Of a stretch of 64,000 bases of DNA, positions 1-64,000 are shown in pieces. The stretch lies in IMG/VR virus record IMGVR_UViG_3300045131_002298, positions 38,742 to 102,741 of that record. One strand, 5' to 3'. The notes below the pieces were generated by a model. It saw nothing but the letters and a program-made list of their open reading frames with translations. It made no database searches and was not told where the DNA came from. Origin of the DNA: a virus. The position numbers and the translations under genes were made by a program. Position 1 is the stretch's first letter. Each line of letters starts with the position of its first letter.

Positions 1-2595
1 TTATGAGCGTACCCACCCTGGCAAGTACTTCATGCTTTTATAGTTCTCAAAAGACTCTCCCGTACGCATGACTCCAAGTTCGAATTCGAGATAGTATATA
101 GCGCGGGTTGGTTGTATCAAAGCACGACACCTATAAAGGCCCCTATCTATATCCAAACCTGAATTCAAAACTGCGTTTTTTAGCTCGCCTCCGTCAAAAA
201 AAGCGTCCCGGTCCGTTTGAAGGCAGTAGTCATAGATGGCATATTTGTTTTTCCATGAGTCGAATGCAGGTTCAAGTACCCTATGAATTTCTCTCCATGT
301 AACTGGATGGTTAGGTTCAAATAGAAAGGTTCTTAGTACTGGCATAAGTGTTCTATTAACAACCGTTATGAATCTCATAACGTTTAGTTCACGAGTAGCA
401 GAAGGGGCTCTTTGTGTAGTCCTCTGCTCCCAGAACATAGCTCCCTCTATTCCAGGCATCTTTGATATCATCAAATAATTAATGCCATACTCTGCAAAAA
501 GATCTGCATAACCAGTTGATCTATAATCCTGGATATTAAAGTCAATTCCTTCTACCAGCTGAACAGCGCCTCTTCTTGGGCCTACTGGCGCATAATGTGA
601 ACCATAGTCATTATCAGTTCTACACAAGCAGGAAGCTAAATGTCCTAGATTAGGTATATATCGTTTAGCAGAATCCCTATCATCAAAGACAAGAGGGCGA
701 CCAAACCACAAGGAAAATCTATGTGAATTAAAAGCAGGATGTGTGTAATTACCAGTACCCATTCTCCAGGCTACTGTATCCTCAGGATCATTACCAGGAG
801 GAGTTGCTCCATAACCCATCATATCGCCACGATTCTCGCAATAAGTAATCATTGCATTATATACTGTTGCTGATACTGTGCCAGGAACCATAAGATCCAT
901 ACTCATGTATGTAGTATCTGCAGCATAAATGCCAGTTTGCGCAGCGGCATCCCCAATCCAGTCAGCATCATCGAACCCATCATTTGCTAAATAAGTATCA
1001 GCTGTAAGCCCCAATACTGTATAAGCATCATGTGTAACTGCCTGTAAGTGAATGTTTTCTGTATCATCGTTTGCTTGTATTTTGAGTTTATTATTATAGG
1101 AAGTAGCTGTAGCATCTGACAAACTATCATTAATTTGTATAACAACTTCAGCTAGAGTTTTAGCTGCTCCTGAAAGAGTAATGGTTTGAGGGGCGTCGGC
1201 TCCAACCTGAATCAGTAACGTATCATCAGTACCGGTAACAAAGGTAAATGGCCCGAGTTCTGAGCCCACAAAATAACCACCCTCTTCATCAATACCATTA
1301 GAACCACCATGCAAATAATCACCAGTACCATTAGCAACTGGCATATTAAGAGGCGAAGCCGTGGCAGAATGAAGATCTACAACATCCACGAGAAAAGACT
1401 GCTCGGCAACAAAGTTTACAACATATCTTTCACTCTCTGAATCCATAGACATATCTGGATAATATTCTTCCATATCACCTTGTCTATCATTTATAATTCT
1501 GAGATTAAAATAAAGATCTTCATGTAAGAGCGAATCGGTTATAATAACCTTAAGATCGTCTCCCCAATCACCTTCATTAAGAGCGTCAATTCTAAGGGTT
1601 GCCTGCGAAGAACCAGCAGCAGTCCCAGCTACCTCGTCTGTGTCAAAACCAAGAGGAGTAAGAGCGGTACTTGACGAGAACTGAAGAGTAGCGCTTGTAC
1701 CAGAAGTTAAAGTTTCAATTCTTACTTTGCCTTCATTTGCATAGACATATACATCTTCGAAAGCCTGCATTCTTTGTACAACTTGGCCTGTAGTAAGAGT
1801 AAAGTCGCCTTCTTCTCCGGCTATAGGAGCAAGAGTTAATGATTGTGTAGCTTCTCCGTCAACAGAAAGAATAAGGTTATCTGTTCCGGCTTCTGCGGCA
1901 TCGGTCGTAGTAGTAAGTGGGAGGCCCAAAAGTGCATAGGCTGAATCAGTTATAGTGATTACACCTAAAGAGTGGGTTATTGTGTTGGCCCAAACTTTAA
2001 GAACATATGCGCCACTTCCTTCGTCATAAACAGCACTGGCAGTCATACCCGTAGTATGCGCATTTATATAATCAGCAACACCCTGCGTGGTAAGAGTTCC
2101 TGTGAGCGTTAACTCCTGAGCTGTTCCAGCATTTACAGTAAAAGAAAGTTTATCTGATTCGCCTGTAACAAAAGTAAAGGGGCCAACTTCTGTTCCCAGA
2201 AATCTACCCGAGAGCTTTTGGGTAAGAGCGAAAGGACCTACTTCACTCTCAATCACAGCCACCCCTGCAGTGTCTGCTCTATCATAAAGAGTCAATTGTG
2301 CTTTAGTTGCTGTTAATGTAGTAGGATCGGCAGGATCATCGTAATGTGCGGTTCTGATCAGATTCAGTCTTGCGCCTTGTCTAAGCGCCATTTCAACTAC
2401 TAGTGGATCAGTTGTCCAAGATACTTTCTTACCGTATCTTTTCCTATACTCTTCCATGGTAGAGATAATACGGGCAACACCCATCTCACCTCTTTCTGCC
2501 TTGATGACCATGGTTACATACCCACGAACCACTTCATCAACAAATAACGATAAGTCATTTATCCGCCATATAACTCTAGCTGCGCCAAGCGTCAT
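1..2595 (-). CDS. contractile tail sheath protein with inserted repeat domains
   Basis: C-terminal sheath motifs (APVGPRRG, INY, WEQRT, ELNVMR, FLFEPN, IQPTRAIYY). ATG at 2595 has a GGAGG RBS; the ORF track extends it to 2616. Confidence 0.9.
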   Translation of the reverse strand: MTLGAARVIWRINDLSLFVDEVVRGYVTMVIKAERGEMGVARIISTMEEYRKRYGKKVSWTTDPLVVEMALRQGARLNLIRTAHYDDPADPTTLTATKAQLTLYDRADTAGVAVIESEVGPFALTQKLSGRFLGTEVGPFTFVTGESDKLSFTVNAGTAQELTLTGTLTTQGVADYINAHTTGMTASAVYDEGSGAYVLKVWANTITHSLGVITITDSAYALLGLPLTTTTDAAEAGTDNLILSVDGEATQSLTLAPIAGEEGDFTLTTGQVVQRMQAFEDVYVYANEGKVRIETLTSGTSATLQFSSSTALTPLGFDTDEVAGTAAGSSQATLRIDALNEGDWGDDLKVIITDSLLHEDLYFNLRIINDRQGDMEEYYPDMSMDSESERYVVNFVAEQSFLVDVVDLHSATASPLNMPVANGTGDYLHGGSNGIDEEGGYFVGSELGPFTFVTGTDDTLLIQVGADAPQTITLSGAAKTLAEVVIQINDSLSDATATSYNNKLKIQANDDTENIHLQAVTHDAYTVLGLTADTYLANDGFDDADWIGDAAAQTGIYAADTTYMSMDLMVPGTVSATVYNAMITYCENRGDMMGYGATPPGNDPEDTVAWRMGTGNYTHPAFNSHRFSLWFGRPLVFDDRDSAKRYIPNLGHLASCLCRTDNDYGSHYAPVGPRRGAVQLVEGIDFNIQDYRSTGYADLFAEYGINYLMISKMPGIEGAMFWEQRTTQRAPSATRELNVMRFITVVNRTLMPVLRTFLFEPNHPVTWREIHRVLEPAFDSWKNKYAIYDYCLQTDRDAFFDGGELKNAVLNSGLDIDRGLYRCRALIQPTRAIYYLEFELGVMRTGESFENYKSMKYLPGWVRS

Positions 2596-2713
2596 ATCAG
2601 TAACCTCCAATATCAATTATAAATTTGGTCTAAGCCTCTAAAAAATTATTAATTAGTTTTTTAGTATTAGGAGCTTAGGTAAATGAAAACATTAATTTTT
2701 AAGACATAATAAA

Positions 2714-3106
2714 TTATTTCTCTTTTTTCTTTTTAATAGGTACAGTAGGAGTAGTAAGGGCTTTCTCTAAATTCCATCCTTCTTCTAGTCTACTTATTAC
2801 AGCCTTAATTCCTATCTTATTATCTTTAGCATGTGCAGAAAGTGTCTTCACTTTCCCATTAAACTCAACTTTGTCTTTAGGATTTGGTGTTAAGACGGCA
2901 AAATCTTTGTCCATATTCTGCTCTTGCTGCTCTTCTTTATAGCAACCACAAGATTTTACGTTGCCATCTCTTAAGACATACTCAGTGATCTGGCACTCAC
3001 TGCCACAATCACATTGACAATTCCAAAGAGGCTCTCCGGGCTTGATGCTTTCTGCTCGAGAATTTACTGTCAACTTGCCAAATTTTCTACCAACAAGTGT
3101 GCCCAT
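2714..3106 (-). CDS. HNH-family homing-endonuclease derivative lacking the nuclease core
   Basis: GRKFGKLTV...WNCQCDCG...SCGC N-terminus and FNGKVKTLS...RLEEGW..EKALTTP C-terminus, as in 33106..33792, but without the central LDRIDN/YSP.NCRW segment. Confidence 0.65.
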   Translation of the reverse strand: MGTLVGRKFGKLTVNSRAESIKPGEPLWNCQCDCGSECQITEYVLRDGNVKSCGCYKEEQQEQNMDKDFAVLTPNPKDKVEFNGKVKTLSAHAKDNKIGIKAVISRLEEGWNLEKALTTPTVPIKKKKEK

Positions 3107-3108
3107 AA

Positions 3109-3318
3109 TTATGCGTCTATCACGCTCACCATTTTTCTAGCGAGCATACCATTCTTTTTTGTAACACTTTCCGGGAGATCATCGAACTGGACAGCCTTAG
3201 ATATATGCGAAGTTTTTCCGGTTCTAAATTGTGTAAGACTAATATAAGTCCCACTATTAAGTTGTATGCCTAATTCACCATTGGTGTTATTCATTACTTT
3301 TACTAATCTATCGGCCAT
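3109..3318 (-). CDS. small hypothetical virion-operon protein
   Basis: Co-oriented in the late operon; GGAGG RBS. Confidence 0.6.
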   Translation of the reverse strand: MADRLVKVMNNTNGELGIQLNSGTYISLTQFRTGKTSHISKAVQFDDLPESVTKKNGMLARKMVSVIDA

Positions 3319-3350
3319 TTATTTTTGCCTCCAAAAATTTATATTAGGAT

Positions 3351-3366
3351 TTGCAATTGATTGCAA
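3351..3366. repeat. 16-bp palindrome TTGCAATTGATTGCAA, copy 1 (intergenic)
   Basis: Exact sequence; recurs 7 times in either orientation in the window. Confidence 0.85.
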
Positions 3367-3369
3367 ATT

Positions 3370-3987
3370 TTATTCCGCTGGACGTTCCCACAAGCCCATT
3401 TGAGTGGGAGTATTATCTATTTCTTTATCAAATAGTAGCTCTGACATAGGAACTACTGTATACGATTCTAGCTTCTCTATATGAACACCATAAACATCAA
3501 AAAGATATGATACTTTAAATAATGGTTTATGAAGTACATCCTTATTTATTGGGGCTGTAAAATCAAAGAGCAAATACTGTCCTGATATATTAGGCTCAAA
3601 ACCAAAGGGAAAAGCCTGATCCATCATCACAAGAAGCGTATCTGCATGCTCTTTTATAACCGCTTCTGTATCTATTATATACCTTAATATATAAACCCCT
3701 GGATATTGTTTAACATCATAACCAGTCGGTACTACTCTAACATTACCATTAGCTAATTGTATAGTCTTTTTTGTAGTCTTTGGTACTAAAGTTTCTATAC
3801 CGTACCTACGTCTTACTTTATCTTCTTCAAAGCCTACCCTTGATACACTAGCAAAAGGGTACTCATTATTGTCCCTTTCTCTAGCAGGCTCATAAGGAAG
3901 TACTGGTAATGTAACCCCATCAATAGCTATAAGCCTTAATCTATTTACTATAAACTCGTCTACGTCTGGGATTATATTATTGGACAC
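3370..3987 (-). CDS. putative tail completion/terminator-like protein
   Basis: Position between neck genes and sheath; YPF motif; size. Positional inference. Confidence 0.4.
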   Translation of the reverse strand: MSNNIIPDVDEFIVNRLRLIAIDGVTLPVLPYEPARERDNNEYPFASVSRVGFEEDKVRRRYGIETLVPKTTKKTIQLANGNVRVVPTGYDVKQYPGVYILRYIIDTEAVIKEHADTLLVMMDQAFPFGFEPNISGQYLLFDFTAPINKDVLHKPLFKVSYLFDVYGVHIEKLESYTVVPMSELLFDKEIDNTPTQMGLWERPAE

Positions 3988-3990
3988 GTA

Positions 3991-4380
3991 TTAGCCTTTT
4001 ACCTTAACTGTAACTGCGTCACCCATCCACTGGGTAGACTCTGTTTTTTCTGGATCCATTGCACGAAGAGCAGATTTTAAATCTGTGTCATTTATAGTAC
4101 ACTTAATAGCCGCTCCCACATACGCTTTTAAATAATTTTTTTTAGCCTTTAGGAATTTCCCTAATTTAGCTTTAAAATCCTCAGGTATACCTTCTTTACC
4201 TACCCCTGGTTTAAATCTTAATTTCATACCACCCATAGATCTATTTATAAAACTATGTCGTACTGGTATTCCTGTTTCAGCTTGAAAATCCTTAGATAAC
4301 CTAGCGCCATATACATCCATAGCTTCTAACATATTTCTATGAAATAATAATCCTTCTTTTCCTGAAAACGCCAGTGTCAT
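3991..4380 (-). CDS. hypothetical neck-region protein
   Basis: Tightly packed in the late operon. Confidence 0.5.
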   Translation of the reverse strand: MTLAFSGKEGLLFHRNMLEAMDVYGARLSKDFQAETGIPVRHSFINRSMGGMKLRFKPGVGKEGIPEDFKAKLGKFLKAKKNYLKAYVGAAIKCTINDTDLKSALRAMDPEKTESTQWMGDAVTVKVKG

Positions 4381-4383
4381 GCT

Positions 4384-4842
4384 TTATTGAGTAAGAGCCC
4401 AAGAATCAAAAGAAAATTCGCCTGTTCCGCCCGGAACGGGAGAGATTTGTGATTCTAGCTCTTCTGCTCTCCTTACATAAAATACTGAAAAAACTTGATC
4501 GGCATCTGCAAAAGGTGTAGTATCTACATCGCAAAAAGGCTCATTCGTAGAGAAATCATACCTCTTTCCTGCTATCAAAAAATACCATGAAGAATCTAAA
4601 GCTTCTAAACCTGAAGCCAATATATCTCTTGTGAGTAGAATGACTCTCTTTGAATTCTGATTTAAAATACCAGCGTCATTGTCTATTTCTAACTTTTCTC
4701 TACGCGCCCTAACTACTTCGTCATGTACTATAGCCTTATAATTAATAATCGTAGTATCAGTTACACAAGATATAGTTTTATTAGCTACAGAGTCAAACGT
4801 AGATTCCAATAAATATTTTGCCTGTGCGCCACGAGAGGCCAT
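4384..4842 (-). CDS. putative head-tail joining (stopper-like) protein
   Basis: Follows the adaptor gene; size and beta-rich pattern. Positional inference. Confidence 0.45.
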   Translation of the reverse strand: MASRGAQAKYLLESTFDSVANKTISCVTDTTIINYKAIVHDEVVRARREKLEIDNDAGILNQNSKRVILLTRDILASGLEALDSSWYFLIAGKRYDFSTNEPFCDVDTTPFADADQVFSVFYVRRAEELESQISPVPGGTGEFSFDSWALTQ

Positions 4843-5790
4843 TTAAGCTTCCTCTACTACTTCATCTAAAAGGGGATACACAAAATCTTCTGGGGAAATA
4901 AGAGTGCCGCCACGAATTTGGGAAATATAAGGTTTCATACGAAGATAAGCAGGAAGGGCGAATGCGCTCGTCATTGCTTGCATCATATTATATGTCGTAG
5001 TAGAAGATGTCGAACCGCCACTAGATGAGCTAGTAGAAGTAGTACTCACGTCCATAATTCCAGCTACCTTTACTTTGTCTACTATTGCATTTTGCAACGA
5101 TGTAGGAAGTAACGCTTCATCGGACATCGATATCTGCTCTAAAAGATTAGGCAATACTACCAACGAAGCCAATATAGCCTGAGCCTCTTTTATGGGAACG
5201 GGTATCATTGTAGTATCTCTTTGCACCGTTCTAGGGAAATCCAGCGCCTGATACTCATAAACCCGTTCACCTCTAATAGGCATAAATCCAATAAGCTCAG
5301 CAGCCAGTTTTAATATGTATTCTTTTGAATAACTAATATGATCTTCATACGTACCTGCTACAAAACCGAATACTGTGTATGCTGAAGTGTCTACTGGTTT
5401 TATATATAATGTATCTGTTGCTACTGTAGTAGTTATAACTATGCGTGAATCTGCTGTTGTTGTAAATGTAAATCCTGATACTTGTGCATTTAATGCAACA
5501 CATACTTGTGTTGATGTTAAAGGTATAGGATTATCATCGTCATCTAAGCTGCATGCTATAGTTATCTCTTGATCTGTACCTTCTCCTACAGCAAATAATA
5601 GTGTATCTGAGATTCCAGTAAGAGGCAAAAAAGGACCACTTACACGACCAGTATATCTTAATCCCTGATTGTCAGAAAGAGCGGACCACGATTCAGTAAC
5701 TAAACCAGTATTAGCTAATATTATTTCTGCTTCTTCTACTGTTATGTAGCTATCAGCGCTTGATCCACCAGGAGTTATTATTAAAGCCAT
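4843..5790 (-). CDS. head-tail adaptor (DnaT-like/gp15-type) with an inserted domain
   Basis: MALIITPG...ADSYITVEEA N-terminus and QALDFPR...IP..IKEAQA motif; internal insert resembles the sheath repeats. Confidence 0.7.
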   Translation of the reverse strand: MALIITPGGSSADSYITVEEAEIILANTGLVTESWSALSDNQGLRYTGRVSGPFLPLTGISDTLLFAVGEGTDQEITIACSLDDDDNPIPLTSTQVCVALNAQVSGFTFTTTADSRIVITTTVATDTLYIKPVDTSAYTVFGFVAGTYEDHISYSKEYILKLAAELIGFMPIRGERVYEYQALDFPRTVQRDTTMIPVPIKEAQAILASLVVLPNLLEQISMSDEALLPTSLQNAIVDKVKVAGIMDVSTTSTSSSSGGSTSSTTTYNMMQAMTSAFALPAYLRMKPYISQIRGGTLISPEDFVYPLLDEVVEEA

Positions 5791-5796
5791 ATTTTA

Positions 5797-6123
5797 TTAA
5801 ACCAATTTATCTTGCTTTTTATTATTAATAGGCGGCTTAATTGTGTTAGTTTTTACTGGAGTTATTTTCTTTTCTACTTCAGCCTCTTCTACTGCTTTTT
5901 GCAATGCGTCTTCTGCTTTTTCTTTTACAATTTTTTCTTGAATATTTTTTTCAATTCTAAATATTGACTTACCTGAAGAAAATTTCTGCTTAATTAAGAA
6001 TTTTGCTATACTTTCATCTACGGTTTTTACTGCGCCGCCTACAAAAGTTATATCTGCTTTATCGAAAATATAGTTATAAGTCGATCCAGGTCTACCCTGA
6101 CATGTGACTTTATATTCGCTCAT
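5797..6123 (-). CDS. hypothetical head-associated protein
   Basis: Directly downstream of the capsid gene. Confidence 0.55.
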   Translation of the reverse strand: MSEYKVTCQGRPGSTYNYIFDKADITFVGGAVKTVDESIAKFLIKQKFSSGKSIFRIEKNIQEKIVKEKAEDALQKAVEEAEVEKKITPVKTNTIKPPINNKKQDKLV

Positions 6124-6153
6124 AAATCATTACCCCAAAAATTAAATTGAAAG

Positions 6154-6180
6154 GAAAAAAGGCCGCCGATTTGGCGGCCC
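6154..6180 (-). terminator. Rho-independent terminator after the major capsid gene
   Basis: GGCCGCC-aaatc-GGCGGCC followed by a T-run on the minus strand. Confidence 0.8.
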
Positions 6181-6187
6181 TTGTTGT

Positions 6188-7144
6188 TTAGTAAGTTGTG
6201 GTACCCGTTGCTGTCAAGCCAGTGGCCTTAACTACTGCATCGGTTTCCTCGATAGCGAACGCGAGACGCATCGTCAAGACGATGACATGCGCACGTTCCC
6301 TAACCAACCTATCGGTTTCGATCTGAATTTTACGCTGAATTCCAAGAATCAAATTCTGAGGAAGCGTAAAAATATAATTAGCATCAGGCATCATAGCACA
6401 CGGAACTACCGGCACCCCAAAAGCCTTCAACATAGAAGCATAATCATTAGTGATTCTAACATCACCCATTGCGGTCTCTCTGAAAGACATCTGAGCCGCA
6501 AATTCTGACTCTAGGTAATGAGACACATAAAACTTCATCTGCCCTCTATTTCTGAGGTACTTTGTAGGCATAGCCTGAAGACCACGCTTAAAAATATCAA
6601 CATCAATATCAGACGGCGGGCTGGTATAATTTACCAAATGATCGTTGGCAGTTACCAATAGACCATTCATGAGCCCAATGTAAGGATCAGTCGCTGAGGT
6701 AAAGCCCAATATAATAAGCTCTTCCAGATCAATAGAGGCTCTCTCGGTGATCATAGACATGATCGTCGATTCCAACGTCCCGCGCTCAATGTTGTCTTCC
6801 AACACATCATAAGGCAGCCAGACTTCTGCTATGATTTCTTTAGTCAGAAGCTCTACCTTATCAGTAGAAGCAGCCGCTCTGGTCTGATAACCAGTTCCAC
6901 TAAGAGCCGTCCCAGATGCAGGAGCCGCCCTAAGAATTCTACTAGAAAAACCAATTTTATTGATTTCCATCGTAGGCGCATTCATAGGGACAACACGCAT
7001 TTCATTAAGGATGGTAGGTTGATCCACCAGCATACGAATAAAAGTATTTGCCTGTATCGGGTTCAAATAACCACCATTGTCAATAAGGTTCTGTACGGCT
7101 ATATCAGCCTTTTCTACTATAGTTTTTGGACTAAGTTTTCCCAT
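6188..7144 (-). CDS. major capsid protein (HK97-like fold)
   Basis: GGYLNPIQANTFI, YDVLEDNIERG, DLEELIILG and C-terminal EETDAVVK motifs; follows scaffold/protease; own terminator. Confidence 0.9.
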   Translation of the reverse strand: MGKLSPKTIVEKADIAVQNLIDNGGYLNPIQANTFIRMLVDQPTILNEMRVVPMNAPTMEINKIGFSSRILRAAPASGTALSGTGYQTRAAASTDKVELLTKEIIAEVWLPYDVLEDNIERGTLESTIMSMITERASIDLEELIILGFTSATDPYIGLMNGLLVTANDHLVNYTSPPSDIDVDIFKRGLQAMPTKYLRNRGQMKFYVSHYLESEFAAQMSFRETAMGDVRITNDYASMLKAFGVPVVPCAMMPDANYIFTLPQNLILGIQRKIQIETDRLVRERAHVIVLTMRLAFAIEETDAVVKATGLTATGTTTY

Positions 7145-7175
7145 CTAAATAAATCCTCCTAAATTTTTTTTATAA

Positions 7176-8267
7176 TTACCTTCGAAGATTTCCAAAAATC
7201 CCAGAAAAAGGACTTTCGCTCTTAACAGTAGGCTCTTCTTTAATCACGGGCTCCTGAACTGAGGGTTCCGGTACATCCGCATCAATCTTTTCTACAAGTT
7301 GCTCGAGTTTCTCTAATTTAACCTTCATGGTGTCAAGAGTTTCCTCAAACTTAGCAAAAGGAACCACGGGGACTTCTTCCGCCTTAGCAACTTCTACCTG
7401 AACTTCTTCAACTTTTTCTACGACTTCTGGCTCTTCTTTCTTAACCATAGAATCCGTCTTCGCAGACAAATCTTCAATTTTCTGAGTAAGAACCGCAAGC
7501 ATCTCCAAAAGTTTTTCTTCGCTCTTATTTACAGTCTCGGCCACAACGGGCTCAGCTACAGGAGCAGGCACAGAAGCCTCCACCTTTTCAACGATAACCT
7601 CTGTTACCTTTTCATCCTTTACATCCATATTAACCTCACTTTTTTGTTCTTGTTTTGCAAATATAATATTATCTGCGCTTATATCTAAACCAGCAGAAAT
7701 AAAACTCTTAAATGCATCAAGAGATTTACCAATAATATCCCTCTTCTTCTTATTATCCATTTCATTCAATTCCATCGTACCATTTACGATAGACATCAAA
7801 TTATTAATCTCACTATAGAAGGTATCTCTAAAAGTTGTAATCCCCCTATCATCCAATTTTATCGGTCTATCCATAATTATAGATTTGTAAACAATATTGG
7901 ATCCTTCCATTTTTAAAGGGACGCCCACCACGGCAAAAACATGCTCATCCTCACTAAGTCTAACCAATTTAACTGAAGCTGGCTCCAGTTCATCAATAGG
8001 TATGCTAATGAATTTGCTATACTCACCATGGTTTTCAGTCTTCAATATTTTAAATTCTTTAGACCATTCATGCAACTCCTTATATTTATCAAAATCTTTA
8101 GCTAATGGAGTTATAATACTCTGAATAACTTCTTCCATCGCGTCCTCCGTTTTTATAATTTTAAAGGGTGTTCTGTTTGCTCCTTTATTTACTAAAGAAA
8201 TCCATTGAACATCCACATCATTCATATACTGAACCTCAGTCTCTACTTCTTCAACTATATTGGGCAT
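7176..8267 (-). CDS. capsid scaffold / maturation-associated protein
   Basis: N-terminal WISLVNKGAN motif; E/K/P-rich coiled-coil C-terminus ending in FSGIF; directly upstream of the capsid gene. Confidence 0.65.
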   Translation of the reverse strand: MPNIVEEVETEVQYMNDVDVQWISLVNKGANRTPFKIIKTEDAMEEVIQSIITPLAKDFDKYKELHEWSKEFKILKTENHGEYSKFISIPIDELEPASVKLVRLSEDEHVFAVVGVPLKMEGSNIVYKSIIMDRPIKLDDRGITTFRDTFYSEINNLMSIVNGTMELNEMDNKKKRDIIGKSLDAFKSFISAGLDISADNIIFAKQEQKSEVNMDVKDEKVTEVIVEKVEASVPAPVAEPVVAETVNKSEEKLLEMLAVLTQKIEDLSAKTDSMVKKEEPEVVEKVEEVQVEVAKAEEVPVVPFAKFEETLDTMKVKLEKLEQLVEKIDADVPEPSVQEPVIKEEPTVKSESPFSGIFGNLRR

Positions 8268-8867
8268 TTACTGTACCACCTCATTAAAGGAATAACGATG
8301 AGCATGACCAAACCTAACCTCAGTGGTTGAAGCTGACCTTATAATATGATTATGTCCCTGCGACATTCCAGTATTCGCTACTATTATTTTATTTTCATCA
8401 TCAAATTTTATTTTAAAGGTGTGCGTATGAGGCGGGATTAATTCATCCAAATTTTCCTGGGTATCTCCCTCTGCCTCCACTACTCGTTGAACCGTCTCAA
8501 TCTTCTGGTCTAAATTAGTAAGGCCCTCAAGAGAATAACAATTTATTTCACCCTTAAGAATTTTACCCCAAACTTCATCTGATTCTATTTTAGTAGCGCC
8601 AACCCATGCGCCTTCTACGAAGCCATCTGGATCCGACGAACGCGCTATAAAAGTTTCAACTAAATAATCCCCCGTGGGTTCGTTATTATGCATTAGGTCA
8701 ATATTATGAGTGCGCTGATTTTTCATAAAACCATAAGCGGCTTTTTTTATTTCTTCCGCTGTCATAATGTCACCGTGAGCATCTTCCTGCCCCGGAACAT
8801 ATATCTCACCAAAAACAACACGTTCATACTCTTTGTCGTCTTTTATCACTAATTTTCTAGGAATCAT
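8268..8867 (-). CDS. XkdF-like putative prohead serine protease
   Basis: VFGEIYVP..DAHGD.MTAEEI.KAAY.F, IDLMH, W.KI.KGEI..YSLEG; His-rich HxH tail. ATG 8867 has an RBS; the ORF track starts at 8960. Confidence 0.8.
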   Translation of the reverse strand: MIPRKLVIKDDKEYERVVFGEIYVPGQEDAHGDIMTAEEIKKAAYGFMKNQRTHNIDLMHNNEPTGDYLVETFIARSSDPDGFVEGAWVGATKIESDEVWGKILKGEINCYSLEGLTNLDQKIETVQRVVEAEGDTQENLDELIPPHTHTFKIKFDDENKIIVANTGMSQGHNHIIRSASTTEVRFGHAHRYSFNEVVQ

Positions 8868-9049
8868 GCTTGCTTTAGGCCACCCTTTGAGGTATAATAT
8901 TTTATGAAAATCATAACCCATTGATTCTTTAAAATAATCTGTCGGCGTACCTAATGTCAAGAAAAAAGTGCTATTAATTTTAAATTAATGTTAAAAAGAC
9001 TGCGTTTCATAAGAAATAAAATTTATTTTTAGAAGCGTGCATTTTTTTC

Positions 9050-9078
9050 TTGACAAGATTTAAAAAATATGATATAAC
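9050..9078 (+). promoter_or_regulatory. sigma70-type promoter
   Basis: TTGACA-N17-TATAAC with extended TG. Confidence 0.7.
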
Positions 9079-9487
9079 TGTTTGCAGTATTGGAGCGAAG
9101 AATTTTTTTTAGGATAGTATTAAGAATAGTAATATATAGTATATATATAGTAAAAGAAAAGAATAGTAAATATAGTCATTACACGCGCGCGGACGCGCGC
9201 GTGATATACAGACCAATACTCTACCCCATAAGAGAAGAGAAAAATTTTTTCTCTGGAAAATCGTAAGAAAATTTTTCTTTTTCTTTCCTTAATCAGCCAG
9301 GGTGAAAAGAGAAAATTTTTTTGCACCTTCAGCCTCTAGGAGAAAAAGAAAGAAAAAATTTCCTTAATCATTGAAAGTAAGAAGAAAAAAATTTTTTATC
9401 TTTTAATTTTTACACCTATCCCGAAGGGATAAGAAAGAAAAGACCCCTCACCCATTGCGCTCGCCCCTCTCCCCGTGAAAATAAAGC

Positions 9488-9516
9488 TTGACAAACATTT
9501 TTTTTTATGGTAAAGA
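9488..9516 (+). promoter_or_regulatory. sigma70-type promoter for the replication operon
   Basis: AAAGC-TTGACA-N17, then TG.TAAAGA (weak -10). Confidence 0.55.
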
Positions 9517-9522
9517 CTACTC

Positions 9523-9930
9523 ATGTTGCTGAAAGATTTACAAAAGCCTGAACCCAAAAAAACGCCCTCGAAAGTGTCGCTATCTTTCTTAAAGACCTTA
9601 TGCGATAAATATTATTTAGAACTGGAAGAAATTCCTACGGAACATAAGCGAGCATGGAACGGAGCTTATAAGGGAATTTTAATAAAATTTAATCAGGATT
9701 ACAAAAAATTTGAACAACTAATTGAATACTACATTTTAATAGGTAGAGTATTAAGATTGAAGGGAGTAAAGATATGGAACTTACAGGTTTTCAATATTTT
9801 CGTTATAAAAAATAATCTAGACTTATTTCTATCTGCGTTGCGTATTATTAATTCAACTCATGAGCATTTAAACCATATTGAACTTATGTTCAAGATACAG
9901 GAGGACTTAGATGGAAGGTGCAAATTATAA
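9523..9930 (+). CDS. hypothetical protein (first gene of replication operon)
   Basis: ORF directly after a promoter. Confidence 0.55.
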   Translation: MLLKDLQKPEPKKTPSKVSLSFLKTLCDKYYLELEEIPTEHKRAWNGAYKGILIKFNQDYKKFEQLIEYYILIGRVLRLKGVKIWNLQVFNIFVIKNNLDLFLSALRIINSTHEHLNHIELMFKIQEDLDGRCKL

Positions 9931-10576
9931 AAGTATCTTAGAATTAGATACCTGTTACCCAGAATGGGATGATTCATCTTCTGCTTCTCTATATAGAAGC
10001 ATAAAATGTAAATTAAATGAACATGGTTTTGGAAGAGATATGGAATCTCTTTCTCCTTTTTTAATGAAACATCCAAAATTCTTAAGTCATTGCAATTATA
10101 TTCAGGACGGATTAGATAGACATAACGCGGTTATAGTATTAATCGACGATGCTGAGTTACTGTGGGATATTCATAGATTTTTTCCTATACTGTACGCTCT
10201 TAATAATACAGGACAGTCTGTGTATAAAGTAGCTATAAAATTCCTTTTAGATAGAATAGTAGATAGGGAACAAAATGAAGAAATATCAAAATCCCTAGAT
10301 AAAAATTTAATTGTAATTAGTAACATGTTTCATGGAGATAATAGATTATCTGCTTTTTCTGCTTCCCTTGAGGGCCTATTTGACCCCCTAATATTTAAAC
10401 GTAAAGTAGTTTTTACTTCTCATACTATAAAGAGTGACTTCTTTGATGCCGCTGAAGATGCAATGTATAAGTTACGAACTTTTTATTCTCCTTCTTTTGC
10501 ACAAACTTTTGAAACAAACGTTGCACCTCTCTTTATAAAAGTAAGAGAAAGCAAAAAATCACTATGGGAGAGATAG
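9911..10576 (+). CDS. hypothetical protein, possibly a degenerate helicase-loader-like fold
   Basis: Precedes DnaB; no intact Walker A, so function is weakly supported. Confidence 0.4.
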   Translation: MEGANYKSILELDTCYPEWDDSSSASLYRSIKCKLNEHGFGRDMESLSPFLMKHPKFLSHCNYIQDGLDRHNAVIVLIDDAELLWDIHRFFPILYALNNTGQSVYKVAIKFLLDRIVDREQNEEISKSLDKNLIVISNMFHGDNRLSAFSASLEGLFDPLIFKRKVVFTSHTIKSDFFDAAEDAMYKLRTFYSPSFAQTFETNVAPLFIKVRESKKSLWER

Positions 10577-10577
10577 G

Positions 10578-11858
10578 TTGAAACAACTAGAGCCAACTAC
10601 CGGATTATTGTTTTCGCTAGCTGTAATTGATAATAAAGGACCTTTATCTTTTTTATCCGCTTTTAGATTAATGCGCGAGTTTTTCACTAAAGAGGAGCAG
10701 CGTGTTCTAGACGTAATGTCGAAGCACGTAGAACTTTATAAAGAAATACCTACTAAGTCTCTAATAGAAATAGAAACAGGGTATACGCTTCCCGCAATTC
10801 CAGTAGAAAGTAATATTCAATTTTGGGCGGATGAAGTAAGAAAAAGATATGCGGTAGAGAATTCCTTTTCTCTCTGCAAAGAAGCCATGTCTAAAATATC
10901 AGATGGAGATATTGATAGTGCCGCTAATATTGCTTCTACTCTTACTAGAATCCTAATAGAGGGTCAAACAAAAACTAAGGTATATTCTTTAGAAGACACC
11001 ATTGATAATATTTTGGACATGTCTAGAAAAGCTAGATTAAACATTAGAGAATTTGGAGTACCCTTTGGTTTAAGTTTTTTAGATAATAGATCCGGGGGAG
11101 CGCAGGGCGGAGATTTAGTGACTCTGGCCGGAAGACCAGGGGCAGCAAAGACTTTTTTATTAATGCATATGGCATTGGCAGCGCATGCTCAGGGAAGTTC
11201 TATTCTATTTATTCCTACAGAAATGTCTGAAGTTCAATATCATAGAAGAGCAATAGCATTAAGGAATAATATTAGCGTAAATAGAATAAAATTTGGGGGG
11301 CTCTCTACTCTAATTGGAGAAGAAGTAATAAAATATGATAAGCAACTTTTGTCTGAAATGCCTAACAAATTTTATATGACAGATTCTTCCATGAGTTTAG
11401 GAATATTGGATGTTAAATCTTCTGCTTATGTATATAAGCCTGACGCAATTTATATCGACGGTGCATATTTATTAAAACCTGAGTTCTACGCTAAATCTAG
11501 ATATGAAATAGTATCTTCTGTAGCTGAGTCATTAAAAACACTAGCTAAGGAATTAAATATTCCAATATTTGCAACTTATCAATTAAATAAAAAGACTGAA
11601 GATATATATCAAAGTGATGTAGTTAGGCAATTATCTAGTATAGTCATAGAATTATCGGACTACGAGGATAATTCAGGGCAAACCTGGGATACAAGCCAGA
11701 AAGCTAAATTACTAAATATTACAAAGGGAAGAGACGGAGAAGAAGGTAGCACGATAATAGTTTTAGACACAGAACATACTAGAATTATTCAGGCTTCAGA
11801 TACAGAACAGGTACAAAATGCAGATACGGGTCATATAGCTTTAGATCCTATAGAATAG
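10578..11858 (+). CDS. dnaB: DnaB-like replicative helicase
   Basis: GGAQGGDLVTLAGRPGAAKT, TEMS, IYIDGAYL, LKTLAKELNIPI...QLN, KGRDG. Confidence 0.9.
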   Translation: MKQLEPTTGLLFSLAVIDNKGPLSFLSAFRLMREFFTKEEQRVLDVMSKHVELYKEIPTKSLIEIETGYTLPAIPVESNIQFWADEVRKRYAVENSFSLCKEAMSKISDGDIDSAANIASTLTRILIEGQTKTKVYSLEDTIDNILDMSRKARLNIREFGVPFGLSFLDNRSGGAQGGDLVTLAGRPGAAKTFLLMHMALAAHAQGSSILFIPTEMSEVQYHRRAIALRNNISVNRIKFGGLSTLIGEEVIKYDKQLLSEMPNKFYMTDSSMSLGILDVKSSAYVYKPDAIYIDGAYLLKPEFYAKSRYEIVSSVAESLKTLAKELNIPIFATYQLNKKTEDIYQSDVVRQLSSIVIELSDYEDNSGQTWDTSQKAKLLNITKGRDGEEGSTIIVLDTEHTRIIQASDTEQVQNADTGHIALDPIE

Positions 11859-11868
11859 CAGGCTTTAA

Positions 11869-12969
11869 TTGAAAGAGATTAATATTATAAAGCTTTTACG
11901 TCTTATGGGATATGATGATACTGCTATGGTTGTCAGGGATGATTGGGTTAATGTACCTTGTCCTCTGGCATCTCATAAGCATTCATCAGGACAGGATCAC
12001 CATCCTAGCGCAGGAATTTCTATAAATCCCTCCGGAAATTCTGTGTTTAAATGTTTTTCTTGTACTCCTACTCCTGTTAAGCTTTTAAGCTTAATTATTC
12101 AAAAGTCTATGTATAATGAGTATAAGGATAAAAGACTAGCCGCTCATTATCAAGCGTATGAAATATCTGCCCTCAATGAAGATGAGAGGGAAAACGATGC
12201 GCTTTTTGAAGAAGATGCAAAAGAGGGGACGTTAAAATTTAATAAATGGGTTGTTCCTAAAGTATCAGAGCAACAACAGAAGGAAGATATACCTCCTATT
12301 TTTCCACTACAATTATTAAAAAAGTTTCCATTATTAGTGGAAAATAATGATAGCGTGGCAATGAACATGAAGGACTATCTTGTTAATGTTAGGGGTATCT
12401 CATTATCAACTATTGCAGAGATGGAAATAAGATATAATAAGCAACGAAATTTAATAATATTTCCTCTTACTGATATAAAAGGAAATATTCAAGTATTAAG
12501 GGCACGAGTATGTGATGTCAACGCTAAAATTATGTTTACTATTTCCCCAAAACAATTTGGAAATAAATATGCGCTCCCTACTATAAGGGACAGTGGGGCT
12601 TGCTTTGGCCTTAATAGAGTTACTGCAGCCAAGCCTACTATTATAGTAGAATCCGAAACAGATTGTCTATTGTTAAAAACATATGGATTCAACAACGTAA
12701 TTGCCACTACTTCTGCTAGTTTTTCTAAAACGCAGATTTATAGTATACCCTCTCCAAATCTCTGGGTGGGTTTCGATAACGATGATGCCGGAAGGAGGGC
12801 CACAAAAAAGTTAATAGATATATCTAATGGAAAGTTAGTTCACGTTATAAACTGGGAAAATGCAGGAGGAAAGGACCCAGGAGATGCAGATAATCGCTTG
12901 GACATAGTCCGAGCAATCAATAAAAAAGTTCTAGTGGATAAGAAAGCGAGACAACGGAAATATTTTTAA
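11869..12969 (+). CDS. dnaG: DNA primase (Zn-binding domain + TOPRIM)
   Basis: CP...H...D..PS...FKCFSC zinc domain; IIVESETD, GFDNDDAG, KDPGD. Confidence 0.85.
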   Translation: MKEINIIKLLRLMGYDDTAMVVRDDWVNVPCPLASHKHSSGQDHHPSAGISINPSGNSVFKCFSCTPTPVKLLSLIIQKSMYNEYKDKRLAAHYQAYEISALNEDERENDALFEEDAKEGTLKFNKWVVPKVSEQQQKEDIPPIFPLQLLKKFPLLVENNDSVAMNMKDYLVNVRGISLSTIAEMEIRYNKQRNLIIFPLTDIKGNIQVLRARVCDVNAKIMFTISPKQFGNKYALPTIRDSGACFGLNRVTAAKPTIIVESETDCLLLKTYGFNNVIATTSASFSKTQIYSIPSPNLWVGFDNDDAGRRATKKLIDISNGKLVHVINWENAGGKDPGDADNRLDIVRAINKKVLVDKKARQRKYF

Positions 12970-12974
12970 ATTAT

Positions 12975-12990
12975 TTGCAATCAATTGCAA
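12975..12990. repeat. 16-bp palindrome copy 2, 7 bp upstream of a -35 box
   Basis: TTGCAATCAATTGCAA. Confidence 0.85.
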
Positions 12991-12997
12991 AAAAAGC

Positions 12998-13026
12998 TTG
13001 ACACATAATAAAAAATGTGATAAGCT
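12998..13026 (+). promoter_or_regulatory. sigma70-type promoter
   Basis: AAAGC-TTGACA-N17-TAAGCT with TG. Confidence 0.65.
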
Positions 13027-13060
13027 ATTATTCAAATACTACTTGAAAGGTAAGCCAATT

Positions 13061-13879
13061 ATGTCAAACTGGTACAGCACCGGCCTAGCAGGCCAACAAA
13101 AATTCAAAGAAATGGAAGCTCTTAGAGCAATTACAACAAAACAAACAAACATTCGTCGCTTTAGACTAAAGCCAACTGAGAAGGCTAAAGTTATTTTTCT
13201 GGAAAATCCTACAACGTGGCTCTATGAGCATAGTGTTCAGGTAGATGGCAGATGGGAAACCTTTACTTGTACTTCTGACACTGAGACTTGTCCTCTTTGT
13301 ATGATTAATAATAAGCGTAGTCCTATCCTTGTTTCTACGGTTATTGATACTCGTAAAACTATTAGCCAGAAAACTGGTAAAGAATATCAGTTTCAGAAAG
13401 TTTTGCTAGTTTTGAAGGGTAAAGGTATTAGGGCGGTTATGCGTCAATTCTTAGAGGGTAATAAAGTAGATCTCACACACTACTCTATGGAGATTGAACG
13501 TGATACTGATAAACAGTCTGTAGCTTGTGGGGAATATTTCTCCTTGGGTAAAAAAGTTACTATATCGGCCCTTGAAGCTATAGCCAAAAAGATCGAAGCC
13601 GATCCTAAGGAATTTCTTAAACCTATTGATTACTTTACAGTATTGGCACCTAAGTCTGATAAAGAACTTAGAGTTATTGCCGGTATAGGCGATCCAATGG
13701 GAGCGGACGAGTCCACAGAGCTTGAGGATGAGTTTGGTTTGGGACTTGAAGAAAAAGCCCCCGTATCTGAAACTACAGAGGACTTCTTTGAAGATACTGA
13801 TGAAACTATGGATGATGAAGAAGTCTCGTCAGAATCGACTACAGACCCCAAAAAAGACGATCTCAATGATCTGCTTTAA
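13061..13879 (+). CDS. single-stranded DNA-binding protein (gp32-like)
   Basis: RRFRL...YEH...FTC...CPLC zinc motif and a long acidic C-terminal tail. True ATG at 13061. Confidence 0.7.
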   Translation: MSNWYSTGLAGQQKFKEMEALRAITTKQTNIRRFRLKPTEKAKVIFLENPTTWLYEHSVQVDGRWETFTCTSDTETCPLCMINNKRSPILVSTVIDTRKTISQKTGKEYQFQKVLLVLKGKGIRAVMRQFLEGNKVDLTHYSMEIERDTDKQSVACGEYFSLGKKVTISALEAIAKKIEADPKEFLKPIDYFTVLAPKSDKELRVIAGIGDPMGADESTELEDEFGLGLEEKAPVSETTEDFFEDTDETMDDEEVSSESTTDPKKDDLNDLL

Positions 13880-13906
13880 TTAGCAGATTGTAGTTAGGGC
13901 TTTCTT

Positions 13907-15268
13907 ATGTTTAAAAAAGTGATCTTATCAGAGTATTTATATATACCTAAGTCAGAGATAAATGTATCTGACTATAAACAGAGATATACGATTACAGGTA
14001 AATATAAGAATAGCCCTACTATCCCTTATTATAAAGAGACATCTGACTATATAGGAATCCCGCGCCATGCTTTGCGTTTAAGCAAGGAAATGGCCGAAAC
14101 CATTATAGATAATAGAACTATAGGTAGTAAAGTAGACTTTAGATTTAAAGGAAATTTATGGGATTATCAAACTAAAGCTATAAATGAATTTACCGCGCTG
14201 TTGGATAAAGGAGCTACCGGATTTTTTTTAGAAGCAGCCCCGGGGTCAGGTAAAACAGTAATGGGCTTAAAAATGCTTTCATTGCTTCATACTAATGCTT
14301 TAATAGTAGTTCCTAAAAGCGATCTTGTAAAGCAGTGGAAAGATAGAATTTTACAATTTACAGATTTGAAAGAAGAAGATATTGGAATAGTAGAAGGTGG
14401 TAAAGCTGAGTATGAGAATAAAAAAGTAGTAATTGGACTAATTCATTCCATAGTAATTCCTAGAATAGCTACTAGTGAATTCAAAAATAGTTTTGGAGTT
14501 ATATTCTTTGATGAATGCGATAGTTCACTTCCCCCTAAAACTTTTTCTTCTGCTTCTGGTATGTTTCCGGCTAAGTGGAGAATAGGCGTAACTGCTTCTG
14601 CCACGCGCATGGATGGACTACATGTTATATTCGAAGAAAGTTTAGCCCAATTTCGCATTAAATGTAAGAACACTAAAACTATGGCACCTATGGTTGTGCT
14701 TCACAGATTCTACGGATCCTCAGGTCTTATCCCTTCTTACTTAAAAGACATTCAACGTAGAGGAGTATTAATATCTAATCTTGCTAAAAATGCGGTAAGA
14801 AATGATCTTATTGCCAGTTATGCCTCTAAAAGCTTTAGTTCTGGTAGAGTGACTCTTATAATGTCAGACCGTAAAGAACAATTACAAAATATTAAAGAAC
14901 TTTTAGTAAAGGTATATAATATAAGTCCAAAAAGAATTGGATACTTTGTGCGCTCTTTAAATGGTAAAATGTTAAAACAGGAAGAAAAGGATAAGTCTGC
15001 AGAAGAATCATCAATAATATTAGCTAGTTATGGTATGATGAGTCGTGGTACGGATATACCTAGAATGGATACTTTAATACTTGCTACTATTAGAACCGAT
15101 ATGAGACAGACATTAGGTAGGATAGAAAGATACCTAGTAGGTAAAAAAACCCCAGTAGTAATAGACGTTATTGATATGTTTTACAAGGAAACTAAAAATA
15201 GTGCACAGTCCAGAATAAAGTTTTATCAAGAACGTGGATTACAAATAAAGGAAGTTCGTAATAAATGA
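13907..15268 (+). CDS. superfamily 2 helicase (UvsW/XPB-like)
   Basis: LWDYQ, APGSGKT, FDECD, TAS..R.DG, GTDIPRMD, QTLGRIER. Confidence 0.9.
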   Translation: MFKKVILSEYLYIPKSEINVSDYKQRYTITGKYKNSPTIPYYKETSDYIGIPRHALRLSKEMAETIIDNRTIGSKVDFRFKGNLWDYQTKAINEFTALLDKGATGFFLEAAPGSGKTVMGLKMLSLLHTNALIVVPKSDLVKQWKDRILQFTDLKEEDIGIVEGGKAEYENKKVVIGLIHSIVIPRIATSEFKNSFGVIFFDECDSSLPPKTFSSASGMFPAKWRIGVTASATRMDGLHVIFEESLAQFRIKCKNTKTMAPMVVLHRFYGSSGLIPSYLKDIQRRGVLISNLAKNAVRNDLIASYASKSFSSGRVTLIMSDRKEQLQNIKELLVKVYNISPKRIGYFVRSLNGKMLKQEEKDKSAEESSIILASYGMMSRGTDIPRMDTLILATIRTDMRQTLGRIERYLVGKKTPVVIDVIDMFYKETKNSAQSRIKFYQERGLQIKEVRNK

Positions 15269-15657
15269 AAAAAGCAAAGCCAGCAATTAAAAAAATTGAC
15301 AAAGAAGTCGCTGCACCAGAAGAAAAGGTAGTAGCTATAGACCAAATCCCCCCTGCCTCCGAAAGTATTTCTGAAGAAGGATACTTGGAAGTAACTCAAA
15401 CTGTGGTAGGTAAACAAACACAAGAACCTAAAATAATTAAGATAAGGCCCTTTGTAACAACCCCCGCCAGGGTTACAGTTCATGCTAAGAGACATATACC
15501 ATTAGGACCAAATGAAGGTAACATTACTGTAGCAATAGACCTCAGCATACCATGTTATACTGAGGAAATAGGAAGCGTTTATAAGCAAACTAGCGATCTT
15601 GTTGATAAAATAATGGAAAGAAAATTAACACATATGGGATTGGTGAATAATGGCTGA
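15265..15657 (+). CDS. hypothetical protein
   Basis: Overlaps the flanking genes in the operon. Confidence 0.6.
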   Translation: MKKAKPAIKKIDKEVAAPEEKVVAIDQIPPASESISEEGYLEVTQTVVGKQTQEPKIIKIRPFVTTPARVTVHAKRHIPLGPNEGNITVAIDLSIPCYTEEIGSVYKQTSDLVDKIMERKLTHMGLVNNG

Positions 15658-16843
15658 GCTAAAAGATCTAGCTAAAGTAGCTAACCTCGGAAGCATATCG
15701 CAAAAGCTCAACGAAAGGTATGGGGACAGGTCCTGTATACAAGGAACCGAAGCTTTAGACGATGCCCAGAGACTACCTACGGGCATTTTTACATTTGATT
15801 ATGCTACGGGAGGCGGGTTTCCTATACATCAGTACTCTCTAGTTAAAGGCCCGGAACACGGGGGCAAGACTTCTTTACTTATGTCTGCTATGGCAAAAGT
15901 AGCAAAAATATGCTGGAGATGTTTTAAGCCCTTAAGTCAATGTGAGTGTTCTCTTCCATCAATAAGGATGAAATCTGTATGGTGTGATGTAGAAGGCACC
16001 TTCAATAAGTTTTGGGCACAGAGTATTGGGTGTAATCCTGAAGATTACTATTTAAATGTGAGTGATGCCGGTAACCAGTATGGAGACATCATAGATTATT
16101 CATTAAGAGCAGATGATTGTGGTTTAGTCATATTAGATTCAGTAGCAGCTCTATTTCCGTCTGATATGATGGACTCTTCTCTTGATGACAAAGTTATAGG
16201 GAACCAAGCAAAACTTGTAACCAACCTAATTAATAAGGTTAATAGTAGGCTAAGTAAAGAATACAAAAGAGGCCACCCTTGTTTAGTGCTTCTTACTAAT
16301 CAACTCCGTGCTAATATAGGAGTGTTCTATGGTCCGTCTACAACACAGCCAGGGGGCTACGCTATACGCTTTTTTTCTGCTCTTACTATCCATATCTCAA
16401 AAAAAGCACTCCAGGATAAAGAGAAGTATTACGATAAAGAAAAAGATCTGCATATGGCGCAGAAGCATTCCTTTTATATTGAAAAATTTAAATCCTTAAA
16501 ACTCTCTGAATCAGGAGAATTTATAAGAGTAACCGCAGATATCCCTGAGTTAGAGTTTTCTAGGGGGGATATTATAGATCATAAGCTAGTTATAACAGAA
16601 CTTCTTAATCATGGTTTAATGACAAAGGGCACTACTAAATATACAATGGGTAAAAGTAGTGGATCTCAGAAAGACTTTGTTGAAATGTGGAAGAAAAACA
16701 AGGATTTATATTTTGAAACACAAATACAGCTGATAAACCATATAAAAGATAAAATTATTAAAAAAGAAGGTGCGATTAAATCCGTGCCTAAAGAGGTAAA
16801 GGCGTGCCCAGAAGACTCTGCGCCAGTTGCAAAAAAACAATAG
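15650..16843 (+). CDS. recA: RecA/UvsX-like recombinase
   Basis: PTGIFTFD.ATGGGFP, GPEHGGKT, LDSVAAL, NQLR, PGG.AI.F. Confidence 0.92.
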   Translation: MAELKDLAKVANLGSISQKLNERYGDRSCIQGTEALDDAQRLPTGIFTFDYATGGGFPIHQYSLVKGPEHGGKTSLLMSAMAKVAKICWRCFKPLSQCECSLPSIRMKSVWCDVEGTFNKFWAQSIGCNPEDYYLNVSDAGNQYGDIIDYSLRADDCGLVILDSVAALFPSDMMDSSLDDKVIGNQAKLVTNLINKVNSRLSKEYKRGHPCLVLLTNQLRANIGVFYGPSTTQPGGYAIRFFSALTIHISKKALQDKEKYYDKEKDLHMAQKHSFYIEKFKSLKLSESGEFIRVTADIPELEFSRGDIIDHKLVITELLNHGLMTKGTTKYTMGKSSGSQKDFVEMWKKNKDLYFETQIQLINHIKDKIIKKEGAIKSVPKEVKACPEDSAPVAKKQ

Positions 16844-17322
16844 TAGTAGCACAGAAAGATTGGAAATACCAGCATAGTGGTCTAGATTTTTTCTGTAGTA
16901 AAAAATGTTTAGTAAATAAAATAAAAAGTTGCTATAAAGATGAGGGCGTTATAAATCCTGACTGGAGATATGACGTCCCTGAAATATCTGATGTAAATTG
17001 TTCTGCCTGTATGTTTTATTCAAACAAACTTGATAAATATTTTAGGTCTGAGTTTGAGGGAAGAGTGGCGGAATATTTGCAATCAATTGCAATTGATTTT
17101 TTATATGAACCTTATTGTTTTTCCATAGGCAAGTACACCTATACGCCTGATTTTTATATTCCTCCCCCTTATGACTGTTTTTTAGAGGTCAAGGGGGAGT
17201 TTGCTATTAGAGGTAAAACTAAATTGACAGAATTTAAATTAGCATATCCTGACGTAAATTTTATATTTATACCGTGGACGATGCGAAGTGAGTTTGAATA
17301 CAGTGACCCTCACTTCGAATGA
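16804..17322 (+). CDS. PD-(D/E)XK endonuclease with N-terminal Zn finger
   Basis: CxxC...FCSxxC; FRSEFE...YEP...YTPDF...EVKG (T7 endonuclease I-like pattern). Confidence 0.75.
   Translation: MPRRLCASCKKTIVVAQKDWKYQHSGLDFFCSKKCLVNKIKSCYKDEGVINPDWRYDVPEISDVNCSACMFYSNKLDKYFRSEFEGRVAEYLQSIAIDFLYEPYCFSIGKYTYTPDFYIPPPYDCFLEVKGEFAIRGKTKLTEFKLAYPDVNFIFIPWTMRSEFEYSDPHFE
17077..17092. repeat. 16-bp palindrome copy 3 (within CDS)
   Basis: TTGCAATCAATTGCAA, read as LQSIA. Confidence 0.85.
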
Positions 17323-18160
17323 AAAATCAGGGGATCCCGAGCTAATAACACGAGATTTTGTATCAGTAAAAAGTAAGTTACATACTAAGATACTACCTAG
17401 ATATCCTCGCGCTTCTTCTCTATACAAAGATTGTATGAGGCAGCTTGTTTTAATTAATAAATGTAAAATAGAAGAAAAGGAATATGTAAAATTTTCTAAC
17501 ACAGTAGTCTTTGATATAGGAAATTCCGTACATTTTTGGGCCCAAAATACTAAATCTTTTATATCTGATGATTTAAGAAGTGGTTTCTGGAGGTGTAGAG
17601 CATGCGATTATATGACACCTTTTACAAAGAAAGTTAAAGAAAAGTGTCCAGTGTGCGGCGCAAATCCTAAAGCCTTTGAGTATACCGAGTATTCATTAAA
17701 AATGGAAAAGCCATTATTTGTTACGGGCCATCCCGATATGTTCGTAGAAAAGCCAGAAAACAACTTTAGAGTGTTAGAATTAAAAACAATAGATACGGTT
17801 GGGTTCGATAAATTAAAGGCTCCTCTTATTGAACACCTCTGGCAAATACAGACATATATGTGGGGGATAGGAAAAGATCGTTTAGCTAAACATATTTCTT
17901 TTGATCCTAAATATGGGTATATAATGTATATTTCTAAGGGATTCAAAATGAAAACCTCTCCAGTTAAAACCTTTCTAGTAAAACATGACAAAGTTATACT
18001 TAGAGATATTTTCAACAAGTTAACGGAGTTTAAAAAGGGATACACAGAGAACATACTCCCCCCTAGATTAACGTCCTGTTATGATTCTGGTTACTCCACA
18101 TATCTTGCAAAAAATTGTCCAGTACTAAATTTTTGTAAGATGCAGAAAGAAAAAGCTTGA
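17288..18160 (+). CDS. Cas4-like PD-(D/E)XK exonuclease
   Basis: RASSL..C.R, GNSVH, GHPD, ELKT, QIQTYM, C-terminal Cys cluster. Confidence 0.75.
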   Translation: MSLNTVTLTSNEKSGDPELITRDFVSVKSKLHTKILPRYPRASSLYKDCMRQLVLINKCKIEEKEYVKFSNTVVFDIGNSVHFWAQNTKSFISDDLRSGFWRCRACDYMTPFTKKVKEKCPVCGANPKAFEYTEYSLKMEKPLFVTGHPDMFVEKPENNFRVLELKTIDTVGFDKLKAPLIEHLWQIQTYMWGIGKDRLAKHISFDPKYGYIMYISKGFKMKTSPVKTFLVKHDKVILRDIFNKLTEFKKGYTENILPPRLTSCYDSGYSTYLAKNCPVLNFCKMQKEKA

Positions 18161-18185
18161 CAAGCTTTTAAATTTGTGGTATAGA
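18157..18185 (+). promoter_or_regulatory. sigma70-type promoter
   Basis: AAAAGC-TTGACA-N17-TATAGA with TG. Confidence 0.7.
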
Positions 18186-18191
18186 TAGAAA

Positions 18192-18743
18192 ATGATAACA
18201 GAAGACACGCAACTAATAATAGGTTTGGACCTTTCGCTTACTTCTACTGGAGTTAGCGTATATTCTATTTCAGAGGATACTATAGTCACTGAGAGTATAA
18301 AAACTTCTAATAAGAATTCCTATATGCAGAGATATAGAATTATACTTGATAGAATAACTGAGATAGATCATTTTATAGTCCCGGGCGCAATCTACTTTAT
18401 AGAGGGATATTCATTTGGTTCCTTCGGAAAGTCCAGTTCAATGTCTAATTTAATAGAATTAGGAGGAATAATCAAATATGATCTAACTAACAGGGAAAGG
18501 TTTTATATTGATGTTCCTCCTACTGTATTAAAAAAGTTTGTTACAGGAAAGGGCAATGCTAAAAAGGAGGACATTAAATTAGCTCTTTATAAAAAATATC
18601 ATAAGGAATTTAAGAATTCTGATGAGGCTGACGCTTATGCCCTAACCATGTTTGGGCTTAAGTATTTAGCTTTAGCCTCTAACTTTAATAATAACACCAC
18701 TGCGGCGGAAAAAGAATGTATCCTAAAGGTAAGAGGCATGTAA
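18192..18743 (+). CDS. ruvC: RuvC-like Holliday junction resolvase
   Basis: IGLDLSLTSTG, IEGY, PTVLKKFVTGKGNAKK, DEADA. Confidence 0.88.
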   Translation: MITEDTQLIIGLDLSLTSTGVSVYSISEDTIVTESIKTSNKNSYMQRYRIILDRITEIDHFIVPGAIYFIEGYSFGSFGKSSSMSNLIELGGIIKYDLTNRERFYIDVPPTVLKKFVTGKGNAKKEDIKLALYKKYHKEFKNSDEADAYALTMFGLKYLALASNFNNNTTAAEKECILKVRGM

Positions 18744-20320
18744 TGACACCCAAGCTTAAAAACTATCTTGCTAGTTCTAATCCCTGTTTATTTATGCCCA
18801 CTGTAGAAGATGTTAAAGCAGAAAAACATATTATATCTACTATGGTTGACTTAAATTTTATAGATAGAGAGTTATGTATCTGGAAAGTTACCTCAGGTGC
18901 ACAGAGATATGAAAGAGGAGCGTGGATAAAAGAATTAGTCCCGTCTACTAAAGATAGGCCTATAAAAGATTTTATACCTGCTCTAAATCATGTTGCAGAG
19001 AATTCCAAGACTATAGGAATCTTTTATCATATAAGAGGCTTGCTAAAAGAAGCTAATGTTATACAGTCTATAATTGACGCCGCATATAAGGCTAAACGTA
19101 ATTTTTCCACTATTATTTTTGTAGGTGCTTATTTAGACTTACCCCCAGAACTTTATAATATAATTACGTATTGTGATTTCCCTCTTCCTACTAAAGAAGA
19201 AATTGAAGAACTTTATGATAAATTAATGAAGGAATGGGAGCCTCATATTCTTTTCTCTAAAAAGAAGAAAAAAGAAAAAAAAGAATTGATAAGTAAGGCG
19301 GCTACTTCCGCTCTGGGGTTAGACCTATTTTCAGCTGAAAACGCAATAGCACTTGCAGTTAGTCTTACCGAAGAGCCTAATTATAAAATTATACAATCAC
19401 AAAAAGAACAACATGTTAAAAAATCTGAAGTTCTAGAGTGTATAGATACAGATATTACTTTAGATGATGTAGGAGGTTTTGGCTCTTTAAAAGAATGGCT
19501 TGATAAAAGAAAAACGGCTTTTGGGGACACTGCTAAAGAATATGGATTAAATTCTCCTAAAGGTATATTACTACTCGGCTTGCCCGGAACAGGAAAGTCT
19601 CATATAGGGAAATCTATAGCTTCTTTTTTAGAGTTGCCACTACTAAGACTGGATATCAGTAGTGTATTCTCTAAATTCGTAGGAGACAGCGAATCTAAAA
19701 TAAGAAGAGCATTAGATGTTATAGAGGCCATAGCACCCGCCGTTGTACTCCTAGATGAAGCGGATAAAGCTTTTGCTGGTATGGAGTCTAGTGGAAAAAC
19801 AGACTCTGGGGTTACTGCTAGGGTGTTATCTACCTTACTTACTTGGAGACAAGAAACTAAGAGTCCTGTATTTATGATCTTCACAGCTAATGATCCAGAC
19901 ATGATGCCCTCTATGGTATACAGAAAAGGCCGCCTGGATGAGATATGGGCAGTAGAACTTCCTACCTTTGAAGAAAGGCAGTCTATATATAAAATACATA
20001 TAGAAAGAAGAAAAAGAGACGCGTCTAATTATGATTTAGCTTTGCTTTCAAAAAATTCAGAAAATTTTACTGGAGCAGAGATAGAAGCTACCATAGAAGA
20101 TGCACTGTTTAATTCTTTTTATGAAGGAGTAGAATTAGAGAATAGACATATACTAAAGTCTATTTCTGAGACAAACCCACAAAACAATATAGAAAGCGAG
20201 GATATGGTTAGGATAAAAGACTGGATGAAGAATAGGGCCAGACCTGTATCAAACAGTGAGGAGAGTTCAGGAGAACCCACTAAGAAAAAAACAAATTTAA
20301 GTTTAATTAGGAAAGATTAA
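18743..20320 (+). CDS. AAA+ ATPase (Ycf46-like)
   Basis: DVGG...LKEWL, PKGILLLGLPGTGKS, LLDEADK, TAND, RKGRLDE, FTGAEIE. Confidence 0.88.
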   Translation: MTPKLKNYLASSNPCLFMPTVEDVKAEKHIISTMVDLNFIDRELCIWKVTSGAQRYERGAWIKELVPSTKDRPIKDFIPALNHVAENSKTIGIFYHIRGLLKEANVIQSIIDAAYKAKRNFSTIIFVGAYLDLPPELYNIITYCDFPLPTKEEIEELYDKLMKEWEPHILFSKKKKKEKKELISKAATSALGLDLFSAENAIALAVSLTEEPNYKIIQSQKEQHVKKSEVLECIDTDITLDDVGGFGSLKEWLDKRKTAFGDTAKEYGLNSPKGILLLGLPGTGKSHIGKSIASFLELPLLRLDISSVFSKFVGDSESKIRRALDVIEAIAPAVVLLDEADKAFAGMESSGKTDSGVTARVLSTLLTWRQETKSPVFMIFTANDPDMMPSMVYRKGRLDEIWAVELPTFEERQSIYKIHIERRKRDASNYDLALLSKNSENFTGAEIEATIEDALFNSFYEGVELENRHILKSISETNPQNNIESEDMVRIKDWMKNRARPVSNSEESSGEPTKKKTNLSLIRKD

Positions 20321-20326
20321 GGGTGA

Positions 20327-21466
20327 TTACTCCCCAGTGGCCTTCTGCCAAGGGGCTTCCATGGGTTTTAACCCAACAGCTTGTAACCCCAAGCTGCGTA
20401 TGTTCAATGCAGCATTCTCGTCTCTGTCGAGCGATAGCTCGCAACAAGGGCATTTGTAATGACGGTTCGACAACTTAAGTTTCTGCCGATAACCGCACCT
20501 GGAGCAGGTTTGACTGGTGTAGGCTGGGTTCACTCGAACGAAAGTCCTACCGGCGCATTCTGCCTTGTAGGCCAACATGTTCGAGAAGCTATTCCAAGCC
20601 GCATCTGCTATGCTCTTGTTAAGACAAGTAAAATTGTCCTGCTGCATGTTATTGATGTTCAAATCTTCCACGGCTATACCGCCGAAGTTTTTGACAATTT
20701 TATGAGAAAGCTTGTGAGCGAAATCTTTACGTTTGTTTGCTATGCGTTCGTGAACACGGGCTACCGCTTTGCGTTTGCGCCTACGCTCTCTAGAGTCCCT
20801 CTCGTGTTTAGACATTCCGCGCTGCACTTTACCAAGAGCTTTCTCTTCCGATTTGAAGAACCTTGGGTTAGCTACGTGTGTTCCGTCAGACAGAGTTACA
20901 AAAGAAATGACTCCGGCATCTATACCAACGAAGTTTTCCAACGAGGGCAGTATGCTTTTTTCAATCTCGCACGAAAAAGAAACGAACCATTTACCTGTAG
21001 CGGTCTTCTTAACTGTGCAAGTTTTGATCTTTCCTTCGGTAGGTCGATGAATTACAGCGCGTACTTTACCAATTTTAGAGAGGCCTACGCTCGCCTCGCC
21101 TACTTTAAATCCACTTTGCGGATAAGTAAAAGAAGTATAACGCCCGCGTCCATGAAATCTAGGATATCCTGGCTTTTCGCCGTGTTTCACACGACGAAAA
21201 AAAGCTTGATAAGCAAGTTCTATACGCCTTGCAACGTCCTGGAAAACTTGAGAATACACTGCATTCAAATCTGGTATGCGTTGCTTCAACGCTCTAAATG
21301 TTCCTATCTGGTCGTAAAGAGAAAGTCCTTTCTTTTCAAGTTCCCAGCTTTCTTTGCGCATTTCAAGCAAATGGTTATACATAAGCCTGCATTGCTCAAG
21401 CGTATTTTCAAGCAGCGTGAGCTGTTTCTTTGTGGGGTAGATGCGGTATTGAAAAGTCTTTCTCAT
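20327..21466 (-). CDS. tnpB: RNA-guided endonuclease TnpB
   Basis: MRKTFQYRIYP HTH, GIDAG (RuvC-I), VEDL (RuvC-II), CSRC/CPCC zinc finger, DRDENAA (RuvC-III). Confidence 0.95.
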   Translation of the reverse strand: MRKTFQYRIYPTKKQLTLLENTLEQCRLMYNHLLEMRKESWELEKKGLSLYDQIGTFRALKQRIPDLNAVYSQVFQDVARRIELAYQAFFRRVKHGEKPGYPRFHGRGRYTSFTYPQSGFKVGEASVGLSKIGKVRAVIHRPTEGKIKTCTVKKTATGKWFVSFSCEIEKSILPSLENFVGIDAGVISFVTLSDGTHVANPRFFKSEEKALGKVQRGMSKHERDSRERRRKRKAVARVHERIANKRKDFAHKLSHKIVKNFGGIAVEDLNINNMQQDNFTCLNKSIADAAWNSFSNMLAYKAECAGRTFVRVNPAYTSQTCSRCGYRQKLKLSNRHYKCPCCELSLDRDENAALNIRSLGLQAVGLKPMEAPWQKATGE

Positions 21467-21524
21467 GTTTTTTATTATAAGGCTACACCTATACAAAAGT
21501 CAATAAAAATCTTTCACAAAATGC

Positions 21525-21553
21525 TTGACAAGAAAGGAAAATTATGTTACAAT
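21525..21553 (+). promoter_or_regulatory. outward-facing sigma70 promoter carried by the TnpB element
   Basis: TTGACA-N17-TACAAT with TG; homologous promoter at 52692. Confidence 0.7.
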
Positions 21554-21614
21554 TAGAAAATAAAAAACCACATCTAAACGTGGATGTATTAAACCGCAAA
21601 AAGGAGAAATAAAA

Positions 21615-22403
21615 ATGCCAAAGACTACATTGATTGAGAGAAGCAGTAATGAAGTATCTTCAATAATAGCTAATTCCGCTGCTATTAGACAGGAAACATT
21701 GCAGGCTAGAGATATGGTAGAAATAGGTTATATGAAACTAGCTAAATGTTTATATGATATTTATACTCAAAACATTTACCAAACTTGGGATTTCCCTAAT
21801 TTTGAAAACTACGTAGACTCAGAACTTCAGTTCAACTATCGTAAAGCTATGTATCTTGTGGAAATCTATAACAAAGCCCTCCTACTTAATATGGATATGG
21901 AAAGGCTGGAACGTATAGGATGGACTAAAGCTAAAGAATTAATTAGAGTAGTTGACCAGAATAACGCTGATGAGTGGATGGATGTGGCGGAGAAGTCTAC
22001 AACTAAAGAACTTAATTTTAAAATTAAGACGGAGAAAGAATCTCAACTAGACCACACTTCTATAGTAGAGGAAGTCCCTACTGTAACAACTATTACTTTT
22101 AAACTAGGCATGGCTGAGAAAACACTAGTTAGTGAAGCACTGGAAGAGAGTGCACGGCTTATTAATTCTGATGATTTTGCTCTAGCTCTGGCTAATATCG
22201 CTTCTGAGTGGTTAGAAATGAAAGGAGTAGTTCCTCTACAGACAACACTAGAAGACCATATAGAGCATCTAGAACGTATCTACGGAAGGAAGTTGATAGT
22301 ATCCGGGCCTATCATTGTTGAAGACGAGAACGACGAGGAGGACGATGAAGAACCCGTAACTAAGAGTAAAGAAGATACCGATGAGTTTGAGGAACTTTTT
22401 TGA
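21615..22403 (+). CDS. hypothetical protein with acidic tail
   Basis: Strong AAGGAG RBS; helical protein. Confidence 0.7.
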   Translation: MPKTTLIERSSNEVSSIIANSAAIRQETLQARDMVEIGYMKLAKCLYDIYTQNIYQTWDFPNFENYVDSELQFNYRKAMYLVEIYNKALLLNMDMERLERIGWTKAKELIRVVDQNNADEWMDVAEKSTTKELNFKIKTEKESQLDHTSIVEEVPTVTTITFKLGMAEKTLVSEALEESARLINSDDFALALANIASEWLEMKGVVPLQTTLEDHIEHLERIYGRKLIVSGPIIVEDENDEEDDEEPVTKSKEDTDEFEELF

Positions 22404-23185
22404 TCTTCACTCGAGTACCAGAAGAGTTAGGTGTATATAAATCAATACTTTATATTAGTGTATGCAGAGGAGATTTGTCCTCTGCATACCTAGCTTATAA
22501 ATATATTTCTCTTTATAATAACTCTTATAATATTTTTTCCTCCCTACTGTGGAAGGCAGCTGCCTTCCACTTTTCCGCTCTTCCTTCTGAAATAATTCAT
22601 TTAGAAGAAAATAGTATATGGAAGGTTATCTCGGGGATGTGTAATTCTTGTTTAGATAAGAGAGCGCTTTCTTTATTCTTAATGCTTTCTAATCAAGGTA
22701 ACACTAAAAGTGTAAGATTATTTAAAAAGTGGTTAGAGACTAATAGAGAAATTGCTCAAAATTTTAGTTCAGTAGAAGATAGAACTATACATTCAGCTAT
22801 CACATATTTACAGGCGGATGAGCTAGATATTTCAGAAGATTATTTTTCCTATAATGCCTCAACAGAGAATAATCCCGCGCTTCCTACTAAAATAAATCCC
22901 ATGTACCTCTTGGGAAAAGATTCATGGTTTTACAAATATATTGACAATTCTTTAGGAATTATTTATAATTCAAGTAACATATCAAATATAATTTATTTGT
23001 TTGAAATAAATAAAATAGTAAGAAAAATGGAACATGAAAACTACTGGGAAGATGCAAAATTATCAGTGCTTGGGGCACAAAATGAATACATAGAAGAACT
23101 TTGGGTTGAAACATTACAGCCTTATACTGAGGCTTTATTAAAAGATATATCGGAAATAAGGATGCCCTATGGCAAAAACCCCTAA
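22400..23185 (+). CDS. hypothetical protein
   Basis: Operon-coupled ORF. Confidence 0.55.
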   Translation: MIFTRVPEELGVYKSILYISVCRGDLSSAYLAYKYISLYNNSYNIFSSLLWKAAAFHFSALPSEIIHLEENSIWKVISGMCNSCLDKRALSLFLMLSNQGNTKSVRLFKKWLETNREIAQNFSSVEDRTIHSAITYLQADELDISEDYFSYNASTENNPALPTKINPMYLLGKDSWFYKYIDNSLGIIYNSSNISNIIYLFEINKIVRKMEHENYWEDAKLSVLGAQNEYIEELWVETLQPYTEALLKDISEIRMPYGKNP

Positions 23186-23489
23186 GCCGGATTATAAATA
23201 TAAGCATATTAAAACACAGAATCCGGAAGATTGGTTAAAACAAGTAGATACTGATGGAGAATTAGTATATTGTAAAAAAAGATCAGCACGTATGCATACT
23301 CGTTTCTGCGATATTCTAAGAAAGGCAATACCTATTGCTCCTGAAAGTGGCTATATAGATAAAGGGCTAAAAGCTGTAAATATTTGTAATGACTGTGAAG
23401 TTACGCGAAATAAATTATCTGTAAGGCGTTTCATAGAATATCAGACTCAGATTAAAAAAGATGAAAAAACTAACGGAGACAATATATAA
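23169..23489 (+). CDS. hypothetical Cys-containing protein
   Basis: Operon-coupled ORF. Confidence 0.55.
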   Translation: MAKTPKPDYKYKHIKTQNPEDWLKQVDTDGELVYCKKRSARMHTRFCDILRKAIPIAPESGYIDKGLKAVNICNDCEVTRNKLSVRRFIEYQTQIKKDEKTNGDNI

Positions 23490-24370
23490 TGCAAGAGATT
23501 AGTAAGATAATACTATACGATGGAAGAGAGATAAATCATGGGGAGTGTATTAATATTCCTATGGATAGGGTGGAGCCTAACATGTTCAACCCTAATGAAA
23601 TGGATGATCTATCTTTCACTCTACTTGAAAATAATGTTGATTCTATAGGCTTTGTTGATCCTATAGTTGTAGTTCCTACTGAAGATGGAAGATTTATTAT
23701 TGCAGACGGTGAGCACAGATGGGAGCAACGTCGTATATCAGGGGAAAAAGAAATACCATGCATCGTAGTGTCTCCTGAAATATTTGATGAAAAAATGCTC
23801 ATGCTTCAAACAGTTAAATTAAATAAAATTAGAGGTTCTCTCAACGCAGAAAAGTTTAATGCACTCATAGACCAGCTTGTAAATAAACATGATATTCCTT
23901 TTGAAGATTTAGCAGAGGAACTTGGTTTTGCAGATGAAGATGAATTCGACGCTCTAGTAAAACAAGGAAGAGCGCAGCTGCCCAAAGAGGCACGTAAGGA
24001 ATATGATAAAGCAGTTAAGAATGTGCAGGGAAGTGTGAGTCAGTTGGCTAAGATTATTGAGAAGCTATGGCTCAAGTACTCCAATACAGTTCCTGCAAAC
24101 TTCTTTATTCTTGATTACGGGAGCCAGCGGCACTTGTGGGTAACTATGGATAAAGAATATCTTGCGTTAACCACGGATAAATTTAGAGACATTTTTGCAT
24201 CCGGGTATAAAGTTAGTTCAGTGCTACAACACATGCTAGCAGATCTGGATGTCATTTCTTATATAGAGGAGCACATAACTACGCTCGAGAAAATAGATGA
24301 TGGAGAGCAGGATCTTGACAGTCTTTTAGATCTTCCTTCTGCAAATCCAGTAGAGGAACTTTCTGAGTAA
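23489..24370 (+). CDS. ParB/Srx N-terminal-domain protein
   Basis: PN.FNPNEM...L..N....GFVDPIVV...IIADGEHRW...IPC; followed by an HTH-like LAEELGF segment. Confidence 0.85.
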   Translation: MQEISKIILYDGREINHGECINIPMDRVEPNMFNPNEMDDLSFTLLENNVDSIGFVDPIVVVPTEDGRFIIADGEHRWEQRRISGEKEIPCIVVSPEIFDEKMLMLQTVKLNKIRGSLNAEKFNALIDQLVNKHDIPFEDLAEELGFADEDEFDALVKQGRAQLPKEARKEYDKAVKNVQGSVSQLAKIIEKLWLKYSNTVPANFFILDYGSQRHLWVTMDKEYLALTTDKFRDIFASGYKVSSVLQHMLADLDVISYIEEHITTLEKIDDGEQDLDSLLDLPSANPVEELSE

Positions 24371-24374
24371 TATT

Positions 24375-25076
24375 ATGGCTGAAGATAAATTTCTTATAGC
24401 AAAAATAAAAGAAGCAGTGCCTACTAATAGCTGGCTATCTATATTAGATGATAAGCAGTTGGTAAAGCTTCATGAAATGTTAAAAAGAGGTGTTACTAAT
24501 AGTGAGATAATTAGAACCTGCCAGACTATTTTTAATGTAAAGAAGAAAGCTACTCTTCAGGATTTGTTGCCTGATCTGGTCAGGTTTAGAACGAAAGTTC
24601 TAGATGATAAAGCTTTAATGGTCCTTGAGGAAGCGCAGAAGAATAAAGTTGCATCTCAATTAGCAACTAAACTGCGAGGACTTACCTCGAAAGTAGATGC
24701 CTTCGGTAGGCTCAGTTGGTTAGTAGATCAACAGACACAGCGTGTCCTAAAACTCATGGACATAGAAGCTAAAACTCTACCTATGGATAAGACCACCGAT
24801 AATATTGCTATATTAGATAAAATGCTGCACAGCTTACTAAAAGCACAACAAGAACTAAAGCTAGATGATAGTAATGTGATAACTGCCGAAACCACTGAAA
24901 AATTAAAGGGATTGGTAGAAGGCTTCAAAGATGATGGGGAGACCATGATTCAGGCTACCCATAAATTACTATCCCTAGCAGAAGAACGTTCCTTAATATT
25001 AAAGTTAGACGAGGACGGCAGTTATTCTATAACTACCAAAGAGGAAGAAAAAGAAGTAATTGAAGTTACTTCTTAA
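24375..25076 (+). CDS. putative terminase small subunit
   Basis: Helical protein with an HTH-like N-terminus immediately upstream of the large terminase. Positional inference. Confidence 0.45.
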   Translation: MAEDKFLIAKIKEAVPTNSWLSILDDKQLVKLHEMLKRGVTNSEIIRTCQTIFNVKKKATLQDLLPDLVRFRTKVLDDKALMVLEEAQKNKVASQLATKLRGLTSKVDAFGRLSWLVDQQTQRVLKLMDIEAKTLPMDKTTDNIAILDKMLHSLLKAQQELKLDDSNVITAETTEKLKGLVEGFKDDGETMIQATHKLLSLAEERSLILKLDEDGSYSITTKEEEKEVIEVTS

Positions 25077-25082
25077 ATATTC

Positions 25083-28000
25083 ATGGCACTAGAAAATTTA
25101 CAGGTAATTCCTCTTAATACGGCATTTGAATTAGTATTTGATGTATTAAGGGAAAATAAGCTCTCTACTAGAGACGAGTCTATGTTAGAGGCGCTGGTAT
25201 TAGCTTGTCCTCAGATCTCTGATGGTGCAGATGCTTATATTTTAAAAGATGATCTTAATAACTTCTGTAGAAATTTTATACAAGCTCTCAAGGAAAACGA
25301 TGGTTCCTTTCTGTATAAAGAAAAGGGGTATAAAGGTAGACTAGTAGATATCGAGGAGTTTTTAGAGAGTAAGGAGTATATGGACCAAAAAGGTTCAGTA
25401 CGCCCGGTGGTAAAGTATGAACTACAAAACATAATAGAACGATTAGACAATACTAGAGAAGTAGTACTTACAGGGGCAACAGGTTGGGGGAAATCCTATT
25501 TATCTCGGGCACTTATAGAGTATATGTTATACAAATTAAGCATGCTTCACAATCCTCAATATCAATATGGGTTGGCTCCTGGTTCCTCTATTGTTATGAT
25601 TCTACAGTCATTATCTCTTCGTCTTAGTAAAAAGATTTTATTTGATCCGCTGCTATCTGCCTTTTCTGCTAGTCCGTATTTTACAAAGAATTTTTCTTTT
25701 AATAAACATGTTACCTCTGAGTTACAATTTCCTAAGAATATTTACATTCTTCCAGTATCTGGCAGTGAAATGGCTACTCTAGGGCTAGATGTTTATGCTG
25801 GATGTTTTTTACCAGAACAAGAATACGTAACAACGGAGGGGGCTTTTGATAGCTTAATATCAGACGTAGAAAATAAGAATCCTAAAATATTTGAAAGTAA
25901 TGCTCTAGTTCAAGGGAACAAAACAATAACACAATTTACAGGATGGAAACCTATAATTAAACTAACTTTTGATAATGGAGAAACTTTAATATGCACTCCA
26001 GATCAATATCTTCTAGGGGAAGGGCAGGAATATGTTAAAGCCGGAGAAGCAGAGGGAAAACGAATCCTATTTTCTAACATGTCAACTATGCGGAAGGAAG
26101 GTCATATATCTAACTACACATTTAAAGCAAGTTCACAACATGACTTCCTCAACTTACCTGGAACTGTTTCCGGGCTCTTACTTGCACGGGAAACCTATAT
26201 CGCATCGGCGCAAAACAGAATACAAAATAACATGTCAACTATGTGGGCAAGAGTTTGGGATGATTTCCTCTACTCACTTGTTAAAGAAACACAATATGAC
26301 CCCACTAGAATATCGAGAGAAATACGGTCCTCTGAAATCAGAAGAAGCTATAATGAAGACAAAAGAGTGGGCGAAAAAGAATATACAGAAACAGAAAAAA
26401 AATTCTCCAGACTTTGTTGCAAAGTCAATGATAGGAATAGAGAAACGTTTACACCTTGCCCACGAAGCAACTCGGTTAAAATTCTCCGATCCCAAAGAGA
26501 GACAGAAACATGGCGACAAAGCTTTAAAAAGATGGGAGGAATTGGCTTTAGAGGAAAAGAACAAGCGAGCTGCACAGGGAAGAAAACAATTACTTATAAA
26601 TCACATAGAAAATCCCAAATACATGTATACTCGCAGAAGAGGAGATATAATATCTCCACGTTCTCGTTTCGAAATAGCCGTTGCAGTATGGTTAGATCTG
26701 CTAGATGTTCCGTGGGAATACGAAAGTGTAGTGTTTCCTATGGAAATAGAAGGAGAATTTCACGTATACACCCCAGATTTTATTTTGCCTTTTTCTCTTA
26801 TAGAAGTAAAATCCGTCTGGAAAGATATGCATACAAAACAATGGCCTCTTATACAAGATATCTTTTCTCCTTTAGTCATACAGGCTACCTCGAAGGAAAT
26901 GAAAAAGATAGGAATGCAGAAATTTTACAACTATATAAACAGAAACAAAATAAATCAAGTAAACTTTCAGGAGATAGCTCCTTATTTAACTCTAAACGCT
27001 GTATACGGGTGGAAAATTTAAATGTAATTATGCCCGTGTATGACTTACATAATGTAGGAGGGTCCCATTTTTTTATTGCACGTACAGAAAACGGGTTTAT
27101 CCCTGTAAAAAATTGTATGTCAGAGCTTAATTATTTTTCTGTAGTTGAAAACAGCAAACAGTTAACTATGAGAGGGCAGGAAGACACAACCTACGATCAA
27201 GCATCTAATGCTTACACTAACTTAATCCAGAGACTTAAAAGTAGGTTCCAGACCTATGGTAAAATACCAGGATGTCTTATTTTAGATTCTGCTGTTCATT
27301 ACCCTGGAGATTTTCTTTCTAAGAAAATAGAAGAGGCTAAGTGGGATAATCAGATATATGTAGTAAAACATGCAATATGGGACACCTTATCACAAGATAG
27401 ATTTTCTGGCAAGCGATTCATTGTAGAAATAGGAACACTAGATCGAAGCTCTAGAATTATAGAATCTAAAAAATTTGCTTTACCTGAAGCCGACTTATTG
27501 GAAGTTCCAGAGGAATATAGATCTGACTTTGAAAGAGACATAGAAACTGCACTTAGAGACTTCGCGGGATTAGCTACGGGTCATAGGCGCGCCTTTATGC
27601 CTTTTAAAGAAAGTGTAACAGATGCGTATACTGTATATGAAGCTTACTATAACGGACATACCTTATTTAAAGAAGAGTCTATTGTAGTAAACGATTATTT
27701 TGTAGGCCCGTGGGAGTGGGATCTGCTTATAGATAAAGAGTATATGAAGCAAATAGCCTTTGATAAAAACGCTTCTTTTTGCATGCATGTAGACTTAGGA
27801 GTGAGTAAAGACAGAGTAGGACTGGCTATAGGTCATATACAAGAATATAAAAGCCTTCCTTCTACTTCTTTCTACTCAAAGGAACGTAACGACTTTACAG
27901 AAGTATTAGATATGGATGCTCCTGTTATATGTATAGATGGAATTATACAGATTCGGCCTCCTCAAGGAGGAGAAGTAGACTTTGATATGCTCCGGGGCTT

Positions 28001-28406
28001 CATGTTTTATTTATGCGATCTTTTGAATATGAAGATAGTTACTATGGATACCTACCAAAACGTATCTTTTATCCAGGGACTCAGGAAACTTAAAGTAAGA
28101 AGTGGTCCACTTTCTACAGTTACTACTCCTGTTCCTTATATGGAAGCAAAAAGTGCTTATATAGAAGGAAGACTAATGCATCCTAAGAATGAAGTATATA
28201 TAGACGAGTTGCTTCATTTAGAATATGATCCAAAAAAACAAAAGGTGGACCATATTCCCAATAGGCATAATGACACCTGTGATGCTGTAGTGGGAGTGAT
28301 ACATATACTTACACATAAGGTTGCTTCTTACAAAAGAAGCAGAAGAGACGCTAAGGTTACTGACAAGGTGCCTGCACATAGGCAAATAGTTATTAACAAA
28401 CTTTAA
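25083..28406 (+). CDS. terL: terminase large subunit, intein-containing
   Basis: Walker A GATGWGKS; nuclease domain HVDLG..KD, D...DTCDAV; intein at the Walker-B position. Confidence 0.88.
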   Translation: MALENLQVIPLNTAFELVFDVLRENKLSTRDESMLEALVLACPQISDGADAYILKDDLNNFCRNFIQALKENDGSFLYKEKGYKGRLVDIEEFLESKEYMDQKGSVRPVVKYELQNIIERLDNTREVVLTGATGWGKSYLSRALIEYMLYKLSMLHNPQYQYGLAPGSSIVMILQSLSLRLSKKILFDPLLSAFSASPYFTKNFSFNKHVTSELQFPKNIYILPVSGSEMATLGLDVYAGCFLPEQEYVTTEGAFDSLISDVENKNPKIFESNALVQGNKTITQFTGWKPIIKLTFDNGETLICTPDQYLLGEGQEYVKAGEAEGKRILFSNMSTMRKEGHISNYTFKASSQHDFLNLPGTVSGLLLARETYIASAQNRIQNNMSTMWARVWDDFLYSLVKETQYDPTRISREIRSSEIRRSYNEDKRVGEKEYTETEKKFSRLCCKVNDRNRETFTPCPRSNSVKILRSQRETETWRQSFKKMGGIGFRGKEQASCTGKKTITYKSHRKSQIHVYSQKRRYNISTFSFRNSRCSMVRSARCSVGIRKCSVSYGNRRRISRIHPRFYFAFFSYRSKIRLERYAYKTMASYTRYLFSFSHTGYLEGNEKDRNAEILQLYKQKQNKSSKLSGDSSLFNSKRCIRVENLNVIMPVYDLHNVGGSHFFIARTENGFIPVKNCMSELNYFSVVENSKQLTMRGQEDTTYDQASNAYTNLIQRLKSRFQTYGKIPGCLILDSAVHYPGDFLSKKIEEAKWDNQIYVVKHAIWDTLSQDRFSGKRFIVEIGTLDRSSRIIESKKFALPEADLLEVPEEYRSDFERDIETALRDFAGLATGHRRAFMPFKESVTDAYTVYEAYYNGHTLFKEESIVVNDYFVGPWEWDLLIDKEYMKQIAFDKNASFCMHVDLGVSKDRVGLAIGHIQEYKSLPSTSFYSKERNDFTEVLDMDAPVICIDGIIQIRPPQGGEVDFDMLRGFMFYLCDLLNMKIVTMDTYQNVSFIQGLRKLKVRSGPLSTVTTPVPYMEAKSAYIEGRLMHPKNEVYIDELLHLEYDPKKQKVDHIPNRHNDTCDAVVGVIHILTHKVASYKRSRRDAKVTDKVPAHRQIVINKL
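25803..27113 (+). mobile_element. intein in terminase (YAG|CFLPEQ...PVYDL...IPVKN|CMSEL)
   Basis: Cys1; block B-like LICTPDQ; block F VYDL; terminal Asn followed by Cys+1. Confidence 0.8.
26032..27021 (+). CDS. homing endonuclease (2 Zn fingers + PD-(D/E)XK) nested in the +1 frame of the intein
   Basis: CQLC...HL..H.MT...Y twice; SRFE...WEYE...YTPDF...IEVK; own purine-rich RBS (GGAAGGGCAGGA). Confidence 0.8.
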   Translation: MLKPEKQRENESYFLTCQLCGRKVIYLTTHLKQVHNMTSSTYLELFPGSYLHGKPISHRRKTEYKITCQLCGQEFGMISSTHLLKKHNMTPLEYREKYGPLKSEEAIMKTKEWAKKNIQKQKKNSPDFVAKSMIGIEKRLHLAHEATRLKFSDPKERQKHGDKALKRWEELALEEKNKRAAQGRKQLLINHIENPKYMYTRRRGDIISPRSRFEIAVAVWLDLLDVPWEYESVVFPMEIEGEFHVYTPDFILPFSLIEVKSVWKDMHTKQWPLIQDIFSPLVIQATSKEMKKIGMQKFYNYINRNKINQVNFQEIAPYLTLNAVYGWKI

Positions 28407-28421
28407 ATTAAGGAGACAAAA

Positions 28422-28899
28422 ATGGAAAATGTACAAGACAGATTAGAAATTAAAAATAGAGTTTTGGCCCTTAAACAAAAAATAGAAACTTTACCTTCTT
28501 CTCTTGCAGAAGAATTAAAATTGGAGTATGCTTTAATTGAAGACTATATGAGAGATAAATTTTTTCGCTCCAATTTTAGAGCTAGGAAAGTGGAAGGTAA
28601 AAAAATAGGAGGGACCTACCTTGTTGATTAGCAGAGAAGACAGGTGGGCCTCTGTTCTTGAGAATTTGCGTACAGGCGTAGATAGAGGAATAGAATACCC
28701 TAAGAACAGACTTAAACATGTACCGGTTACTATATTAGGAAGAAAAATGGGAATGAAAGAAGCCGCGTGTATTACTGGCCTTCAGACTAAATTTTTTAGT
28801 CAGTATAAGGGACAGGAAGTTCCAGTAGAAGACATAATTACTCAATTAGAAAACAAATGGATGAAAGAAAAAACTAAAATGTTGAGGGCGGGTTTATAG
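28422..28899 (+). other. two small hypothetical genes (28422..28631, 28621..28899)
   Basis: RBS-bearing, coupled ORFs. Confidence 0.55.
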
Positions 28900-28900
28900 G

Positions 28901-29587
28901 ATGAGTATATTATCAAAAGCTATAAGGCGCGCCCTTGCAGGTAAAGACCCAGAGGGAGATATAAAAATAGGTGACATTTTTGGAGATTTAGAGGTTTTAG
29001 GTATAGGGGAGAAAAAAGGCACTAGTCGTCACATTCATTATGTGTGTTTATGTAGGGCCTGCGGAAAAGAAGTTACCATTCCCTCCTATAGATTAAAATC
29101 TGGAGCATCTAAGAGTTGTGGTTGTTCTAGAACCAAACACGGGCATACTAGTAGAATATTTAAAGGCGGAACGCACCCTTACCGCGTGCATGTAGAAATG
29201 CTGAGGCGCTGTAACGACAGCACCCACAGGGGGTTCGAGCGTTACGGGGCTCGCGGTATAAAAGTATGCGATAGGTGGAGCGGAGAAAATGGTTTTGAGA
29301 ATTTCTTTGAGGACATGGGCCCTGCGCCAGAGGGGTACCAACTTGACCGCATTGATGGTACTAAAGGGTATAGCCCGGAAAACTGCAAATGGTCTTCCAT
29401 TTTTGAGCAGAACCGCAACAGGAGGGACAATGTTTGGATAGAATACAACGGAGAGAAGTTAATTCTTCATGATTGGGGAGAAAAATGGGGAGTGTCTGGA
29501 AGTTTTATACAACGTCGTTTAAAAAAGGGCCTTTCTATGCGAGAAATAGAGGAAATTTGTGAATTAAAAAGGAATTTGGGAAAATGA
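28901..29587 (+). CDS. HNH homing endonuclease
   Basis: FGDLEV...CLC..CG, SCGC, RC...YGARGI.VC.RW, LDRID...YSPENCKW. Confidence 0.85.
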   Translation: MSILSKAIRRALAGKDPEGDIKIGDIFGDLEVLGIGEKKGTSRHIHYVCLCRACGKEVTIPSYRLKSGASKSCGCSRTKHGHTSRIFKGGTHPYRVHVEMLRRCNDSTHRGFERYGARGIKVCDRWSGENGFENFFEDMGPAPEGYQLDRIDGTKGYSPENCKWSSIFEQNRNRRDNVWIEYNGEKLILHDWGEKWGVSGSFIQRRLKKGLSMREIEEICELKRNLGK

Positions 29588-30040
29588 AAGTGTTATATGT
29601 TGTGACTTATGCGATCTCGGAATTCTCTGTTAAAAGCGGAATACTGGGGATATTTACAAGTCTGTATGCTGCAAATAAATATAAAAATAATGCTGAAATA
29701 GCGCTAAAAAATTCTGGACTTGCAGGCACTATTGATGTAGAGTCTAGCATAGTGGGAGACTCAAAAGATCCAGACGTTTTTTTTCGGGAGTTTTAATATG
29801 GCGAAAAAGTCACAAATAGAAAAAGAGAAAAAAGCATCTCTGCTTTGTTACATTAGCGATAAGCATCACACTTGTTTAGATAAAGTATACACTGGTAAGA
29901 TCCCAAAGAAGGATAACCCTAACGAAAATTATATTGTTAAAAAAGGTGTTGTAAAAGGAAGCATGTTTTGGTATGATGAGCCCATTATCTTCTCGGGGGG
30001 AGAAGAGGCGAGATACTGGCCTATAGGAGAAATAAAGTGA
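29584..30040 (+). other. two small hypothetical genes (29584..29796, 29798..30040)
   Basis: Coupled ORFs. Confidence 0.5.
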
Positions 30041-30741
30041 TATCTGATCCTTGGAAGAATGTGCGTGAAAAGACTTGTTTCGGAAATGAAGAGCCAAAAG
30101 TCAAGCTCATTGCTATTACTACTCCTTTAGGAAACTATGATCCCGAAGAGGTAGAGGGAAATATAGAATGCATGCCTGCATTAATGGCAACAGCCAGTTA
30201 TAATTCATCCTTAAATTCTATAGATAAAGCAACCGCTTTAAATAAAAAATTGTTGAAGATGAAACATGATACTCCCTTTGAGGTTATACAGTATGTTTTT
30301 CATGTAACCGGGATATCTAAAGCTGCCTCTGCTCAATGGAGTAGGCATCGTATCGGAGCTGGTCATATAAGCTTATCCCGTAGGTATACACAGCAGCAAC
30401 CTAAGTTTGTATATCCTACTTTAAATTATATGAAGAATGAGGATGAAGCGGAGGCTACTTATCAATTGATGTCAGGGGCGTGTGAAAATGCCTATAGAGC
30501 GTATAAGTTTCTTATAGACACAGGAGCAAAAAAGCAAGATGCGCGCTTAATTATGCCTGTCAACGTAGCAACTACTCGTAATGCTTGGGCTAATGCCCGT
30601 GCTCTCAGAGATTTTTTTAGACTACGTTTAGATCCTGCAGCAGAAGAAGAAATTCGTAGGCTAGCTTTTATGCTTTTAGGTATTGTTTATACTGCAACAC
30701 CTTCACTATTTGAGGACATCGTAGAAAAGTTTAAAAAATAA
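30037..30741 (+). CDS. thyX: FAD-dependent thymidylate synthase
   Basis: HDTPFE, QWSRHR...SRRY, QDARLIMP, NARAL..FF.LR....A..EIR. Confidence 0.92.
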   Translation: MISDPWKNVREKTCFGNEEPKVKLIAITTPLGNYDPEEVEGNIECMPALMATASYNSSLNSIDKATALNKKLLKMKHDTPFEVIQYVFHVTGISKAASAQWSRHRIGAGHISLSRRYTQQQPKFVYPTLNYMKNEDEAEATYQLMSGACENAYRAYKFLIDTGAKKQDARLIMPVNVATTRNAWANARALRDFFRLRLDPAAEEEIRRLAFMLLGIVYTATPSLFEDIVEKFKK

Positions 30742-30757
30742 TTGCAATTGATTGCAA
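30742..30757. repeat. 16-bp palindrome copy 4, 7 bp upstream of a -35 box
   Basis: TTGCAATTGATTGCAA. Confidence 0.85.
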
Positions 30758-30764
30758 AAAAAGC

Positions 30765-30793
30765 TTGACAAGCTTTTAAAAATGTGGTATAGT
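30765..30793 (+). promoter_or_regulatory. sigma70-type promoter driving the Y-RNA array and Ro60
   Basis: AAAGC-TTGACA-N17-TATAGT with TG. Confidence 0.8.
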
Positions 30794-30823
30794 ATATTTT
30801 AGAATTTGAGATCTTTGAAAATA

Positions 30824-30893
30824 AAAGCGCGGCGTAGAGCAGAGATACTTCACTTGAAATGAAACCAAAGCTTTGCTCGTTTTTTCCCGCTTT
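30824..30893 (+). ncRNA. Y-RNA-like unit 1 (minimal)
   Basis: AAAGCG/CGCTTT stem, bulged C, GG/CC, CGTA internal loop, GAGCAGAG/CTTTGCTC stem, ATACTTC. Confidence 0.7.
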
Positions 30894-30905
30894 AAACAGA
30901 AAAAC

Positions 30906-31041
30906 AAAAGTGACGGCGTAGATTAGAGTTACTCCATGCAAAGGCTGAGATACAGGTTTCGACTCCTGTTCTTCATGTATTTGAAGATAGTTTAACTGGC
31001 AAAACGCTGTAAATCTCTCTAATCGCTTTTTCCTCACTTTT
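30906..31041 (+). ncRNA. Y-RNA-like unit 2 (YrlA-type permuted tRNA module)
   Basis: Same scaffold, enclosing a T arm (ACAGG..TTCGACT.CCTGT), a closed acceptor-like stem (TCTTCA/TGAAGA) and a D arm (TAGTTTAACTGGCAAAAC). Confidence 0.8.
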
Positions 31042-31054
31042 TAATTTAAAAATT

Positions 31055-31124
31055 TAGCGACGGCATAGAATAGGGTTACTTCATCTAAGTTTTGGGCGAC
31101 TCCCTGCTCGTTTTTTCCTCGCTA
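31055..31124 (+). ncRNA. Y-RNA-like unit 3 (minimal)
   Basis: TAGCGA-C-GG-CATA-GAATAGGG-TTACTTC...CCCTGCTC-GTTTTTT-CC-TCGCTA. Confidence 0.7.
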
Positions 31125-31137
31125 TTTATTGCTTTAT

Positions 31138-31261
31138 TTGGCACGGCGTAGAGAAGAGATACTTCCAAAGCATGTCCACCAGAGGTTTTCTCACAGAAAT
31201 GTGTTTTTCCTCATAAAAATAAAAATGGGCAAAAAAGCCTCTTTTCGTTTTTTCCTGCCAA
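31138..31261 (+). ncRNA. Y-RNA-like unit 4
   Basis: TTGGCA-C-GG-CGTA-GAGAAGAG-ATACTTC...CTCTTTTC-GTTTTTT-CC-TGCCAA. Confidence 0.7.
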
Positions 31262-31272
31262 GACTTTTTAAG

Positions 31273-31400
31273 AAAGCGCTACGGCGTATAGAAGAGTTAC
31301 TTCTTATTAAAAATAAGTAACCGTTCAAATCGGTCCCAGCCTAAGCTGAGGGCGTCAACTGGCGAGACGCATTTCTCTTCTAGCTTTTTCCTAGCGCTTT
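31273..31400 (+). ncRNA. Y-RNA-like unit 5 (YrlA-type permuted tRNA module)
   Basis: Scaffold plus ACCG-TTCAAAT-CGGT T arm, CAGC/GCTG hairpin and GCGTC-AACTGGCGA-GACGC D arm. Confidence 0.78.
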
Positions 31401-31414
31401 ATGTTGGCTTTTGT

Positions 31415-31530
31415 GGTGCGGCGGCGCATATAACGGTTCCTTCGTGAAATGGTAACACACTAGGACTGAAAATATCCTAGGTTATAGGTTCAAATCCTAT
31501 AGGCCCCCGTTATAGCCTTTTCCCCGCGCT
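31415..31530 (+). ncRNA. Y-RNA-like unit 6 (D-anticodon-T module, GAA-like loop)
   Basis: Scaffold plus GTG-AAATGGTAA-CAC, CTAGGA-CTGAAAATA-TCCTAG and ATAGG-TTCAAAT-CCTAT. Confidence 0.75.
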
Positions 31531-31557
31531 TTTTCAATAAATTTCAAGGAGTTAGAA

Positions 31558-33090
31558 ATGTCTAGGTTTAATCAAATTGCTGAAAATCAGAGAAGAACAG
31601 TAAACGAAGAAGGGGCAGTGGCATATATAGGCCTGGATCCGGAGCAACAGCTCTACTCGGTTACAGCTTGTAACCTACTGCAAGACACTTTCTATAAGAA
31701 AACCGATCAGACTATTGCTACTATTTTAGATTTAATTCCTAAATGTGATCCACAGTTCGTGGCTAATTTAGCGGTTTACCTACGCAAAGATATGTATCTT
31801 AGGTCGGTACCTTTAGTGTTGCTAGTTGGACTGGCTCTTAACGATAAACTTACTGCTTCTATGGTATCTCGGGTTGTATCTAGGGCAGATGAAATAAAAG
31901 AGCTATTAGCTGCTTGGCAGGGGATAAAAGGTAAAGGCGGACACGATATTAGAAAAATTCCTAATGCCTTAAAGAAAGGTATAGCGGAATCTTTTAGTAA
32001 ATTTAATAGCTATCAGTTTAGAAAATACGATAAGCAGAGTAAAGAAAAGATTACATTTAAAGATGTCCTATGCTTATGTCACCCTAAGCCCAGAACAGGA
32101 GAAGAAAGCTCTATATACAAACAAATATTAGAGGATGCTCTAGATCCTATCACCACATGGGAAGTGGATATATCAGCCGCTGGTTCTGATCCAGTAGCTA
32201 AGAAAGCTGCATGGGAAAATCTACTAGATACCAATAGCATTCCTTATATGGCAGCTCTTCGTAATATTAAAAACATGTTGAAGGCTGGTATTAGTGAAGA
32301 GCATATTCAAAAATTGATAGCACTTTTAGGGAATGAACAACAGATTCTTAAATCTAAACAATTTCCCTTTAGGTGGTATTCTGCCTTTGCTAGATTAATG
32401 GAAGAGCGCGATCCTGAGATTCAAATGAACATGAATAGATTTCAGGAAGTGTTTGAGAAAGCTCTTATAATTTCTATTGATAATATTCCAGGTATAGGGG
32501 ATCTTAAAAAAGAAGCAACGCTGATAGCGTGTGATGTAAGTGGCTCCATGAATGACCCACTTTCAAAAAATTCTTCTATAAGACTTATAGATGTAGGCAT
32601 TCTTCTAGGAAGAATGCTGGCTAAGAAGTGTGGAAAAGTTATAACCGGGGTCTTCGGAACGGATTGGTCCCCTTGTAGCTTTGGGAATCAAATAATAGGT
32701 GGGGTACAATTACCTTCAGTAGGACTCTCGACATATGGTTATAAAATTTTCGATTGGTTGGTACAGGGTAATCTACACGTAGATAATATTATGCTCTTCT
32801 CTGATAGTCAGGTGTATGGGGATCTGGGTATAGGGAGACATAGCCATATTTTTGGAGTGAGAGAACCTTCTAGTAATAGATCTCAATTTGAAAAATCATG
32901 GAATAGGTATTTAAAGATTAATCCTCACGCTAAAGTTTATATGTTTGACTTGTCTTCTTACGGGACCTATCCTGTAGACTTGTTTTCTAAAAATGTATAC
33001 ATGGTTACCGGCTGGTCTCCTAATATTTTTCAAACTTTAGGTGGTTTGGACTCTTGGAAAAGTTTAAAACAACATATCTTAAGTATGTAG
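31558..33090 (+). CDS. rsr: Ro60/Rsr TROVE-domain RNA-binding protein with vWA domain
   Basis: VNEEGA.AY, LA.YLR..MYLRS.P, RADE, L.HPKP, TWE, YMAALRNI, PFR, DVSGSM (MIDAS), SDSQ, GWS. Confidence 0.93.
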   Translation: MSRFNQIAENQRRTVNEEGAVAYIGLDPEQQLYSVTACNLLQDTFYKKTDQTIATILDLIPKCDPQFVANLAVYLRKDMYLRSVPLVLLVGLALNDKLTASMVSRVVSRADEIKELLAAWQGIKGKGGHDIRKIPNALKKGIAESFSKFNSYQFRKYDKQSKEKITFKDVLCLCHPKPRTGEESSIYKQILEDALDPITTWEVDISAAGSDPVAKKAAWENLLDTNSIPYMAALRNIKNMLKAGISEEHIQKLIALLGNEQQILKSKQFPFRWYSAFARLMEERDPEIQMNMNRFQEVFEKALIISIDNIPGIGDLKKEATLIACDVSGSMNDPLSKNSSIRLIDVGILLGRMLAKKCGKVITGVFGTDWSPCSFGNQIIGGVQLPSVGLSTYGYKIFDWLVQGNLHVDNIMLFSDSQVYGDLGIGRHSHIFGVREPSSNRSQFEKSWNRYLKINPHAKVYMFDLSSYGTYPVDLFSKNVYMVTGWSPNIFQTLGGLDSWKSLKQHILSM

Positions 33091-33105
33091 TACTGGTGTA
33101 TACAG

Positions 33106-33792
33106 ATGTATAAAGTACCCGATAGAATAGGCTTACGCTTTGGAAGACTATTAATAACAGAGAGGGGACCTTCACGCTCTGGTACTACTGATTCTTTTTG
33201 GTGGTGTCTTTGTGACTGTGGTAATATCGTTTTAGTTAGGTGGAGGTCCTTAAAAGGAGGAGCTACACAATCCTGTGGCTGTTATCAGAAAGAATGCGCT
33301 ATAAGGTCCCAGAGAGCCACCTTCTTAAAACATGATTTATCTAAAGATGCTTTATATGGCGTTATGCAGGGAATGAAAAATAGATGTTATAAAACAGATG
33401 ATCCTCATTATTCCAGATGGGGAGGAAGAGGAATTTATATCTGTGATGAGTGGAAAGAGAATTTTTTAGCTTTTTATGAGTGGGCTCAGCAGAGTGGATA
33501 CAAAAAGGGACTTTCCTTAGATCGTATAGATAATGACGGTCCTTACTCACCTAATAATTGTAGGTGGGCCACCAGAGAAGAGCAAATGAATAATACTAGA
33601 CATAATAAGTATATAACTTTTGAAGGTAAGACTCTAAGTGTAACTCAGTGGAGTAAACATTTAAATGTAAAAGCTAAAATATTGAGACAAAGGCTCCAGC
33701 GTGGATGGTCAGATGAAGAAGTAATAACAACTCCCCTAGGAATAAAAAGAATTTCCTGGAAAAGGTTAAAACAACAACCTGAGGGAATGTAA
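33106..33792 (+). CDS. HNH homing endonuclease
   Basis: FGRL...WWCLCDCG, SCGC, WGGRGI.IC.EW, SLDRIDNDGPYSPNNCRWAT. Confidence 0.9.
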   Translation: MYKVPDRIGLRFGRLLITERGPSRSGTTDSFWWCLCDCGNIVLVRWRSLKGGATQSCGCYQKECAIRSQRATFLKHDLSKDALYGVMQGMKNRCYKTDDPHYSRWGGRGIYICDEWKENFLAFYEWAQQSGYKKGLSLDRIDNDGPYSPNNCRWATREEQMNNTRHNKYITFEGKTLSVTQWSKHLNVKAKILRQRLQRGWSDEEVITTPLGIKRISWKRLKQQPEGM

Positions 33793-33793
33793 A

Positions 33794-34090
33794 ATGGATT
33801 TTGTAGAATGTAATTCTTGGTATAGTCCTGTAACTCAGAAGCATGAAATAAGCTTACGATTTGCTACCTGTGTAGAAGAGTTAGAGGGCATATATGAAAA
33901 ATTACCACATGATAGCTTAAGTTCTCTTGAGTTCAAAAATATAGTAGGCTTAGCTTTAAGTAAAGAACCTATAGAAAAAATACAAACTAAATATGAATTA
34001 GAGCAAAGCGTAGCTAAAGGCTACGCTGTTCCTTCTTTTTTAACTGAAGAAGGAACTAGAAAAATTGTTATTGAAAAGGAAACTGACTGA
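33794..34090 (+). CDS. hypothetical protein ending RKIVIEKETD
   Basis: Coupled ORF; carries a variant of the shared C-terminal motif. Confidence 0.55.
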   Translation: MDFVECNSWYSPVTQKHEISLRFATCVEELEGIYEKLPHDSLSSLEFKNIVGLALSKEPIEKIQTKYELEQSVAKGYAVPSFLTEEGTRKIVIEKETD

Positions 34091-34302
34091 TGAATTTAAC
34101 TCCGGATCCTGTAAAAGGAGAAAATGTAGATGATTTTGTAGCGCGCTGTATCCCTCTACTACGAGAGAACGGTAAAACTGAGAAAGAGGCGCGTATTATA
34201 TCTAATGCTATTTTTAATAGATCACAAAGAAATCCAGACCTGGGGGCATCGCTCGATAATGAATCGACCTGGGGCTTCCCTACACTAGGGGAGACTCCTT
34301 AA
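34090..34302 (+). CDS. small protein, P.P..GE...F..RC family
   Basis: Paralogous to 34303..34494 and the N-terminus of 39374..39778. Confidence 0.65.
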   Translation: MNLTPDPVKGENVDDFVARCIPLLRENGKTEKEARIISNAIFNRSQRNPDLGASLDNESTWGFPTLGETP

Positions 34303-34494
34303 ATGCCTATACCTTACCCCAAGCCAGGAGAAGCGGAAAAAGATTTTATGGATAGATGTATTCCCGCACTAATAAAAGAAGGATCCTTTCCTGCTCAAGC
34401 AGCGGGAATATGTAGTGGGATGTTCAATAAGAAATCCAAAGGCAGAAAATTTGATGCTATGTCCAGTTTAGATAACATCGAATTTGATGAATAA
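34303..34494 (+). CDS. small protein, P.P..GE...F..RC family
   Basis: PKPGEAEKDFMDRC...EG...QAAGIC. Confidence 0.65.
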   Translation: MPIPYPKPGEAEKDFMDRCIPALIKEGSFPAQAAGICSGMFNKKSKGRKFDAMSSLDNIEFDE

Positions 34495-34502
34495 TTTTTT
34501 AT

Positions 34503-34622
34503 GGAAAGAGTAGCCGAATGATATAGGCGCGCAAAGAAGCGTGTGCAAGGTGGGGCACGGTAACCTAGGCAACAATCGTGTTCATGCTGAGCCAACTGCG
34601 GGTTTGACTCCTGCCTCTTTCC
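34503..34622 (+). ncRNA. tRNA-like RNA with expanded interior
   Basis: GGAAAGAG/CTCTTTCC acceptor, TA-GCC...GGC D arm and GCGGG-TTTGACT-CCTGC T arm; about 70 nt replace the anticodon/variable arms. Confidence 0.55.
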
Positions 34623-34629
34623 TACCTAC

Positions 34630-34707
34630 GGTGGCGTAGCATAAATTGGATAATGCCCTGGCTTGTCAAGCCAGCTTATGAGAGATCATACCTCTTCGCC
34701 ATCGCCA
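34630..34707 (+). tRNA. tRNA-Asp(GTC)
   Basis: GGTGGCG/CGCCATC acceptor, CTGGC-TTGTCAA-GCCAG anticodon arm, G discriminator plus CCA; atypical T loop ATCATAC. Confidence 0.85.
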
Positions 34708-34717
34708 ATAAAAAATA

Positions 34718-35035
34718 ATGACAATAGAAATAGTCAACAATTATACTTTTCCAAAGAAGAAAAAACAAGAAGCGATAGAGGAAGTTGTTATGTCTGAACC
34801 AGAAATGGAAATTATAAACCCTGCTCCCGTAATGGTAAATAATGGGCAGTTTCCTGCACTTGCGACTAATTTGCATGAAGAACTTAATAGTTATTTAGGA
34901 AGATCTAAAGAAGCGGTGGCTCAAATTTTAGTTACTACTAGAGAGAAGGCTGAGTTTCTTGAGTCCTTAGCGGAAAAAGCGCGCAAGGACCTTGATAAAG
35001 AAAAACACGATATTACTCGCCTTATGGGTGGGTGA
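34718..35035 (+). CDS. hypothetical protein
   Basis: ORF between tRNA genes. Confidence 0.5.
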   Translation: MTIEIVNNYTFPKKKKQEAIEEVVMSEPEMEIINPAPVMVNNGQFPALATNLHEELNSYLGRSKEAVAQILVTTREKAEFLESLAEKARKDLDKEKHDITRLMGG

Positions 35036-35043
35036 TGTAAAGA

Positions 35044-35141
35044 GTCTGCCGCGGTGACATAAGAACACCATGCGTGTCTATGAAAGGAGAACCGTAAGCC
35101 GCTCCTGGAGAGCGCCGGAGAACTGGAGGCCGAAGGTAGAC
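35044..35141 (+). ncRNA. possible structured RNA, family unrecognised
   Basis: GC-rich island closed by GTCTGCC/GGTAGAC, with internal GACAT/GTGTC, GCGG/CCGC and CTCC/GGAG pairings. Confidence 0.35.
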
Positions 35142-35154
35142 AATCTTTAACTTG

Positions 35155-35234
35155 GGCGGGGTGACCGAGAGATTAGGTGGGTAGTTTTGCAAAACTACCC
35201 TTATACGCAGGTTTAATTCCTGCCCCTGCCTCCA
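35155..35234 (+). tRNA. tRNA-Cys(GCA)-like, enlarged anticodon arm
   Basis: GGCGGGG/CCCTGCC acceptor, T discriminator plus CCA; the anticodon arm is the perfect palindrome GGGTAGTTTTGCAAAACTACCC. Confidence 0.7.
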
Positions 35235-35238
35235 TTTT

Positions 35239-35324
35239 GCTGCGGTAGCCTAGTAGCGAAGGCATCTGACTGTAGATCAGACACATAAGAACCACCGGAG
35301 GCGCACATCCTTCCCGCAGCACCA
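35239..35324 (+). tRNA. tRNA-Tyr(GTA)
   Basis: GCTGCGG/CCGCAGC acceptor, TCTGA-CTGTAGA-TCAGA anticodon arm, long variable arm, A plus CCA; atypical T loop CGCACAT. Confidence 0.85.
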
Positions 35325-35339
35325 ACTTAGGAGTTTATT

Positions 35340-35612
35340 ATGAAAAAATATATTTTACTTTGCTTATGTTTATTCCTATTAGTGGGATGTGGAGATAAGG
35401 CCAGTAGAGATGCTGCTAGAGAAGCTAAAGAGTCTGGTAAGCTTCAGGCTTTTGAGGTAGATGATCTTCATTATGTTGTGGGCTATGGTGAATGGGATGG
35501 AAATACTTTTCGTATACGTGATATAGATGGACGCATTTGGGATGTTCCTTCTACAGTAAGAATTACAAAAGAAGAAGTTACCGAAGAATCGTTTAAAAAG
35601 CGCACAAAATAA
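35340..35612 (+). CDS. putative lipoprotein
   Basis: MKKYILLCLCLFLLVGC lipobox signal. Confidence 0.7.
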   Translation: MKKYILLCLCLFLLVGCGDKASRDAAREAKESGKLQAFEVDDLHYVVGYGEWDGNTFRIRDIDGRIWDVPSTVRITKEEVTEESFKKRTK

Positions 35613-35628
35613 CTGATTGATCTTGTAT

Positions 35629-35644
35629 TTGCAATTGATTGCAA
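35629..35644. repeat. 16-bp palindrome copy 5 (intergenic)
   Basis: TTGCAATTGATTGCAA. Confidence 0.85.
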
Positions 35645-35669
35645 ATTTTAACCATGCCAACATTGGGTT

Positions 35670-35706
35670 TGCGGAGAATAATTGACCGATTCTCCGCATT
35701 TTTTTT
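35670..35706 (+). terminator. Rho-independent terminator
   Basis: TGCGGAGAAT...ATTCTCCGCA followed by T8. Confidence 0.8.
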
Positions 35707-35726
35707 CGCTCTCCTCAAAAAAAAAC

Positions 35727-35755
35727 TTGACAAGCATTAAAATCTATGATATACA
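35727..35755 (+). promoter_or_regulatory. sigma70-type promoter
   Basis: TTGACA-N17-TATACA with TG. Confidence 0.7.
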
Positions 35756-35785
35756 TAGAAAAGAATAAAAAAAATAGGAGCAAAA

Positions 35786-36151
35786 ATGGCACCAAAAATT
35801 GTACGCGACGAATATGGAAGACACTTTTATTTGCATAATGCAGATGAAGCATGGAAAGTTTCAGATTATACCGTTGGGGTAGATTGGGGAACTTGGGAAC
35901 CAGTAGCTTTCGCAGGAATAGATTTTACCACAGCTACTGGTGTAAATGAGCCTGTAGAAGAAACTAAGAATACAGAAATTACTGTAACTGAAGCTGTAAT
36001 ACAAGAAACTTACAATCTTGTAGGAAACTTAAATGATCTAATGTTAGAGGAGCATAGTAATTGGGAGCGTGCTAAAGTCTTTGAATTTATATCTGATGTG
36101 TCAGTTGCAGCACAGTTATTTCTTGAAAGCATTAAAGGAATAGAAAAATAA
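35786..36151 (+). CDS. hypothetical protein
   Basis: AGGAG RBS after a promoter. Confidence 0.6.
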   Translation: MAPKIVRDEYGRHFYLHNADEAWKVSDYTVGVDWGTWEPVAFAGIDFTTATGVNEPVEETKNTEITVTEAVIQETYNLVGNLNDLMLEEHSNWERAKVFEFISDVSVAAQLFLESIKGIEK

Positions 36152-36155
36152 TAAG

Positions 36156-37331
36156 ATGAAAAAAGTAATTTCGTCTGAACGTATCCCGATTAAGATGTGG
36201 CTAGATGACATCAAGGATGGAGCATTGCAGCAAGCTAAGAACCTAGCTAATGCTCCTTTTACCTATAGACATATTGTGGTCTGTCCCGACGCGCACCAGG
36301 GCGAAGGGCCGTTTATCGGAGCTGTGTTTGCTACAAAGGATGTTGTCGTAATTAATGGGGCTGGGGTTGATATTGGTTGTGGCGTCGCTTTTGTAGAAAC
36401 TTCCTTAAAAAGAGAAGATTTAGATATCTCTATTCTAAAAAATATTATGGGGGCAATAAGAAAAAATATTCCAGTAGGCTTTGATAAGCATACCCAGATT
36501 ATAGAAGGTTTAGAGATGCCTACTACAGATATTAATAAAGATACACATCCTGTAATATCTAAAGAGTTTAAAAAAGCACAACTCTCCTTGATGACTTTGG
36601 GCGGAGGCAACCACTTCGAAGAAATACAAGTTAATTCAGCAGGTTACGTGTGTTTCATGATACATTCTGGGTCTAGAAATTTAGGAAAACAGGTAGCGGA
36701 TCACTACAATAAAATAGCTAAAAAATTAAACGAAGACTGCTATTCTTCTGTTCCCTCTTCTCATAAACTACATTTTATTCCTATTAAGTATGATGAGGCT
36801 AAATTATATCTTAACGAAATGAATTATTGTTTAGAGTATGCGCATCTAAATAGAGAATACATGATTAATAATATTAAGAACGTATTCTTATCTTTTTTTC
36901 CGGATCTTACTTTTACACCTACTCTAAATGTACACCATAATTATATTAGATGGGAGCATTTTTCTGGGGAAGATTTTCTTATACATAGAAAGGGCGCAAC
37001 TTCCGCTAGATTAGAAGAGTTGGGTATCGTGCCGGGGTCGCAGGGAACCGCATCATTTTTGACTAAGGGAAAGGGTAATGCAGACTCTTTTAATTCTTGC
37101 TCACATGGAAGCGGAAGGACTATGAGCAGAACTAGAGCTAAGGCTGAGCTTGATCTTGAAAAAGAAAAAAAGATATTAGACGATCAAGGGATCATACATA
37201 GCATTAGAAATGTTTCAGACTTAGATGAAGCTCCTAGCTCTTATAAGGATGTAGAAGTAGTTATGGAGAATCAGAAAGACCTAGTGGATATAGTAGATAG
37301 ACTGACACCTTTAGGTGTAGTGAAAGGATAG
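36156..37331 (+). CDS. rtcB: RtcB RNA ligase (3'-P/2',3'-cyclic-P to 5'-OH)
   Basis: PDAH.G.G..IG, GVDIGCG, GGGNHF, HSGSR, HHNY, HRKGA, PGSQG, SHGSGR, DEAP..YK. Confidence 0.95.
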   Translation: MKKVISSERIPIKMWLDDIKDGALQQAKNLANAPFTYRHIVVCPDAHQGEGPFIGAVFATKDVVVINGAGVDIGCGVAFVETSLKREDLDISILKNIMGAIRKNIPVGFDKHTQIIEGLEMPTTDINKDTHPVISKEFKKAQLSLMTLGGGNHFEEIQVNSAGYVCFMIHSGSRNLGKQVADHYNKIAKKLNEDCYSSVPSSHKLHFIPIKYDEAKLYLNEMNYCLEYAHLNREYMINNIKNVFLSFFPDLTFTPTLNVHHNYIRWEHFSGEDFLIHRKGATSARLEELGIVPGSQGTASFLTKGKGNADSFNSCSHGSGRTMSRTRAKAELDLEKEKKILDDQGIIHSIRNVSDLDEAPSSYKDVEVVMENQKDLVDIVDRLTPLGVVKG

Positions 37332-37338
37332 CTAATAA

Positions 37339-37659
37339 ATGTGTATGACACGGTTAGACGTAATGGAGAGAGTCCTTAGGGATAGTCGTAGTTGTGATGA
37401 ATTACCTCCCGTAACTAAATTTCCGCCTATGCCTAAATGTAACCCTCCTAAGGAAGAGGCTGATCCAGTAAATAAACCAGAACACTATCAGTATTCTTCT
37501 ATACAGCCCATTGATGTGATAGACGCATGGGAGCTTGATTTTTATCTTGGGTCAGTGATAAAATATCTGTCGAGATATCAGAGAAAGGGTAAGCCACTAG
37601 AAGATCTTAAAAAGGCCGCTTGGTTTTTGAACAAAAAGATTGAGAAAATGGAGAAATAA
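37339..37659 (+). CDS. DUF3310-family protein
   Basis: DPVNKPEHY...IQPIDVI...FYLGSVIKY..R...KG...EDLKKA.W.L. Confidence 0.85.
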   Translation: MCMTRLDVMERVLRDSRSCDELPPVTKFPPMPKCNPPKEEADPVNKPEHYQYSSIQPIDVIDAWELDFYLGSVIKYLSRYQRKGKPLEDLKKAAWFLNKKIEKMEK

Positions 37660-38234
37660 ATGTATTATACAGTTTCATTAGATATCATATCAAAAAATAC
37701 ATTAGGAGACGGAGGAGCAGACTATCCTATTCAAGATTATAGGGAATCATGGAATCTTAATACTTACCAGAAAAGAGATCACAGTATTCCTGATGTTAAT
37801 TCTATTTTACAGGTAGGGTCCGGGTTAGATACTAGTGTGTCTGTATTGGTAGAAATACCTGATGGTTGGCATGAGGATGATCTAAGAGTCTGTCGCTTTG
37901 CTGCTTTTAAGCGAGGCAAAGACTTAATCTTAAAATATCTTAATGGAAAGCCCCTTACATATTTTAAAGGTGATTTATAGGAAAATCGATGGATTCCTTC
38001 AATTATAAGATAACTTTATTTCCGGGACAGGATGAATATGATAACTTATATACAGCAGGTAATGCCATTTTTACTAGGCAGGAAGAAGGATATAGAGTAA
38101 ATGTCATGGTGAAAGTTGACGGCATGTCTGAGCATGTTGATATCTGGTATGGGCAGGAAGGAGAGGAAAGATATTCTGTTGATGAGATTTGTAGTCATTT
38201 AAAAATTAACATAAAATGGTTGACGGAGAAATAA
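37660..38234 (+). other. two hypothetical genes (37660..37980, 37989..38234)
   Basis: Coupled ORFs. Confidence 0.5.
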
Positions 38235-39254
38235 ATGGAAAGAAAATTAGCATCTATCCAAAGAGTTAAGGCAATAGACCCAATAGATAATGCGGATGCA
38301 ATAGAAAGAGTTAGCATTCTAGGATGGGCTTGCGTAGCCAGAAAAGGTGAGTTTAAAGTTGGAGATCTTTGTGTGTATTGTGAAATTGATTCCATGTTGC
38401 CAGAGATAGACGCATTTGAGTTTATGCGGCCTAGAGGATTCAGAGTGCGCTCCATTAGACTTCGCGGGCAGATTAGCCAAGGCATAGCTTTACCTATCAG
38501 TAATCTTAATTTAAATATCAGCTATCTCCAGGAAGGTGACGATGTAACCCAACAACTAGGAATAAAGAAATACTTTAGGCCCGGAGACAGAGAGATTCGT
38601 GCCAGACTTTTTGCTGACGCTAAAGGCCTACTTCCCGGGTTCTGCAAAAAAACTGATGAATTTAGAATTCAGTCATATCCTAGGTTATTAGACGATATGT
38701 CGGGCATGGAGGTTTATCAGGCAGTAAAACTGGACGGTAGCTCAATGACTGTATATTATAATAATAAGATAGAGGAGCCTTTCGGTGTTTGCTCTCGTAA
38801 CCTTAATCTTAAAGAAGATGAACAAAACAGCTTTTGGAAAGTGGCAAATAACTATGGATTAAAGGAAAAACTAGAAAAACTAGACATTAACCTATACCTT
38901 CAACTGGAACTTTGTGGCCCCGGGGTCCAGAAGAACCCATTAGGTTTAAAAGACTTAGACGCCTTTACCTTTAACGTCCATTTCTTGGATAGTGGGACAT
39001 ACGGTGGAAAAGAAGAGATAGAAGAAATATGTAAGAAGCTGGGACTCAAAACTGTACCTATTGAAGATGTTTACATAATGAACTATGCTCTGGAAGACCT
39101 ACTAGAAAAAGCTAAAGGTAAATATGATGGTACTAAGAATCATAGGGAAGGAATAGTAGTAAGGCCTCGAGAAGCTAAACTGTCTCCTCGGCTGGGTTAC
39201 GCGCTACTTTCATTTAAATGCCTCAATAATGATTATCTACTGAAAGAAGAATAG
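38235..39254 (+). CDS. ATP-dependent RNA ligase (DRB0094/Rnl2-like with N-terminal OB fold)
   Basis: RKLASIQ...PI.NAD.IE, EIDS, LRGQISQG, KTDE.RIQ, KLDGSS, CSRN, EL.GPG.Q.N, REG.V, SFK. Confidence 0.9.
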   Translation: MERKLASIQRVKAIDPIDNADAIERVSILGWACVARKGEFKVGDLCVYCEIDSMLPEIDAFEFMRPRGFRVRSIRLRGQISQGIALPISNLNLNISYLQEGDDVTQQLGIKKYFRPGDREIRARLFADAKGLLPGFCKKTDEFRIQSYPRLLDDMSGMEVYQAVKLDGSSMTVYYNNKIEEPFGVCSRNLNLKEDEQNSFWKVANNYGLKEKLEKLDINLYLQLELCGPGVQKNPLGLKDLDAFTFNVHFLDSGTYGGKEEIEEICKKLGLKTVPIEDVYIMNYALEDLLEKAKGKYDGTKNHREGIVVRPREAKLSPRLGYALLSFKCLNNDYLLKEE

Positions 39255-39303
39255 CATAAAAGGCCAAAAGATTAAACTTAGTAGGTCAAAGAAATAATAA
39301 AGC

Positions 39304-39332
39304 TTGACTAATCTTTCATTATAGTGTATCAT
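39304..39332 (+). promoter_or_regulatory. sigma70-type promoter
   Basis: AAAGC-TTGACT-N17-TATCAT. Confidence 0.6.
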
Positions 39333-39373
39333 AATGAGTATCTTTTAAAAGAAAAATAAACTACGGAGAAAAA

Positions 39374-39778
39374 ATGGAAACAAAAGAATCTTTTATGGCA
39401 CGGTGTACTAATGATCTAATCACTGCTGGGAAGTCCAGTAGACAGGCTAATACATCTTGTGAAATAGCATGGAACCGACTAAGAAAGTCAGAAGGAATGC
39501 GAAAATCAGATTTTATTAGAGACGTAAGAGACGACGGTATAGATTTTTCAGACGCACTTATTTTGGCTGGACTGGCTTATATGTGGCTAAGCGACGGCCC
39601 TGAAAGCTATAGTAGCAGGGAAAGTTATGATCAAAGTACACCAGCTGTAGATACTGATCCCGATTACTCTAATTCATATTCTTCTTCAGACTCGGGAAGT
39701 TCTGACTATAGCTCTTCTTCCAGTGATTATAGTTCCTCTTCGTATGATTCTGGTGGAAGTTTTAGTTCTAGTGATTAA
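39374..39778 (+). CDS. protein with E...FM.RC domain and Ser/Asp/Tyr low-complexity tail
   Basis: N-terminus resembles the 34090/34303 proteins. Confidence 0.65.
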   Translation: METKESFMARCTNDLITAGKSSRQANTSCEIAWNRLRKSEGMRKSDFIRDVRDDGIDFSDALILAGLAYMWLSDGPESYSSRESYDQSTPAVDTDPDYSNSYSSSDSGSSDYSSSSSDYSSSSYDSGGSFSSSD

Positions 39779-39797
39779 AAGAAAATAGGAGGATATT

Positions 39798-39971
39798 ATG
39801 GAAGCACTTGGACTTCTTTTGTGGGCCTTTTGCTTTGTAGGAAGCGGCTATATTGCGAGCCAGAAGAATCGTTCAATTGGAGCATGGCTTGTGTTGGGTT
39901 TCTTTTTCGGTATAGTGTCACTAATAATAGTGGCTCTACTTCCGGCCTTACCTAAGAGGTTGGAGCTGTGA
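39798..39971 (+). CDS. small membrane protein (57 aa, not in the ORF track)
   Basis: AGGAGG RBS; YIASQKNRS..AWLVLGFFFGIVSLIIVALLP two-TM pattern. Confidence 0.7.
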   Translation: MEALGLLLWAFCFVGSGYIASQKNRSIGAWLVLGFFFGIVSLIIVALLPALPKRLEL

Positions 39972-40060
39972 TTGTAGTAGATATTTTAGGTAGTTATTAT
40001 ATAATTGTAACAGTTGTACCTACATGGTATTCTTTATTTGCATAGGAGGATGCAGATATA

Positions 40061-40825
40061 ATGTTTGACTTAAGCGTTAATACTTTTAATTTACAGGATA
40101 TTAAGCGGCTCTCTTTGGAGGAAGAGCGCGAGCTGGCAATCAACTATTTTGAGTATAAAGATAAAGAGGCGGCACATAAACTAGCAGTATCCCACTTACC
40201 TTTAGTAGTTAAGGTTGCATGGAGATATGCGCATTACTTTCAGGTTTATGTAGAAGATTTGATACAAGAGGGCATGGTTGGATTAATGAAAGCAATACAA
40301 GCTTTCGATCCTTATGCTGGCTTTAGATTAGCCTCATTTGCTTATAAATGGATCCGTAAAGAGATGAAACTTTTTATTATGCAAACTTGGAGCTTAGTTA
40401 AAATAGGAACTACTACTGAGGAACGTAACACCTTCTTTAGGGCCATTGATATTTCTAAAGAAAAAGAAGAAGGAAATACAGAAGAAATTAAAGCACTGGC
40501 TATTCGTATAAAGCAACGCGATTATTACTTATCTACTAAATTTAGTGAAGATACTGAAGATACTTTTATTGATCTAGTAGAAGATCCTAAAGAAAATCCG
40601 GAAGAATTACTTTCTAGGCAGCTTTTGCAAGGACTTATACAAAAAGCCATAGGCACATTAGCAGAAAACGAAAAAGGTATCATAGAAAAAAGATACTTAA
40701 AAGATAATAGGTCGTTGCAATCAATTGCAAATTCTATGGGTATTAGTAAGCAGCGTGTAAATGAGTTAGAAAAACGCGCTCTTAATAAAATAAAAAACTT
40801 TTTAGTTGAAAGTGAGGTATTTTGA
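40061..40825 (+). CDS. sigma70-family factor, RpoH-like
   Basis: LSLEEERELA, HL.LVVKVA, DLIQEG..GLMKA...FDP..GFRLAS, WSLVKIGTT..R..FF, region 4 HTH. Confidence 0.88.
   Translation: MFDLSVNTFNLQDIKRLSLEEERELAINYFEYKDKEAAHKLAVSHLPLVVKVAWRYAHYFQVYVEDLIQEGMVGLMKAIQAFDPYAGFRLASFAYKWIRKEMKLFIMQTWSLVKIGTTTEERNTFFRAIDISKEKEEGNTEEIKALAIRIKQRDYYLSTKFSEDTEDTFIDLVEDPKENPEELLSRQLLQGLIQKAIGTLAENEKGIIEKRYLKDNRSLQSIANSMGISKQRVNELEKRALNKIKNFLVESEVF
40715..40730. repeat. 16-bp palindrome copy 6 (within the sigma gene)
   Basis: TTGCAATCAATTGCAA. Confidence 0.85.
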
Positions 40826-41463
40826 ACAGAATATTTTTAATGTTTATGGCGGTTGTAATAACAGGTGTGGCACCACTGCCCTCTTATACAAGTATGGACC
40901 CACATGCTATTTATTTTGAAAAACATTTACCAGTGGTAATATCTAAGTTAGAGGAGAAAGATTTTAAAGGCCCAATTGGCCCTATTATGGCCCAAAGGGC
41001 TTTAGCTAGACAGATTTTGGAAGACGGATTATCTAAAAAACCTGAGAATAGCTGTGCCGGAATATCTAAGGGTGGATTTAATTCCGCTATTGCTAATGAA
41101 GTATTGAGAGATTATAATTTAAACGTTGGCAGTATACGAGATAGTTCAGGAGATGGTCCTTTCTTTTATTTTAAGGGGCCTCAGGCGAACATTGCTTCTA
41201 CTATTATAATAGCTAAACTATTCGATTTTTATGTTGGAAAGTTTATGCATCAAAAAGAAAAGAAAACGTGGTTTATGGCAAAAGAAGTTTCCAAGGGGAT
41301 ACATCAAAATCCTGATTCTTTTGAATTAAATCATAAATTCTATTGTCAACTAGACCCGGATAAAATTGCAAAAAAGAGCTGTGGGATTTTTGGACCCGGT
41401 GCCCCTGCAGCAGAAAATATCATTAAGAGGAGTCAAACAAATGGAACTATGCCAAAAAATTGA
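40822..41463 (+). CDS. hypothetical exported protein
   Basis: N-terminal signal-like hydrophobic stretch. Confidence 0.5.
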   Translation: MNRIFLMFMAVVITGVAPLPSYTSMDPHAIYFEKHLPVVISKLEEKDFKGPIGPIMAQRALARQILEDGLSKKPENSCAGISKGGFNSAIANEVLRDYNLNVGSIRDSSGDGPFFYFKGPQANIASTIIIAKLFDFYVGKFMHQKEKKTWFMAKEVSKGIHQNPDSFELNHKFYCQLDPDKIAKKSCGIFGPGAPAAENIIKRSQTNGTMPKN

Positions 41464-41761
41464 AGACCTTACTTGTAAAAACTGTATTTATAGTAACCCG
41501 GATGGGGAAGAAAAAGGTGACGAAGAAGTAAGCTATTATTGTTACTATAATTATATAGAACCAGAGGATTGTTCTGATAGGTGGGTGCCTGATACTTTTT
41601 TTTGTCATGATGGAGAGTGGGCTGCTAAAGTAAAGGTTGAAGAAAGCGAATACGAAAATGGAAAAAAAGTTCGTAGTAATTTTACTGAATGTGTTAAGGT
41701 AGCAAATCGTCAGAATATGGTTTGCTGCTTCTTAAACGATGGCGTGTTTGACTGGTTTTAA
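41441..41761 (+). CDS. hypothetical Cys-rich protein
   Basis: CxxC...C...C; GAGGAG RBS before ATG 41441. Confidence 0.55.
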   Translation: MELCQKIEDLTCKNCIYSNPDGEEKGDEEVSYYCYYNYIEPEDCSDRWVPDTFFCHDGEWAAKVKVEESEYENGKKVRSNFTECVKVANRQNMVCCFLNDGVFDWF

Positions 41762-41764
41762 ATT

Positions 41765-41794
41765 ATAAAAAAGGAGGGACCTAAGGTCCCTCCT
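41765..41794 (-). terminator. hairpin terminator, oriented antisense or bidirectional
   Basis: AGGAGGGACC-TAA-GGTCCCTCCT preceded by an A-run. Confidence 0.55.
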
Positions 41795-41806
41795 GGAAAG
41801 AGAAAA

Positions 41807-43729
41807 ATGTCAATAATTATCGGTTGTTATGTTATCTCTCGTAATGATATAGATGAAATTGTAGAGTGTCTTAAAGCACAAGAGACACTAGCTAATGTTG
41901 TAGTTTTAGCTATAGATGCCCCCGCTTCTAAAGAGCTTACTGATAAATTGCTTGAATTTAAAGAGACCTATCTTCCTGATTTATATGTATATAAACAAAT
42001 GTGGGAAAATGATTTTTCTAAAGCTAGAAATAATTGCTTATCTATACTACTAGGAAAATATCCAGAATGTGATTATGTTTATTGGGTAGATAGTGATGAT
42101 GTATGGGACCCTTCTGTAAAGCTTGGCAGGCTTACCGAGAGATTAGAAGCCGCTAAACCTAACTCAGTTATTCTTCCTTATGAATATGGAAAAGGAATTG
42201 CATTAAATAGGAAGCGTTTCTGGAAAGTTGCAGAAGACGGAAAAAGTCCGTATACTTGGGTAGGGGCGGCTCACGAAGTAGAGCAACTTGTTTTGCCAGA
42301 ATACGCGGGAGAAGTTACTTGGGAAGAATACAAACTCACTCATAATAAAAAAGAAACCCCTGAAGAAAGTAATAAAAAACGCGCCCGTAATATAAAAATT
42401 CTACAAAAGGCAGTAGAAGAGGATCCAGATAATGTTAGAAACTTGTTTTATTTATCCAGAGAGCAGTATAATAACGCTGCTTATCCTGACGCTATTAGTA
42501 ACTATGATCTTTACCTAAAGAAAAGTAATAATATTACTGAGAAATATCAGGCTTATCTTGATCTTATGTATATTTATGTACACTTAAAAGAATTTGACAA
42601 AGCAATTGATGCCGGACTTACTGCTGTAAATATGTATCCTAATGTTGCCTTTGCTGCTACTATATTGGGGGATATTTACAGAATTCAAGAAAAATGGGCC
42701 TTAGCTGCAGTCTGGTACGAGTACGCTGTTAACTCCCCTCATGCACCAGTTATCTTTGATTTCGTCTCTATGAGGACGATAGCCCCCTTAAGATGGCTTT
42801 CTGTTGCCTGTCAAAGATTAGGAAGAGCAGAAGATGCTTCTTATTATCATAAAAAATGTGGAGATTGTGAAATTCAGGATGGACTCCAGGAACATAACAG
42901 TGTCTGGCTATTCAGTAATAACCACGTTCCTAACTATATAAATCATCATTTTCAAGCTACTGAAAAACATATTGATCCTAATGACTATATGATAGTAAAA
43001 AACTTTAATGATGCTGAAGTTAAGAAGAGTATAAAGTCTATACTGGATTACAACTCTGAAATGGCTATAGTGAGAATACTAGACGAAGGCAAAGAAAATG
43101 CAGCGTGTGTAATCTTTAAAGGCTACCGGGACGATATAGAGGGCATGACTGAAGAGGAAAAAGAGCAAATTAAAAATTACACTTATGATGATTTAGTTCA
43201 CCCTGATCAGTTTAGATTATTTGAAGAATTCTATAAATTTGCGGTAGATTTTGCTTTAAATAGGGTTAGTGGTGGGCCTATTGATATTGTAGAACTGGGA
43301 TCAGATCAGGGATTAAGTGCGCGTTTCTTTATTAATAATTTAGGTTATACACTTAGGAAAGCTACTTTTATAGATACAAATATACATCCTCACCTTTTTC
43401 CGCTTATTGATAATCAGAAAACATTTTTTATACAGGACTTGGCAGAAAATGCAGCGGAACAATTTGAGGATAACTCGGTTGATATTTTACACGTGGATAC
43501 TGCACCACATACATACGCTGCTCAGAAGGTTCAGTTTGAATTATTTCTTCCTAAGCTTAAGAAAACAGGGATAGTCATATTTCACGATGTAGGTGTTTCT
43601 AGAGATTTTAATTTTACAGGAAGAAAGGTTTTAGAAGAGTTGCGTTATCCCTGGGCTGTATGCTATGATAAAGAAAACGACATGTATCCAGATGTAAGCC
43701 CTGGGTTTTGTTATAGAATTGACTATTAA
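41807..43729 (+). CDS. GT2 glycosyltransferase - TPR - class I methyltransferase fusion
   Basis: W.NDFS.ARN, DSDD (DxD), W.G.AHE, TPR-like helices, VELG...G.S, DILHVD..H.Y, LK..G...FHD. Confidence 0.82.
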   Translation: MSIIIGCYVISRNDIDEIVECLKAQETLANVVVLAIDAPASKELTDKLLEFKETYLPDLYVYKQMWENDFSKARNNCLSILLGKYPECDYVYWVDSDDVWDPSVKLGRLTERLEAAKPNSVILPYEYGKGIALNRKRFWKVAEDGKSPYTWVGAAHEVEQLVLPEYAGEVTWEEYKLTHNKKETPEESNKKRARNIKILQKAVEEDPDNVRNLFYLSREQYNNAAYPDAISNYDLYLKKSNNITEKYQAYLDLMYIYVHLKEFDKAIDAGLTAVNMYPNVAFAATILGDIYRIQEKWALAAVWYEYAVNSPHAPVIFDFVSMRTIAPLRWLSVACQRLGRAEDASYYHKKCGDCEIQDGLQEHNSVWLFSNNHVPNYINHHFQATEKHIDPNDYMIVKNFNDAEVKKSIKSILDYNSEMAIVRILDEGKENAACVIFKGYRDDIEGMTEEEKEQIKNYTYDDLVHPDQFRLFEEFYKFAVDFALNRVSGGPIDIVELGSDQGLSARFFINNLGYTLRKATFIDTNIHPHLFPLIDNQKTFFIQDLAENAAEQFEDNSVDILHVDTAPHTYAAQKVQFELFLPKLKKTGIVIFHDVGVSRDFNFTGRKVLEELRYPWAVCYDKENDMYPDVSPGFCYRIDY

Positions 43730-44333
43730 AATAGGAGAGTATATGATTACTAAATTGAAAGAATGGCTGATGTCTTTCTTCCGAAAAGAAGAAAAGAGAA
43801 TAAAACTTGATTTACACATAGATCCTAAACCTAATATACAAAGAATTTTTTTGGATAACTATGAAGAATTGGAAACACATGGTTGGTATATAGTTAGGTT
43901 GGATACCTTTGATGGAAAATGGGAAGTTATAACTGGACCGGAGAAATGAAATGACAGATGAAAAAGCCTTACAGCTATTTAAAGACATGATTAAGTTATA
44001 TAATACAGAAAGACCGGGGCAGCTCTGGGCTGCTTTTAATGCCCTTTCTTTACAGGAAAAGAAAGACTTTAGTTCTATCCTCAAAGGACTGTGGTCCTTC
44101 CACGCAATTACAGAAGCTCAGCGTAAGATATTAGCAGAAGCTACTGGGACGGAATTTGTTCCTAGGAAGAGACCAGAGTGGATGGAGGACTAGCATGGAG
44201 CTAGAGAGACTCGACATTGATTGCTACGTGGAGGAAAGAATATGTAGGCTGTTGAAAGTCGAGAGGGGATTTTTTATAGAGATCCATGAGAAGATATATA
44301 ATCATTTTAAGGAAACGGGAGAGGGAGCGAAAA
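43719..44333 (+). other. run of small hypothetical genes
   Basis: Coupled short ORFs (43719..43949, 43951..44193, 44156..44389). Confidence 0.45.
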
Positions 44334-44972
44334 ATGACAAAAGTAATAGCAATTTGCATGAGTATTCTAGCATTAGCAGCTATAGCTAATGCACAAGTTT
44401 CTATTGGAATTTCACCTACATATTCCACACAGACAACACAAAATTTATTTTTGAACAGTGTCTTTGAAAATAAAAATATTTCTTGTGAGGTGGAAGTAGG
44501 ATTAGTATCAATTTGTACTGTTAGGGGCTACCACCTATGTAATAGGGAGTACAACGCAGCTATCAGTATTTTTGATGAGAAGGAAAAAAAGAGCTTACCT
44601 GCTACATTTACTTATGGATTCAGTGCCAGTAGAATAGAGATAGGGTATCCTTTTCGTCTCTCTGGCGCATTAATCGAACCTTTCTTCGTAGACTCTTATA
44701 CGAGAAATTATAATACTATTGTGGGAGATAAAATAAATTATGTAGATAACTCAACAAGTAACACAAGGGGTCTTGGTGTATACTATTCCCAGCTATTATA
44801 TAAGGGAAACAATGCCAGTATAAAGGGATTCTATACTCCAAAAGATTATGTTTTAGATTTTAGATATAATCGTTTTAATAATAGGGCCGCTTTAGGGCTA
44901 GGCTATTCGTATAGAGTATATGACAATATTAAGATAAGTGGGCCTTCCATTAATTTTCTTCTAACCTTTTAA
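44334..44972 (+). CDS. putative outer-membrane beta-barrel protein
   Basis: Signal peptide ending ANA-Q, alternating beta-strand pattern, C-terminal Phe. Confidence 0.6.
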   Translation: MTKVIAICMSILALAAIANAQVSIGISPTYSTQTTQNLFLNSVFENKNISCEVEVGLVSICTVRGYHLCNREYNAAISIFDEKEKKSLPATFTYGFSASRIEIGYPFRLSGALIEPFFVDSYTRNYNTIVGDKINYVDNSTSNTRGLGVYYSQLLYKGNNASIKGFYTPKDYVLDFRYNRFNNRAALGLGYSYRVYDNIKISGPSINFLLTF

Positions 44973-45168
44973 ACGGAGGTTGTGTGGAACAAACACAAGA
45001 AGTTTTTGAAATTTCTGTGGAGTCTCCAGGGGCTCCTAAATATTTTGTGTATAAAGAAAAGCTAGCGAATCAACTAAAAGAAAAACTTGATAAGGAATAT
45101 GGTAAAAGTTATAAAGTCTCATTAAAACGGCACCTTGATAAGAAAAACGCGCCATTTAAAAAAATTGC

Positions 45169-45197
45169 TTGACAAGCGTTAAAAAATATGTTATAAC
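45169..45197 (+). promoter_or_regulatory. sigma70-type promoter
   Basis: TTGACA-N17-TATAAC with TG. Confidence 0.75.
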
Positions 45198-45234
45198 TCT
45201 TTCATAGAAAATAAAATATGAAGGAGTTTTTTTT

Positions 45235-47844
45235 ATGCTCGCATATGAAATCACCCGCTTTAATAGAGATTATAATAACCGGGAGGATGAGGATCCTGCC
45301 TACACAAAAAAAATAACTTATAATCCGGTAGAGGTTATGAGTTTTCTTGAAACTGGAATAATCCCAGAGTCTACGGTAGTTATATTAGTATGGGACGAGA
45401 AGAAATTTGTAGCCAGTTTCACTTATGGGGCTTGATAATTGGATAGTTACTTTAAGATATTAGAAGATTTTGGAGTGGAGCAAGAAGAAGAGGCAATTTC
45501 TATATTGGAGCATGTGCGCTTTGTTCATCCTACTCCATCAGAAGATACGTATCGTATATTAATTGGCATGTTACGCTTGAACTTTGGGTCACCTCCTAAT
45601 ATGAGGAAGATTTTAAAAGAGTATTGTCCAAATGATCCCGAGCTCGATGAGGAATATCAATCCACAGCGAATAAAGTAGCCGGGTATTTTAAAAAGTTAA
45701 TTAGAAAAGGAGAAGATAATGACTTCTAAATTAGAAGAAGGCTCACCCTTCTATGAACTAGCGGAATACTGGAAAGCAGCATATCCGAATCAAGATGTAC
45801 AAATTGGATTTGGCTTAGGTAAAAAAACTGCTGTTACTACTTTAGATGATTATATTGAAATATTTGGTGATATATGTAAAATTCGTTACAGCCGCAGACG
45901 CGGGTATCGAGGAATTGTTAAGAGAGATGGCAGAAAGATAAGGTGGTTTTAATATGTTAGAGCTACTACAAACAGCGCTTCAAACTAAAATGAGCATTGC
46001 TTCAGCAATCATACTTTCTACGCTATCTCTATCTGGTGGCTTCTTATTAGGGCTTTTAACTGGAATGAGGAAATGATATGGAGATAGCTATTATCGTAAT
46101 TATGGTTAGTCTACTTATTTTTCTTCTGGGGGCAATAATTATGCCCACTAAAAAAGACCGCGAAATAAATCACATACTAACTGTAAGATTATTAGAAGGA
46201 AGAGATCCTTCTATAGGACCCGAAGGATACCGTGACGGGGAAATTAAAGATATTATATGGGTAGATCATTCTATGAGAAAAGTAAGGTGGGATCAAGCAT
46301 ATGGTAGCTGGAGATTGGTTAAATGATTGATTTATATATAATATTTTATTGGTATCTGCTAATAAGTATTCTTTCTTGCTTCTTCATAGTAATATTTTGT
46401 ATTACCTGCTTAGTAGTAGACTGGTTAAGGATGTTAAATGAAGATAAAAAAAAGTAAAGATATTATATACAAGGACCCAGTTCCTATTACGCAAGGTTGG
46501 AGTGTGTTGATAAAATCAGCCAAGGGAAAGAACATTAAGGCTGTAGTAAGAAATATTAAATGCGAACCTAATGGAAGTTGGCAAATGGATATACACCGAG
46601 AAAATGATGACATGTTTATAATGACTATGAGATGGGAGGACATCTAAATGGATTTAGAGAAAATTACAGATGCCGTGCACAGTTGCATAAAAAAAGAGCT
46701 AGCAAAGCAGGGAGAACCTTACACTTTTACTACTACTGGAGAAGTTATGTGGGGCGTGGTACGTATGCTTACTAATAAACAAAACTCTCCCTATCTTAGG
46801 ATTATTGACTTTGGGGAAATGCTTTCTCCTTTTTCCGAGGAATTTGATAAGACTATTCCTCCCAAGATAATGGAAAATATTAGAGATCTCGCTAGTCTTA
46901 TTGTAGAAGAGGCCAAAGAAAAAGATGTTACTATCACTCCTATGGTGAGAAGACATTTAGATAAAATATTAGCTGGTTGGGTACCTTATGGGTATACAAT
47001 ATATGAGGAAGAGGAATGTAATGCCAACATACAGGATTGATCACGCCCTAGGAAAAGAATTATGGTGGATAGAGAGTAGGGAAAGTAATAATCACTCTCT
47101 TTCTATAAATACTGTTTACGAGGTGACTTTAAAAATAGCTACTTCTGACCTAGTTCCCGGGGAGGCAGTCTGGGTGGATCAACCGAATCCTCTTGCCGCC
47201 TTTTCTCATGCACTAATGCTATTTAACGGAGAGACTAAGTGATCTATCAAATGTCTTGTGAGCGAGTAGAATCAGACCCTTATAAGCTGCACTGGCATAT
47301 AAGGCAAAATGATACTTATACTTTTGGGGATTGTCAAGATCAATATAGGTTTGCTAACTGGTGGTCTATTGATGAGATAGAAGAGGAATGTTTAACCGGG
47401 TACCTAGGAGATTATTGGTGGCTAGACGTAACGGCCTCCAATATAGCAACAGCGTTTAGAATAGGATTATACAAGATATTAAAAGGCATGGAAGAAGAAA
47501 ACCTACATCGTAAAAACCCCAATCGCTATGAATTTAAAAAATACACCCATATAGTCACGGTAGGCTAGAATATGAAATATGACCCTTATGGCGATCTTAG
47601 ATATTTTGAACCTTTTGAGGCTCCCTTTAAAGTACAAAGTAGCTTTAGGTGGGTAGAAATAAAAGAATGCGCTTGGTGTGGAGAAAAAGACATAATAGTG
47701 ACTTTTGATAATATAGAAGAAAACGAGAATAAGATTATATGCCCTATCTGCCGTTGTTACTTTCAAGATTATACACTAACTTATTTAAAATTTTATAGAA
47801 AAATTATGGTAAAACGTTGGTTTAAAAATTTATTAGGAATTTAA
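45235..47844 (+). other. array of about 12 small hypothetical genes
   Basis: Head-to-tail short ORFs downstream of promoter 45169; no recognisable motifs. Confidence 0.55.
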
Positions 47845-47845
47845 T

Positions 47846-49750
47846 ATGCCGCCAGAAACAACTGAAAATACTCCACCAAGACCCGGGCTAGGTGCCTCTC
47901 GTGTAACTTATAGAATAGAAGATTTATCCCTAATAATGCCCGAGGTTCTAGAACCTCCGTATTTTGAGGGCAGAAATCCAGAACATTACTGGAATAGCTT
48001 ATCCGAGGATAATCTTAGAGGAATAGCACAAATCTTATTTTTAGAAGGCGCTCCTAATTATAGGGAACATCTTAATTATGTTTTTGATTATGGTAGAAGC
48101 TACTCTTATTGGAGGGGCTTATGGGAAGAACATAGGCCCGCTATGGTTGAGATCAGGACAATAATATATGATACAATAAGTAATATGACTGTGTCACAAG
48201 CTAACGATATGGCTCGCGTATTAAGTGAAACTTTAGAAGATAGGGTAGGATTAAGTTCTTATGCTATAGGTTTATTATCAAGATGGATATATTCCTTGCA
48301 CCTAGTCTATAGTGACGGGAGTGTAGCGTTTCCTATAATGGATTCCTCTTATACTACACTATCCGTGCCAACAGGGACTAGGCTGCGCGCTTTACATCCT
48401 TCTCTTATGCAGTACATATCATCATCTGCTGCTCAGTATGCTAACTTAACTTTTAATACTTTAGATGAAAGGTTTTTATATTTAGGTAATGTATGTAGAA
48501 CAGTAGCATTGCAGGCTAGACATATTGCTCATTATGATGTATTGACTGAAGAAGAGAAAGAATATATAAGAGAAGAATTAGCTAGTGGGCTAGATATTAG
48601 TCGAGATAATTTATTCGCTTTAATGCGGGCAGAAAATAATTTAGGCAACCCTATTGAAGTAATGGAATTGGCAACACTATTATATAATACTAGCTTATGG
48701 GCTCCGTTTGAAAATGCTTTTCTTCCTATATCCTATGACAATACTGTAGCAGTGGATCCTGAAATTACACATGCTAGTGAAGAAATTTTAGAACAGATAA
48801 ATACAATAAATACTGATAGTGTATTAACTACCCTTAACACAAGGAGAGCGCTAGAGAATTTCTCTAGAGTTATAGATGTGGTAGACAACGATAATTTATT
48901 TTTACCCTCAAGAACAGTGTTAAGAAATTATTTAACAACAATAGGTATGCCGGAAGATGTAATAGAAATTACAATGGAAAACCTAAGGACCGATCAGCAA
49001 GTTGAAGAGGCTATAAATGACTTATTGTATTATGAGGGTAGAGCGGAAAGCACAATAAGGGAAGATCATGAGCACGAAGCACTCCCTGAGCTTTCTACGA
49101 GTCAGCTTGGTGATAGATTAAATCCACAACAATTTGCACGATTTAATGAGGCTTTAACTATAGGTACGACTGCTCCTTATCGTGGTATGGAGATGCACGA
49201 AGACCTACGGGGGCAGGAATACAGGTATAGCTTTAATTCCACTGGAGGAGGCACTATAGGCGGATTTACAGGAGAAGAGGTAGCATTAGCTTCCCAAGGT
49301 GTGTGTAATCTTAATGACTTAGCTAATGCTCATTCTTATAATAAAAATCCGCAGGTTGAGTTTGAAAAAATTAAAGTTGCTTCTGAGCAAGAGATCTGGG
49401 AAGGACTACAGAAGAATCATGCAGGTATGATGGAGACTATTCAATATATACTTGATGATTGTACTATTGATTATAAAGAAACAAACAAGACAAAACGAAT
49501 TGATAAGATGAAAAACGAAATGCTGCCTAGAATTAAAGGGGTTCTCACCTGTATGGATGATAGGCTTATCCCCGAAGAAAAGGATTATATATATCTTTGG
49601 CTGGGCGAGCTTATCACATTTGCAATCAATTGCAATCAGCCTCTTCCTTATCGCCGTCTTGCTCCTGATATCCAGAAATGGGATAAGAAGGAAGAGCCGC
49701 GCATAAAAAGAATACACACTGCCTTACATATTCCAAGATTGGCGGAATAG
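47846..49750 (+). CDS. large hypothetical acidic helical protein
   Basis: 634-aa ORF; no recognised motif. Confidence 0.7.
   Translation: MPPETTENTPPRPGLGASRVTYRIEDLSLIMPEVLEPPYFEGRNPEHYWNSLSEDNLRGIAQILFLEGAPNYREHLNYVFDYGRSYSYWRGLWEEHRPAMVEIRTIIYDTISNMTVSQANDMARVLSETLEDRVGLSSYAIGLLSRWIYSLHLVYSDGSVAFPIMDSSYTTLSVPTGTRLRALHPSLMQYISSSAAQYANLTFNTLDERFLYLGNVCRTVALQARHIAHYDVLTEEEKEYIREELASGLDISRDNLFALMRAENNLGNPIEVMELATLLYNTSLWAPFENAFLPISYDNTVAVDPEITHASEEILEQINTINTDSVLTTLNTRRALENFSRVIDVVDNDNLFLPSRTVLRNYLTTIGMPEDVIEITMENLRTDQQVEEAINDLLYYEGRAESTIREDHEHEALPELSTSQLGDRLNPQQFARFNEALTIGTTAPYRGMEMHEDLRGQEYRYSFNSTGGGTIGGFTGEEVALASQGVCNLNDLANAHSYNKNPQVEFEKIKVASEQEIWEGLQKNHAGMMETIQYILDDCTIDYKETNKTKRIDKMKNEMLPRIKGVLTCMDDRLIPEEKDYIYLWLGELITFAINCNQPLPYRRLAPDIQKWDKKEEPRIKRIHTALHIPRLAE
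49620..49635. repeat. 16-bp palindrome copy 7 (within CDS)
   Basis: TTGCAATCAATTGCAA, read as AINCN. Confidence 0.85.
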
Positions 49751-49752
49751 TT

Positions 49753-50283
49753 ATGTCGCTAGATTATTATAGTGCGATTTTTCATATAGTAGCATCACTT
49801 CTTATTATAGGTAGTATATCTATAGCACATAGAATATTTATTATTAAGACTTTTATTAAGCACTACTGTAAGTATGATCTACGTAGTGCTTTTCCGGAAG
49901 CGGCCCCTATACCTCAAGAGGGTCCTATACCAGTAGTTAGAACTATAGATTTTACTTGGGAGCCTTCTTTGTGGTTTAAAAATTACGATGAACGTGCTGC
50001 CATTATTACTGGCGCAGCTATTGCCGCTTATAAGAAATACGATAATTATTATAATTTATTTGAGGGAAGAATATTATTAGATCTGTCGATTAAAGCTGTT
50101 AAGAAAAGCTGTTTTGAGCATGGCTTTGGGATATGTATGAATTATGTTACTCCTAGATGGGGCGGAGAAATTTCTATAACTATAGTGGATAAACCTGTGG
50201 AAAAACCTATAGAAAAGCCGGTACAGAAGCTTACAGAAGAAGTGCCAAGAATAAGGCAGATAATGGTGTGTAAAAATGTATAA
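49753..50283 (+). CDS. hypothetical membrane-anchored protein ending RQIMVCKNV
   Basis: N-terminal TM segment; shared C-terminal motif. Confidence 0.65.
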   Translation: MSLDYYSAIFHIVASLLIIGSISIAHRIFIIKTFIKHYCKYDLRSAFPEAAPIPQEGPIPVVRTIDFTWEPSLWFKNYDERAAIITGAAIAAYKKYDNYYNLFEGRILLDLSIKAVKKSCFEHGFGICMNYVTPRWGGEISITIVDKPVEKPIEKPVQKLTEEVPRIRQIMVCKNV

Positions 50284-50749
50284 ACTTTACTATGAGTTAG
50301 ATAAGCCTGAAGTTTTAAATTTAACTCGTATTAAATATAGCAGATACATGGACACAATACAATGTAATCACGGCTCTAGTAGCTGGAGAGAGCCAGCAGG
50401 TTACAGATGGAGTGATCTGGAACTAGAGGGAGTCTGTGATGAACTAAGCGCAGTATTTTTTAATAGATTAATCTATTCCCCCATGGATATGATTCCTCTT
50501 TTCTATATTAAAGAGGAAGAGGCAAATTCTTATCTAAAGGTGATGCAGAGTAGCATTATTAAGTGGAATTTTACAGATAGTGAATACAGACCTAGTGAAA
50601 ATTTCTCCTTAACGTTGTCTATAAGAGATATAGAGCGTTTGATTTTTGGCGCAGTAGATAAATCTAAGAAAGAAAAACCTAAGAGGAAGCTTAAACAAAA
50701 AAAGGTAATCATTCCAGAAAGGCAGATAGTCATATGTCGTATGCCTTAA
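50276..50749 (+). CDS. hypothetical protein ending RQIVICRMP
   Basis: Shared C-terminal motif. Confidence 0.65.
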   Translation: MYKLYYELDKPEVLNLTRIKYSRYMDTIQCNHGSSSWREPAGYRWSDLELEGVCDELSAVFFNRLIYSPMDMIPLFYIKEEEANSYLKVMQSSIIKWNFTDSEYRPSENFSLTLSIRDIERLIFGAVDKSKKEKPKRKLKQKKVIIPERQIVICRMP

Positions 50750-51273
50750 GATGGGCTATAAACGGTCCTAATGTGTTTGATGTAAATAGTATTTATATAA
50801 ATACATTTAGGGATGGTTCTTTTAATAATTTAGAGCAGGTGTATCACCGCGCTTGTGCTGATATAATTTCTTCCGCTGCCTCAACTAGAATACAACTAAA
50901 AAGGTGTAAAAATTTTTTCAATGAAAGCACTATTGAAAATTTACGCTCTTATATGCATATTCCTTTTCCTCCTTTTTATATCGTAGAAGAGGGGAATAGA
51001 TCAGCTATAGGTGTAAGTACAAATAGTTGCGCTTCTCATTCAACTAGATTAGTAAAATTTAATTATTCCTTCTTGTCTTCTTTAACATGGGATATGGAGA
51101 TAGTGACATCCGGAGTAATAGAATATCTTAATCAGCCTAATATAAAATTAGATTATATAGAGTTTTCTCTGGGTGTGGTAGAAAAACCTAAGAAAAGTAA
51201 ATATATAGAAGTTAGTTGCGGAGAAAGAAGCATAATTGTATCAAGGAGGAAGAATGGAGCCAAGCGGGTATAG
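50734..51273 (+). CDS. hypothetical protein with RSIIVSRR near the C-terminus
   Basis: Variant of the shared motif. Confidence 0.6.
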   Translation: MSYALRWAINGPNVFDVNSIYINTFRDGSFNNLEQVYHRACADIISSAASTRIQLKRCKNFFNESTIENLRSYMHIPFPPFYIVEEGNRSAIGVSTNSCASHSTRLVKFNYSFLSSLTWDMEIVTSGVIEYLNQPNIKLDYIEFSLGVVEKPKKSKYIEVSCGERSIIVSRRKNGAKRV

Positions 51274-51490
51274 CACAGCGTTTATAATAGGATTTGGTTT
51301 AGGGCTAGTATTATCCATGGTTGTGCTCGGAGTAATGTCAGAAAAGACATGGGTGTGGCACGATGGTTTCTATGCTGCGTATACTATGCAGATGGAAGGA
51401 AAGCTTGAAGAACTTGCGCCCTCTTCTATAAAAAAGCGCTTCGAGATAGATCAGGTCGTAAAAAAATTTGAGGACAAAAAATAAAGCTTG

Positions 51491-52735
51491 GTGATTACTC
51501 CCCAGTGGCTTTCAGCCAAGGGGCTTCTACGGGTTTGAGACCGACAGCTTGTAATCCCAAGCTGAGTATGTTCAATGCAGCGTTTTCGTCTCGATCGAGC
51601 GATAGCTCGCAACAAGGGCATTTGTAATGACGGTTCGACAACTTAAGTTTCTGCCGATAACCGCATCTGGAGCAGGTTTGACTGGTGTAAGCGGGACATA
51701 CTCGAACGAAAGTTCTACCGGCGCATTCTGCCTTGTAGGCCAACATGTTCGAGAAGCTATTCCAAGCCGCATCTGCTATGCTTTTGTTAAGACAAGTAAA
51801 ATTGTCCTGCTGCATATTGTTGATATTCAAATCTTCCACGGCTATGCCGCCGAATTCTTTGACAATTTTATGAGAAAGTTTATGAGCAAAGTCTTTACGT
51901 TTGTTTGCTATGCGCTCATGAACACGAGCCACCGCTTTGCGTTTTCGTTTATGTTCTCTTGTACCCTTTTCTCGTTTAGATAAACGTCTATTAACTTTAG
52001 CAAGGGCCTTCTCTTCCGACTTAAAGAATCTTGGATTCGCTACGTGCGTTCCATCAGACAGAGTTACAAAAGAAATAACTCCGGCATCTATGCCAACGAA
52101 GTTATCCAGAGGGGGCAGCGTGTTCTTCTCAATCTCACACGAAAAGGAAACAAACCATTTGCCTGTAGGGGTTTTCTTAACCGTGCAAGTTTTAATTTTT
52201 CCTTCGGTAGGTCGATGAATCACAGCGCGTACTTTGCCAATCTTGGAGAGGCTTATGCTTGCTTCGCCTACTTTAAATCCACTTTGTGGGTATGTAAACG
52301 AAGTATAACGCCCACGCCCGTGAAACCTGGGGTATCCTGGCTTCTCGCCGCGTTTCACACGACGAAAGAAAGACAAGTAAGCAAGCTCAATACGCCTTGC
52401 AATGTCTTGCAATACTTGAGAATGCACTGCATTCAAATCTGGTACGCGCTGCTTCAATACCTTGAACGTGTTCATTTAATCGTAAATAGAAAGTCCTTTT
52501 TTTTCAAGTTCCCAGCTCTGCTTGCGCATCTCAAGCAAATGATTGTACATAAGCCTGCACTGCTCAAGCGTGTTCTCAAGCAACGTGAGTTGCTTCTTAG
52601 TGGGATAAATTCGATATTGAAAGGTCTTTCTCATGTTTTACAGTATACTGCTACGCTACTTTAAAGTCAAGAAGAATCTCTCACAAAACGCTTGACAAAG
52701 GAGAAAACTTATGCTACATTTAGAAAATAAAAAAA
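51491..52735 (-). mobile_element. TnpB-only IS200/IS605-family element, copy 2
   Basis: Same right end (GGGGAGTAATCAC) and upstream region as copy 1. Left boundary approximate. Confidence 0.75.
51495..52634 (-). pseudogene. tnpB: tnpB with an in-frame TAA at 52476-52478 immediately followed by ATG
   Basis: Near-identical to copy 1; LYDQIGT has become IYD*MNT; RuvC residues intact. Confidence 0.8.
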
Positions 52736-52768
52736 AAGCTTGACAAAGTTTAAAATCTGTGGTATATA
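52692..52768 (+). promoter_or_regulatory. tandem sigma70 promoters (element-borne 52692; resident 52740)
   Basis: TTGACA-N17-TACATT and AAAGC-TTGACA-N17-TATATA. Confidence 0.7.
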
Positions 52769-52799
52769 CATATAAAATCTTGAAAAGAAAGGAAATAAA

Positions 52800-55700
52800 A
52801 TGTCTCGGGCTGTAGTAACTCCAAAATGTGAGGTTTGTAAAACAGAGCGCGCAACTATATTCGCGCCTGATTGCGGGGGATATCCCTCTGTGGGAGTCCT
52901 TAATGACTGGAAATTCTTATGTAAGAAATGTAATACTCAGGAATATTTTATATTTATTAGTGATTACTATCAAAACCAAAGACAAACATCAGACTGGGTA
53001 CAGCATCTTAGTGATAAGAATTGGTTTGATATTATAGACTTTGGAGATATGCTTATGCGATATCAACATGAGATGGAGTCAGCTCGTGGAATTTAAAGAA
53101 TTTGCTAATGAGTGGATGAAACAGTTTTTTATGGAACCTGCTTCTGCAGAAAACTGTGAGAAGATGAGTAAACTAGTATATGCTTATCTTTGGGCCCATC
53201 CCGAATTCTCTAAGCATAGGGAAGATATAGAGTTTTTCTGGAATAAGGTGGGTGAGGCTTGGGATAGTATAAGCGAATCCTACCATACGGACCCCAAACC
53301 ATTATGAAAGATATACCAACCGAGGCTTTAGATAGAAGTTGGCTTTCAGAAGTGTTGGACTGTTTAGAAGACGAAGCTGAGTATATGGAATATGTTCAAT
53401 ACGAAGAAGAATATGCAAATGGAATGCTCTATGTAATAGATGTATTGAGGGAATGGTATGATAGAAAAACATTCGTGGAAGTCGATTTTTCTAGAAGAAA
53501 TGCAGAATTTCGACGAGACGTGGAATGATGTAATCTCTTGTACCGCTACTCGAGAAGAGATAGACAGGGAAGTTACACGTAATGAAGAACATGATCGTAT
53601 TTATCTAAGCAAAGAGCTAACGCCAGAATCAATATATGCGACTACTTCTACTCGCTTGTATTTTGTAGTGGATTTTGAAAGTTTTAGATATATTGCGTCT
53701 CTTCCTATAAACTTTAAAGAAGGCGATAAAGCCGAAGATTTATATGTAGGTTAAAATGTGTCTTACAGAACTATTTTATTTTTTCTGGGATTCTCTTTGT
53801 GATCCTAATAAAGTATTCGCGTGGCTTATTATAATTCCTATAAGCACTTGTCTTGGTATTGCATTATGCAACACAATGGAGAAATATTTTGGGTTTGCTA
53901 CTACTGGGGTAATATATCTTATAATAGTTATCACTATGTTTGCTACTGGTATCATAAGGTGGTGTTAGTATGATTGGTAAAAAAGTTCCAACTAAAGATA
54001 ACACTTTCAGGCTTGAAATTTCCCGGGCAGAAATAGAGGAACAACAAAGTAAGTCTTCTCCGGGAACAAACTTCTGGGCAGATTGGGTGAATTCTGCGGG
54101 TAGTAATACAGATAAGGAATGGGAAGCGCTATCTGAAGAAGAGAAAGCTGACTACCAAAAGAAACACTATATCACAGAGCAGTACTACTATTACAAAAAT
54201 GAAAAGGGAGAAACTGTTCCGTATATGCGATGGACGCTAAACACAGATTGGACCTGGGATATATGGGACATGGAAAAAGGTATAGAATACCGCCGCTGCT
54301 ACCCCGCTTCTATGAAGAATGAAGATATCATTGAAGAAGTACTAATAGACTATTCTTTTACTAAGAAGGAGAAAGAATGACACAGGAAGAAATTACTAAA
54401 AATATTATTGATACGTTAAAGGCTGCAGAGGCCTTAGAGCCAGAGCACCAAAAAGTAGTTGAAAAAATACTTGAACTAATGACAAAGAGTTTTACCTTGA
54501 TAGTAGATGAGAAGAAAATTGACGAGGCTGTAGAAACATGTATGCTCCCCTTACTTGCTATGGTCTGCTTTGATTTTCTTCAGAACTATGTAGTAAAAAA
54601 CTTACCACACGAAGAAGCTTTAAAGATGCTCACTACATCTATTTTTTCATCAATGGGGAAGAAAAACCATGAAGATTAATGTGTGGTTTGCAATAGAGGA
54701 TTACTTTACAGGTGGAGTTGAATACAGTATGGGGGACCTTATAGAATTTGATGATACCTCTATGTCTGTTTTCTTTGAAACTTTTGGGGTAGCTCCTTTA
54801 TATACATTTGATATTACAAATAATAGAGGAAATAATGACGTCATCTTTGAAGATATTGCTCATGAGAAAGGTCTATTTCAGATTAAGTTATTCCCAGATA
54901 CAGATTATGTACATTCGATAGTTTTAGACGCAGAGCTTATTGATTTTGAGAAGACTGGAGAGAATGAACTTTCAGTAACTGTAAAACTTTGGGCAGGGGG
55001 CCTCTACAAAATATATGATGAACTCTCAGACTAAAACAGTTTATAGAATTTTATCGTTACATAATGGCACCCCTGTGTATCGTGTGTATAATAAACAACA
55101 AGCACAAGACATACTTATGAAATGTAACGAGCGTTACCCTGATAAACCTTTTTGGCTAGAGGAGAAAGTCATTGAGAGTTAATTCGGCTTTTATGATGTA
55201 TTCTAATGTATTAACTGGAATAATGTCTCCTGTAGGTTATAGAGAAGAGGCCGCTCCTCCTATGGCGTGTATATTAGCTAAATTAATAAGTTACTTAGCT
55301 TATTTTTATGCCGATATAATAAGAGAAGAAAACCCTGAAACTAGAAGATTCCCTGATGATGATCCTTATACTATTGCTGAATGCTGGGCCCACGCTAAAG
55401 GATTTGAGCTTTGCCTTAAGACTCTTTTAAAATCTTTCCCTGCTAATGAGAAAATTGCAGAAAACGCTTTAGCTATATTAGATCATCTTTTTATAGAGGA
55501 AGAGGAAGAAAATGGATAAAATCTACATTATAAGATCAGGTGATTACATTTTTCGTGCTTATTCTTCCAAAGAAGAGGCAGAGAAATATAGAAGACATAT
55601 TGAGGATAGTATGAAAGGAAGAAATAAATTTATACCTAGATCTATGCGACCTCGTCCTATAGATTTGCAATTAATTGCATTTCCTATCAGCCAAGAGGGA

Positions 55701-56235
55701 GATCCTCTAGATATGCGCTTAATGAGTATACATGCTGGTGCTGGAGATTCCACCCAATACCACGAACTTGGGGAAGTAAAGTGACCTTCTTAAATGCGCT
55801 TCTTATATCCTCTGTCTACGGAGGCTTGCTAGTATTTATGGTGGGTTCCACCTTAGGAGTATTGAAGGTAACTACAAAATATACAGATAATGAATATGCG
55901 CCTTTTATTACCCTTACTGCGTGGTTCACTTTCTTTTTTGCGCTCTTAATATATGCAGGAGAAAATTGTAAATGAACATTCCTATACCACAAGATATCCC
56001 TGGTCTCATCACATTCTGGATCTTCCTCTCATGGATCCCCCTTCTAAGGGCTGTAACTATGGGTGTATTGAAGGAGTATCCTCGTATTCTGGAAAGACGT
56101 AGCGAAGACATTCCAGAACATGTTAACAGATATATCACCAAGGGAGCCGCAATAGTAATAACTCTTGTGTTTTATGTGATAGTAACATTCGCTCTTCTTG
56201 GCCTTCGTCTTCTCATCCAAATGATTTGGTGCTAA
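52800..56235 (+). other. array of about 13 small hypothetical genes, several membrane-type
   Basis: Head-to-tail short ORFs; the first has CxxC motifs. Confidence 0.55.
55665..55680. repeat. variant of the 16-bp palindrome
   Basis: TTGCAATTAATTGCAT. Confidence 0.55.
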
Positions 56236-56241
56236 TTTATT

Positions 56242-57897
56242 ATGAATCATACACACCATTCACCCACCGAATACTCGCATGAATGGAGACTCTCGGGAGT
56301 CCCGCCCCTCCTCACATTCCTGCCAACTCCCATCCTCAATCTATTCCCGCTCTTGAGCCCAGAGGGTAATTTTAAATTGCACTCTTACCTCAAGAGCCGC
56401 GGAATCTCGCAGGCTACATATACGCGCTTTGGGGTGCGCTTTAATGAATGGGATGAACTTGTCTTTCCTTACACAAGCATTTTAGGCAATACTATTGGTA
56501 TAGTGTTTAGAAATATTGACACTAAAAAGATCTCGGGCCTCAAAGTCCCTGCTCTTGTAGAAGACGACATCGAGCTCCCTAAAAAAGCTCGCATGGGCGC
56601 ATGGTTCGGCCTACACTTAATAGATATAACTCAGCCCCTTCTCATAGTAGAAGGAGAGTGTTTTCCTGGCGATGCTTCGGTCCTAACTCCTAACGGGTGG
56701 GTAGAATTATGTGATTATAAAGGAGAGGATGTTTTACAGGTAAATGATGATATGTCAGCTTCCTATGTAACGCCCTCCGCTTATATTAGAAAACCGTATA
56801 AAGGTGAAATGGTAATAAGGGAAGCTAAAGGATATTATTCTAAAACAACTCCAGAGCATCTCTTAGTAGCTACTGATTATAATGGTAATCTTTGTAAAAA
56901 ACCTGCAGGTAGTCATATACCTCAAACACATCATATTCCTCGGGCTGTTATATTAGATGGAACAGGAATAAATTTATCCGACGATCAATTACGTTTAAGT
57001 ATAGCTATAAGTGCAGATGCACATATAGCTGATAGAAAGGGTACAGGTTACCATAAGCCTAGAGAAAAAAGATATGCCACAATGGCATTTACTAAGCAGA
57101 GAAAAATTAATAGATTAATACAATTATTAGATAATCTTAATATTGTATTTTATTTAGGTAATTGGAAGAACGGGTATACTTCTATATGCTTTCCTATTCC
57201 TGATTGGGTCCCCGGCAGATTTCTTCCTCACGTTTGGATAGCTTTATCTACTCTTAGACAAAAAGAAATAATACTAGAAGAATTAGTGTTATGGGACGGA
57301 AACAGAGTTAAAGGGAGGAATCAAACTGATTATTGCTCTAAATATAAGGAAAATGTAATATTTGTTCAGACTATAGCACATACCTACGGACGTATATCCA
57401 CTTTAATGAAACAGAAAAATCAATGGGGGGAGTGGTATAAGGTTTCAATTCTTCATAATAAAAATAGTAATAGTTTTCAATGTATTCATAAGAGAGAAGA
57501 AATATTTGATGGAATAGTATATTGTGTAACTGTTCCCTCCGGTATGATTTTAGTGAAGCAGAATGATAGAATTACTGTAACGGGAAATTGTGATGCGATG
57601 TTCGCCTACCAATGTGGCTTCACTAACGTGATATCACCAGGAGGCATGGGCCCCACCAAATCTCAAATAAAGGCTATACCCAATAAGGTTATATACTTGG
57701 GATTCGATGCTGATGAAGCGGGGCTCCACGGCATGAAACAAACCACCTACAGATTAGGAAAGCAAAAAAGAGTGTGGTGGGTAAACTGGAACGTAGAGGG
57801 TAAAGGTAAAGATCCCAGCGACTTACGAACCAGAGAAGACTTTTGGACTTGCGTCGCAAAAATGAAGCCAACTCTAGAAGGATGGGTAACATGGTAG
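56242..57897 (+). CDS. second primase-like TOPRIM protein (no Zn-binding domain), intein-containing
   Basis: YLKSRGIS, LVFPY, WFGL, LIVEGE|intein|CDA, GFDADEAG, KDPSD. Confidence 0.82.
   Translation: MNHTHHSPTEYSHEWRLSGVPPLLTFLPTPILNLFPLLSPEGNFKLHSYLKSRGISQATYTRFGVRFNEWDELVFPYTSILGNTIGIVFRNIDTKKISGLKVPALVEDDIELPKKARMGAWFGLHLIDITQPLLIVEGECFPGDASVLTPNGWVELCDYKGEDVLQVNDDMSASYVTPSAYIRKPYKGEMVIREAKGYYSKTTPEHLLVATDYNGNLCKKPAGSHIPQTHHIPRAVILDGTGINLSDDQLRLSIAISADAHIADRKGTGYHKPREKRYATMAFTKQRKINRLIQLLDNLNIVFYLGNWKNGYTSICFPIPDWVPGRFLPHVWIALSTLRQKEIILEELVLWDGNRVKGRNQTDYCSKYKENVIFVQTIAHTYGRISTLMKQKNQWGEWYKVSILHNKNSNSFQCIHKREEIFDGIVYCVTVPSGMILVKQNDRITVTGNCDAMFAYQCGFTNVISPGGMGPTKSQIKAIPNKVIYLGFDADEAGLHGMKQTTYRLGKQKRVWWVNWNVEGKGKDPSDLRTREDFWTCVAKMKPTLEGWVTW
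56659..57588 (+). mobile_element. intein with degenerate LAGLIDADG endonuclease
   Basis: CFPGDASVLTPNGW, TPEH (block B), AISADAH and LVLWDG helices, VYCVTVPSG...VTGN|C. Confidence 0.9.
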
Positions 57898-58193
57898 ATA
57901 CATACCCAAAACCTAAAGGTGTCTCAGATGAACTATGGAAGGGGGCGTTACGATTCTACCCTGATATTGTAAAACAAATATACAACATTGCTATAGCTCC
58001 CGGCTTCGCATACGAAGGTAGAACTAAATATGACGCAATCAATGAACAAATAAAAACTGTAGTGATCTTTTTTCAATACAGAGAAGTGCTATCCATCTGG
58101 CGGGATCAGCTTCTATCAACAACCCAAGTTGATCCAACCCCAGAGCTGACCCCCAGCATTATAACAAGACAAATAGTGGTGTGTAGGAGCTAG
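57891..58193 (+). CDS. hypothetical protein ending RQIVVCRS
   Basis: Paralogue of the next gene (YP.P.GVS...W); shared C-terminal motif. Confidence 0.65.
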   Translation: MVDTYPKPKGVSDELWKGALRFYPDIVKQIYNIAIAPGFAYEGRTKYDAINEQIKTVVIFFQYREVLSIWRDQLLSTTQVDPTPELTPSIITRQIVVCRS

Positions 58194-58194
58194 C

Positions 58195-58500
58195 ATGTCT
58201 GACACTTTTTATCCACGACCTCCAGGTGTATCTGCTGACTCCTGGCAATACATCCGGGAAGAATATGACTTTCTCCTTGACGTCATCTACGCAATAGCTA
58301 ACAGACCAATACCCCTAGCGGAAAAGCAGGATCAAATAAAATATGCGATTGATATAAATCTAAACCGGGGCTCTCAAACCTACAACTCTTTTATGGTTTG
58401 GGTAGAACATATCCTATACAACTGCTACAACCCAGAAATTGCTTCCACTCTCCCAAAGAAGCCTCTCACAAGAAACATAGTGGTGTGCAAAAATGCTTAG
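58195..58500 (+). CDS. hypothetical protein ending RNIVVCKNA
   Basis: Shared C-terminal motif. Confidence 0.65.
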   Translation: MSDTFYPRPPGVSADSWQYIREEYDFLLDVIYAIANRPIPLAEKQDQIKYAIDINLNRGSQTYNSFMVWVEHILYNCYNPEIASTLPKKPLTRNIVVCKNA

Positions 58501-58903
58501 AAGTAGAATCAAAATCCTAGTCAATCGCTACGACAAAAGAGCAGACCGGCTTAGACCATCGCCCAAGGATACAGCTATTGAAAAATACACACCAGCCAAA
58601 GGTGAAGTCTATGAATACAATTACGTAATTAACCAGTTGATTAACGCTCTCAACCACTCTAGTAATGACGCCTCTCTTTCTTATTTTATAGAGATAGTCC
58701 TTCATACAGAACAGCACAGGGAATCAAGTTTCCGTGGAACCGCCCGCTCTGATTACACAATCGCCCCAGAGCACGAAGGCCGGGTCTCCGCCTGCTCCAA
58801 AATAATCCAAGATCTAAAAGGAGCCCTCACCTCCTTTAACAAAACCAAAGAAGCCACTCCCCCTTTTTCTAACCTAAGAAACTTAGTGGTGTGCAAGGAG
58901 TAA
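58493..58903 (+). CDS. hypothetical protein ending RNLVVCKE
   Basis: Shared C-terminal motif. Confidence 0.65.
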   Translation: MLRSRIKILVNRYDKRADRLRPSPKDTAIEKYTPAKGEVYEYNYVINQLINALNHSSNDASLSYFIEIVLHTEQHRESSFRGTARSDYTIAPEHEGRVSACSKIIQDLKGALTSFNKTKEATPPFSNLRNLVVCKE

Positions 58904-58904
58904 A

Positions 58905-59096
58905 GTGAAAGATTCCACCATAAAGGCTATCCCTTATATACTTATAGCTCCCACAATAATCCTGGGAATCGCTATAACCTACACTGCTGATGCTCCTTTT
59001 GATTGGTGGGCAGGCGGGGCCCTCATGGCACTCGGCTTCGACAAAATTTTAGAGTTAGTAGCGGAAGGTCTGAAGGACAAATTTATAAAAAAATAA
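58905..59096 (+). CDS. small membrane protein
   Basis: Two hydrophobic segments; AAGGAG RBS. Confidence 0.55.
   Translation: MKDSTIKAIPYILIAPTIILGIAITYTADAPFDWWAGGALMALGFDKILELVAEGLKDKFIKK

Positions 59097-64000: not shown

What the first reader, a model, noticed from the sequence alone, without database searches (positions are those of the whole stretch)
25803..27113. Terminase intein with ~990 nt of dual-coding DNA: the endonuclease is hidden in the +1 frame
Seen: the intein frame stays open from Cys1 (25803) to Asn (27113), but its middle ~330 residues look like off-frame text. NMSTM occurs twice, exactly where the +1 frame reads TCQLC. The +1 frame (26032..27021) has its own RBS and encodes two C2H2-like Zn fingers plus a PD-(D/E)XK nuclease. 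In DNA this AT-rich an unselected frame should hit a stop within a few dozen codons, so both frames appear to be maintained. Established: intein endonucleases are normally in frame, and 'fractured' split inteins flank a free-standing endonuclease gene. Inference: this is an intermediate or alternative architecture in which the nuclease is translated independently while an essential protein must splice out a junk linker. Alternate-frame endonucleases in insertion elements may have precedent, so uniqueness needs checking.
Basis: partly seen in the sequence, partly recalled or inferred. Interest (0 to 1): 0.8.

Follow-up and report, generated by a model that had tools for sequence, protein, structure and literature searches.

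The report
Terminase intein hiding out-of-frame nuclease gene
A freshwater phage's DNA-packaging gene carries a self-splicing protein insert (intein), and the same DNA also encodes, one base out of step, a complete zinc-finger nuclease gene; both frames are real and kept by selection, but this layout has been described before with other nucleases.

Summary
The terL ORF (25083-28406, 1107 aa) carries a 437-aa insert (Cys 25803 to Asn 27113, then Cys+1) that intein-less relatives lack exactly. A 329-aa ORF (26032-27021) lies nested in the +1 frame.

- **Nuclease:** it has two Ros/MucR zinc fingers and an intact PD-(D/E)XK nuclease domain, and folds confidently (pLDDT 87.8).
- **Stop avoidance:** the terL frame has 0 stops across the 990 nt where about 28 are expected (P about 1e-17). 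The third frame has 38.
- **Second lineage:** an 82%-identical protein from another assembly (P0001) keeps the layout. Its substitutions fit purifying selection on the nuclease frame and only stop-avoidance on the terL frame.
- **Not removed at RNA level, on present evidence:** a contig from an RNA library spans the whole insert.
- **Alleles:** intein-less alleles occur in the same lake samples.

Out-of-frame intein endonucleases were proposed in 1998 and described in 2025-2026 preprints. This scan has also noted many such cases on other DNA, mostly HNH or Vsr-like. What is new is the nuclease family, plus an unusual intein lacking the block B and penultimate histidines. Splicing, separate translation and homing are inferred, not shown.

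The parts
25083..25802 (+). terL N-extein (240 aa), ending DVYAG
   Evidence: It is 95-96% identical to homologues. The family carries PF27249 and intein-less forms are 670 aa.
25803..26078 (+). Intein N-terminal splicing region. Cys1 is at 25803-25805. Block B reads TLICTPDQ, with Gln in place of the usual His.
   Evidence: It matches block B of three Pfam-recognised inteins in portal protein P0180. A local HMM built from site-c inteins scores E 3e-6. It is 75% identical to P0001 before the overlap.
26017..26029 (+). Purine-rich Shine-Dalgarno-like tract before the nuclease ATG
   Evidence: The sequence is shown. Many genes of this phage have GGAG/AGGA/GAGG upstream. Two GGG Gly codons occur here although GGG makes up only 17% of Gly codons.
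26032..27021 (+). Nested +1-frame gene (329 aa): two Ros/MucR zinc fingers, a helical linker and a PD-(D/E)XK nuclease
   Evidence: Pfam ROS_MUCR and Phage_endo_I hits. AlphaFold2 mean pLDDT 87.8. Structural matches to TnsA Z 7.2, I-Bth0305I Z 5.6, Vsr Z 5.3 and the Ros finger Z 4.7. The family-invariant residues E214, E231, D249, E258 and K260 are present.
26080..26136 (+). Zinc finger 1 of the nuclease (residues 17-35)
26233..26292 (+). Zinc finger 2 of the nuclease (residues 68-87; C68, C71 and H87 are nearly invariant in the family)
26656..26817 (+). PD-(D/E)XK catalytic core of the nuclease (residues about 209-262)
   Evidence: Alignment A2. Structural matches cover residues 209-298.
26079..26999 (+). 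terL-frame read-through linker (307 aa) with no recognisable domain. It is Ser/Arg/Lys-rich, with pI 10.3, net charge about +37 and GRAVY -0.95.
   Evidence: No Pfam hit. 40-65% identity to P0001 in most 20-aa windows, against 93-95% in the exteins.
27000..27113 (+). Intein C-terminal splicing region (blocks F and G), ending Lys-Asn
   Evidence: TIGR01443 intein_Cterm scores 16.4 bits against a cut-off of 15.6. It is 90% identical to P0001.
27114..28406 (+). terL C-extein, starting with the +1 Cys (27114-27116), which is Val or Ile in intein-less alleles

Best explanation
This is a non-canonical intein in the large terminase gene of an uncultured freshwater phage. The terL ribosome reads straight through the 437-codon insert. 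The N-terminal part (about 92 aa) and the C-terminal part (about 38 aa) form the splicing domain. They excise the whole insert, including a 307-aa basic and probably disordered linker, and rejoin the terminase at a Cys.

The same DNA carries, in the +1 frame, a separate gene with its own start codon and ribosome-binding-like tract. It encodes a nuclease with two Ros/MucR zinc fingers and a PD-(D/E)XK domain. This nuclease most likely acts as the homing endonuclease: it would cut intein-less terL alleles near the GGT-GTC-ATG junction so that repair copies the intein in.

Selection acts differently on the two frames. The nuclease frame is kept as a protein. The terL frame across it is kept only free of stops, through the choice of synonymous nuclease codons.

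Shown here: both frames are open, stop-avoidance is far beyond chance, a second lineage conserves the layout, intein motifs and an exact insertion are present, the nuclease fold and catalytic residues are intact, intein-less alleles occur in the same samples, and the insert is present in an RNA-library contig.

Inferred: protein splicing, independent translation of the nuclease, and its target and homing activity.
For: - **Stop avoidance:** 0 stops against 28.4 expected, P about 1e-17, and 0 of 98 at-risk wobble positions are T.
- **Second lineage, P0001 (other assemblies, 1107 aa, no indels):** terL-frame identity is 59% in the overlap against 93-95% in the exteins.
 - Inferred changes fall 98:47:>=8 on nuclease codon positions 3:1:2.
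 - The parsimony estimate of nuclease identity is about 85%, or about 81% after allowing for hidden changes.
 - Wobble transversions are synonymous in the nuclease frame in 16 of 21 cases against 44% expected (P 0.003).
 - At at-risk sites 12 changes to T are expected and 0 are seen.
- **Nuclease:** pLDDT 87.8, PD-(D/E)XK and Ros-finger structural matches, and catalytic residues intact.
- **Intein:** TIGR01443 above cut-off and block B homology.
- **Exact insertion at a conserved site:**
- **Single terL copy:** only one copy is found in the 102.7-kb record, and its exteins are 87-96% identical to an intein-less relative.
- **RNA library:** a 3233-nt contig covers 25083-27227 with no differences and no joint, and there is no Rfam intron hit.
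- **Family context:** distant relatives sit in mobile-element-like places. One lies inside the interrupted capsid gene of Bacillus phage SP-15. Another lies inside the fragmented, intein-bearing terL of Listeria phage LIS04, whose intein occupies the homologous site.
Against: - No experiment shows splicing, nuclease translation or cleavage.
- The intein lacks the block B His (Gln in both lineages) and the penultimate His (Lys). Few natural inteins lack the block B His (PMC6333167), so splicing competence is only inferred from terL being essential.
- The intein-frame AlphaFold model was uninformative (pLDDT 30.6 with two sequences), so the HINT fold is not confirmed structurally.
- The DNA of P0001 could not be obtained, so frame-specific selection rests on parsimony from protein sequence.
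- P0001 was found because its frame is open, which is an ascertainment bias.
- RNA-library contigs may derive from contaminating DNA.
- How a frame free of about 28 expected stops first arose is unexplained.
Confidence: 0.8

Rival explanations
1. The nested nuclease ORF is a relic. The intein still splices, but the nuclease is no longer made or no longer active, so the intein is inherited only vertically.
For: The intein is rare. Only two lineages were found, and N-intein scans of IMG/VR and JGI found nothing. Expression is untested. No promoter-like site stands out above shuffled expectation.
Against: The ORF is intact in the window, with all family-invariant catalytic and zinc-binding residues and a confident fold. 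Substitutions between the two lineages favour the nuclease wobble position and synonymous changes. Intein-less alleles are present in the same samples, so targets exist.
Confidence: 0.1
2. The insert is not spliced out. It stays in the terminase as a tolerated loop, like the ShiLan insertion in a phage methylase (PMC11855218).
For: The block B and penultimate histidines are missing. Pfam does not recognise an intein.
Against: Cys1, the terminal Asn and the +1 Cys are conserved in both lineages, and the +1 residue is Val or Ile in intein-less alleles. TIGR01443 passes its cut-off. Blocks B and F align with real inteins. A 437-aa insert with +37 charge next to the conserved DVYAG/xSE ATPase motif is unlikely to be tolerated; this last point is inference.
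Confidence: 0.05
3. The nuclease is part of the intein polypeptide. Ribosomes shift +1 near 26030 and back near 27020, giving a canonical in-frame intein-endonuclease.
For: None directly. The idea would only explain why the nuclease sits where endonuclease domains normally sit.
Against: Frameshifting would remove any need for the terL frame to stay open, yet it is stop-free at P about 1e-17. The +1 frame is closed by TAG only five codons before the ATG. No notable RNA structure lies at the start (z -0.09).
Confidence: 0.03
4. It is an assembly or sequencing artefact. Two compensating indels put a truly in-frame nuclease domain out of frame.
For: None.
Against: No indels were seen in four public runs, and contigs from independent DNA and RNA libraries were identical across the region. 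An independent assembly (P0001) has the same 1107-aa open frame. An accidental frame would carry about 28 stops.
Confidence: 0.01
5. The segment is an intron that is removed from the RNA.
For: Distant relatives of the nuclease lie in intervening sequences of phage genes.
Against: There is no Rfam hit at E <= 1. An RNA-library contig spans both junctions unchanged. Selection keeps the terL frame open, which an intron would not need.
Confidence: 0.01

Closest known systems
Non-canonical inteins with an out-of-frame, same-strand homing endonuclease: actinobacteriophage inteins with an endonuclease VII-like ORF in another frame (Gosselin, Arsenault and Gogarten, bioRxiv 10.1101/2025.01.02.630785)
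   Same: The splicing blocks flank a region whose in-frame translation has no recognisable fold, while another frame encodes a nuclease. Terminase large subunit is among the host protein types reported for the paper's non-canonical inteins as a group. The authors propose invasion of an intein by a free-standing endonuclease gene.
   Different: The nuclease here is a double Ros/MucR zinc-finger plus PD-(D/E)XK enzyme. It is not among the types that paper lists (LAGLIDADG, HNH, Vsr-like, endonuclease VII-like, GIY-YIG). The host is an uncultured freshwater phage. The intein lacks the block B His.
Cyanobacterial DnaX intein with an out-of-frame LAGLIDADG endonuclease (Phillips, DeSimone and Gogarten, bioRxiv 10.64898/2026.09.14.751524; first proposed by Gorbalenya 1998, 'Non-canonical inteins', as cited there)
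   Same: There is an overlapping ORF with its own Shine-Dalgarno-like motif. dN/dS is low in the nuclease frame and high in the intein frame. Intein-free and intein-bearing alleles co-exist in populations.
   Different: That case is a bacterial gene with a LAGLIDADG nuclease. Here the gene is a phage terL and the nuclease is a PD-(D/E)XK enzyme.
Fractured genes: split inteins flanking a free-standing GIY-YIG or Vsr-like endonuclease gene (Dassa et al. 2009, PMC2677866)
   Same: A free-standing type of endonuclease gene sits at the endonuclease-insertion point of an intein in phage-like genes, including a terminase.
   Different: In fractured genes the host frame is broken by stops and the two halves trans-splice. 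Here the host frame is continuous (0 stops), so splicing would be in cis.
Listeria phage LIS04 terL locus (OQ999172.1, LIS04_51 to LIS04_54)
   Same: A 24%-identical homologue of this nuclease (pairwise E 6e-14), with the same zinc-finger-plus-nuclease layout, lies inside a terL gene. That gene carries an intein whose C-terminal junction aligns with the same site (HN|CGLLDE against KN|CMSEL).
   Different: There the nuclease is a free-standing ORF between separate terL pieces, upstream of the N-intein ORF, and the host gene is in pieces. There is no overlap of frames.
ShiLan insertion with a hidden out-of-frame HNH in a phage methylase (PMC11855218)
   Same: The host frame stays open across an out-of-frame nuclease gene.
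   Different: ShiLan has no splicing motifs. Here Cys1, block B, blocks F and G, the terminal Asn and the +1 Cys are all present.

Membership tests
Intein (class 1, HINT-type protein splicing element) | Cys, Ser or Thr as first residue; terminal Asn followed by Cys, Ser or Thr | tested here: met
   Cys at 25803-25805, Asn at 27111-27113 and Cys at 27114-27116. All are conserved in P0001. The +1 residue is Val or Ile in intein-less alleles.
Intein (class 1, HINT-type protein splicing element) | C-terminal splicing motif (blocks F and G) | tested here: met
   NCBIfam TIGR01443 scores 16.4 bits against a cut-off of 15.6. It aligns weakly to block F of the site-c inteins. The penultimate residue is Lys, not His.
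Intein (class 1, HINT-type protein splicing element) | Block B region (TxxH) alignable with recognised inteins | tested here: inconclusive
   The region aligns with block B of Pfam-recognised inteins: P0180 at 56% over 32 aa, and the site-c HMM at E 3e-6. Thr is present, but the catalytic His is Gln in both lineages. A small subset of natural inteins lacks this His (PMC6333167).
Intein (class 1, HINT-type protein splicing element) | Exact in-frame insertion at a conserved host site, absent from allelic genes | tested here: met
   Alignment A1. Contigs in runs X11 and X14 join 25801 to 27117 with TGTC between, and run X17 shows loose ends.
Intein (class 1, HINT-type protein splicing element) | HINT fold | tested here: inconclusive
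   The AlphaFold2 model has mean pLDDT 30.6 with a two-sequence alignment. Pfam Intein_splicing gave no hit at E <= 1.
Intein (class 1, HINT-type protein splicing element) | Protein splicing activity | not testable with these tools
   Inferred only from a single terL copy with conserved exteins and from selection for an open frame.
Non-canonical intein with out-of-frame homing endonuclease | [quoted passage not shown] | tested here: met
Non-canonical intein with out-of-frame homing endonuclease | Recognisable nuclease only in the alternate frame, and purifying selection on that frame | tested here: met
   Pfam hits and pLDDT 87.8 in the +1 frame, against no domain in the terL frame. The substitution pattern against P0001 supports selection on the nuclease frame. 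This is inferred from protein sequence, not from aligned DNA.
Fractured gene / split intein (Dassa et al. 2009) | Host gene broken into separate ORFs by stop and start codons around the endonuclease gene | tested here: not met
   There are 0 stops in the terL frame in the window and in P0001. No truncated forms were found among shorter proteins.
PD-(D/E)XK nuclease, phage endonuclease I-like (PF05367) | Profile match above the curated cut-off, and catalytic E...PD...ExK residues | tested here: met
   29.9 bits against a cut-off of 29.1, which is marginal. E214, E231, D249, E258 and K260 are present. Structural matches are TnsA Z 7.2, I-Bth0305I Z 5.6 and Vsr Z 5.3, which are middling values.
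Ros/MucR prokaryotic Cys2His2 zinc finger (PF05443) | Profile match above cut-off and Cys/His ligands | tested here: met
   46.5 bits against a cut-off of 25.4, in two stretches. C68, C71 and H87 are nearly invariant in the family. The Ros NMR structure matches at Z 4.7.
Vsr-like / EDxHD homing endonucleases (I-Bth0305I) | Sequence membership (Vsr or DUF559 profile) | tested here: not met
   No such Pfam family appears at E <= 1. Only the shared PD-(D/E)XK-type fold is seen.
Self-splicing intron | Group I or II intron RNA structure, and removal from the RNA | tested here: not met
   No Rfam match at E <= 1. An RNA-library contig is continuous across both junctions.

The most novel reading that the evidence does not exclude
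The read-through linker may be more than filler. It is 307 aa with about +37 net charge and has no indels between lineages that differ at 41% of its residues. It could have a role of its own, such as timing or conditioning splicing of the terminase, or tethering the precursor to nucleic acid. Alternatively, the locus could be a 'healed' fractured terL, derived from a LIS04-like arrangement by stepwise purging of stops. That would show a route from free-standing endonuclease genes to intein-resident ones.
Probability: 0.1. Interest if true: 0.6.

Novelty: new variant of a known kind. Interest (0 to 1): 0.35.

Why it matters
This case adds a nuclease family to the few known to live inside inteins in a shifted frame: a double Ros/MucR zinc finger plus a PD-(D/E)XK domain. 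It supports the view that free-standing phage endonuclease genes of many families have colonised inteins, and that annotation pipelines miss them.

It also gives an unusually clean measure of what an essential read-through costs. About 28 expected stops are removed purely by synonymous codon choice in the other gene, and this is maintained in two lineages.

The intein lacks both catalytic-helper histidines, so it could serve as a natural test case for compensatory splicing chemistry. None of this changes the general picture set out in the 2025-2026 preprints.

Tried and rejected
- **DNA of the only close homologue (P0001):** Scans of IMG/VR with the nuclease, P0001 and the N-intein, and of JGI metagenomes with the N-intein, found no allele with this intein. 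Frame-specific selection was therefore inferred by parsimony from protein sequences.
- **Context of the closest nuclease relatives (P0030, P0031):** not found in IMG/VR or JGI.
- **Truncated terL-frame fragments of the linker among shorter proteins:** none found.
- **Intein-frame AlphaFold model:** too shallow an alignment, pLDDT 30.6, so it was not used.
- **PDB sequence searches with the intein ends:** only chance hits.
- **Foldseek on the whole nuclease model:** no hit at E <= 0.001. The VIA search gave consistent but middling Z scores.
- **Promoter scan:** no more sites than in shuffled sequence.
- **RNA fold at the nuclease start:** unremarkable.
- **Coverage gaps inside the intein in runs X11, X14 and X17:** not interpreted.
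- **Rejected explanations:** artefact, intron and frameshift fusion (see the rival explanations).
Full report
**What is in the sequence.** The window comes from a 102.7-kb IMG/VR virus record, and public runs that hold this stretch are lake and freshwater samples. One ORF, 25083-28406, encodes a 1107-aa protein. Its homologues carry the terminase-family domain PF27249, and the intein-less ones are about 670 aa long.

Alignment with twelve homologues shows that this gene and one other (P0001, 1107 aa, 82% identical) carry a 437-aa insert between DVYAG and MSEL. Intein-less relatives have a single Val or Ile there. The insert begins with Cys (25803) and ends with Asn (27113), and a Cys follows it. 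In other members the same family carries in-frame HNH inteins at two further sites, the P-loop and a C-terminal site.

Inside the insert, the +1 frame holds a 329-aa ORF (26032-27021). It starts five codons after a TAG and lies behind a purine-rich tract like the Shine-Dalgarno sequences of the phage's other genes.

**Is the double open frame more than chance?** Yes.
- Over the 990 nt the nuclease frame has only its own stop, the terL frame has none, and the third frame has 38.
- With the nuclease protein held fixed and codons drawn from the phage's own usage, the terL frame should carry 28.4 +/- 3.8 stops. None of 20,000 draws had fewer than 14. The analytic probability of zero is about 1e-17.
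- At 98 junctions a T in the preceding wobble position would create a stop. None has T, against 35% T elsewhere.

**Which frame carries meaning?**
- The +1 product matches Pfam ROS_MUCR (two fingers) and Phage_endo_I.
- Its remote relatives, at most 39% identical among 1.8 billion representatives, are 220-350-aa proteins with the same layout. Those in cultured phages whose context could be examined stand as separate genes.
- It keeps every invariant catalytic and zinc-binding residue of that family.
- It folds with mean pLDDT 87.8.
- Its C-terminal domain resembles the PD-(D/E)XK enzymes TnsA (Z 7.2), I-Bth0305I (Z 5.6) and Vsr (Z 5.3). Its N-terminus resembles the Ros finger (Z 4.7).
- The terL-frame translation of the same DNA has no domain hit. 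It is a Ser/Arg/Lys-rich, strongly basic and hydrophilic stretch.

**Comparison with P0001.**
- terL-frame identity is 93-95% in the exteins, 75% and 90% in the two splicing regions, and 59% in the overlap.
- The minimum changes needed fall 98:47:>=8 on nuclease codon positions 3, 1 and 2. This is the signature of a protein under purifying selection in the +1 frame and the reverse of what the terL frame would show.
- Parsimony gives about 85% nuclease identity, or about 81% after allowing for hidden changes.
- Wobble transversions are synonymous for the nuclease in 16 of 21 cases against 44% expected (P 0.003).
- At stop-risk sites 12 changes to T are expected and none occurred.
- There are no indels between the two inteins.
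- At the two edges of the overlap the roles swap. The terL frame is conserved there (the last part of the N-terminal splicing region and the first part of the C-terminal one), while the nuclease termini are predicted disordered.

**Is it an intein?**
- The C-terminal piece passes NCBIfam TIGR01443 (16.4 bits against 15.6).
- Block B is 56% identical over 32 residues to block B of Pfam-recognised inteins in a T4-like portal protein.
- It also matches an HMM built from the family's site-c inteins (E 3e-6).
- Two features are unusual. The block B His is Gln and the penultimate His is Lys, in both lineages. Natural inteins without the block B His exist but are few (PMC6333167).
- The HINT fold could not be confirmed, because the AlphaFold model with two sequences was uninformative.
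- Only one terL copy is present in the record, which is 83% complete by CheckV, and its exteins are well conserved. The insert therefore must be removed or tolerated.

**Population and RNA evidence.**
- A 3233-nt contig from a freshwater metatranscriptome covers 25083-27227 with no differences and no joint. DNA carry-over cannot be excluded.
- Two lake metagenomes hold contigs of a related phage that join 25801 directly to 27117 with TGTC between, giving Gly-Val-Met. This is the empty allele. The same runs also hold pieces identical to the intein.
- A third run shows the same empty junction as loose ends.
- No indels were seen in any run.
- Rfam finds no intron.

**Relatives of the nuclease in cultured phages.**
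- In Bacillus phage SP-15 a homologue lies in the intervening sequence of the joined major capsid gene.
- In Listeria phage LIS04 a homologue (pairwise E 6e-14) is a free-standing gene between pieces of terL. That terL also carries an intein whose C-terminal junction aligns with the site used here.
- This supports a homing role and a liking for terL, and it shows the 'fractured' counterpart of the present layout.

**Comparison with what is known.** The arrangement is a described kind.
- Out-of-frame endonucleases in inteins were proposed by Gorbalenya in 1998. That paper is cited but could not be fetched.
- Actinobacteriophage inteins with an endonuclease VII-like ORF in another frame were reported in 2025, and terminase large subunit is one of the host types listed for that paper's non-canonical inteins (10.1101/2025.01.02.630785).
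- The cyanobacterial DnaX intein was reported in 2026 with the same frame-specific selection and co-existing alleles (10.64898/2026.09.14.751524).
- This scan's earlier notes list dozens of such cases on other DNA, mostly HNH or Vsr/DUF559 types. None was found under the keyword MucR in one word search.
- The present case differs in its nuclease family, in the missing histidines, and in the extent and clean quantification of stop-avoidance.

**Open point.** A free-standing gene dropped into an intein would be expected to bring about 28 stops in this frame, so a one-step origin is implausible. It is unresolved whether the stop-free frame arose once and has since moved as a cassette, or arose by healing a fractured gene.

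**Verdict.** This is a new variant of a known, rare architecture. Interest is moderate to low for novelty, though it would make a good, well-delimited experimental system.

Noticed in passing
alignment A1 (homologues P0003-P0024 of window 25083-28406): This terminase family is an intein hot spot. Besides the site used here, homologues carry in-frame HNH inteins of about 275 aa in the P-loop (G|xxGWGKS). They also carry inteins of 140-351 aa at a C-terminal site (DHxPxx|xKD), including a 140-aa mini-intein in P0013.
   Followed up: partly
L009 (Listeria phage LIS04, OQ999172.1) 1996-5685: terL is in pieces: an N-terminal ORF, then a free-standing homologue of this nuclease, then an N-intein ORF, then a C-intein plus C-extein ORF in another frame. 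The intein's C-terminal junction aligns with the site used in the window. No Rfam intron was detected, and how this gene is expressed is unclear.
   Followed up: partly
L004 (Bacillus phage SP-15, KT624200.1) 1938-4455: The major capsid gene is annotated as a two-piece join. A zinc-finger plus endonuclease I-like homologue sits in the intervening sequence.
   Followed up: no
protein P0180 (1784 aa, ENA): A T4-like portal protein (Pfam Portal_T4) with three Intein_splicing stretches and HNH. Its block B sequences are the closest match to the window's intein.
   Followed up: no
window 25076-25085: The terL start codon lies 7 nt after the stop of the upstream 233-aa ORF (24375-25076) and has no Shine-Dalgarno-like tract, which suggests translational coupling.
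   Followed up: no
window 23489-24370: A 293-aa ORF with a ParB N-terminal domain (Pfam E 8.8e-9) lies two genes upstream of terL. It may belong to the packaging module.
   Followed up: no
window 26075-26090 and 26228-26243: A 16-nt exact direct repeat, 153 nt apart, marks the two zinc-finger modules. It explains the repeated NMSTM in the terL frame.
   Followed up: yes

What the first reader, a model, noticed from the sequence alone, without database searches (positions are those of the whole stretch)
30824..31530. Six-unit modular Y-RNA array co-transcribed with Ro60: constant scaffold, swappable payload
Seen: between a strong promoter (30765) and the TROVE gene lie six units. Each has the architecture stem1 - bulged C - GG - C(G/A)(T/C)A - stem2 - (T/A)TACTTC-like - VARIABLE - stem2' - G(T/C)TTTTT-like - CC - stem1'. 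Stem sequences differ between units yet stay paired (AAAGCG/CGCTTT, AAAAGTGA/TCACTTTT, TAGCGA/TCGCTA, TTGGCA/TGCCAA, AAAGCGCTA/TAGCGCTTT, GGTGCGG/CCGCGCT), which is covariation. Payloads: about 20-nt loops (units 1, 3), an A/U-rich insert (4), permuted T-acceptor-D tRNA mimics (2, 5) and a D-anticodon-T mimic (6). Established: Ro60/Rsr binds a bulged-C helix in Y RNAs; YrlA RNAs carry a tRNA-like domain and typically occur as one or two genes beside rsr. Inference: the phage builds a panel of Ro RNPs with different effector modules, for example decoys for tRNA-targeting defence nucleases, tethers for PNPase or ligases, or short guides.
Basis: partly seen in the sequence, partly recalled or inferred. 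Interest (0 to 1): 0.85.

Follow-up and report, generated by a model that had tools for sequence, protein, structure and literature searches.

The report
Six-gene Y RNA array beside phage Ro60
An uncultured lake-water phage carries six small RNA genes in a row in front of its Ro60 (RNA quality-control ring protein) gene. All six share one "handle" but display different interiors, three of them tRNA look-alikes, and this layout proves common beside Ro60 genes of phages and bacteria although papers describe only one to four such RNAs per organism.

Summary
Window 30824-31530 holds six tandem units with one architecture: stem1, bulged C, GG, CGUA, 8-bp stem2, UUACUUC, variable insert, stem2', G-N4-5-UU, CC, stem1'. 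A covariance model built only from short units finds all six, and nothing else in the 102.7-kb phage. Two close relatives keep all six units with compensatory stem changes.

The TROVE/Ro60 gene, a near-consensus promoter and the lack of a clear terminator are all there. Lake metatranscriptome contigs cover the array at higher depth than its flanks.

The handle carries a one-base variant of the published YrlA motif GNCGAAN0-1G. U5, and U2 weakly, are YrlA-type (T, acceptor-like, D arms). U6 is Yrn1-type (D, anticodon-like, T arms).

The array is not exceptional. The same handle gave 224 hits in 81 searched viral Ro60 loci and 196 in 80 bacterial ones, all on the Ro60 strand, in arrays of up to eight. 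Cultured Caulobacter phage CcrColossus has eight.

RtcB and a second RNA ligase lie 3-5 kb downstream of the Ro60 gene, echoing the bacterial rsr-yrlBA-rtcBA repair operon. Ro60 binding, processing and function remain inferred. The "guide" idea found no support.

The scan has noted such arrays before on other DNA.

Verdict: a real Y RNA array, and a new variant of a known kind.

The parts
30742..30757 (.). TTGCAATTGATTGCAA element just upstream of the promoter. It recurs at 35621-35636, about 90 bp ahead of a second CTTGACAAGC promoter-like site.
   Evidence: Read directly. RNA contigs with loose ends at 30769/30770 run on into other promoter-like sequence.
30765..30793 (+). Sigma-70-type promoter: TTGACA, 17 nt, TG-extended TATAGT.
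   Evidence: 11 of 12 matches. Conserved in L001 and L002. Metatranscriptome contigs break here and depth rises about 4-5-fold in X1-X3.
30824..30893 (+). U1: handle plus a 26-nt loop (simple hairpin Y RNA, YrlB/Yrn2-like).
   Evidence: (78.1 bits).
30906..31041 (+). U2: handle plus a degenerate T, acceptor-like, D tRNA-like insert. The insert is well formed in relative L001 and eroded in L002.
   Evidence: (55.8 bits; not in the training set).
31055..31124 (+). U3: handle plus a 26-nt loop with a small hairpin.
   Evidence: (76.8 bits).
31137..31262 (+). U4: handle plus an 80-nt A/U-rich structured insert. Its inner hairpin covaries: CACA/UGUG in the window, CCUA/UAGG in L002.
   Evidence: (50.2 bits; not in the training set).
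31273..31400 (+). U5: handle plus a YrlA-type insert: V hairpin, T arm with UUCAAAU loop, acceptor-like stem, D arm with GG loop.
   Evidence: 57.3 bits; the T stem changes ACCG/CGGU to AUCG/CGAU in the relatives; z -3.47.
31415..31530 (+). U6: handle plus a Yrn1-type insert in D, anticodon-like, T order. Handle stem2 takes the place of the acceptor stem.
   Evidence: Rfam tRNA 38.6 bits at 31435-31508; ARAGORN does not call it; 39.9 bits; the T stem changes UAUAGG/CCUAUA to UGCAGG/CCUGCA.
31546..31551 (+). Shine-Dalgarno AAGGAG of the Ro60 gene.
   Evidence: Read directly.
31558..33090 (+). Ro60/Rsr-like protein, 510 aa: TROVE domain plus a vWA domain with a DxSxS (MIDAS-type) motif.
   Evidence: PF05731, E 3.4e-23. 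(phrog_850, E 2.4e-44). (closest solved structure: Thermus phage phiLo Ro60 9KOP/9L5Y, E 2.9e-21). (D326, S328 and S330 invariant).
34630..35321 (+). Small tRNA cluster: tRNA-Asp 34630-34707, a tRNA-like element at 35155-35231, and a tRNA with a long variable arm at 35239-35321.
36156..37331 (+). RtcB RNA ligase.
   Evidence: PF01139, E 6.5e-99..
38235..39254 (+). Rnl-type RNA ligase: PHA02142 OB fold plus RNA_ligase domain.

Best explanation
The stretch is a polycistronic Y RNA operon.

Proposed course of events:
- Transcription from the near-consensus promoter at 30765-30793 yields a precursor with six Y-RNA-type modules, followed by the Ro60 mRNA.
- Host RNases cut the A/U-rich 10-14-nt spacers. 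This releases six RNAs of about 70-136 nt.
- Each RNA is closed by the same handle: stem1, bulged pyrimidine, G-C/G-C, an asymmetric internal loop (CGUA opposite G-N4-5-UU), an 8-bp stem2, and single-stranded UACUUC.
- The handle is the docking site for the phage Ro60 ring. Its GGCGUAG is a one-base variant of the published Rsr-binding motif GNCGAAN0-1G of YrlA RNAs.
- The variable inserts give each Ro60 particle a different partner surface. U5 (and U2) show a YrlA-type tRNA mimic, U6 a Yrn1-type tRNA mimic, U4 an A/U-rich structured module, and U1/U3 plain loops.
- With the tRNA genes, RtcB and the second RNA ligase just downstream, the likeliest job is RNA (chiefly tRNA) surveillance, decay and repair during infection. 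This would work by tethering Ro60 to host enzymes such as PNPase or to tRNA-handling enzymes, plausibly to blunt host RNA-cleaving defences.

Shown here: the six units, the handle, its covariation, and its genome-wide and cross-lineage linkage to Ro60 genes.

Inferred: transcription as one precursor, processing, Ro60 binding, the partners and the biological role.
For: - Units and handle.
- Exactly six hits in the 102.7-kb genome, all in the array.
- Units outside the training set are found full-length.
- Covariation.
- All six units are kept, with compensatory changes, in two related contigs.
- Linkage to Ro60. Four of the five other contigs with handle hits, found purely by a DNA pattern, have the units directly upstream of a TROVE gene. 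There are 224 hits in 81 viral sources and 196 in 80 bacterial loci, every one on the TROVE strand and next to the gene.
- Overlap with known YrlA. Sub-threshold Rfam YrlA hits lie inside handle units in L023/L068, L047, Gordonia phage Neville and CcrColossus.
- The motif GGCGUAG matches the published GNCGAAN0-1G closely, and one unit of L036 has the canonical GGCGAAG.
- No conserved ORF lies in the array.
- Promoter present, no clear terminator before the Ro60 gene.
- Lake metatranscriptome contigs: array contig 30825-31303 at depth 36-56, against 7-11 upstream and about 20 over the Ro60 gene.
- RtcB and Rnl lie downstream.
- Published precedents: M. smegmatis YrlA and YrlB lie upstream of rsr and are processed from one precursor (PMC4201824). 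Phage phiLo Ro60 binds two upstream Y-like RNAs and host PNPase (PMC12135203). Bas63 Ro60-like gp130 counters the Ppl defence (PMC11482910). The rsr-yrlBA-rtcBA operon responds to damaged tRNA (PMC7790460).
Against: - No direct evidence that Ro60 binds these RNAs or that discrete RNAs accumulate.
- The RNA data are assembled contigs from one sample plus one weaker run, so they give no ends, no strand and only crude levels.
- Rfam YrlA and Y_RNA models give no hit in the array, even at E up to 10.
- The motif differs from the published one at one position.
- Folding energies of U1, U3 and U6 are barely better than shuffles.
- One handle unit (L005) sits in a 37.5-kb phage contig with no TROVE gene. 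The handle may therefore not strictly need a cis-encoded Ro60.
- The host is unknown, so the partners cannot be named.
Confidence: 0.72

Rival explanations
1. The units are cis-acting parts of the Ro60 mRNA leader. On this view they are six Ro60-binding sites that autoregulate translation or stability of the Ro60 message, not independent trans-acting RNAs.
For: Same promoter, no clear terminator, and the array ends 27 nt before the start codon. A U-run follows stem2' in every unit, and one was flagged as terminator-like in U3.
Against: - In many other loci the array lies downstream of the Ro60 gene: viral L062, L064 and L077 and most Bacteroidota loci. It cannot be a leader there.
- Inserts with conserved, covarying tRNA-like folds have no use in a leader.
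- Array contigs show higher depth than the Ro60 gene.
- M. smegmatis YrlA/YrlB are processed from such a precursor (PMC4201824).
Confidence: 0.08
2. The RNAs act without Ro60. The handle would be a stability or processing module, and the tRNA-like inserts would serve as decoys or substrates for host tRNA-targeting nucleases or tRNA enzymes, with Ro60 merely a neighbour.
For: One handle unit sits in a contig without TROVE. Three of six inserts mimic tRNA. tRNA genes and RNA ligases lie nearby.
Against: Near-universal adjacency and same-strand orientation to TROVE genes across very distant phages and bacteria. The handle carries the published Rsr-binding motif. Half of the units have no tRNA-like part.
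Confidence: 0.12
3. The array is a decayed or rearranged tRNA gene cluster (tRNA pseudogenes, split or permuted tRNAs) with no special function.
For: The Rfam tRNA model scores U6 at 38.6 bits. In CcrColossus an annotated tRNA-Gln lies inside a unit. Real tRNA genes lie 3 kb away.
Against: ARAGORN calls no tRNA in the array. U1, U3 and U4 have no tRNA parts. The invariant handle with compensatory changes shows selection on a non-tRNA structure. The U6 'acceptor' is handle stem2, and its anticodon-like loop has 9 nt, or 6 nt in the relatives.
Confidence: 0.03

Closest known systems
YrlA / YrlB Y RNAs with Rsr (Salmonella Typhimurium, Mycobacterium smegmatis, mycobacteriophages; Rfam RF02553; Chen et al. 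2014, PMC4201824)
   Same: - Encoded next to the Ro60 gene on the same strand.
- A 5' motif close to GNCGAAN0-1G, then a stem, then a YUAY-like element (here UUAC).
- U5 and U2 carry the T, acceptor-like, D tRNA mimic.
- A second, simple-hairpin Y RNA (YrlB type) accompanies it.
- In M. smegmatis both RNAs lie upstream of rsr and come from one precursor.
   Different: - Six units rather than two.
- The motif is GGCGUAG (A to U at one place).
- Both strands of the handle are conserved, with an invariant UACUUC.
- The Rfam YrlA model does not score any unit.
- Four of the six units lack the YrlA tRNA-like domain.
Deinococcus radiodurans Yrn1/Yrn2 and the Ro60-Y RNA-PNPase (RYPER) machine (Chen et al. 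2013, as cited in PMC4201824; Chen et al. 2014, PMC4201824)
   Same: U6 has the Yrn1 orientation (D, anticodon-like arm, T). In the relatives its anticodon-like arm has a 5-bp stem and a 6-nt loop, as described for Yrn1. Both strands of the Ro-binding helix are retained. Several small RNAs are encoded upstream of rsr.
   Different: No sequence homology was tested (Yrn1 has no Rfam model hit here). PNPase tethering is unproven. Here the Yrn1-type and YrlA-type modules share one handle in one operon, whereas the paper regarded them as independent inventions.
Thermus phage phiLo Ro60 with Yrl1 and Yrl2 (PMC12135203; PDB 9KOP, 9L5Y)
   Same: It has the closest solved protein (E 2.9e-21). It is a phage Ro60 with Y-like RNAs directly upstream, a stem, bulge, stem layout around a CGAA-type motif, and shown binding to Ro60 and host PNPase.
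   Different: Two RNAs, not six. No tRNA-like inserts are reported. I did not compare its RNA sequences with the handle model.
rsr-yrlBA-rtcBA RNA repair operon of Salmonella (PMC7790460)
   Same: Ro60, Y RNAs and RtcB are linked in one genomic neighbourhood. The theme is tRNA damage.
   Different: Here the locus is in a phage. RtcB lies 3.1 kb after the Ro60 gene, behind its own promoter-like site, with an HNH gene, small ORFs and tRNA genes between. I saw no RtcA or RtcR in the ORFs I scanned. A second, Rnl-type ligase is present.
Metazoan Y RNAs (human Y1, Y3, Y4, Y5)
   Same: A small family of RNAs shares a Ro-binding bulged helix formed by the 5' and 3' ends and differs in the internal loop that recruits other proteins. 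The bulged pyrimidine lies next to the conserved helix.
   Different: They are separate Pol III genes, not one operon. There are no tRNA-like modules. The motif is different (GGUCCGA).

Membership tests
Y RNA (functional class: Ro60-bound non-coding RNA) | Encoded near the Ro60 gene, on the same strand | tested here: met
   The array ends 27 nt before the TROVE start. The handle is linked to TROVE genes in 73 of 78 further viral loci, and all 452 hits in TROVE loci lie on the TROVE strand.
Y RNA (functional class: Ro60-bound non-coding RNA) | The 5' and 3' ends pair into a bulged helix carrying a conserved Ro-binding motif, with a variable module inside | tested here: met
   Handle architecture and covariation. 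The bulge is C in 29 of 33 units and U in 4.
Y RNA (functional class: Ro60-bound non-coding RNA) | Physically bound and stabilised by Ro60 | not testable with these tools
   Needs EMSA, RIP or structural work.
YrlA (Rfam RF02553) | Score at or above the Rfam gathering threshold (69 bits) | tested here: not met
   No YrlA hit in 30500-31800, even at E up to 10. However, accepted phage examples (CcrColossus, Gordonia Neville, phage G) also reach only 30-46 bits.
YrlA (Rfam RF02553) | GNCGAAN0-1G motif near the 5' end | tested here: inconclusive
   The units have GGCGUAG, GGCAUAG, GGCGUAU or GGCGCAU: one or two departures from the motif. Relatives' units with the same handle have GGCGAAG (L036).
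YrlA (Rfam RF02553) | tRNA-like domain in T arm, acceptor-like stem, D arm order, with a canonical T loop and a GG D loop | tested here: met
   Met for U5 (T loop UUCAAAU or UUCGAAU, a D loop with GG, covarying T stem). Weak for U2. Absent in U1, U3, U4 and U6 (by inspection and RNAfold).
Yrn1-type Y RNA (D. radiodurans) | tRNA-like domain in D, anticodon-like arm, T order, closed by the Ro-binding helix | tested here: met
   U6: the Rfam tRNA model aligns D, anticodon-like and T arms at 31435-31508, with handle stem2 as the 'acceptor'. This is an architectural match only; sequence homology to Yrn1 was not tested.
tRNA (RF00005), for U6 | Cloverleaf with a 7-bp acceptor stem and a 7-nt anticodon loop, called by tRNA finders | tested here: not met
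   The Rfam score of 38.6 exceeds the threshold of 29. But four acceptor pairs are non-standard, the anticodon-like loop has 9 nt (6 in the relatives), and ARAGORN does not call it.
Ro60/Rsr protein | TROVE HEAT-repeat ring plus a vWA domain with a MIDAS motif | tested here: met
   PF05731, E 3.4e-23. Full-length phrog_850 match. phiLo Ro60 structure, E 2.9e-21. Invariant D-x-S-x-S at 326-330 in alignment A3. The vWA Pfam domain is seen in relatives; the fold was not modelled.

The most novel reading that the evidence does not exclude
The handle is a universal Ro60 adaptor on which cargo modules are exchanged between units and between genomes. On this reading, YrlA-type and Yrn1-type tRNA mimics are interconvertible cargo rather than independent inventions.

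The phage would then field six different Ro60 particles that, together with RtcB and Rnl, form a dedicated hub for RNA repair and counter-defence.

The mosaic pattern among the three relatives fits cassette shuffling guided by the repeated handles:
- the U4 insert is 100% identical between the window and L001;
- the U1 handle is 100% and its loop 84% identical between the window and L002;
- the U6 insert is 97% identical between L001 and L002 but only about 70% to the window's.
Probability: 0.25. Interest if true: 0.7.

Novelty: new variant of a known kind. Interest (0 to 1): 0.5.

Why it matters
What bacterial and phage Ro60 particles do, and why their Y RNAs mimic tRNA, is still open.

This locus, and the hundreds like it that the handle model uncovers, show three things:
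- Ro60 genes commonly come with whole panels of Y RNAs (up to eight), not one or two.
- One conserved handle carries both known kinds of tRNA mimic as well as non-tRNA modules.
- In this phage the panel sits with tRNA genes and two RNA ligases.

This gives a concrete, searchable definition of the Ro60 docking module that the current Rfam YrlA model largely misses. It also points to a cultured test system, CcrColossus on Caulobacter, with eight units. And it supplies a natural set of 'same handle, different cargo' RNAs for asking which partner each cargo recruits.

Tried and rejected
- Rfam at gathering thresholds and at E up to 10 gave no Y_RNA or YrlA hit in the array, only the tRNA model on U6.
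- blastn of the locus against 50,697 phage records gave no match.
- The Listeria phage CKA15 paper (PMC12282133) looked like a lead. It only speculates about Y RNAs, and its gene order differs (tRNAs upstream of Ro60), so I dropped it as a relative.
- Guide hypothesis. The longest complement of the U1, U3 and U4 loops in the phage genome is 12 nt. Of 300 shuffled loops, 44, 37 and 208 respectively did as well or better. This is chance level. Host targets could not be tested because the host is unknown.
- Folding energy as evidence is weak. Single-unit z-scores are only -0.9 to -3.5, and -2.5 for the whole array.
- ORFs overlapping the array (minus strand 116 aa, plus strand 63 aa) are not conserved in the relatives, so I rejected them as genes.
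- The joint 30933 to 31263 in RNA contigs comes with nearby indels typical of a related strain. I treat it as a relative's contig, not a spliced or deleted form.
- The metatranscriptome data are contigs only, so they give no ends or strand. I found no listed contig bridging U6 to the Ro60 gene.
- The Chen 2014 supplementary tables (number of YrlA per phage) and the 2020 Annual Review on bacterial Ro60 are not held. I therefore cannot exclude that multi-copy loci are tabulated there.
- L005 has a handle unit but no TROVE gene in its 37.5-kb contig. This remains unexplained.
Full report
**What is there.** The window is the last 64 kb of a 102,741-base uncultured phage record. Public runs place it in lake and other freshwater samples. 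A thymidylate synthase (ThyX) gene lies at 30037-30741 and a 510-aa TROVE/Ro60 gene at 31558-33090 (Pfam TROVE E 3.4e-23). The 816 bases between them have no ORF conserved in relatives.

This stretch starts with a near-consensus promoter: TTGACA, 17 nt, TG-extended TATAGT at 30765-30793. Six units follow at 30824-30893, 30906-31041, 31055-31124, 31137-31262, 31273-31400 and 31415-31530. Spacers of 10-14 nt with 64-100% A+T separate them.

Every unit reads stem1 (6-9 bp), bulged C, GG, CGUA-like, 8-bp stem2, (U/A)UACUUC-like, insert, stem2', G plus a U-run, CC, stem1'. RNAfold gives this handle as the minimum-energy fold for five of the six.

**More than chance.** I built covariance model R1 from nine short units only: U1 and U3 of the window and of two relatives, plus three units of a distant contig.
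- It finds all six window units full-length, including the four it was not trained on, at E 1e-7 to 1e-12.
- It finds nothing else in the whole phage genome.
- On the nine-unit alignment, 95% of cells pair and 12 of 16 pairs change on both sides. Sliding the 3' partner by 1-3 columns drops pairing to 44-52%.
- On 33 units from eight contigs the figures are 97.5% and 14 of 16. That alignment is fitted to the model and so leans towards it.
- Single-unit folding energies are only modestly better than shuffles, z -0.9 to -3.5. The argument rests on covariation and comparison, not on energy.

**Close relatives.** Two IMG/VR contigs have Ro60 proteins 98% and 91% identical to the window's. Both keep the promoter and all six units in the same order.
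- Stems change in a compensatory way. U1 stem2 is GAGCAGAG/CUUUGCUC in the window and AAACAGAG/CUCUGUUU in a relative. U2 stem1 is AAAAGUGA/UCACUUUU against AAAAAGAG/CUCUUUUU. U3 stem1 is UAGCGA/UCGCUA against UACCGG/CCGGUA.
- Handles stay 78-100% identical, while inserts fall as low as 52-72%. The Ro60 gene itself is 88-94% identical at the DNA level.
- The pattern is mosaic. The U4 insert is identical between the window and L001. The U1 handle is identical between the window and L002, with the loop 84% alike. U6 is nearly identical between L001 and L002 but only about 70% identical to the window's. This suggests exchange of units between lineages.

**The inserts.**
- U1 and U3 have 26-nt loops, counting UUACUUC.
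- U4 has an 80-nt A/U-rich insert with nested stems. Its inner hairpin covaries (CACA/UGUG against CCUA/UAGG).
- U5 has a small hairpin, then a T arm (loop UUCAAAU, or UUCGAAU in the relatives; stem ACCG/CGGU against AUCG/CGAU). An acceptor-like stem and a D arm with a GG loop follow. This is the V, T, AS, D order that defines YrlA (PMC4201824).
- U2 has the same order but is degenerate in the window, well formed in L001 and eroded in L002.
- U6 has the opposite order: D arm, anticodon-like arm, T arm. Handle stem2 stands in for the acceptor stem. The Rfam tRNA model scores it 38.6 bits, but ARAGORN does not call it. The anticodon-like loop has 9 nt, and in the relatives a 5-bp stem with a 6-nt loop. 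That is the oddity described for Deinococcus Yrn1.

**Link to Ro60 across lineages.** A DNA pattern taken from the handle, scanned over 2.9 million viral contigs, gave mostly single chance hits. R1 kept only five other contigs from that scan. In four of them (L023, L036, L046, L047) the units lie directly upstream of a TROVE gene.

I then fetched loci around diverse TROVE genes and searched them with model R2 (33 units).

| Set searched | Hits | Notes |
|---|---|---|
| 78 further viral TROVE loci, plus the window, L001 and L002 | 224 (18 of them in the window, L001, L002) | All on the TROVE strand; almost all abut the gene; 73 of 78 loci have at least one hit |
| 10 cultured-phage loci plus 4 IMG/VR loci | 32 | 31 lie in TROVE loci, all on the TROVE strand; one is the L005 unit (minus strand of a contig with no TROVE) |
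| 80 bacterial Ro60 loci, mainly Bacteroidota, some Clostridia | 196 | All on the Ro60 strand; mostly just downstream of the gene |

- In the viral set, nine loci have five or more units, with a maximum of eight (L065, L132).
- Among cultured phages, Caulobacter phage CcrColossus has eight units upstream of gp139. One of them encloses an annotated tRNA-Gln. Xanthomonas phage Tabio has four units, a Brevundimonas phage three, Rhizobium phage Y65 three, and Gordonia phage Neville two.
- In bacteria, arrays reach eight units (Rapidithrix thailandica) and seven (Dokdonia).
- No hit fell on the opposite strand in about 1.2 million bases of TROVE loci.

**Relation to known families.** The handle's GGCGUAG is one base away from the published Rsr-binding motif GNCGAAN0-1G. 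Its UUAC matches the YUAY that follows in YrlA. Some units in relatives have the canonical GGCGAAG.

Rfam's YrlA model (RF02553, threshold 69 bits) gives no hit in the window, even at E up to 10. However, it reaches only 30-46 bits in phages already credited with YrlA. Those sub-threshold hits lie inside handle units found by R2 in L023/L068, L047, Neville and CcrColossus. The handle family therefore contains YrlA-type RNAs and is wider than the Rfam model.

Several precedents are in print:
- Several Y RNAs per organism.
- A tRNA-like Y RNA paired with a plain hairpin one.
- Location upstream of rsr and processing from one precursor.
- A phage Ro60 that binds two upstream Y-like RNAs and host PNPase.

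I found no paper describing arrays of five to eight units or the shared handle. The supplementary tables of Chen 2014 and the 2020 review are not held.

Earlier notes of this scan report the same kind of array, with 4 to 11 units, next to Ro60-like genes on other DNA. I read them after making my own survey, and they agree with it.

**Expression.** Three metatranscriptome runs of one freshwater sample hold 97-98% of the sampled words of the locus, and a fourth run holds 42%.
- Their contigs break at the promoter: one ends at 30787 and the next starts at 30825.
- The array contig (30825-31303) has mean depth 36-56. The upstream genes have 7-11 and the Ro60 gene about 20.
- Depth varies about 30-fold over the 10 kb laid. 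That argues for RNA rather than contaminating DNA.
- These are assembled contigs from essentially one sample. They show no ends and no strand, and they sum related strains. I count this as a hint of transcription from the predicted promoter and no more.

**Context and mechanism.** Downstream of Ro60 lie:
- an HNH endonuclease (33106-33792);
- small ORFs;
- three tRNA or tRNA-like genes (34630-35321);
- RtcB (36156-37331, E 6.5e-99);
- an Rnl-type RNA ligase (38235-39254).

This recalls the bacterial rsr-yrlBA-rtcBA repair operon, which answers tRNA damage (PMC7790460). A Ro60-like protein of phage Bas63 is reported to counter the Ppl defence.

My best reading (confidence about 0.7) is that one precursor is cut into six Y RNAs, each docking on the phage Ro60 through the handle. 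The different inserts would then couple the ring to different partners: tRNA-handling or repair enzymes for U5/U2, a PNPase-type partner for U6 by analogy with Yrn1, and unknown partners for U1, U3 and U4. The whole would serve RNA surveillance and repair during infection.

Binding, processing and partners are all inferred.

**Verdict.** Reading it as a modular Y RNA array tied to Ro60 is well supported by comparative evidence. Its functional reading is plausible but untested. The premise that such arrays are unusual is wrong: six units is in the upper range of a common layout. I rate it a new variant of a known kind (Ro60 with Y RNAs), of moderate interest. Most of its value lies in the general handle definition and in the cultured test system it points to.

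Noticed in passing
window 36156-37331 and 38235-39254: RtcB (E 6.5e-99) and an Rnl-type RNA ligase (PHA02142 OB fold plus RNA_ligase) lie 3-5 kb downstream of the Ro60 gene.
   Followed up: partly
window 34504-34627 and 35155-35231: Two odd tRNA-like elements. By eye, the first has acceptor, D and T arms but about 60 extra bases in place of the anticodon arm. The second scores 34 bits on the tRNA model with an enlarged anticodon region. ARAGORN calls neither.
   Followed up: partly
window 30742-30757 and 35621-35636: The element TTGCAATTGATTGCAA lies directly upstream of the array promoter (CTTGACAAGC) and about 90 bp upstream of a second CTTGACAAGC promoter-like site at 35727. RNA contigs that match up to 30769/30770 run on into at least three other promoter-like sequences. 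A family of similar early promoters seems to exist in this phage and its relatives.
   Followed up: no
window 35340-35612: A 90-aa ORF with a lipoprotein-type signal (LLVGCG) lies in the bin with by far the highest metatranscriptome contig depth of the 10 kb laid: about 78-150, against 5-55 elsewhere.
   Followed up: no
L054 (Caulobacter phage CcrColossus) 1761-2956: This published cultured phage has an unannotated eight-unit handle array upstream of gp139. Its annotated tRNA-Gln (locus 2173-2240) sits inside one unit (2168-2334), so it is probably Y RNA cargo and not a free tRNA.
   Followed up: partly
L167 (Rapidithrix thailandica) 4635-6364; L165 (Dokdonia sp.) 4752-6074: Chromosomal Ro60 genes of Bacteroidota are followed by arrays of seven to eight handle units. 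Multi-Y-RNA arrays are therefore not a phage speciality. The cellular Ro60 proteins closest to the window's (35-40% identity) are nearly all from Bacteroidota.
   Followed up: partly
L005 10042-10111 (minus strand): A single strong handle unit (52.5 bits with R2) lies in a 37.5-kb phage contig (84% complete) that has no TROVE gene. It sits upstream of small ORFs and a PD-(D/E)XK nuclease gene.
   Followed up: partly
window 28901-29587 and 33106-33792: Two paralogous 228-aa HNH endonuclease genes (phrog_374) lie on either side of the ThyX, Y RNA array and Ro60 block (the first about 450 bp upstream of ThyX), as if homing elements have inserted around it.
   Followed up: no
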